Of a stretch of 32,000 nucleotides of DNA, positions 1 through 32,000 are shown one piece after another. A program made the translations under genes and the position numbers. Positions within the stretch are counted from its first letter, which is position 1; each line of letters starts with the position of its first letter. The notes beneath the pieces were generated by a model that did not search any database, was not told where the DNA came from, and was given only the letters and a program-made list of their open reading frames with translations. Source of the stretch: Mesoplasma florum L1 (GTDB taxonomy: Bacteria > Bacillota_I > Bacilli_A > Mycoplasmatales > Mycoplasmataceae); NCBI RefSeq assembly GCF_000008305.1, contig NC_006055.1, positions 630,001 to 662,000 on the forward strand, in the 5' to 3' direction.

Positions 1-516
1 GAATTGTTGAATACCAAACGCTAAAGATTGAGTATCCCCTACAAGTCTTGTTAAAATGTTTCCTGAAACATGATCAAAGAAGAAATCAACATCTTGTTGA
101 GCTAATCTAATTAACATTTTTTGTCTTTGATTAATTTCTACATGAAGTGAAAACTGAGCAATACTTCAGTTAACAACATACTCAGAAAGTAGTAATAAAA
201 CTAAAGCAGCTAAAGTTATATATAATCAAGCTGTTCATTCTGTTAAACCAACTTCTCATGCTAAAAAGTTTAATGTATCTGCTCCAGGTTTTGTAATGGC
301 AGAAATCATCATTGTTGCAAACACCGGAAGGAAAGTTGCAACTATAGCATCAAACATTGTAAATAAACACATTGCTCAAAATATTAACTTGTTCTCTTTT
401 GCTGATTCAAAAATTTGGCGCATAAATACACCCATTTTTTTTCATGAAAATTCTAAATTAACATCAAATCCATGTTTATTTAATTGTTTACCATTTTGTA
501 AATTATTGTTGCTCAT
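1..516 (-). CDS. ABC exporter subunit (fused permease/ATPase type); only the N-terminal transmembrane part is present because the 3' end runs off the window
   Basis: The frame is free of TAA/TAG from the window edge to ATG 514-516. An AGGAAG RBS lies about 9 nt upstream. The start overlaps the stop of the upstream ABC gene by 14 nt. The hydrophobic N-terminus contains ...[12 protein letters not shown]..., typical of ABC exporter transmembrane domains. In-frame TGA is read as Trp. Confidence 0.7.
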
Positions 517-2482
517 TATTTGTTACTTCCTTTCCATCTTTTTTTGAGTTTCCAGCATCATATAAATCTTTGAAATGACCTGGAATTTTTTTAAGTTCAT
601 TGAAAGTACCTCTTTGAACGATTCCTTGTTTTGGTGCAAGAACTAATATTTCGTCTACATTTTTAATTGTTGAAAGACGGTGAGCTATAGTAACACTTGT
701 TCTACCTTTCATTAATTCATTTAATTTAGCTTGGATTTCTTTTTCTACAATATTATCTAAAGCACTTGTTGCTTCATCCAATATTAGTAGTTGTGGATCT
801 TTTAAGAACATTCTAGCTATTACTAAACGTTGTTTTTGACCACCAGATAACATAAATCCTCTTTCACCAAGAATTGTGTCATAACCATCAGGTCAAGTCA
901 TAATTAAATCATGTAGCTCAGCTTTTTTACAAGCTGCAATAACTTGTTTATTTGTAGCTTCAAATCTACCATATCTAACATTGTCATAAACATTACCTAA
1001 GAAAATTGCTGGTTCTTGTTCAACATATCCTACTTTATCTAAATAAGATGAAAGAACTACATCTTTTAAGTCAATATCTTCGTTAATTAAAACTTGTCCA
1101 ATAGTTGGATCATAAAATCTTAATAAAAGTTTTGAAATTGTTGATTTACCTGCTCCAGTTGTCCCAACAAATGCATATGATTTACCTTGTTCAAAAGTAA
1201 AGTCAAATTTAGGTAAAACTAATTCAGTAGGTTTTTCAGGATATGCAAATGCAACATCTTTAAAATAAATATTTCCCTTTATTTTTTCTACTATAACACC
1301 ATTTTTATCTTCAAAATGATTATTAAATCTTGGTTCTTGTTCAAGTATTTCACCTATTCTCTTAGATGCAACATTTGATTGAGTTAATCCAACAAGAACT
1401 CTTAAGAATGACATTAATGGACCAATCATAAGTGATGATGCTGAAATCATACCTGGTAATACGGCAACTACTTGGTTTGAATCATAAATAAGTACTGTAG
1501 CTATAATCATTACAGTTTCGATGGCATTAATAATTAAGAATATCAATGATAAAACTATAGCTTGATAGTAGTTCATCAATGATGATTGTTTAAAGTAAGG
1601 TATATGTTTTTCAATAAATCTATTTTCTTCATATTCTTCTGTTCCAGAAGCTTTAATTAATTTAACGTTGTTAATTCTATCTGTAACATCTCCATTTACT
1701 TCAGTAACAATTTTTCTTGTTTTGTAAGCAATTGGTTTCATTGGTATAAATAAAATAAAGAATATTAAAAATAAAGTTAAGAATACACAAATTAAAACTA
1801 TAGTTAATGAACCACTAATTGTAGACATAACTATTATTGCTGCTATTGTTGTCAATATACCATTTAAGAAAGTTATTGGAATAATCCCAGTTTGTTCTCC
1901 AATGATTTGTGTATCAGAAACAACTTTTGTTAAAATTTCCCCAATTTTTTTATCAGAGTAGTATGACATGTCCATTGAAACTAATTTTTTGTTTAAGTCA
2001 TTTCTTAAATCAACTTCAATTTTTTTCCCTAACATACCAGCTGTTCATTGAGAAACAAATGTTGCAATAGCCATTGCAATAACAATACCCATTTCAATTC
2101 AAAGTAAACCTGTAAAGTTAACTCCTCATCATTTAGCTAAAGCTTGACTATATCTTTCTCATAAATCTGTTCCTTCAGCAGCGTCTTTATATCTTTCAAC
2201 TACTACTGCTGTACTCATTTGTTCAATAATTTTTGGAGTCATAGCTGTAGCAACTGAAAGAATTAAAACAGAAACTAGCATTAAGAAAGTTCACATTTTG
2301 TTTTTACCCATATATCTTAAAATTAAAGCTATATAAGATTTTGATTTTTTCTTTGATTTTGTTGGTTCAAGTTCAGTGTTTAAATCTGATTTTTTTAATC
2401 ATCTTGAAACTCTTACTTGAGGTGTTGAAGATTCATTGATTTTTTCATTATCAAGCATCTCTTGTTCTTCTCTGTCGATCAT
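503..2482 (-). CDS. ABC transporter ATP-binding/permease protein (exporter type, 659 aa)
   Basis: ORF fragments 503-853 and 893-2035 plus an upstream extension share one frame, joined through TGA (for example 893-895). No TAA/TAG occurs up to ATG 2480-2482, which has an AGAGGG RBS. Motifs seen: Walker [10 protein letters not shown], signature LSGGQKQR, Walker [13 protein letters not shown] and H-loop TIAHRLST. Confidence 0.9.
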
Positions 2483-2525
2483 AAATACCCTCTTTTCTAA
2501 ATAAAATTACTTTTGTATTTTAAAT

Positions 2526-2534
2526 ATTTTACCA
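2526..2534 (-). promoter_or_regulatory. Extended -10 element (TGGTAAAAT) for the ABC transporter operon
   Basis: The reverse complement of 2526-2534 reads TGGTAAAAT. It lies about 44 nt upstream of ATG 2482 and just downstream of the dprA terminator hairpin. Confidence 0.4.
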
Positions 2535-2544
2535 CCAAAATACA

Positions 2545-2570
2545 AAATAAAAAACACCAAAAGTGTTTTT
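2545..2570 (-). terminator. Rho-independent terminator after the dprA-like gene
   Basis: The minus strand reads AAAAACAC-TTTTG-GTGTT followed by TTTTTTATTTT. This is a 5-bp stem plus T-run that starts at the stop codon. Confidence 0.5.
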
Positions 2571-3348
2571 AAATTTGATTTAGAATATCTGTTGCACTTT
2601 CTAATAATTTAGCGCCATTTTTTAATAAATTATTGCTAGAAGATTCAGTATCTTTTAAATTTTGTGGAATTGCGAAATAGGGTTTATTTTCATTTAGAAC
2701 AGCATTAAACAAAGGCTCAATTTTTTTAAAATTTGAATGTTCTAAGAATATAATCGCTTTTGATAATCCATTTATTATTCTTATATTCATTTCTTCTTTG
2801 TTGTTATTTGACTTATACTTAAAATTATTTGATTCTTCATATTCACTTATGATTATAAAATCATAATATTCTATATTTTTATGTTTCGCTCAAGATTCAC
2901 TGTTTAAAAATGATTGAAGTGGTTCTTTAGTTACAACAATTAACTTACCTTGTTTTTCAATGATAAAGTCTAATAATTTATTATCTTGAGAATTTTCACA
3001 AGATAATAGTATTGTTCTATTTTCTTTAATAAGATCTTCAACTACCTGTTTTATTACTTTAAAGTTATACTCATCAATATTATCTGAACTATTAATAAAA
3101 ATTGTTTGAAAGTAATTTTGTAGTAATGAAATATTACCTAAATAATAAAGAATGAAAGGGGGCTTCATTATTTGTTTTAAGTTGTTTGGGTATAGTGGAT
3201 TTATAATGGAAATAAAGTTATTTGGTATAGAATTTGGAACTTTAATTAAATCTTGTGTTTCTATTTTTTCTTTTCTATCTAACGCATCATAAATTTTTTC
3301 TCAATCCCCATGGTATTTTAAAGAAAAATATAATAGTACATTATCCAT
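2569..3348 (-). CDS. dprA: DprA/Smf-like DNA-processing protein (divergent, 259 aa)
   Basis: Fragments 2569-2790 and 2890-3168 plus an upstream extension join in one frame via TGA at 2890-2892 and 3301-3303, up to ATG 3346-3348. The layout matches DprA: YPNNLKQIMKPPFILYYLGN, IISEY, RIINGLSKAIIFLE, FAIPQNL and NLLKNGAKLL. The residues of the usual SGxARGID segment are not conserved. Confidence 0.6.
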
Positions 3349-3352
3349 AGTA

Positions 3353-3658
3353 TTAATTTAAATACATTATTCTATTTGCAATAATTTCGTTAAAAACATT
3401 TGAGCTTTCTTTATTAACTGATGAATGTATTCTAGCTTCAATTCCAACAACAGCTTGATCATGTAAAGCAAACTCATCATTAATAGCAGATGATCAGGCT
3501 TTTATGTTAATTAAATCATCTTCATTTTTACCTGTTTTAGATTTATATAGGTTAGGTACTCTAACTACAAACTTATATAATTTTGCATTACCATCTTTTG
3601 ATGTGTAAGTAACTTGTGCATCTCCTTCAATTTGACCAATTATATTTACTAAATTCAT
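3353..3658 (-). CDS. Short single-stranded DNA-binding (OB-fold) protein paralog lacking a C-terminal acidic tail (101 aa)
   Basis: This gene is absent from the ORF track because it is split by TGA. ATG 3656-3658 has an AAAGGAG RBS, and the stop is TAA at 3353-3355. The protein runs MNLVNIIGQIEGDAQVTYTSKDGNAKLYKFVVRV...DLINIKAWSSAINDEF...VVGIEARIHS and follows the SSB N-terminal OB-fold pattern. It ends ...ANRIMYLN with no DDxPF-type tip. Confidence 0.65.
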
Positions 3659-3729
3659 ATGAACTCCTTTTTTTATATGTGTCAGATACCTGACATAATA
3701 TAATTAAGAAAAAAATAAAAAAAATAACA

Positions 3730-4356
3730 TTAAAAGTTATTTTCTAGAATATCTTTAATTGGTTTGTAGGTTTTTCGGTGTATTGGCAAAACACCAAGCA
3801 TTTTAGTTTTTTCAACATGTTCTTTTACACAATAACCTTTATGAGATTCAAAATTATATTCAGGATAAATTTTAGCATAATCCAACATTATATTGTCTCT
3901 TGTAGTTTTTGCTAAAATTGAAGCTGCTGCAATTGATTGACTTAAATCATCCCCTTTAATAAATGGGGCACATACATATTCTTGAATAATAATATTTTCT
4001 GCATCAATCAAACATAAATCAGGCTTAGGTTTTAAATTCATAATAGATTTTGTCATACCAATTCTGCTAGCTTGTTTAGGATTTAATATATCTACTTCAT
4101 CTGCTTCAATTATTTCAATAGCATAGCTTATAGCTACTGACTTTATTTCTTCGCAAAGTGATTCTCTTTGCTTTTTGCTTAATTTTTTTGAATCTCTAAT
4201 TAAACAATTTTTATAATCTTTTGGCAATATTACACTTGCTACAACAACAGGTCCTGCCATTGCACCTCTACCAGCTTCATCACTGCCACTAATAAAATCA
4301 GTTTTATATTTTTCTCTAATTTGACTATCAAATAATATTCTTGATTCATCTATCAT
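3730..4356 (-). CDS. rnhB: Ribonuclease HII
   Basis: Intact 208-aa ORF carrying the SGSDEAGRGAMAGPVVVASV catalytic motif. It is syntenic with rbgA, as in Bacillus. Confidence 0.9.
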   Translation of the reverse strand: MIDESRILFDSQIREKYKTDFISGSDEAGRGAMAGPVVVASVILPKDYKNCLIRDSKKLSKKQRESLCEEIKSVAISYAIEIIEADEVDILNPKQASRIGMTKSIMNLKPKPDLCLIDAENIIIQEYVCAPFIKGDDLSQSIAAASILAKTTRDNIMLDYAKIYPEYNFESHKGYCVKEHVEKTKMLGVLPIHRKTYKPIKDILENNF

Positions 4357-5297
4357 AAATCTGAAATATCCTCGATTGCTTTTTCATTTTTAATTTTTGA
4401 TGCTTTTTCCATTTCCTCTGGAACAACTTCTAAAATTCTTTCAAAAGAAACTTTATTAAATTCATTAGCAATAATATCTCTCATAAAAGCATCAATTACT
4501 CTATCATAGTCAAGTAAATCATCATTCATGTATCATTTTCTTACTTTTGCAATCATTTCAAAAATTATAAAAGTATCTGTTATTTGAATTGGTCTTTGTA
4601 ATCTGGGAGAAATTTTATAATGATTTTCAATTAATCCTTCATAGTGATTAAATAAGTATTGCATTAATTTTCCTGCAACTCTTTCTTTAGGATATACATC
4701 TTCTTTAATAGAATTAATTGCACATATATTAGTTGCTACAGTTTCATTTTCTAACTTTGCTGGTAACACTCCGGGTGTATCTAATAAAGAAATAAATTGT
4801 GATAAGTGTATTAATTGAATACCTCTTGTTAATCCTGGTTTATTACCAGCTTTAACACTTTTGTTTTTGATCAATCTATTAATGAATGTTGACTTACCTA
4901 CATTTGGGATTCCAATAACTAAAACATTAATTAATGAGTTTACCATTCCTTTTGCTTTATCTTTTTCTTGTTTTTCTTTTGTTGCTTTATTAATTAAGTC
5001 AATTAATGGTTTAACAATATTTTTTTGTTTATCGTCTAAAACCATTACAGTATTATTTTTTTTCTCATAAAACTCAACTCATTCTTTAGTTATATTTGGG
5101 TCTGCAATATCAGCTTTTGATAAAACATATAAGATTGGTTTATTCTTTAAAATTTTTGAAAAAGTTAAATTACGAGATGAATATGGTGCACGGGCATCTA
5201 AAATCTCGATTACTAAATCAACTACAGGTATTTTTTCTTCAATGTTTTTTAAAGTCTTATTCATATGACCTGGAAATCAGTTAAATTCTGCACTCAT
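4350..5297 (-). CDS. rbgA: Ribosome biogenesis GTPase A (YlqF/RbgA)
   Basis: Fragments 4533-5045 and 5079-5264 are joined and extended through TGA (4533, 5079, 5277, 4353). ATG 5295-5297 has an AAAGGAG RBS. The N-terminus is MSAEFNWFPGHM. Circularly permuted GTPase motifs are present (DARAP, NVGKST, DTPG). The TAG stop at 4350-4352 overlaps the rnhB start by 7 nt. Confidence 0.9.
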
Positions 5298-5337
5298 ATC
5301 GTTTTCTCCTTTTAAATCTTTTTATATTATAACAAAT

Positions 5338-5363
5338 AAAAAAACCCTCATTTATTATGAGAG
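5338..5363 (-). terminator. Rho-independent terminator after rplS
   Basis: The minus strand reads CTCTCAT-AATAA-ATGAGGG followed by TTTTTTTATTT. Confidence 0.6.
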
Positions 5364-5386
5364 TTATATTGTTTAATAATTGACAA

Positions 5387-5773
5387 CTATTTTTTATCAG
5401 CTTTTGTTGGTAAGATTTCTTTAATTCTTGCAGCTTTACCTGATAATTTTCTGATGTAGTAAATTCTAGCTCTACGTACACGTCCACGTTTAACGATAGT
5501 AACTTTATCAATAATTGGTGAATGTAGTGGGAAAGTTCTTTCTACGAATACACCGTTTGATAATTTTCTAACAACAACAGAATAAGTAATACCTGAACCT
5601 TGAGTTTTGATTACTAATCCTTCAAATGTTTGAATACGGAATTTTTCTCCCTCTTTAATTTTAACGTCAACTTTAATAGTATCCCCTGATGTAAAATCTG
5701 GTAAGTCGTTACGTAATTGGTTGTTAATAATAGCGTATTTTGATTGTGTTGTTTTAGTTGCTTTTGATGCCAT
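5387..5773 (-). CDS. rplS: 50S ribosomal protein L19
   Basis: 128-aa ORF containing ...[42 protein letters not shown]...[10 protein letters not shown]... Confidence 0.95.
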
Positions 5774-5774
5774 A

Positions 5775-6506
5775 TTATTTATCTCCTTTCGATTTTCTAA
5801 GATTTTCTAATAATTGTATTTGTATTTTATTTAATTTGGACTCATCAATTAAATCTGGTCTTTTATTAAAAGTAGAAATTAATTGTTGTTCGTCTCTTCA
5901 CTTTTGAATATTAGCGTGATGTCCACTTAAAAGGACTTCAGGAACTTTGTCTCCCCTATAATCATGGGGTTTTGTATACACTGGATAATCTAATAAATTA
6001 TTTTCAAAACTTTCTTGCTCATGTGATTCAGTATTTATAACTCCTGGTAGAATTCTAGTAATAGAATCTAGCATTATTAATGAAGGTAACTCCCCACCAG
6101 TTAACACATAGTCACCAATAGATATTTCAACATCAATATATTTTAATATTCTTTCATCAAAACCTTCATAATGACCACATACTATAATGATGTGATTGTA
6201 TTCTGTTGCAAATGATTTTGCTAAGTTTTGATTTCAAGTTTTCCCTTGTGGAGATGTTAATACAACAATTGAGTTTTCTGTTTTAACAGATTCAATTGCA
6301 CTAACAACTGGATCACACATTAAAACCATTCCTCTTCCCCCTCCAAATTGATATTCATCAACTTGATTATGAGGTAGTGTTGTAAAATCTCTTATATCAA
6401 TAATTTCTAATTCAATCTTTTCACGCTCTAGAGCTTTTTTAATAATTGATTCAGAAATATAAGATTTAATAATATTTGGGAATAACGTTAGAATTGAATA
6501 TTTCAT
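5775..6506 (-). CDS. trmD: tRNA (guanine37-N1)-methyltransferase
   Basis: Fragments 5898-6107 and 6234-6506 are joined through TGA (5898, 6234). The N-terminus is [13 protein letters not shown]. The stop TAA at 5775-5777 lies 1 nt before the rplS ATG. Confidence 0.9.
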
Positions 6507-7006
6507 TATTTTAATCCTTCAATGTTTTTTAAAGTTATAATTCTAGATTCATCATCAATGTTGTTAGTGTACACATCAACCAAAGGTACTCAAAATGCTT
6601 TTTCTTCATTTTCTAATAGTACTTTGACTAAATCATGATTACCATTAAACATTGTTTCAATAACTTTACCATTTTGTTTGTTATACACAACAGAATAGTA
6701 AGTTAAATCATAGAATATTGAAAATGCATCATTGTCATTTAAATATTTAACTTTTTTGCCTTTAAAGATTTCAACCTCATTAATATGATTATGTTCTTTA
6801 AAGTAAACAACTAAATGACTTTTTTGCATACTTATTGATTCAACTTGTTTTGGAATAATTACATTGTTTGTGTTTTCAATAAATAAAAGTTTAATTCCAT
6901 TTATGTCATTAACTTCAATGCTTTTTTCTAAAGCTATCTTCACAGCTCCTTTAATACCAAATGTGTTGACAATTTTTCCAATAGATAATAAATTTTTATT
7001 TTCCAT
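6506..7006 (-). CDS. rimM: 16S rRNA processing protein RimM
   Basis: ORF 6590-7006 is extended through TGA 6590 to TAA 6506-6508, overlapping the trmD ATG by 1 nt. The N-terminus [19 protein letters not shown] is typical of RimM. The gene sits in the rpsP-rimM-trmD-rplS synteny. Confidence 0.85.
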
Positions 7007-7063
7007 TTTACTTCCTTGCTAAATTTAAAGTGGTTTTAAAACAAATTTTTAATTCTGTTCGAA

Positions 7064-7333
7064 TTATTTTTTGTTAGCAAGTTTTGCTTCGTGTAATGCT
7101 TTCATTACACCTTGTTGTGATAATAATTCTCTAACAGTTTCAGTTGGTTGAGCACCATTTTGTAATCATTTTAAAGCTAATTCATTGTTAATTTTAACTT
7201 CTGATTTTAATGGATCAAATGTTCCAATTAACTCTATGTATTGACCATTACGGTTAACTCTTGAATCAGCAGCAACGATTCTGTAGAAAGGTGCTTGTTT
7301 TTTACCAATTCTTTTTAATCTAATTTTTACCAT
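7064..7333 (-). CDS. rpsP: 30S ribosomal protein S16
   Basis: The true start is ATG 7331-7333, directly after an AGGAGG RBS; the ORF-track start at 7393 is spurious. The protein begins [25 protein letters not shown] and is extended through TGA 7166 (ALKWLQNGAQP) to TAA 7064-7066. Confidence 0.95.
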
Positions 7334-7365
7334 GTTTCCTCCTATAATTTTTAAAACCTTATTTA

Positions 7366-7393
7366 ATTTTACTAAAAATAAAAAGGGTGTCAA
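7366..7393 (-). promoter_or_regulatory. Sigma-70-type promoter of the rpsP operon
   Basis: On the minus strand, -35 TTGACA (7388-7393) and -10 TAAAAT (7366-7371) are separated by a 16-nt spacer. The promoter lies about 35 nt upstream of the rpsP ATG. Confidence 0.55.
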
Positions 7394-7413
7394 GTAAAAC
7401 TACTTAACTTCCC
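7381..7413 (-). terminator. Putative terminator after the His-rich membrane protein gene
   Basis: An imperfect hairpin GGGAAGTTAAGTA-GTTT-TACTTGACACCC is followed by TTTTTATTTTT on the minus strand. It overlaps the rpsP -35 box. Confidence 0.4.
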
Positions 7414-7420
7414 TCATTTT

Positions 7421-8290
7421 TTATTTATATCTGTGGTTTATTGGTCTCATTCTTCATTCAACAATGCTGAAAATTGAGAAAGCTACGCTATATCTTAAGA
7501 TATTTCATGCAAATATTGAAATTCCAATAACAAAATTAATATCTGCTACATTTTCTAACTTACCATCTGAATGATCATGTCCTTCATGGAATAAACTTAT
7601 TGAATGTTCATGTACATGATGACTATTAGTTGTTAAGCCGTCTAAATACATTCCTAATATAAACATACCTGTTGTAATAATTGATGCAAATATAATCATT
7701 AGTGGAATTGGTGCGAACCTTTTGAATCTAGATTTTATTTTATTTGTTTCTCTATGTATTGGTGAGTTATTAAAAAGTACATTGAACACAAGTCATACCA
7801 TTCAAACAATTAACACATTTTGAGGTGCTTCAATGACAGTTGATCAAATACCATGATCTCCACCATGCATGGCAAAATGAATAAAAGGATTTAATAATCC
7901 AATAATTGATGAAAATATTGGACCCAATGTTGCTATTGATATACAAATAAATGCAATATCTAAAAATCTAAAATCAATTCATAGTTGACCTGAACCTACT
8001 GGTAACGCAATTTTTTCAAATAAAATGTCTAGAGCGCTAACTGTTGCTGTTAAAGCTAAGAACACAGAAGTAAGTACCATTTTATAAATAAGTCTTCTTC
8101 TAGACATTCTAAATTCAATAGATAGTTTAAATTCATCTTTTTCAATATGGTCATGCCCACCTTTTGAATCAAAGTGATGAATTCCATGATAGTGATCTTC
8201 TTTTCTATGTTCTTTTTTGCTTATTTCTTCTTCTTCGTTTAAACTTATATCTTTTAAATAAGTTCCATATTCTTTTTCTTTGTTTTTCAT
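7421..8290 (-). CDS. Multi-pass membrane protein with three His-rich segments; ECF-transporter S-component-like (289 aa)
   Basis: Fragments 7505-7789 and 7979-8344 share one frame, joined through several TGA with no TAA/TAG. The true start is ATG 8288-8290, after an AGGAGA RBS. His clusters are EHRKEDHYHGIHHFDSKGGHDH, HFAMHGGDHG and NSHHVHEHSISLFHEGHDH. The core WIDFRFLDIAFICISIATLGPIFSSIIGLL resembles ECF S components. Confidence 0.5.
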
Positions 8291-8300
8291 GTTTTCTCCT

Positions 8301-8333
8301 AATTTATAAAAATTATAAATAAGAATTATAAAT
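8301..8333. promoter_or_regulatory. Divergent promoter region with tandem AATTATAAAT boxes
   Basis: AATTATAAAT occurs at 8311-8320 and 8324-8333, with a near copy AATTTATAAA at 8301-8310. Each reads TATAAT on the minus strand, 20-40 nt upstream of ATG 8290. Confidence 0.35.
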
Positions 8334-8401
8334 ATTTCAAGCAATTTTAAAAAAATAAAAATAATATAAGATAAAATAAAAAAAGAAATGAGGAAATTAA
8401 T

Positions 8402-8965
8402 ATGTCAAAAAACAATGTATTAGATATGATCGTTGAAATTCCTAAAGGTTCTTCTAATAAATATGAAGTAGATGCAAAAACTGGAAGAATTATTTTAGAT
8501 AGAGTTTTATACGGTGCTAACTTTTACCCAGGAGAATACGGAATGGTTGAAAATACACTAGACTGAGATGGAGATCCATTAGATGTTATTAGTTTATGTA
8601 CATACCCAACAATGCCTGGTGTTCAAGTAAGTGTTAGAATTTTAGGATCAATTAAAATGATTGATGCTGGAGAAATTGATACTAAATTATTTGGAGTTTT
8701 CAATGACGATCCAAGATTTAGTTCTTATGAAAAATTAGAAGATGTTCCTCAACACTTACGTGATGAAATTGAAAACTTCTTCTTACAATACAAAGCTTTA
8801 CAAAAAAAATCAGTAAAAATTAACGGTTGAGGAACTTTAGAAGAAGCAATCGAAGAATTACATGAATGTAAAGAAAGATTTGCAGAATACAAAGACAGAC
8901 TTGAAGCTGGTGAAAGAGACTTAATCTTAGCTGAGTGAAAAGAAAAAGGAATTGGGCAAGGATAA
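8402..8965 (+). CDS. ppa: Inorganic pyrophosphatase (family I)
   Basis: ATG 8402 follows a GAGGAA RBS. The frame is open through TGA at 8563, 8828 and 8936. The protein contains IVEIPKGSSNKYE...YPGEYGMVENTLDWDGDPLDV...IDAGEIDTKL. The stop is TAA at 8963-8965. Confidence 0.95.
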
Positions 8966-8968
8966 TTT

Positions 8969-8991
8969 AAACAACTTAAAGTTGTTTTTTT
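8969..8991 (+). terminator. Rho-independent terminator after ppa
   Basis: AACAACT-TAA-AGTTGTT followed by a T-run. Confidence 0.65.
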
Positions 8992-8993
8992 AT

Positions 8994-9019
8994 ACAAAAA
9001 AAGAGGTTTTTAACCTCTA
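8994..9019 (-). terminator. Rho-independent terminator after the 264-aa membrane protein gene (convergent with the ppa terminator)
   Basis: The minus strand reads AGAGGTT-AAA-AACCTCT followed by TTTTTTGT. Confidence 0.6.
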
Positions 9020-9021
9020 TC

Positions 9022-9816
9022 TTACATATAAACAAATGGTCCAACTCATTTAGCGTTTTCTCAAAACTCAGAATTTTTTATTAATGGTAAATAACTTATT
9101 TTTATATTTTGAGCATAAGTTCTTGCACTAATGAAATCTTGAACATATTCTTCTAAAGTTAATTTAACCAATGAGCTGATTTCATCAGTGTAATTATATT
9201 CAATAGCTTCTTTAACTTTAAGTGAAAAGAAATAAGACATAATCATAGAAATAAATCCTATAAAAAATAATACTGAAAACATAGGGATTTTTCATATTCA
9301 AAGAATAATCTTATCTGTGTTTTCGCTTGTTCTTCCACTCATATAACCAAATAAAATACAATTTATTAATAAACAAATACACATTAGTGCTAAAGATAAA
9401 AATGGAATAGTTACTAACAATCATTTGTATCCTCTTACCAAACCATTTTTTTCATTTATTTTTGACGCTATTCACAATCTTGAAATAATATAATCAATTT
9501 CATATCCAACAGATTCAAATATTTTTTTAGATATCACAATTTGTTTTTTACTTTTATTTAGGTTTCTAAATAAACTAATATAGTTTTCTGTATCTGCATA
9601 AATGATTTCATAATCTGCTAAATGATAAATTCTTTTAAACTGTTCTATAATTCTTTCAATTTCTTTTGAGCTTATAACATCATTGTATGAATTGATTCTG
9701 GGTACTTGATAATTTATATATGACTTATTAAAATACAACACCGAAAATAGTAACGATATCATAACAATAAAGTTAACTATTAATAACATTAAATTTATAA
9801 TAAATAAGTTATCCAT
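9022..9816 (-). CDS. Membrane protein of unknown function (264 aa)
   Basis: Fragments 9061-9282 and 9472-9816 plus a linker are in one frame, joined through TGA (9061, 9046, 9292, 9298, 9421, 9472). ATG 9814-9816 has an AGGTGA RBS. The protein has an N-terminal TM helix, a soluble segment, then 3-4 TM helices. Confidence 0.75.
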
Positions 9817-9837
9817 ATTATCACCTATAATGATTAT

Positions 9838-9862
9838 AAAAAAAATAACACCTAAGTGTTAT
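9838..9862 (-). terminator. Rho-independent terminator after yebC
   Basis: The minus strand reads ATAACAC-TTAG-GTGTTAT followed by TTTTTTTT. Confidence 0.65.
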
Positions 9863-9878
9863 AAAAAGATTTTATTAA

Positions 9879-10592
9879 TTAAATAGTTGCATTGTGATAT
9901 ACATTTTGTACATCTTCTAATTCATCAAGTTTATCCAATAAAGTTTGTAATTGTTGTTTTAATTCAGCATCTGAAACTTCAATATAGTCATCTATTGGAA
10001 TTAACTTTATTTCTGACATTAAGTATTCTTCAATACCTAATTCATCAAGTGAGTGTTTAACTGCATTAAATGATTTATATGGAGCTGTAACAATGATCAT
10101 GTCTTCTTCAACTTCAACATCATTTACATCAACTTCACTCATCATTAATTGTTCAAGTACTTCTTCTTCTGTTTTACCTTTAAAAGCAAACATTGAAACT
10201 TCTTCAAACATAAAAGCAACTTTTCCTTCGGGATTACCATGATTTTTATTAAATACTTCTCTAATATTGGCAGCTGCACGGTTAACATTACTTGTTAAAG
10301 CATCAACTATAATTGCTGTATTTCCTGGACCCATACCTTCATATCTATTTGATACGTAGTTTTCTGCGTCTCCTCCAGTTGCTCTTTTAATAGCTCTATC
10401 AATAACTTCTTTTGGAATTTGATTTGATTTGGCTTTATCAATTAAAGCTCTTAATGCTAAGTTTGAAGATGGATCAGATCCACCTGCTTTGGCTGCCATA
10501 TAAATTTCTTTACTTGCTCTACCATTAGCTGCAGATTTTTTTGCAGCTGTTTTAGCCATTGAGGCGGCGCGGACTTCGTGTGCTCTTCCCAT
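9879..10592 (-). CDS. yebC: YebC/PmpR-family DNA-binding transcriptional regulator / translation factor
   Basis: Intact 237-aa ORF beginning MGRAHEVRAASMAKTAAKKSAANGRASKEIYMAAKAGGSDPSSNLALRALIDKAK, the hallmark YebC N-terminus. Confidence 0.9.
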   Translation of the reverse strand: MGRAHEVRAASMAKTAAKKSAANGRASKEIYMAAKAGGSDPSSNLALRALIDKAKSNQIPKEVIDRAIKRATGGDAENYVSNRYEGMGPGNTAIIVDALTSNVNRAAANIREVFNKNHGNPEGKVAFMFEEVSMFAFKGKTEEEVLEQLMMSEVDVNDVEVEEDMIIVTAPYKSFNAVKHSLDELGIEEYLMSEIKLIPIDDYIEVSDAELKQQLQTLLDKLDELEDVQNVYHNATI

Positions 10593-10593
10593 A

Positions 10594-11214
10594 TTAAAAC
10601 TCCTTTTTAATTTTTTCTATATTTCTTATAACTTCTTCAACTTTTTCGTTTAAGTTATCATTGTTTGCATCAATTACTAAAAATGGAAAATCATTTTTAT
10701 GTTCTTGATAATATTCTTCGTATGATTCATTCAATATTTTTCAATAGTTTTTGTCAATGCTTAATTCAGCAGCTCTTCCTCTTTCATTGATTCTTCTAAT
10801 TGAAGTTTCATCTGAAACCTTTAAGTAAACAACTAAATCAAACTTTAATCTATCATTAGGATATCTTAAGTTTTCTGATACAACATATTGGAAAAAATCA
10901 CAATATGTTTTGTAGTCTGTGTCATTAACATTTCCCATTTTATGACCAACATTCATGAAAATCGGATCTTCAATAATTGTTCTGTCAAAAATTTTATTTT
11001 TTAAATCTTTTGCTGCAAATAATTGTTTTGATCTAGCTGTTAACATAAATATTTGCATTCTAAAAGCATAAGCCTTAATATCTTTGTAATAATCTTCAAA
11101 GTAGGGGTTTTCATCTATTGGCTCAGGAAAAATTTCATAATTTAATCTTTCTGATAATTCTTGTGATATTGATGATTTACCTGCTCCTACTGTTCCAAAA
11201 ATTGCTATTTTCAT
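10594..11214 (-). CDS. Deoxynucleoside kinase (dAK/dGK family, 206 aa)
   Basis: ORF 10741-11214 is extended through TGA 10741 to TAA 10594-10596, 1 nt before the yebC ATG. Motifs seen: P-loop FGTVGAGKSS, EPIDENPYFEDYY and RGRAAE. Confidence 0.85.
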
Positions 11215-11227
11215 AATATATACCTCT

Positions 11228-11983
11228 TTATTTAATTTTTAAGTCTTCTTTTCTTTTTGTTGATTGATAAATTCCATAGAATTTTTTAACCTCATGAGGT
11301 TTTAATTCTCTATATCTTCCAACTTCTAAATCATCAACTTCCAAAAATTCAATTTTAGTTCTTTTTAATTTCATTAAGTTAGCTTCAATAGCTGAAAACA
11401 TTTGTTTAACGTGGTGTTTTTTACCTTCTGCAATTGTCATTTCAATAATTGATTGATCTTTTTCTTGATCATAATTTAATAATTCTGCCTGAATTGCTTT
11501 TGTAAAGTAATCATCTTCAATTTTTACACCTTTAAGTAATTGGTTAACTTGTTGTTTTGAAACTTTACCTTTACATAAACCTTGATAAGTTTTAAAGAAT
11601 TCATATCTTGGGTGCATAACAAAATTTGCAAATTCACCATCATTAGTCATTATAATTAAGCCACTAACATCATAATCAAGTCTTCCAACAGGATAAACTC
11701 TAGTTGGTACGTCTTTAAAATAATCTGCAACTGTTTTACGTTGTTTAGGATCATACATTGTTGTTAAAACAAGTCTTGGTTTATTAAATAAATAATAAAA
11801 CTTTTCATTGTTCTTAGTTGTTTGTTTACCGTTAACTTCAATATCAGCATCAGTACTTGTTTTAAAACCAAGTTCAGTGATAACTACACCATTTACTTTA
11901 ACTTTTCCCTCAACTATTAATTTTTCAGCGTTTCTTCTTGAAGTAACACCCCTAGCTGAAATTATTTTCTGTAATCTTTCCAT
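11228..11983 (-). CDS. rluB: 23S rRNA pseudouridine synthase, RsuA/RluB family (S4 domain plus catalytic domain)
   Basis: Intact 251-aa ORF. The N-terminus MERLQKIISARGVTSRRNAEKLIVEGKVKVNG is an S4 domain, and VGRLDYDVSGLIIMTNDG is the catalytic motif. Confidence 0.85.
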   Translation of the reverse strand: MERLQKIISARGVTSRRNAEKLIVEGKVKVNGVVITELGFKTSTDADIEVNGKQTTKNNEKFYYLFNKPRLVLTTMYDPKQRKTVADYFKDVPTRVYPVGRLDYDVSGLIIMTNDGEFANFVMHPRYEFFKTYQGLCKGKVSKQQVNQLLKGVKIEDDYFTKAIQAELLNYDQEKDQSIIEMTIAEGKKHHVKQMFSAIEANLMKLKRTKIEFLEVDDLEVGRYRELKPHEVKKFYGIYQSTKRKEDLKIK

Positions 11984-12612
11984 TAAAACATTCCTTCTGA
12001 GTCATCTTCCTCAAAAACATCTTCTTCTGAGATCATTTCTTCAGTAACTTTAATTTCTTCTTCAAAATTGTTTTCTTCATCTTGATTTTTATATGAAGCA
12101 AAATCTATTTGAGGTAAAGCTTCAAATCCACCTGTTATATTAAATAATTTAAAAAAGTTATCTGTTATTGTATAAAGATTTGCACCTGTTGAAGTTTTAC
12201 CAACTGCTTTAATTAATTTTTTTTGTCTTAATCTATAAATTTGGTATGAACATTCTGCTTGTCTTATCAACTCAATATCATGTTTTGAAATAGGACCTTT
12301 ATAAACAATGATTGATAAAACTTCGATACTTGAATTTGATAATCTTGAATTATTTACTTCTAATTCTAATTTAGCAAAGTATTCGTGCAATTCTGGTTTA
12401 GTTTGTAATCTATATTTATTTTTTCCAAATTTTTGAATTGAAAAAGCACAATCAGGATCTGAAGAATATTTTTTTTCTAATTCTAATATAGCTTCTTGGA
12501 TTGTAACTGGTCTAACATCTTCAAGTACATTTTGTAAGTCTAGTAAACTAATACCATCATCACCATATACGAATAATAAACCCTCAACTATTGCTTTAAT
12601 ATTGCTATTCAT
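11983..12612 (-). CDS. scpB: Segregation and condensation protein B
   Basis: Intact 209-aa ORF containing AIVEGLLFVYGDDGISLLDL. It is translationally coupled to scpA upstream and rluB downstream (1-nt overlap). Confidence 0.85.
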   Translation of the reverse strand: MNSNIKAIVEGLLFVYGDDGISLLDLQNVLEDVRPVTIQEAILELEKKYSSDPDCAFSIQKFGKNKYRLQTKPELHEYFAKLELEVNNSRLSNSSIEVLSIIVYKGPISKHDIELIRQAECSYQIYRLRQKKLIKAVGKTSTGANLYTITDNFFKLFNITGGFEALPQIDFASYKNQDEENNFEEEIKVTEEMISEEDVFEEDDSEGMF

Positions 12613-13438
12613 ATTCTTCTACCTCTTCTATTCTTCTTAATACAGATTCATCAGCTAAAGCTTCAGATGTGAATCTAAATTCTAATGTATCATTCTTTTG
12701 ATTAATAACAGCAACTTGATGTCTTACCATATCTAGTACAGCTAAAAAAGTTGAAATTAAATTAATTAAGTTTAATTCATATCCAGTGATAACTTCTTCA
12801 AGTCTTCACTCTTTATGTTTGTTTGTTTTCATAACATCAACAATTGATCTTGCAATTACTTGTGGAGAAATAATTTCATTTTGGATAGGTGCATAAGCAT
12901 CTTCTAACAACATATTTTCATCATACTCAAAATCTTCATCAAAGTTTTGAGCTCTTTGTAAAATTGATTGGAATATTTCAGCGAATTCGTCAATACCAAT
13001 ATCAAGTGGGTTTACCATTAGTTCATCATTTCTATCTGCAATAGATTGAATAAATGATTTTTTTGTTTTTGGTTTTGAAAAAGTCTTTAAATATTCTTCT
13101 TGTTTATTATAGAAATATTCACTAACTTCTTTAATTTGTCCATATTGATTAATTTGCTCCAATAAATCCTCAAACATCAATTCTTCTTCAGAATCATCAT
13201 CGTCATTTGGAAGCAATATTCTTGATTTCATTTCAATCATTTGAGCTGCTAAAACTAAATATTCACTAGCTAATTCAATATCTAATTTTTGTTGTCCCTC
13301 AATATATTTTAAATATTGATCAATTATTTCACTTAAATTAATTTCAAAGATATCAATCTTTTTATCTTTAACCATGTTTCACAATAGGTCTAAAGGACCT
13401 GAGAAATTGGAAATATTTAATTCGTCTCAATGTTGCAT
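12605..13438 (-). CDS. scpA: Segregation and condensation protein A (kleisin)
   Basis: ORF 12806-13375 is extended at both ends through TGA (12806, 13379, 13427). ATG 13436-13438 has an AAGGAG RBS. The N-terminus is MQHWDELNISNFSGPLDLLWNMVKDKKIDIFEINLSEIIDQYL. The TAG stop at 12605-12607 overlaps scpB by 8 nt. Confidence 0.85.
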
Positions 13439-13488
13439 GTTATTTCTCCTTGTTTATTTACTATTTTATAATAAATAAAATTCTTTTC

Positions 13489-14328
13489 CTATTTATTAAC
13501 TTGATTTAATTTTATTAATTTTAGTAATTCGTCATCGTTTTTTAAATCTCTATGCATTTGAATTAATGTTCGAGCAACTAAAACGAATAATAGTTCTGTT
13601 TCTAATGCTATGTTATATTTTGATTTTGGATCTGTAAAAGAATGTTCTAGATTGTTTCTTAATTTTCTTATGTAATGAAATGAAACTGATTTATTTAATA
13701 TTTTTAAATAATCTGCAAAAGCTAATTTTCTAACTGTTGTTTTGAATAGTGGCATTGATACTGAATCAAAATCTTTTGTAAAAATAAAATTACTTTTAAC
13801 ATCAATGCTCTTTAAATTGTATTTATCCACAAAAAATACATTAATAAACATTAACTTATCAAAAATTGAATATAAATATTTATACATAACCAATTGATCA
13901 TGAAATTCTAGTTCATTAATTGCAAATCTCTCATTGACACTATCATATGATTTGCTTTTAGAAGATTTATTAATGTAATAGTTAACAATCATTTTTATTT
14001 CAGAATAAATATAAAAGTCAAAAAAGTAATTTTTAATTGTCATTAAAGAAAGTAGAGTTTTTAAAAGATATAAAAATTCATGTGTATCTTTTGTTGAAAC
14101 AACTTTTTTACTTGGTTTAATATCAATATCTAAAATTCTATTATTTTTGATCAAATTAATATTAAGTCTGTGAGAAATTGTTGAATCTTTTAAAATTACT
14201 TCATCAATCATATTTGCGATAAAAAATAAAATATCGTCAGCTTCAGACTGCTTAATTCTTTTATTCTTAACTATTTTAATTAATTGTTTTATTTTTTCTG
14301 AATAATCAATTAATTTTAATTCATTCAT
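13489..14328 (-). CDS. Hypothetical 279-aa protein with a C-terminal HEPN-like Rx4H motif (candidate RNase/toxin)
   Basis: Intact ORF starting at ATG 14326-14328 with an AAAGGAG RBS. No housekeeping family was recognised. Residues 221-230, RKLRNNLEHS (nt 13642-13659 for R224..H229), fit the HEPN active-site signature R-N-x-L-x-H. The sequence looks helical throughout. The gene is markedly AT-rich. Confidence 0.4.
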   Translation of the reverse strand: MNELKLIDYSEKIKQLIKIVKNKRIKQSEADDILFFIANMIDEVILKDSTISHRLNINLIKNNRILDIDIKPSKKVVSTKDTHEFLYLLKTLLSLMTIKNYFFDFYIYSEIKMIVNYYINKSSKSKSYDSVNERFAINELEFHDQLVMYKYLYSIFDKLMFINVFFVDKYNLKSIDVKSNFIFTKDFDSVSMPLFKTTVRKLAFADYLKILNKSVSFHYIRKLRNNLEHSFTDPKSKYNIALETELLFVLVARTLIQMHRDLKNDDELLKLIKLNQVNK

Positions 14329-14344
14329 AAATTTCTCCTTTCTT

Positions 14345-14914
14345 TTAATTACTAATTATTTCAAATGCATTTGCATGTCATTTATAAATTCTAATGAATA
14401 TTTCATTTTGTTCTTTAAAAAATGATTTAATCATTTCACCAGTTATTTTATTGTCTAACTGTTCATTATGTTCTATTAATTTTTTATCTGAAAAAATAAT
14501 AACTTGTTTTTTTATTCATTCAGCTAATTTAGCCGCATGTTGCTTTTCTTCTAAAGTTAAAGTTTTGTTATTATATTTAACTTCAAAATCATCTTTAATA
14601 TCAGAATTTAAATTTTTATAAGTTATAACTTCTTTAAACATTGTTTGTTTAATTGACTCATGAAATTTATTTTCAAAATCATCTATTTCTTCTTGTTCAA
14701 TAAACAACATACCAAATAAATCAGAAGGCTTAACAAATTTATGATTATTATATGAAGCTATTTTACTAACTACTTCTTCAAACTTTTCGTAAAGTGATTT
14801 GCTTATTGTAATTTTATTTTCATTTTCAAAATATTTTATAAAATCACGAAATACTTTATTATTTAAATTTTCATCTATTTTAATATCATTAATTTTTTCA
14901 AAATTATTTTTCAT
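14345..14914 (-). CDS. Hypothetical 189-aa Glu/Lys-rich protein, upstream partner of the HEPN-like gene
   Basis: ORF 14516-14914 is extended through TGA 14516 and 14378 to TAA 14345-14347. ATG 14912-14914 has an AAGAGGA RBS. The stop lies 16 nt before the next ATG. No family motif was recognised, and there is no GS...DxD nucleotidyltransferase signature. Confidence 0.6.
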
Positions 14915-14923
14915 ATATTCCTC

Positions 14924-16408
14924 TTATTCTGTAACTATTCTTGAATTAATTTTTCTTTCAACTGATTGTTTTTCATACTCAGAAAAAATATGTTTAATAT
15001 TTGCGTAATCAACAAATTCTGCAATAACTTGATCAATTCAAATAACTGTTAAAAATAAATAAATACTATTTATAAAGAATAAAGCTGCTGCAGTTATTCT
15101 AATAACAATTTTTAAATTATTCTCAAAAGCAATAATATTATCTATATTTGTTTCTGCAATTATTGCTTCAATTGATTGGTAAGTAAATAAACCAGATTTA
15201 GTATAAATAATTGAATTAAAAACAAAAATAACTAAGAATTGACCTACAAGTAATGCTGAGGCGATAAAACCAGTTACTGGAACACCTTTTGTTGCTCTAT
15301 AGTTTCACATAATTGCGAATCCAAATCACATGTAAAATAATATAAAATATGACGCACCAAATATTAAATTAGAAATAACCATTCAAGTAGGATTAATAAT
15401 AAATGTACTAATTAATAGTGCTATTCCTGAGATTACAATTAGACCATAAATTAGATTTTTAACTCCAATCTTTGGTAATAAAATTTTATACAATGTATAA
15501 CCTATTGCAAATTGTCCAAATATAAATAATGCTTGGTATTTTCTATCTAAAGTTGATAATCATTCAACGTCATTATTACTTATTTTTGAATTTGTTACAA
15601 AATACATTCTAAATATTGGTGACTGAACAAAACCATAAATAACACCCAGTAATAAAGTTAAAATAATTAATTTTACCAAAGTTGATTTAGAGTATTTTAT
15701 TAATTCCTCTTTTAAAACTAATCTAAATTCACCAATTTTATTTTTATTTTCTGTTCCAATTTTAAAACTTATTAATAAAGAAATTAACAGACAGATAATT
15801 ACAAAAATATTTAGAATTATAAGTTTATCAGTTAGGAAGTTATTTAAACTTATTATTCAATTACCAATAAATGTTGCAAATGTTATAACAAACCCAACTG
15901 AGAAAGAAACTTTTAATGCAAATAGTCTATTGTATTTTTGCTCATTTAAATATAAAAAGTATAAACTCTGTGAAGAAATGCTTATGGCCAATATAATCGC
16001 TTGCAAAATAATAATAAATTTAAATCAAGCACTGTCATTTAATGGAATCAATAAAAGCATTGAAGCAGCAATTGACGCAATAATTGAAGATCTTATTCAT
16101 ATATTTCTGCTTCTAATTTTTCCTGTTATTCAAGTTGCTAGTGGTTTCATTAAAATAGCAAATAAAATTGAACTACCAAATAATAGCAATACAACAATTA
16201 TGGCTGGTGGTGTGTTATGAAAAGTATCAGTTAAAATGTTTGAATTTTCTTGTATCAAAATAGCATTCATAACTCATACGATTAAAGTCTGCATATAAAA
16301 TCAAAATAATTTTTTTTCAAAATTAAGTTTTTTGTAAATGAAGTATAAGAATAAAAAACCTAAAACAATTACAAAAGGAACAACAATAATTAAATCTCAA
16401 TTATTCAT
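14924..16408 (-). CDS. Polytopic membrane transporter-like protein (MFS-like, 494 aa)
   Basis: This gene is invisible in the ORF track because of frequent TGA codons. I checked the frame codon by codon and found no TAA/TAG from 14927 to ATG 16406-16408. About 12 hydrophobic segments are present. The start lies 1 nt after the argS stop. Confidence 0.6.
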
Positions 16409-16409
16409 G

Positions 16410-18071
16410 TTACATTGTTTCTAAAGCACTGACACCAATGATGTTAAATGCATTAGTCAATACTTGTAAAACAGACAATACCAATCCCAATCTTGCTTCA
16501 CTTGTTGGCACATCATTTTCATCAAGAATTTTTGTATCAGCATAGTATGAGTGGAATTGTTTACATACAGTTTGAATGTATTCACATATTAATTGAGGCG
16601 CTCTATTTTTTGCAGACATTTGGATAACTTGATTGAAGTTGTCTAATGTTAACAATAACTCAACTTCTTTTTTGTTTGATAATAAGTTAGATACGTTTAA
16701 ATTTGCTTTTATATTTTTTTGATCAGCTTGATTTAAAATTGAATGACATCTTGCTGTTGCATATTGAGCATAGTAAACAGGGTTTGTTGCATTTTTTTGT
16801 TGAACTAAATCTAAATCTAAATCCATGTGTGAACTACTTGATTTAGAAGCTAACATATATCTTAAAGCATCTTTTCCAACCATTTCCATAATGTCAACTA
16901 ATCAAACAGCAGTACCTTTTCTTTTACTCATTTTGTATTCTTTACCATCTTTAATAAGCCTTACCATTTGGACCATTTCAATTTCTAAAATGTCAGGATT
17001 ATGGCCTAAAAGTTGTAGTCCTGCTCTCATTCTAGGAATATATCCGTGGTGATCTCCACCTCAGATGTTAATTAAAACATCTGCATGAGTTCTTTGAATT
17101 CTAATGTTGTGAGTAGCTAGATCAGGAACAATGTAAGTTAGTGATCCGTCTTTTTTAACAAGAACACGATCTTTGTCATCCCCAAATTCAGTTGTTTTCA
17201 ATCATAAAGCTCCATCTGCTTCATAAGTAGCATTTTTTTCTTTATATTCTTTTAAAAGTTTTTCAATCTGATTTGTATCATACATTTCTTGTTCACTTGA
17301 ATAATGATCAATAACTACACCAAAATCTTTTAATTGTTGTTTGATTTCAGTTAAGAAATGTTGAACTGCTTCTTTTCTAAAAATTTGGTGAGTTTCTTCA
17401 TCTGAAATAGCTGTTTCAGTAAAAGTTAAATTTTTAAATTTATCACCATATTTTTGAATCATTATATTTGCTAAATCATCATAAAATGTTCCACCATAAG
17501 TATTAGCAGGTTTTTCTGTTTCAATACCTAAAGCTCAAAGATAATGAACAAAAACAGTAACTGCTAAAATATTTATTTGATTACCAGCATCGTTTGTGTA
17601 GAATTCAGTCTGAACTTCATAACCATCAAATTTCAAAACCTCTTCTAATACTGATCCTGTTACCGCATTTCTTGCATGACCTACGTGTAAAAATCCAGTT
17701 GGGTTAGCTGATACGTATTCAATATTAATAATTTTATTCTTAATTTTATTTTTACCGTACGCTTCTTTTAAAGTTGTAATATTTTTAATTGTTGTTGAAA
17801 GCAATTCTGTTTTTAATTTAATGTTAATAAAACCTGGTCCAGCAATTTCTATTTGGTCATAGTAATCTTTTTGTAATAATTCATTTTTAATATTTTCTGC
17901 TAATTGAATAGGATTTTGTTTCAACTCTTTTGCACTCATTAAAGCAAGAGTTGTAGAAAAATGACTATCAATATTATTTTTGTTAATTTCAACAATTGGG
18001 TCTTTTGATATATTAAATTTTTGCGCAATTTCTTTTAAGTCTTTTTTGACTATGCTAATTATGTTTTCCAT
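16410..18071 (-). CDS. argS: Arginine--tRNA ligase
   Basis: Three fragments (16410-16889, 17202-17462, 17535-18083) share a frame and are joined through TGA with no TAA/TAG. The start is ATG 18069-18071 after an AGGTGG RBS; the track start at 18083 is GTG. The protein has the HIGH-type signature [15 protein letters not shown] and the typical ArgS C-terminus ending ...ETM. Confidence 0.95.
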
Positions 18072-18092
18072 TTTTATTCCCACCTTCTAAGG

Positions 18093-18119
18093 AAAAAACA
18101 TTTGTATAACAAATGTTTT
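18093..18119 (-). terminator. Strong hairpin terminator after frr, abutting the argS RBS
   Basis: The minus strand reads AAAACATTTGT-TAT-ACAAATGTTTT (11-bp stem), then TTCCTTAGAAGGTGGG and the argS ATG. Confidence 0.7.
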
Positions 18120-18122
18120 AAT

Positions 18123-18668
18123 CTATATTGCCATTAATTCTTTTTCTTTAACTTTTGATATTTCGTCTAATTGCTTAATACTTGAGTCTGTTAATTTTTG
18201 AATATCTGTTTCAATACCTTTAACAACATCTTCACTTATTGATTTATCTTTTTTAGCTGTATCGATTGAATCTCTACGAATATTTCTAATACGTACTTTA
18301 AAGTTTTCTAATTCTTTATTCATTTTTTTAACTAAATCTTTTCTGATTTCTTCTGTTAAAGCTGGTATGTTTATTCTTACAACCTCAGCATCAGAAACTG
18401 GATTTAAATTTAAATCTGATTTATTAATTGCTGCAACCACTTCTTGAATTAAAGTTTTGTCTCAAGGTTTGATTACTAACAATTGTGGTTCAGGTGTTGA
18501 TATTTGAGCAGTTTGATTAACGGGAGTTGGAGTTCCATAGTAATTAACCATAACTTTGTCTAGCATTGTAGCACTTGCTCTACCTGTTCTAATTGTTTTT
18601 ATATGTTCTTGTCAAGCAACAACAGTATCTTCCATTTGTTGTTCTGCTATTAATAAAATTTCATCCAT
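18123..18668 (-). CDS. frr: Ribosome recycling factor
   Basis: ORF 18123-18440 is extended upstream through TGA (18462, 18610) to ATG 18666-18668, which has an AGAGGAAA RBS. The protein contains ...[27 protein letters not shown]... and ...RNIRRD... Confidence 0.95.
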
Positions 18669-18679
18669 ATTTTTTTCCT

Positions 18680-19396
18680 CTATTCTTCTATTATTGTTGA
18701 TTCTAATGAACCTTCCATAACCTTAATTATGTTGTTTTGTCCTTGCATGTCAAATACTTCAATTGGAAGTTTTGCATCCTTAGCCAATGTTGCAGCTGTT
18801 AAATCCATTACGCGTAATTGATTTTCAGCTATTTCACGATGAGTTAATTTTTTATAAAATTTTGCATTCGGATTTAAATTTGGATCTGAGTCATAAACTC
18901 CTTTTACTCCATTTTTTGCCATCAATACTGCATCAGCACCAATTTCGATTGCACGGATTACTGAATTAGTATCTGTTGTAAAGTAAGAGAACCCTGTACC
19001 ACCAACAAAAATTGAAATGTAGCCTTCATTCATTTTTAAACGAGCTCTTTTAAAGTTGTAATCATCTGTAACTGTTTCAATTGGTAAAGAAGAATAAACA
19101 TTAACTTTGTCATATCCTAATCGTTTGATAGTTGATTCAAGTGCTAAACCATTCATAACAGTTGCTAACATTCCCATGTAGTCAGCATTAATTTGTGGCA
19201 TATCAATATCAGTTCCAAGTTTACCTCTTCAGATATTTCCTCCACCAATAACGATTCCTAATTTTAATCCATTTTTTGCTAACTCAACAATTTGTTTAGC
19301 AATGTCTTCTAATTTTTCTTTGTTGTAAATTTCATTTTCGCTTTTTAAAGCTTCACCGCTCAGTTTTAATAAAACTGTACTATATTTATATTTCAT
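18680..19396 (-). CDS. pyrH: UMP kinase
   Basis: Fragments 18680-19201 and 19229-19441 are joined at TGA 19229. The true start is ATG 19394-19396 (MKYKYSTVLLKLSGEAL) after a GAGGT RBS. Confidence 0.95.
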
Positions 19397-19442
19397 ATTA
19401 AATACCTCATTCATCTTATTTATTATACCCAAAATAGACAAT

Positions 19443-19469
19443 AAAAAAAGTATTCATAATAGAATACTT
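19443..19469 (-). terminator. Rho-independent terminator after the 105-aa membrane protein gene
   Basis: The minus strand reads AAGTATTC-TATTAT-GAATACTT followed by TTTTTTTAT. Confidence 0.65.
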
Positions 19470-19474
19470 GCTAT

Positions 19475-19792
19475 TTATTTTAGGTTATTTTTTAATAAAT
19501 TTTTATCTTTTATGAAAAATAAATAAACTGTTAATATAACTGAAATAAATTCGAGTAATATAGTTATTAAATTCAGAATTCCTCAAGAATTATATAATGT
19601 GTTCATTGTAATCAAAGTATATGTGAATAGACTTATAGATATTATTAGTAAAAATAAAATATAAAAAATTTTATAAGAAATTTGCTTCTTTTTTATCATT
19701 AGAAATAAAAAATAAATAGATACAATAAATGAAACAAAAGATATTAAAATTGCTGAAGTTATTTGTAGTATTTCTATAGTTGAATATCTCAT
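19475..19792 (-). CDS. Small membrane protein (105 aa, about 3 TM helices)
   Basis: ORF 19583-19792 is extended through TGA 19583 to TAA 19475-19477. The protein is strongly hydrophobic. Confidence 0.6.
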
Positions 19793-19793
19793 T

Positions 19794-20537
19794 TTAAAAT
19801 CCTAACTTTCCATAGTTTGATCAATATGATTCAGAATTTTTTGTAAAGTTTGAAAATTTATATCCTTTTTCTTGAAGTGTTTCAATAAATTCAGGTAACC
19901 ACTCTTTTGCATAATCTCTAGTATGGGCAACAAAAATTTGACCTTTTTTTAAATTATCCATATATTGTTTAATAATTTCATTTTTACCGGTTTTTTCTTC
20001 TAAAAAATCTGTTCCTAAATATCCTCTAACTCAAAATGGATTTTTAACTTTACTTTGCACATATCCTAATCCTCTATAATATTGAAGATAAGGCATCCTA
20101 ATTGGTATATCTTTTGATTCAACAATTTTGCCATTTTCGGCATAGGCTTTAATTATCATGTCATTTACATTGTTTAATTCTTTAACTAATTGCTTTTGAT
20201 CATTTATATATTCATTATGATAATAAGAATGATTACCAAGCGTGTGCCCTTCATTTACCATTCTATCTACAACTCTTTTTACTCCTGGTTCTGTTTCATA
20301 TTTTTCTAAATTAATACCGGTCATAAAAAAAGTAGCCTTTATATTATATTGTTTTAAAATATCTAAAATTTGTTCATCAGCAGACGCTGATGGACCATCA
20401 TCAAAAGTTAACATAACAACTTTTTCCTTTGTTTTTATTTTATTTACTTCTTTATTATGACTCATTGAAATAAAACTAAAAATAAAGCATATTAACATTA
20501 AAAAAAATATTATAAGTTTATAAATTTGTTTTTTCAT
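19794..20537 (-). CDS. Polysaccharide deacetylase (NodB homology domain) with an N-terminal membrane anchor (247 aa)
   Basis: ORF 20031-20537 is extended through TGA (20031, 19821) to TAA 19794-19796. An N-terminal TM helix is followed by VVMLTFDDGPS...ATFFMTG...GHTLGNHSYYH, the NodB motifs 1-3. Confidence 0.8.
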
Positions 20538-20555
20538 TTTGTTCCTTCTTGTAGA

Positions 20556-20580
20556 ATAAAAGCACTCCTAAGAATGCTTT
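20556..20580 (-). terminator. Putative terminator after the 186-aa membrane protein gene
   Basis: The minus strand reads AAAGCATTC-TTAG-GAGTGCTTT followed by TATTCT. The stem has one mismatch. Confidence 0.4.
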
Positions 20581-20583
20581 AAA

Positions 20584-21144
20584 CTATTTATTTCTAATTG
20601 TTTTATTATGATATGCTAATGCATCTTCAGTATCAATTTTGATACCTGTCATTTTTTCATCAAAGAATGAAGCATCAACCATTTTTCTACTAAATTTAAC
20701 TTTTTTTGTAACTCTTTTACCTTGTTTGTAAAAAACATAAATATTTTCAGTTCTAGTATCTTTTATAATTTTAACAATATTTTTATTGTCAATTTTTTCT
20801 CCAATTAAATTAACTGAATCTTTTGTTAACGCAACACCAAAGTGTGGTATGAAAAAGAATAAAGCAATTACTGAAGCAGCAATGAAAACCATTCCTATAA
20901 CTGTTGTTACTATAGCACCTGTATTTGCATTTGAATTATCAGGTTTGTAAATTATAGCTGTTATAATTCCCATAATTTCACTTATTGAAATTAATGATAC
21001 AGTTACAATAGGTAAAACTAAACCATATTTTTTTGACTTAGTATCAAGTTTTATAAATTGGTAGTAATAAAATGCTAGTGTTAATAATAAAAGTAATGAA
21101 ACTCCAATTAACACGATACTCATAATTAAAAATTTTGAACTCAT
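20584..21144 (-). CDS. Membrane protein of unknown function (186 aa; about 4 TM helices plus a basic soluble C-terminal domain)
   Basis: Intact ORF. ATG 21142-21144 lies 2 nt after the tsf stop. Confidence 0.65.
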   Translation of the reverse strand: MSSKFLIMSIVLIGVSLLLLLTLAFYYYQFIKLDTKSKKYGLVLPIVTVSLISISEIMGIITAIIYKPDNSNANTGAIVTTVIGMVFIAASVIALFFFIPHFGVALTKDSVNLIGEKIDNKNIVKIIKDTRTENIYVFYKQGKRVTKKVKFSRKMVDASFFDEKMTGIKIDTEDALAYHNKTIRNK

Positions 21145-21146
21145 AA

Positions 21147-22040
21147 CTAGTTACCTAATTGAGCAGCTACTTCACTTGCAAAGTCAGTAACTACTTTTTC
21201 AATTCCTTCTCCAACTTCATATCTAACCATGTCAATTAAAGTTACTTTTTTAGATTCTAAGAATTGACCTACTTTAAAACTTTCATCAACAACATATTGT
21301 TGGTCTACTAAACTAATTTCTGATAAACGTTTTGATAATTTTCCTTTTAAAATGTTTTCTAAAACATTTTCTGGTTTACCTTGTAATTTTGGATCTTCTT
21401 TAGCTTCAGCTTTAATGATGCTAAATTCTGATTCTTTAAACTCAGCAGGGATTTCATCAATGCTTTTGTATTGTGGACTCATTGCGGCAACGTGCATAGC
21501 TAAGTTGTATGCATCTGTTGAATCAAGTGTTCCTTTAAAGTTCAATGCAACTGAAACTCTTTTGTTTGCATGATTGTATAAAGTAGTTGTATTTCCAGCT
21601 TCTTTTTCAATTAAAGTAAATCTTCTTAATTGAATTTTTTCTCCAATTGTTGCTGTAGCACTAACTAAAACTTGTTCAATTGTTTCTCCAGAGTTTGTTT
21701 TTAATGCTAAACCTTCTTCTAAAGTTTTAGCATTTGAAGCTAATAATACATTAGCAATTTCATCGATTAAATTTATAAATTTTTCGTTTTGTGCAACGAA
21801 ATCAGTTTCTGAGTTAACTTCAAGAATAACAACTTTTTTGTCGTCTTCTTTAGCTAATGCTACACCCTCAGCAGCTACACGGTCTGATTTTTTAGCAGCT
21901 TTAGCTAATCCGTTTTCTCTTAATCAAACGATTGCATCTTCGATGTTTCCATCAGTTGCTTCTAAAGCTTTTTTACAGTCCATCATACCAGCTTGTGTAA
22001 TTTCTCTTAATTCTTTAATTAATTGTGCGTTTACAGCCAT
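21147..22040 (-). CDS. tsf: Translation elongation factor Ts
   Basis: ORF 21147-21545 continues upstream with no TAA/TAG; the track start at 21545 is TTG. TGA at 21924 is read as Trp (IVWLRENG). The start is ATG 22038-22040 after an AAAGGAGAA RBS. The N-terminus is [26 protein letters not shown]. Confidence 0.95.
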
Positions 22041-22064
22041 ATGTGTTTTCTCCTTTTGATTTTA

Positions 22065-22865
22065 TTAGTTATTTGTTCTTTCAGGTTTATTTCAGCTTCT
22101 GTTGTTTGAGTAGTTGTTTTCGCCTTCTGTTCTTTCACGTTTAACAACAACTGTTTTTAAAACTGAAGGTGCTAATTTTAAATTAGCTCCATCAGCGAAT
22201 GCATCAACTAAAGCATTGATCATAATGTTTACTGATTCTTGTAAATCATCGTTTGCAGGAATTGGTAAAGTTACGATATCTGGATCAACGTTAGTATCAC
22301 ATAATCCGATAACTGGAATGTTTAATTTAATTGCTTCTTTAACAGCAATTTCATCTGATTTAGGATCTACAACAATTAATGCAGCAGGTAATTTACGCAT
22401 TTGTTTGATTCCACCTAATGATTTTTCTAAGTTAGCTTTTTCTTTTAAAATTAAGATTTGTTCTTTTTTAGTTCTTAAAGCTAATTGTCCATTTTTTTCT
22501 GATTCTTCAATTTCTCATAAAGCTTTAATTCTTTTTACGATTGTTTTGAAGTTAGTTAAAGTTCCACCTAATCATCTTTGGTTAACATAATAGTTTCCTG
22601 ATCTTAATGCAGCTTCTTTAACAGCTAATTTAGCTGAACGTCTTGTTCCTACGAATAAAACTTTTTCACCTTTAGCTCCGATTGATTGAACTAATTTTTC
22701 AGCTTGTCTTAATTGAATTAAAGTTTTTTCTAAATCAATTACGTGGTTTTTTGATTTTGACCCATAAATAAATGGTGCCATTTTTGGATTTCATCTTTTT
22801 GTTTGGTGACCGTATTGAACACCAGCAGCAGATAACTCATCTCTTGTTACTTCTTTGTATGCCAT
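22065..22865 (-). CDS. rpsB: 30S ribosomal protein S2
   Basis: Fragments 22092-22400 and 22572-22781 are joined and extended through TGA (22092, 22515, 22572, 22788). ATG 22863-22865 has a GAAGGAG RBS. The N-terminus is [35 protein letters not shown]. Confidence 0.95.
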
Positions 22866-22975
22866 TTTTGTACTCCTTCTTTTTGTATTTGTTAGGCTTC
22901 CAAGCGATTCGAACACTAACCACCCTTTTACTAATTCGGGCACTGGGTTAATGAATTCTCGCTTGTGATTGAATA
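22866..22975 (-). promoter_or_regulatory. GC-rich structured 5' leader of rpsB-tsf (candidate ribosomal-protein autoregulatory leader)
   Basis: A segment of about 75 nt (22891-22965) is about 45% G+C against an AT-rich background. A 7-bp helix pairs CAAGCGA (22959-22965) with UCGCUUG (22901-22907) and encloses 51 nt. The enclosed region contains AAUUC/GAAUU and CCC/GGG pairings and a T-loop-like GUUCGAAUC. No terminator separates it from the rpsB RBS. Confidence 0.45.
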
Positions 22976-23008
22976 TCTATATTTTTTGTTAAATAATCAA
23001 CTTTTAAA

Positions 23009-23014
23009 ATTATA
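23009..23014 (-). promoter_or_regulatory. Consensus -10 box (TATAAT) for the rpsB-tsf transcript
   Basis: The reverse complement of 23009-23014 is TATAAT. It lies immediately downstream of the upstream gene's terminator, with a weak TTTAAA 17 nt upstream. Confidence 0.45.
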
Positions 23015-23016
23015 GC

Positions 23017-23043
23017 AAAAAAAGCCCAATTTTTAAAGGGCTT
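23017..23043 (-). terminator. Rho-independent terminator after the flippase-like gene
   Basis: The minus strand reads AAGCCC-TTTAAAAATT-GGGCTT followed by TTTTTTT. Confidence 0.6.
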
Positions 23044-23060
23044 AGTTTTAAGAATTAATG

Positions 23061-25121
23061 TTATTTTTTAGTTTTCACTTTTGCAACTGTTGTTTCAGTA
23101 GGTTTTAGTGTATAAACTTTTGGTGTATTTTTATATTTATATCTTTTTTCAAAATAATTTTCATCATTAATTATTTCATTATTTTCTTCAATTTGATCGT
23201 ATAAAGATTTCATTATTTGATCATTTTGATTTGATTCTTCTTCAGCATTAATACCTGCATCAATGAACCTAGCAATTTTTAATTTACTACTATTTTTTTG
23301 AATAATTTGTTTAACAATCGGTAAGTTAACAATAATATTTAAACCAATTTTTGGTCTGAATATTAAAGGCAATATAATACAAATTGGTAAACTTGTAATC
23401 CCTGTAATGGCGAGTACACTAACAATTGTTGGAATAGAAATTGAATCCACAATAACACTTATTGTACCAGCTTCAGTAGTTGCAATATTTATTTTTATTA
23501 AAGCAAATTGACTTAATCCATATTTTATAAATAAAGATGTTGAAATAACTGGAACTAATAAGAATATAAAGTTTGGTATTACATTTTTTAATGAAGAATT
23601 ATAAGTTATATGCGTTCAAGTAAATGACCACAAGAAGAAGTAAGCAATCATCATAAATATTAATTTGATTATGTAAAAGTATCTAATAATATTAGGTATT
23701 CAATTAGGTTTATCTCCTGAGTTAAAAGCAAAAAAGTAAATTAATACTAAAGTTATAGCTTCTGTTACTACATATCAAGTTGCAATCAAGTTCAATCATT
23801 TAGTTGTTCTTTTCTCAATACCTTTAGCTTGAACTAAAACATACTGACCTTGTACTATAATAATGGCACTTGTAGATAAACCAAATAATATTGAAAATTC
23901 TTGTCCAGAAAATATATATTTTAATGCTTCTGCTTGATATATAGCGCTAGCTTCTGTTCCATCAAAATCTTTTGCAATAACGTTTCCAAATAATCCGGTT
24001 GCAACAAAAGGTGTAAGGATCGAAATCATAACAAAACTAAATGCAGCAACAATATATGTATAAAGTTCATAGTTTGTATATGTTTTTCATTCTATTCTTC
24101 CTTCTCTTAAAATTTGAGATATAAAGAACTCTCTAAAAGAAACAATAAAATTTAACATAATAATTCTTATATTAATACCTACTATCATATAAATAGATAA
24201 CATAGATGTTGTTTTAAGACCAGAAGCTCCTAAAACAATAAGAAGAATAATAATGTCAGCATTCATCAAAGTATTTATTCCTAATGAAGAAAAGAAAAGT
24301 TTTGATGATTTTCTCACTAAATTATGATCGTTAAAATCTGAGTAAAATTTAATTCATGGGTATTTTCTTTTAACATATACCATAATCATAAATCCACGAA
24401 TAAAAGGATAAATAACAATGGGTAAGAAAACTAAAACAGGACTAATATGTATTCCTTTAAAATTTATATAACTTAGTAAGGAAATAATTAACATATATAC
24501 AATTACATCAGTAAACAAAATAATTGCTCTTCTTAAATAGTTTTGTTTGTCAGCTTCAAGGACATTTTCATAAATACCAAAAATAGAAGAACTAACAACT
24601 TGCTTGAACCCAAAAAAGAAACAAACAAATCCTAATTCTCATAAATGTATTGTAATTGGATCCATTCCATCTTTAATAATTGGTCCTGTAATACTTGTTG
24701 TAATTGGATCTCCTTGTAAAAAATGTGGAGCTAAAGCAATTTCAAGAGGATATAAAATTGAAATTAAAGTTACAAAAATTAATCCTCTTCATAATTTATT
24801 ACGATATTTTCTTTTTGCTGTTGAAAAAGATTCATTTGCTGTAATTCAATCTTTTTCCATGATTGGTTTTGCCATTAAAATAACTGTAGTTATTCCTAAA
24901 GCACCTTCACATGTACCACCAATAATAGCGATTGACATTGATATTCTTACGAACCCATTAAATTCAGTACCATAAGCACTCAAAATTCAATAAATCATAA
25001 GAATTTGAATAATGGTATTTGTTAAAGAAATAGCAACTCCAACTAGCGCACTTCAAACACTAGTTCTAGCTGATGTCTTTATAACTATGTTTTCTGTTGC
25101 ATTTGTAGCTTCAGGTTGCAT
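23061..25121 (-). CDS. Large polytopic membrane protein, possibly a MOP/Wzx-type polysaccharide flippase, with a hydrophilic C-terminal tail of about 95 aa (686 aa)
   Basis: Fragments 23061-23450, 23796-24029 and 24087-24317 plus gaps were checked codon by codon. Only TGA interrupts the frame, with no TAA/TAG. ATG 25119-25121 follows a GGAGGTGGAG RBS. The N-terminus ...VGVAISLTNTIIQILMIYWILSAYGTEFNGFVRISMSIAIIGG resembles polysaccharide-biosynthesis/flippase proteins. Confidence 0.45.
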
Positions 25122-25136
25122 TTCTCCACCTCCTTT

Positions 25137-26045
25137 TTATCAGGTTGGTTCTATTTCTATAATTTTACCATTTAGATTTTCCAAATTTCCTTCAAAACCA
25201 TTGAACACTAATTTATTAGCAAATAAAAAAATCATTTTTTCATTGTTTATTATTGTTCCAGAATATCTAGAATCATTGATAATTGAAGCGCCATAATATT
25301 CAAGAGTAGCTCTAATTTGGTGCTTTCTTCCTGTTAATATTTGAACTTCAAGTTCAGTTTGTTCATTAGTTACATCTAAACTAACAACATTAAATATTGT
25401 TGTAGCTTCTTTGTAATCACTTCTAAATTCTTCGCTAAATACTGATTTTTGAATTATTGGATCATATTTAATTCATCCCTTAGCAATTAAACTTTCTGTT
25501 ACTGGAACATCAATTCTACAACGGTAGTATTTTTCAATTTTTTCTTTATCTTGAATTGCTTCCACCATAATGTCATGTGTTTGTTTATTTTTTGCATACA
25601 TAATTAGTCCAGATGTTAATTTATCCAATCTATGAATATGACTTATAACATATGAATTCTCTTCACTAGGATTATATTGATTTGTGTCAAATAAATAATT
25701 CTTAACAATATCATCCATACTTGTTTTAACTGGAGAATGGACTTCAACGTTATAAGGTTTTTTAACAATTAAAAGATTTGAATCTTCATATATAACGTCA
25801 ATATCATAATTTGTTATTTTTTTGAAATCATCCCTTAAAACTGGTTTGTTATTGTCATAAACAATAATTTCATCATTAGCTTTAATTAAATAATCTTTAT
25901 CCTTAATTCTTTTTCCATTAATTTTAATGTCACCTTTTCTTAGTCATTTGTAAATAACTGATAGAGGTGTTGTTTTATAATTCTTTTTTAAAAATTTAAA
26001 TAATGACTGATTATCATCATTTTGATTTGCTTTAAATGTATTCAT
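25137..26045 (-). CDS. RluA-family (RluC/RluD-like) pseudouridine synthase with an S4-like N-terminus (302 aa)
   Basis: ORF 25473-25718 is extended both ways through TGA. ATG 26043-26045 has a GGGAGAA RBS. The motifs HRLDKLTSGLIMYAKN and LTGRKHQIRA are present. Confidence 0.85.
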
Positions 26046-27037
26046 TAGTTTCTCCCTGCGATCATTCAAATAAATGTTATAAGGTTTGATCCTAAATGAA
26101 CTAATCATGAATAGGTTACATTACCTTCTGTGTAAATAAAAGTTGCTGATAATATAATTGATGGAATTAAATATATGTAAATGTTTTGAACATCTCCCAT
26201 ACCTACATGTACCATAGCAAAAGCTAATGATGAAATGATCATTGCAAATCACTTATTACCAACTCCTGTAAAAATTGAATCTCTAAATGCTAGTTCTTCA
26301 ACTAATGGTGCAACAACAACACTAAAAATAAATAATAAAATTGAATAAAATATTTTAACTGTAATTGAAGAGTTTTTATAAATTTCACTAAGTGCATTTT
26401 GATTTGCTGTTTCTTTTTCAATAAAACTTAATCCAAATGATACAGCGAATAAAACGATTGTCATTATTAAAACTACTACTATTACTTTTTTTCATTCTTT
26501 TTTCAAAGTCAAAAAAATTCTATCTTTCAAAAATGGCACTTTAATAAATAATATTATTCCTACAACAACTTCTGCAATGATTTGTAGTGTCATTGATACA
26601 AATTGAGTTGCTACCGGATTATTTTTGCTGTTTCAACCAGATAAAGCTAAAAATAACGAACCTAAAATTATTACAAATAAGAAAGGTAATACTATAAAAG
26701 CATAAATACCAAAAGCATTGGTTCTTGTGAAAAGTTCATTGTCTCTTTTATATAAAACAAAACAACCTATTGCAGAGCAAAATATTTGAACTGAAACAAA
26801 CACAAGATTTATAATACTTTGTGTGTCTTCTTCTGTATTTGCGTTTATTGTGAATTTTAATATTATAAGAACTATTAATGGCACAAATAGAACTGAAGTT
26901 GCGAATATGATTCCATCAATCAAAGGATTAAAAACATTAAATTTGAATTTAACTTCTTCTGGTAATTGATCTTGAAATCTCATTTTGTTTAATGATGATT
27001 TCATAAAATTTTTGAGTTTATTAATTATTAATTTCAT
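26045..27037 (-). CDS. CPBP-family (CAAX/Abi) intramembrane protease with an extended N-terminal membrane region (330 aa)
   Basis: Fragments 26249-26464 and 26633-27037 are joined through TGA (26249, 26492, 26633, 26105, 26066). Motifs seen: APLVEELAFRDSIF (EExxxR) and FAMVH (FxxxH). The stop overlaps the downstream ATG by 1 nt. Confidence 0.8.
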
Positions 27038-27074
27038 GTTTCTCCTTTTTTCATGTCTAATTAATTAAAACATA

Positions 27075-27097
27075 TAAAAAAATTGCTATAAGCAATT
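27075..27097 (-). terminator. Rho-independent terminator after ptsH
   Basis: The minus strand reads ATTGCT-TAT-AGCAAT followed by TTTTTTTAT. Confidence 0.55.
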
Positions 27098-27112
27098 TTC
27101 ATTAATTTTGTT

Positions 27113-27382
27113 TTAACCTTCAATTAATGCTGCAGCGATCATTGCTTCTTTAATACCAGCAACTGCTTCTTCAGCATCACTACCATCAGCAATAATAGTA
27201 ATTTCATCACCATTTTTAATTTGCATTGATAAGATGTTCATTATTGATCTTAAGTTTCCTGATTTACTTCCTGAAACGATTTGAATGTCTGAACCATATT
27301 TTGAAGCTGCTGAAATAATTGCAGTAGCTGGTCTTGCATGTAATCCAATTTTGTCAGTTATAACTGCTGTAAATTGTGCCAT
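27113..27382 (-). CDS. ptsH: Phosphocarrier protein HPr
   Basis: Intact 89-aa ORF. It contains the His15 site GLHARPAT and the Ser46 regulatory site GNLRSIMNIL. Confidence 0.95.
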   Translation of the reverse strand: MAQFTAVITDKIGLHARPATAIISAASKYGSDIQIVSGSKSGNLRSIMNILSMQIKNGDEITIIADGSDAEEAVAGIKEAMIAAALIEG

Positions 27383-27403
27383 TTAATTTTCCTCCTGTAT
27401 TTT

Positions 27404-27446
27404 TTGATACTTAATTATTATATCAATAAGTTGATATCATTATCAA
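27404..27446 (-). promoter_or_regulatory. ptsH promoter with four alternating TTGATA/TATCAA hexamers
   Basis: On the minus strand, -35 TTGATA (27441-27446) and TGATATAAT (-10 at 27417-22) are separated by 18 nt. Hexamer copies lie at 27441-46, 27431-36, 27421-26 and 27404-09 in alternating orientation. Confidence 0.5.
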
Positions 27447-27456
27447 TTCTTATTAA

Positions 27457-29628
27457 TTAATTTTTCTTTGATATGGTTGCGTCATTAACTGAAATTGGCA
27501 TAATTCCATAACTTGAACTAAAAGCAACCTTCATTGTTTGGTCGTTTATTTCAATAACAACTCCATCACCAAAAATCATGTGTTCTATAACATCATTCTT
27601 CTCATATCCTGCAGATGTTTTCACATGCTGATTTGATTTGATTGAGCTTAAGTGACTTGTATTGGCAAACGGATTTGAACTCTTTTGATATTTACCTTCA
27701 AACTGATATAAATCTTGGTCGAATTCCTTAATAAATTTTGATGGTGCTAATTCTGATTGTGAAATAAATGAAAATTCACCTTTAATATACGTTATATAAA
27801 CTTTTTCTTCTGCTCTTGTTATAGCAACATATAAAGTTCTTCTTTCTTCTTCTATTTCTCTAGCTGAATTTGAAGATAATCTACCTGGAAATACATCTTG
27901 ATTAAGCCCGACAACAAAAACTATTTTATTTTCTAAACCTTTTGCAGCATGTACAGTTAATAAAGTAACTTTTTGTGCTTCAATATCATCAGCATCAGAA
28001 TTTAATAGTGCTTCTTCTTGTAAATAAGAAACTATTTTATCTGTTGATCCTTCGTTTAATTCTTCAGTTTGATATGATTTATCAAAATTTTCTAGTTGAT
28101 CATACAATGAATCTATGTAACTTAAATCTTCTTTTTTTTCTGTATCCTTCAATTTTTGAATATATCCTGACTCAACAAGCATATATTGCAATGTCATTCT
28201 GATATTCTTGCTTTCATTATAAACATTTACAGAGTTTGAAAGAACATTTCTTATTGTTGTCAAATGTTTTGAAACTTGATTTATATGCAATTCATCTTCA
28301 TTAACAATTAAGTCATAAAGCGATACATTCATGTCATTGGCTTTTTCTTTTAATTTCTTAATTGTTACATCTCCAACTTTTGGAATGCTTTTTAAAACTC
28401 TTTCAACAGCTTGTTCATCTTGTGTAGCTAAAGTTCTTAAAAAAGCATTTGCTTCTTTAATTACTTTTCTGTCTTTAAAACGAATTCCACCAATTAATTG
28501 AAAAGGAATTTTATTATTTTGAAATTCTTTTTCAAATTCTTGTGATCAAGCATTAAGCCTGTATAGTACAAAAATGTCTTTATACTCATAACCATCTTTG
28601 ATTAATTCTTTAATTTTTAAAGTTACATATCTTGCTTCATCATTTCTAGATTCACATTCTTTAATTATTGGTAAATCTCCTGTTGCATTATTTGTAAAAA
28701 TATCTTTAGCTTCTCTATTTTTATTATTATTAATAAAGTCATTTGCTAAGTCTAAAATTTTCTGAGTTGATCTATAATTTTGATTAAGAGTGATGCTAAC
28801 ACCGTTTGAAAATGATTTTGTAAAATTCAAAATAATATCAACTTTTGCCCCACGTCAAGAATATATTGTTTGATCTGGGTCTCCAACTACTGTTAAATTA
28901 TTTTTATCTCTTGTTAAAAATTTTATTAAATCAAACTGTAGATCGTTGGTGTCTTGAAACTCATCAACCATAACATAATCATATCTATTTCTTCATTTTT
29001 CTAAAGCTTCAGGATGCTCATTAAAAAGTTTAAAAACAAGAACTTGTAAATCATTAAAATCAATTGAATTTATTGTTTTTAAATAATCTTCATATTTTTG
29101 ATATAACGTAGCAATAGCTCTTTCAATCCCACTATAACATTCTTCTGTTGCTTCTAATGGAGATGTTAAATCATTCTTTCAATTACCAATTCTATAAATA
29201 ATTTTTTTCTCTGTGTATTTTTTTAATTCAGGTAAATGACTAAAGTGTTCATTTATTAAACTTCTTAAAATTGCAATTTGATCACCTTGATCGATAATTA
29301 AAAAGTTTTTATTTAAACCTACTAATTCAAAATCTTCTCTTAAAACTCTTGAACATCAAGCATGAAATGTAGAAATATGAGGATTACTTTTTAAGTCAGG
29401 TATAATTTTTGTTACTCTATCTCTCATCTCTCTTGCTGCTTTATTGGTAAAAGTCACAGCTAATATTTTATAAGGAGCCATTTTTAGTTCTTCAATTAAA
29501 TAAGCAATTTTTGTGGTAATTACTTTAGTTTTACCAGAACCAGCACCAGCAACTATTCTTAACGGTTTGTCTGTTATTGTCACCGCTGCCAATTGTTGTT
29601 CATTTAATTGTAATAATAAATTATTCAT
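27457..29628 (-). CDS. pcrA: ATP-dependent DNA helicase PcrA/UvrD family (723 aa)
   Basis: Three fragments (27457-28332, 28546-28830, 29356-29628) are in one frame. The gaps were checked codon by codon and contain only TGA. Motifs seen: AGAGSGKT (Walker A), [17 protein letters not shown] and VAITRAE. Confidence 0.9.
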
Positions 29629-30457
29629 GGCTTTCTCCTTTTTCTTTTTGTTCTATTTGTTTTTGATTCTTTTTTTCAATTTTTAAATTTTCAGTTAAGC
29701 TAGGTTTATCAACTTGTATTGAATTATAAAATTCTTTTTCCTCTGAGTTACCAATTTCATTTAAAATTGCATCATCAAATTTACCTGGTGTTTCTTTTAA
29801 AACAGATTTGCCAGATTGATTTTTATAAATTTTTGTTTGCTTTTGTTTTTCTAAAACAACTATAACTTTGTTCTTCATATCTACTGATGCTTGATGATTT
29901 TTTTGTAATTTAATTGACAGTGCTATGGCAATATTTCAAATTAAAAAAATTCAATAGTTTAATTGATATATTATATAACCTGCATCTAAGTAACCACTAG
30001 ATTTAGTCTTATCATATTTTGACATTAAGAAAAGAAAAAGTATGTTTCCTAAATATAATAGACACCATGGTAGTAATATAAATCATAATTCGCGTTCAAA
30101 TATATCCTTGAATTTTAATTTTTCGCTTGCTTTAAATTTCACTAACTTTATTCTAAAAATAATTTTTCCTACTGTTTTACCATTAAAAAAGTATGGTAGT
30201 AAAACAAAGTAGGAAAAATTTCATATTAATGCTGCTGAAAAAATTATAAATAAGAAAATTCAATTACCTTCTTTAGCTTGATCTTTAAAGATAAATCCTA
30301 AAATTAAAAATAATAAAGAACTAATAATTAAATCTGTAAGTCTTGCAAAAAATATTTTTCATAAACTTGGTAAATAAAATTCATTTTCCTTTAATGCGTT
30401 TTCTTCTACTTTTAATAATTCATAATTTCCATCAACATTTTTATTTACTTCAAACAT
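29621..30457 (-). CDS. RDD-family membrane protein with a Lys/Glu/Gln-rich C-terminal tail (278 aa)
   Basis: ORF 29621-29878 is extended upstream through many TGA codons to ATG 30455-30457. The N-terminal ...FFARLTDLIISSLL... plus 3-4 TM helices fit the RDD-domain layout. The stop overlaps the pcrA ATG by 8 nt. Confidence 0.5.
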
Positions 30458-30463
30458 TATCAA

Positions 30464-31423
30464 TTATCCTAATTTTTTTAGTCGTTCATTAATAAAGCTA
30501 TTGAAATTTTCCATTCTTATTGTGAAATCTGGGTTTGCGTTTTCTAAGAAAATTGCATTTTGTGTTGTGAATTCCTTCACTTTTCTGTCAAGTTTTGTAT
30601 TAACAAATAAAATTGCTTTTTTATTAATAGCTGGATTCTTGATGCTTTTTGAAAGATTCAAGAAATCATATGCCATACAGTAATTGGCTGCAAAGTTTAA
30701 TTCATCTTTAAATTCTTTATATGTTCCAATTCTTCTGTAGTAGTTTAATACGTGAGGTCATTGATTAACTATATCAAAAATTGAGTATTTAGGTACAGAT
30801 ACTTTATGTTTAAATAAAACATCTCCTGATAAATAAAAGTTTCTTGAGTGTGCAAGTGCCATAAATAAAAATAACATATCAAATCTAACATTCTTTTTGA
30901 AAGTTATTCTAAAATCTTTTATAAATTTACTTCTAAATAATTTACCATAAATTTCTTGTGAAATATAAGCAAATACTTCTTTATTATCTTGTAAATCATA
31001 CAATTTATTTGTTTCTAATAATGGTTGTGTATCACCCTCAAATAAATTTGATTGTTCATACTGAACTTCAATTAAATCTATTTTAGCTTCGTTTGATTCA
31101 ACAATGTTTTGTACTGTCTGTACATAATTTTCATTAATTAAATCCCCTTCTTTTAAAAATGAAACATACTCACCGCGAGCTAACTCTATCCCATTATTTC
31201 AATTTAATGATTCTCCTTGACCTTTTGAATTAAAGATTAGCATAATTTTGTCGTTTTCAATAAACTGATCTCTAACAAAATCTATAGCTTCTTTTTCAAT
31301 GTTTGGTTCGTCAACTACTATGATTAACTCATATGAATCATTAGTTTGTTTTTTTAGTGTATTAATTGTTTTAAATAATTTTTCTTCTCTAGCTTGGCTA
31401 GAAATAATAAATGAAACTAACAT
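30464..31423 (-). CDS. Family 2 glycosyltransferase (319 aa)
   Basis: Fragments 30464-30676, 30758-31003 and 31199-31423 share a frame and are joined at TGA (30758, 31199). The N-terminus MLVSFIISSQAREEKLFKTINTLKKQTNDSYELIIVVDE... followed by ...ARGEYVSFLKEGD is a GT-A/GT2 pattern. The RBS is AGAGAGG. Confidence 0.75.
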
Positions 31424-31595
31424 TCTTTTACCTCTCTTGAATATAACTATATATATTTTACACTAAAAGGTATTTTTTTGTTATTTATTCCTTTAAGTAG
31501 TTATCGATGAACCTAATTATTTTTTAAAATGATTTTAAGATATAATAATAAATAACGAGAATACAATAAGTTTTTTAACATGAAAGGATGATATT

Positions 31596-32000
31596 ATGAG
31601 TATAAAAAATTATTTATTACAAAATGAAATACCAACTAACGAATGATTAACAAAAGATGATAACAAAGAAGTAATTAGATCTGTTTCTACAAAAGTAGCA
31701 GATGTTAATAACTTATCAAAAGATGAAGAACTAACAATGAAAAAATTAATTGATTTTGTTGTAGCTAGTCAAGACGAAGAATTTAATTATGAAGGTAAAG
31801 AAGACTATTTACGTCCCGCTGTAGGGCTTGCCGCACCTCAAATTGGTGTAAATAAAGATATGTTTTATATTAGATTTAATTTACCAAACAACCAAATAGA
31901 AGAGTATGCAATGATTAACACAGAATACCTGGCAAAATCATCAAGAATGGCAGCATTAGAAGAAGGCGAAGGATGTTTAAGTGTTGATGAAGACAAACAT
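31596..32000 (+). CDS. def: Peptide deformylase (5' part; continues beyond the window)
   Basis: ATG 31596 follows an AAAGGA RBS. TGA at 31644 is read as Trp. The motifs GLAAPQIG and EGCLS are present. Confidence 0.9.

What the first reader, a model, noticed from the sequence alone, without database searches (positions are those of the whole stretch)
13489..14914. AT-rich two-gene cassette encoding a HEPN-motif protein and an unrecognisable partner, embedded in core genes
Two tightly linked ORFs of 189 aa and 279 aa, 16 nt apart, sit between the MFS-like gene/argS and scpA. Both have strong RBS and ATG starts. Neither resembles any housekeeping family I can recognise.

The 279-aa protein carries ...SFHYIRKLRNNLEHSF... 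about 50 residues from its C-terminus. R224-N-N-L-E-H229 matches the HEPN catalytic signature Rx4-6H in its common R-N-x-L-x-H form, as seen in HepT/DUF86, Abi_2 and related HEPN RNases. The preceding hydrophobic/basic helix is also typical.

The upstream partner has no GS/DxD minimal-nucleotidyltransferase signature, so this is not a canonical MntA-HepT pair.

Sampled 60-nt lines of the cassette are about 15-22% G+C, against about 35% for a sampled argS line. That is consistent with acquired or fast-evolving DNA.

Together these points suggest a compact, undescribed HEPN-based toxin-immunity or abortive-infection module in a minimal genome.
Basis: partly seen in the sequence, partly recalled or inferred. 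Interest (0 to 1): 0.7.

Follow-up and report, generated by a model that had tools for sequence, protein, structure and literature searches.

The report
Conserved Mollicute gene pair beside scpAB
The two ORFs are real, expressed genes of Mesoplasma florum (mfl552 and mfl551) that were inherited vertically at a fixed spot just upstream of scpA-scpB. The larger one keeps a strongly conserved HEPN-like R-N-x3-H motif but matches no known fold or family, so this is an uncharacterised core-lineage protein and not an acquired toxin-antitoxin cassette.

Summary
With code 4, a 189-aa ORF (14345-14914, minus strand) and a 279-aa ORF (13489-14328, minus strand) lie 16 nt apart between the MFS gene/argS and scpA, and R224-N-N-L-E-H229 is present.

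The window is Mesoplasma florum L1. The ORFs are mfl552 and mfl551. Both are core genes in 13 strains, both tolerate transposon insertions, and both are detected at about 60-80 protein copies per cell.

The 279-aa family exists only in the Spiroplasma-Entomoplasmataceae-Mycoides clade. In all 12 long contigs examined it lies immediately upstream of scpA-scpB-rluB. Its M. mycoides ortholog is JCVISYN3A_0326, which is uncharacterised and nonessential.

R-N-x3-H and D157 are kept in 20 of 22 diverse members. They are lost together in the mycoides cluster. The motif sits at the end of a helix before a loop, as in HEPN RNases.

No Pfam, PADLOC, PHROG or PDB profile match links the family to HEPN, and neither do three Foldseek searches.

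The 189-aa gene is also old but was lost several times, and the motif stayed intact without it. There are no plasmid or phage copies, and GC3 is typical of the genome.

The toxin-antitoxin/Abi and "acquired DNA" readings are not supported. A lineage-specific HEPN-like RNase remains plausible but unproven.

The parts
13489..14328 (-). 279-aa ORF = mfl551 of Mesoplasma florum L1. It is a basic (pI 9.4), soluble, all-alpha protein and the ortholog of JCVISYN3A_0326/MMSYN1_0326.
   Evidence: Code-4 ORF. 100% identical to the M. florum L1 protein. Locus tag and coordinates from Baby et al. 2018, Data Set S1. AF2 pLDDT 89.7, pTM 0.91, 11 helices. Detected by proteomics at about 62 copies per cell; FPKM 444. 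pI and lack of a TM-grade segment.
13642..13659 (-). Codons for R224-N-N-L-E-H229, the HEPN-like R-N-x3-H motif.
   Evidence: Invariant in alignment A1. R224, N225 and H229 are at least 90% conserved in the 22-member alignment A2. The motif lies at the C-terminal end of helix 215-229, followed by loop 230-240 and helix 241-261.
13855..13902 (-). Codons for H143...S154-x-x-D157-K158, a second conserved patch on the long helix 140-169.
   Evidence: At least 90% conserved in A2. D157 is replaced by N only in the two sequences that also lost R-N-x3-H, P0031 and P0035.
14345..14914 (-). 189-aa ORF = mfl552. It is mildly acidic (pI 5.8), has no recognisable domain, and evolves faster than its neighbour.
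   Evidence: Code-4 ORF with 2 TGA-Trp codons. Homologs are 58-69% identical in close Mesoplasma species. More distant homologs occupy the same position in E. ellychniae, W. somnilux and Mycoplasma sp. HU2014, and weakly in L007. Detected at about 80 copies per cell; FPKM 134. No Pfam or PDB match.
14335..14339 (-). Ribosome-binding site AGGAG, 6 nt upstream of the mfl551 ATG, inside the 16-nt gap.
   Evidence: Read directly from the sequence.
14920..14925 (-). Ribosome-binding site AAGAGG for mfl552. It overlaps the stop codon of the MFS gene.
   Evidence: Read directly from the sequence.
13454..13468 (-). Mapped transcription start (13454/13455) and -10 box TAAAAT (13462-13468) of the scpA-scpB-rluB-dNK-yebC unit. 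This marks the downstream boundary of the pair.
   Evidence: Matteau et al. 2020 datasets: gTSS at genome 643454-643455, -10 box at 643462-643468, TU_308. Window coordinate = genome coordinate minus 630000.
12605..13438 (-). scpA (context). It is the gene always found directly downstream of the family.
   Evidence: Pfam SMC_ScpA assigned to the orthologous neighbours. blastp table.
14924..16408 (-). MFS cation transporter (context), the MMSYN1_0325 equivalog. It is the upstream neighbour in Entomoplasmataceae and the mycoides cluster.
   Evidence: NCBIfam NF043061, 550.7 bits against a cut-off of 450.

Best explanation
The pair is not a mobile cassette. It consists of two old, vertically inherited chromosomal genes of the Spiroplasma-Entomoplasmataceae-Mycoides lineage.

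mfl551 (279 aa) belongs to an orphan family that is always the first gene of the conserved block X-scpA-scpB-rluB-dNK-yebC. It is a soluble, all-alpha protein. Its C-terminal half carries one conserved polar site: R224, N225 and H229 at the end of a helix, plus D157/K158, S154 and H143 on a long preceding helix.

My best reading (inferred, not shown) is that this is a very divergent HEPN-like site that cleaves or binds RNA without a metal, probably acting as a dimer. I infer a low-copy cellular role in RNA processing, quality control or stress response that is dispensable in rich medium. In the mycoides cluster, including the minimal cell's JCVISYN3A_0326, the site has been inactivated.

mfl552 (189 aa) is an ancient accessory neighbour that has been lost repeatedly. 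It may modulate mfl551 but is not an obligate antitoxin.
For: Identity and expression:
- The ORFs are mfl551 and mfl552. Both are core genes in 13 strains and both are transposon-dispensable.
- Both mRNAs and both proteins are detected.

Restricted vertical family:
- An exhaustive HMMER search of 1.84 billion representatives found only 26 hits. Every hit whose source was looked up is a Mollicute (Spiroplasma, Mesoplasma and relatives, Mycoplasma); several others are unnamed metagenome or Logan sequences.
- In 12 long contigs the homolog is always directly upstream of scpA-scpB-rluB, while the upstream neighbours vary: argS-MFS, guaAB, gcpE, or aldose epimerase.
- The ortholog in M. mycoides is JCVISYN3A_0326.
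- The family diverges slightly faster than ScpA: 26-55% identity against 31-59% across loci L002-L014.

Active-site-like constellation:
- R224, N225, H229, D157, K158, S154 and H143 are at least 90% conserved at about 20-55% overall identity.
- D157 and R-N-x3-H are lost together only in P0031 and P0035.
- The motif's position (end of a helix, then loop, then helix), the polar residue after R, the conserved acidic residue in a preceding helix, and a 45-residue insert all fit the HEPN description in PMC3710099.

Not mobile:
- GC3 is typical.
- There are no flanking repeats.
- There are no plasmid or phage hits.
Against: - No statistical link to HEPN. Pfam, PADLOC, PHROGs and NCBIfam gave nothing. 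The PDB profile search gave nothing. An iterated profile search added no known family.
- Foldseek on the full model and on the C-terminal domain model had best E-values of 0.12-0.27. No HEPN structure ranked near the top; Csm6 chains appeared only at E about 2.6.
- I could not inspect 3D coordinates, so the proximity of D157 to the motif is inferred only from their co-loss.
- The truncated model may have lacked HEPN helix 1.
- There are no biochemical data.
- The conserved site could bind phosphate, DNA or protein instead of cleaving RNA.
Confidence: 0.4

Rival explanations
1. One reading: a two-gene HEPN toxin (279 aa) and antitoxin or immunity protein (189 aa), or an abortive-infection module acquired by horizontal transfer.
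For: - The HEPN-like motif is conserved.
- The gene order (small acidic protein upstream, larger basic protein downstream), the 16-nt spacing and the pI values of 5.8 and 9.4 are typical of toxin-antitoxin pairs.
- The pairing is old: it is seen in Mesoplasma, Entomoplasma, W. somnilux and HU2014, and weakly in L007.
- A divergent relative (P0045) lies near a SocA/Panacea-like ORF.
Against: - An intact-motif 279-aa gene exists without the 189-aa gene in W. luminosum, S. alleghenense and L008.
- HU2014 keeps the 189-aa gene beside a motif-dead partner.
- The locus is strictly syntenic and vertically inherited across a whole clade.
- There are no plasmid or phage copies and no PADLOC hit.
- GC3 is native.
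- mfl552 tolerates transposon insertion. This point is weak, because insertions could be polar on mfl551.
- At 279 aa the protein is large for a type II toxin.
Confidence: 0.12
2. A non-catalytic accessory or adaptor of the SMC-ScpAB condensin or of chromosome segregation, kept next to scpAB for co-regulation. On this view the conserved basic motif binds nucleic acid or a partner protein.
For: - The gene is always the immediate upstream neighbour of scpA-scpB in 12 genomes, even where everything further upstream differs.
- Its divergence rate tracks that of ScpA.
- It is basic and low in copy number, like ScpB.
- From memory, other Firmicutes place a degenerate XerD-like gene at this position. 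This is a lead, not a test.
Against: - rluB, dNK and yebC are equally syntenic without any functional link to ScpAB, so the linkage may be only inherited gene order.
- In M. florum scpA has its own mapped promoter in the 50-nt gap, and mfl551 is not part of that transcription unit.
- Foldseek found no similarity to kleisin, ScpB, ParB or recombinase structures.
- The Phage_int_SAM_4 hit is sub-threshold and seen in 1 of 22 members.
Confidence: 0.15
3. A single-gene innate defence nuclease, Abi-like, made of a sensor domain plus a HEPN-like effector, that became fixed in this lineage. The 189-aa gene would be incidental.
For: - The architecture (an N-terminal helical domain plus a C-terminal motif-bearing domain of about 280 aa) resembles single-protein HEPN Abi systems such as AbiD/F-type proteins (general knowledge; PMC3710099).
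- The gene stands alone in several lineages.
- It is dispensable in culture.
Against: - Defence genes are normally patchy and lie in variable islands. This one is universal, syntenic and conserved at a rate close to ScpA.
- There is no PADLOC, PHROG or Abi Pfam match.
- It is retained in endosymbiotic Spiroplasma and in M. florum, for which I know of no phage (my own knowledge).
Confidence: 0.1
4. A new helical fold unrelated to HEPN. On this view the R-N-x3-H resemblance is convergent, and the site has some other chemistry, for example phosphate or nucleotide binding, or a structural role.
For: - Two high-confidence models (pLDDT 90 and 94) find nothing at E < 0.1 in PDB or BFVD.
- No profile link was found.
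- The loose motif is common by chance.
Against: - The strict motif, its placement in the secondary structure and the co-lost acidic residue all match the HEPN description.
- HEPN families are notoriously undetectable by sequence search or by Foldseek.
Confidence: 0.2

Closest known systems
HEPN superfamily RNases (HepT/DUF86, Abi_2, Csm6/Csx1, RnlA and others; Anantharaman et al. 2013, PMC3710099)
   Same: - An R-x4-H motif with N after the R, nearly invariant across the family.
- The motif lies at the end of a helix and the start of the loop to the next helix.
- A conserved acidic residue lies in a preceding long helix.
- A long insert precedes the motif helix.
- The context is all-alpha.
   Different: - No HMM, profile or Foldseek match to any HEPN family or structure.
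- It is vertically inherited in a fixed housekeeping neighbourhood, not in defence or toxin-antitoxin contexts.
- An extra N-terminal helical region of about 130 residues.
- Activity is untested.
HepT-MntA (HEPN-MNT) toxin-antitoxin systems
   Same: A small upstream gene and a downstream gene bearing the HEPN-like motif, closely spaced, with an acidic/basic charge pattern.
   Different: - The upstream protein has no nucleotidyltransferase GS/DxD signature and no Pfam match.
- The partners do not strictly co-occur.
- The putative toxin is twice the usual size.
- The locus is not mobile.
JCVISYN3A_0326 / MMSYN1_0326 (uncharacterised protein of the minimal cell JCVI-syn3A)
   Same: It is the positional and sequence ortholog: profile E = 2e-32, and the same MFS-X-scpA-scpB-rluB-dNK-yebC context. 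It is likewise nonessential.
   Different: - The mycoides protein is shorter (253 aa).
- It has lost R224, N225, H229 and D157.
- It has no 189-aa neighbour.
- Some M. mycoides strains carry truncated copies.

Membership tests
HEPN superfamily | Conserved Rx4-6H motif with a polar residue (N, D or H) after the R | tested here: met
   R224-N225-x3-H229 is kept in 20 of 22 family members. Definition taken from PMC3710099. The strict motif arises by chance in only 3.2% of shuffles.
HEPN superfamily | [quoted passage not shown] | tested here: met
   DSSP on two AF2 models places helix 215-229 ending at H229, then loop 230-240, then helix 241-261.
HEPN superfamily | Four-helix up-down bundle recognisable by structure comparison with solved HEPN domains | tested here: inconclusive
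HEPN superfamily | Second conserved acidic residue in helix 2, placed next to the motif | tested here: inconclusive
   D157-K158 on helix 140-169 is at least 90% conserved and is lost only together with R-N-x3-H. 3D proximity could not be checked because no coordinates were accessible.
HEPN superfamily | Profile or HMM similarity to an established HEPN family | tested here: not met
   Pfam, PADLOC, PHROGs and NCBIfam scans, a PDB profile search and an iterated profile search all gave no HEPN hit.
HEPN superfamily | Metal-independent RNase activity that depends on the R and H residues | not testable with these tools
   Requires biochemistry.
Type II/VII toxin-antitoxin module | Toxin and cognate antitoxin strictly co-occur | tested here: not met
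   The 279-aa gene has an intact motif but no 189-aa neighbour in W. luminosum, S. alleghenense and L008. The 189-aa gene is kept beside a motif-dead partner in HU2014. A copy elsewhere in those genomes is not excluded.
Type II/VII toxin-antitoxin module | Patchy, horizontally mobile distribution, often on plasmids, on phages or in islands | tested here: not met
   Synteny is conserved in 12 genomes. tblastn against 72,556 plasmids and 50,697 phages found no match. GC3 is native. There are no flanking repeats.
Type II/VII toxin-antitoxin module | Growth inhibition by the toxin, neutralised by the antitoxin | not testable with these tools
   There is only indirect evidence: both genes tolerate transposon insertion in M. 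florum.
Tyrosine recombinase / XerD-like (considered because of a weak Pfam hit and the position next to scpAB) | SAM-like N-terminal domain plus an alpha/beta catalytic domain carrying R-K-H-R-H/W-Y | tested here: not met
   The Phage_int_SAM_4 hit has E = 0.0076, is below the cut-off, and appears in 1 of 22 members. The model is all-alpha. No recombinase appears in the Foldseek output. H218 and R221 are not conserved across the family.

The most novel reading that the evidence does not exclude
The mfl551/JCVISYN3A_0326 family may be a previously unrecognised, vertically inherited nuclease or nucleic-acid-binding protein with a fold that current libraries do not match. It would be functionally coupled to SMC-ScpAB as the first gene of the conserved scpAB block throughout the Spiroplasma-Entomoplasmataceae-Mycoides clade. 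That would make it a lineage-specific chromosome or RNA-handling factor that the mycoides cluster, and so the minimal cell, has already disabled.
Probability: 0.1. Interest if true: 0.65.

Novelty: new variant of a known kind. Interest (0 to 1): 0.35.

Why it matters
M. florum and JCVI-syn3A are the main near-minimal model cells, and their genes of unknown function are a standing problem.

This work assigns one of those genes (mfl551 = JCVISYN3A_0326) to a clade-wide family. It gives the family a defined putative active site (R224/N225/H229 plus D157). It shows that the minimal cell's copy has lost that site. It also shows that the gene's only constant partner on the chromosome is scpAB.

These results yield cheap, direct tests: point mutants, an RNase assay, and an interaction test with ScpAB. 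mfl551 has no TGA codons, so it can be expressed in E. coli as it stands.

If the protein is a genuine HEPN RNase, it would be an unusual case of a vertically inherited, housekeeping-context bacterial HEPN enzyme. If not, it is simply a conserved hypothetical protein. Because both orthologs are dispensable, the impact is limited either way.

Tried and rejected
- Acquired or foreign DNA: rejected. GC3 is 13.2%, equal to the window norm. Only short AT-rich chance repeats flank the genes. Synteny is clade-wide.
- XerD-like recombinase: rejected. The lead was a weak Phage_int_SAM_4 hit and, from memory, streptococcal xerD-scpAB synteny. The model is all-alpha, no recombinase fold hit was found, and the hit occurs in 1 of 22 members.
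- Transmembrane protein, as the public annotations say: rejected. The maximum 19-residue Kyte-Doolittle score is 1.49, and the AF2 model is a confident helical one with no membrane-protein signal.
- wHTH-Calcineurin_assc or EncFtn-like domains in the 189-aa protein: rejected as noise. The matches are 28-residue, sub-threshold stretches.
- Known RNA elements: none in the window.
- Promoter and terminator consensus scans: not above background. No experimental TSS is mapped for mfl551 or mfl552.
- Iterating the profile search with the 22-member alignment: no new families.
- Relaxed evolution after motif loss: not evident. The homolog/ScpA identity is 41%/55% for HU2014 against M. mycoides, and 38%/59% for the two motif-intact Williamsoniiplasma species.
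Full report
**Observation**

The window uses genetic code 4, because argS, scpA and the MFS gene are otherwise interrupted by TGA. My code-4 ORF call gives these genes on the minus strand:
- argS, 16410-18083
- a 494-aa MFS transporter, 14924-16408
- a 189-aa ORF, 14345-14914
- a 279-aa ORF, 13489-14328
- scpA, 12605-13438
- scpB, then an rluB-like gene, a deoxynucleoside kinase and yebC

The gaps are 9 nt (MFS to 189), 16 nt (189 to 279) and 50 nt (279 to scpA). Both ORFs start with ATG behind AGGAG-type ribosome-binding sites. R224-N-N-L-E-H229 is present, 50 residues from the C-terminus.

G+C is 20.2% and 18.9%, against a mean of 26.4% (sd 3.8) for the window's 34 genes. GC3 of the 279-aa gene (13.2%) is typical, so the deficit comes from amino-acid composition in codon positions 1 and 2.

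The strict motif R[NDH]x3H occurs once in 9,847 residues of the window's proteins and in 3.2% of shuffles of this protein. The loose Rx4-6H motif occurs in 44% of shuffles.

**Identity of the locus**

The MFS protein is the NCBIfam equivalog of MMSYN1_0325 (550.7 bits). The 279-aa protein is 100% identical to a Mesoplasma florum L1 protein.

Baby et al. 2018 (PMC5893858, Data Set S1) give genome coordinates equal to window coordinates plus 630000. They give these annotations:
- The 279-aa ORF is mfl551: core in 13 strains, transposon-nonessential, homolog present in JCVI-syn3.0.
- The 189-aa ORF is mfl552: core, nonessential, absent from syn3.0.

Matteau et al. 2020 (PMC7745072) report the following:
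- Both mRNAs are detected, at FPKM 444 (mfl551) and 134 (mfl552).
- Both proteins are detected, at about 62 and 80 copies per cell.
- scpA has its own TSS (window 13454/13455) and -10 box (13462-13468). This heads a transcription unit scpA-scpB-rluB-dNK-yebC.
- No TSS is mapped for mfl551-553.

**Distribution and context**

Word-indexed and exhaustive HMMER searches find the 279-aa family only in these groups:
- Mesoplasma, Entomoplasma, Williamsoniiplasma and "Acholeplasma" multilocale
- Mycoplasma sp. HU2014 and M. mycoides
- Spiroplasma
- a few metagenomic Mollicute contigs

That is 26 hits among 1.84 billion representatives.

In every long contig I could read, the homolog lies immediately upstream of scpA-scpB-rluB. 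The contigs are from M. florum, M. grammopterae, M. seiffertii, A. multilocale, E. ellychniae, W. somnilux, W. luminosum, Mycoplasma sp. HU2014, M. mycoides, S. alleghenense, a 1-Mb JGI contig (L007) and GCA_964031045 (L008). The genes further upstream differ: argS-MFS, guaA-guaB, gcpE on the other strand, or aldose epimerase.

The M. mycoides ortholog is 253 aa and lies between the 0325 MFS gene and scpA. It is JCVISYN3A_0326, listed as uncharacterised and nonessential by Tn5 in Syn3A (Breuer et al. 2019 supplement).

Protein identity to M. florum across loci L002-L014 runs 26-55% for this family, against 31-59% for ScpA. Other species pairs show it evolving somewhat faster than ScpA and about as fast as the MFS gene.

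tblastn against 72,556 plasmids and 50,697 phages finds nothing for either ORF. There are no flanking repeats and no Rfam elements. This is a vertically inherited locus, not an insertion.

**The 189-aa gene**

Close Mesoplasma species have homologs at 58-69% identity, against 84-92% for the 279-aa protein in close Mesoplasma relatives. A profile I built from them detects homologs at the same position in these genomes:
- E. ellychniae (E = 1e-43)
- W. somnilux (1e-40), with an extra 86-aa membrane ORF in between
- Mycoplasma sp. HU2014 (8e-36)
- L007, weakly: hmmsearch --max E = 7e-7, hhalign probability 86%, blastp 25% identity

It is absent from the locus in W. luminosum, M. mycoides, S. alleghenense and L008, where the intergenic space is too short to hide it. 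It has no significant Pfam or PDB match. It lacks GS and DxD signatures and is mildly acidic (pI 5.8).

**What the 279-aa protein looks like**

AlphaFold2 with 12 homologs gives a confident all-alpha model (pLDDT 89.7, pTM 0.91). Its helices are at 3-22, 27-46, 50-61, 79-98, 106-124, 140-169, 183-190, 198-213, 215-229, 241-261 and 265-277. A separate model of residues 132-279 agrees (pLDDT 94).

Across 22 members that share as little as about 20% identity, S214 is invariant. The positions conserved at 90% or more are H143, S154, D157, K158, R224, N225 and H229. R-N-x3-H is present in 20 of the 22. The two exceptions are Mycoplasma sp. HU2014 (KFNLDR) and M. mycoides (KTNLD-). They are also the only two with D157 changed to N. 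This co-loss suggests that D157 and the R/N/H triad form one functional site.

According to Anantharaman et al. 2013 (PMC3710099), HEPN domains have these features:
- They are four-helix up-down bundles.
- They often carry an insert between helices 2 and 3.
- A polar residue follows the R.
- A conserved acidic residue lies in helix 2.

A mapping of helix 1 = 106-124, helix 2 = 140-169 (D157), insert = 170-214, helix 3 = 215-229 (the motif at its end) and helix 4 = 241-261 fits that description.

**What does not support HEPN membership**

- No member hits any HEPN family in Pfam, PADLOC, PHROGs or NCBIfam.
- A family profile finds no PDB sequence.
- Foldseek of the full model against PDB has a best E of 0.12, with Csm6 chains only at E about 2.6.
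- Foldseek of the domain model against PDB has a best E of 0.27, with no HEPN protein among 31 hits.
- Foldseek against BFVD finds nothing.

Foldseek is weak on divergent helical bundles, and my truncated model may have omitted helix 1. The fold test is therefore inconclusive, not negative. Even so, membership is not demonstrated.

**Toxin-antitoxin or Abi reading**

In favour:
- The gene order, spacing and acidic/basic charge pattern are typical of toxin-antitoxin pairs.
- The pairing is old.

Against:
- Three lineages keep an intact motif without the 189-aa gene.
- HU2014 keeps the 189-aa gene beside a motif-dead partner.
- The locus is syntenic across a whole clade, with no mobile copies.
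- There is no match to any defence-system model.
- Both genes tolerate transposon insertion.

I rate this reading at about 0.12.

**Condensin-accessory reading**

A condensin-accessory role is suggested only by the invariable adjacency to scpAB. That adjacency is no stronger than the adjacency of rluB, dNK and yebC in the same block. In M. florum scpA also has its own promoter. I rate this reading at about 0.15.

**Best explanation (confidence 0.4 overall)**

The part stating that these are vertically inherited core-lineage genes, not an acquired cassette, carries confidence of about 0.9.

On this explanation mfl551 is a lineage-specific, low-copy, dispensable protein. Its conserved R224/N225/H229 + D157 site most likely works like a HEPN RNase active site, that is, metal-independent RNA cleavage or RNA binding. 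The site was inactivated in the mycoides cluster, including the minimal cell. mfl552 is an old, repeatedly lost accessory.

Shown: existence, expression, distribution, synteny, motif conservation and motif placement in the secondary structure. Inferred: fold class, catalysis, substrate, and any interaction with Mfl552 or ScpAB.

**Novelty and interest**

Both genes are annotated only as hypothetical, and mfl551 is wrongly annotated as transmembrane. I found no paper that discusses them.

The following results appear to be new, but they are modest because both orthologs are nonessential and no function is proven:
- the family definition
- the conserved site and its loss in JCVISYN3A_0326
- the fixed position ahead of scpAB

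Interest: 0.35.

Noticed in passing
window 14924-16408 (minus strand) and 15984-16298 (plus strand): The MFS gene is the equivalog of MMSYN1_0325, which is essential in Syn3A. In the Baby 2018 table RAST splits it into a 3' fragment scored nonessential and an antisense ORF (peg.559) scored essential. This suggests that the 5' half of the MFS gene lacks insertions, so the gene may be essential in M. florum too.
   Followed up: partly
window 16152-16207 and 13489-16408: The published transcription unit pyrH-frr-argS ends at a weak terminator inside the MFS gene. No TSS is mapped for mfl553, mfl552 or mfl551, yet Mfl551 and Mfl552 are detected. mfl551 FPKM (444) is three times that of mfl552 (134). 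How these genes are transcribed is unexplained.
   Followed up: partly
L011 3173-3433; L012 3137-3400: Both Williamsoniiplasma species carry an 86-87-aa ORF with two hydrophobic segments directly upstream of the 279-aa homolog. In W. luminosum it stands where the 189-aa gene would be.
   Followed up: no
L009 121-2422; L010 751-1557: The most divergent relatives (P0045, P0047, P0049, P0050; profile E about 1e-4, R-N-x3-H kept) lie on short contigs that are not next to scpA. P0045 lies beside a mini-RNase III-like ORF and a SocA/Panacea-like ORF, both sub-threshold Pfam hits. They may form a paralogous subfamily in a different context.
   Followed up: partly
protein cluster of P0031: A 137-aa protein deposited as Vibrio harveyi (MBY7703943.1) clusters at 90% identity or more with the Mycoplasma sp. 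HU2014 homolog. This is probably Mollicute contamination of that assembly.
   Followed up: no
protein cluster of P0035; L004 and L014: Some M. mycoides subsp. mycoides strains carry truncated copies (216 and 177 aa) of the 0326 ortholog. IS transposase genes (DDE_Tnp_1) lie close to the locus in M. mycoides and HU2014. Both points are consistent with decay of the gene in that cluster.
   Followed up: no
Matteau 2020 Dataset, supplementary file 9 as stored: The protein-sequence column is offset relative to the gene rows. One of the misplaced sequences is a 184-aa M. florum protein with ...IRELRNQISH..., a weak Abi_2-like hit (Pfam E = 0.051). M. florum may therefore encode other proteins with HEPN-type motifs elsewhere in its genome.
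   Followed up: partly
window 19475-19792 (minus strand): A 105-aa hydrophobic ORF has the lowest G+C of the window (16.4%), lower than either gene of the finding.
   Followed up: no
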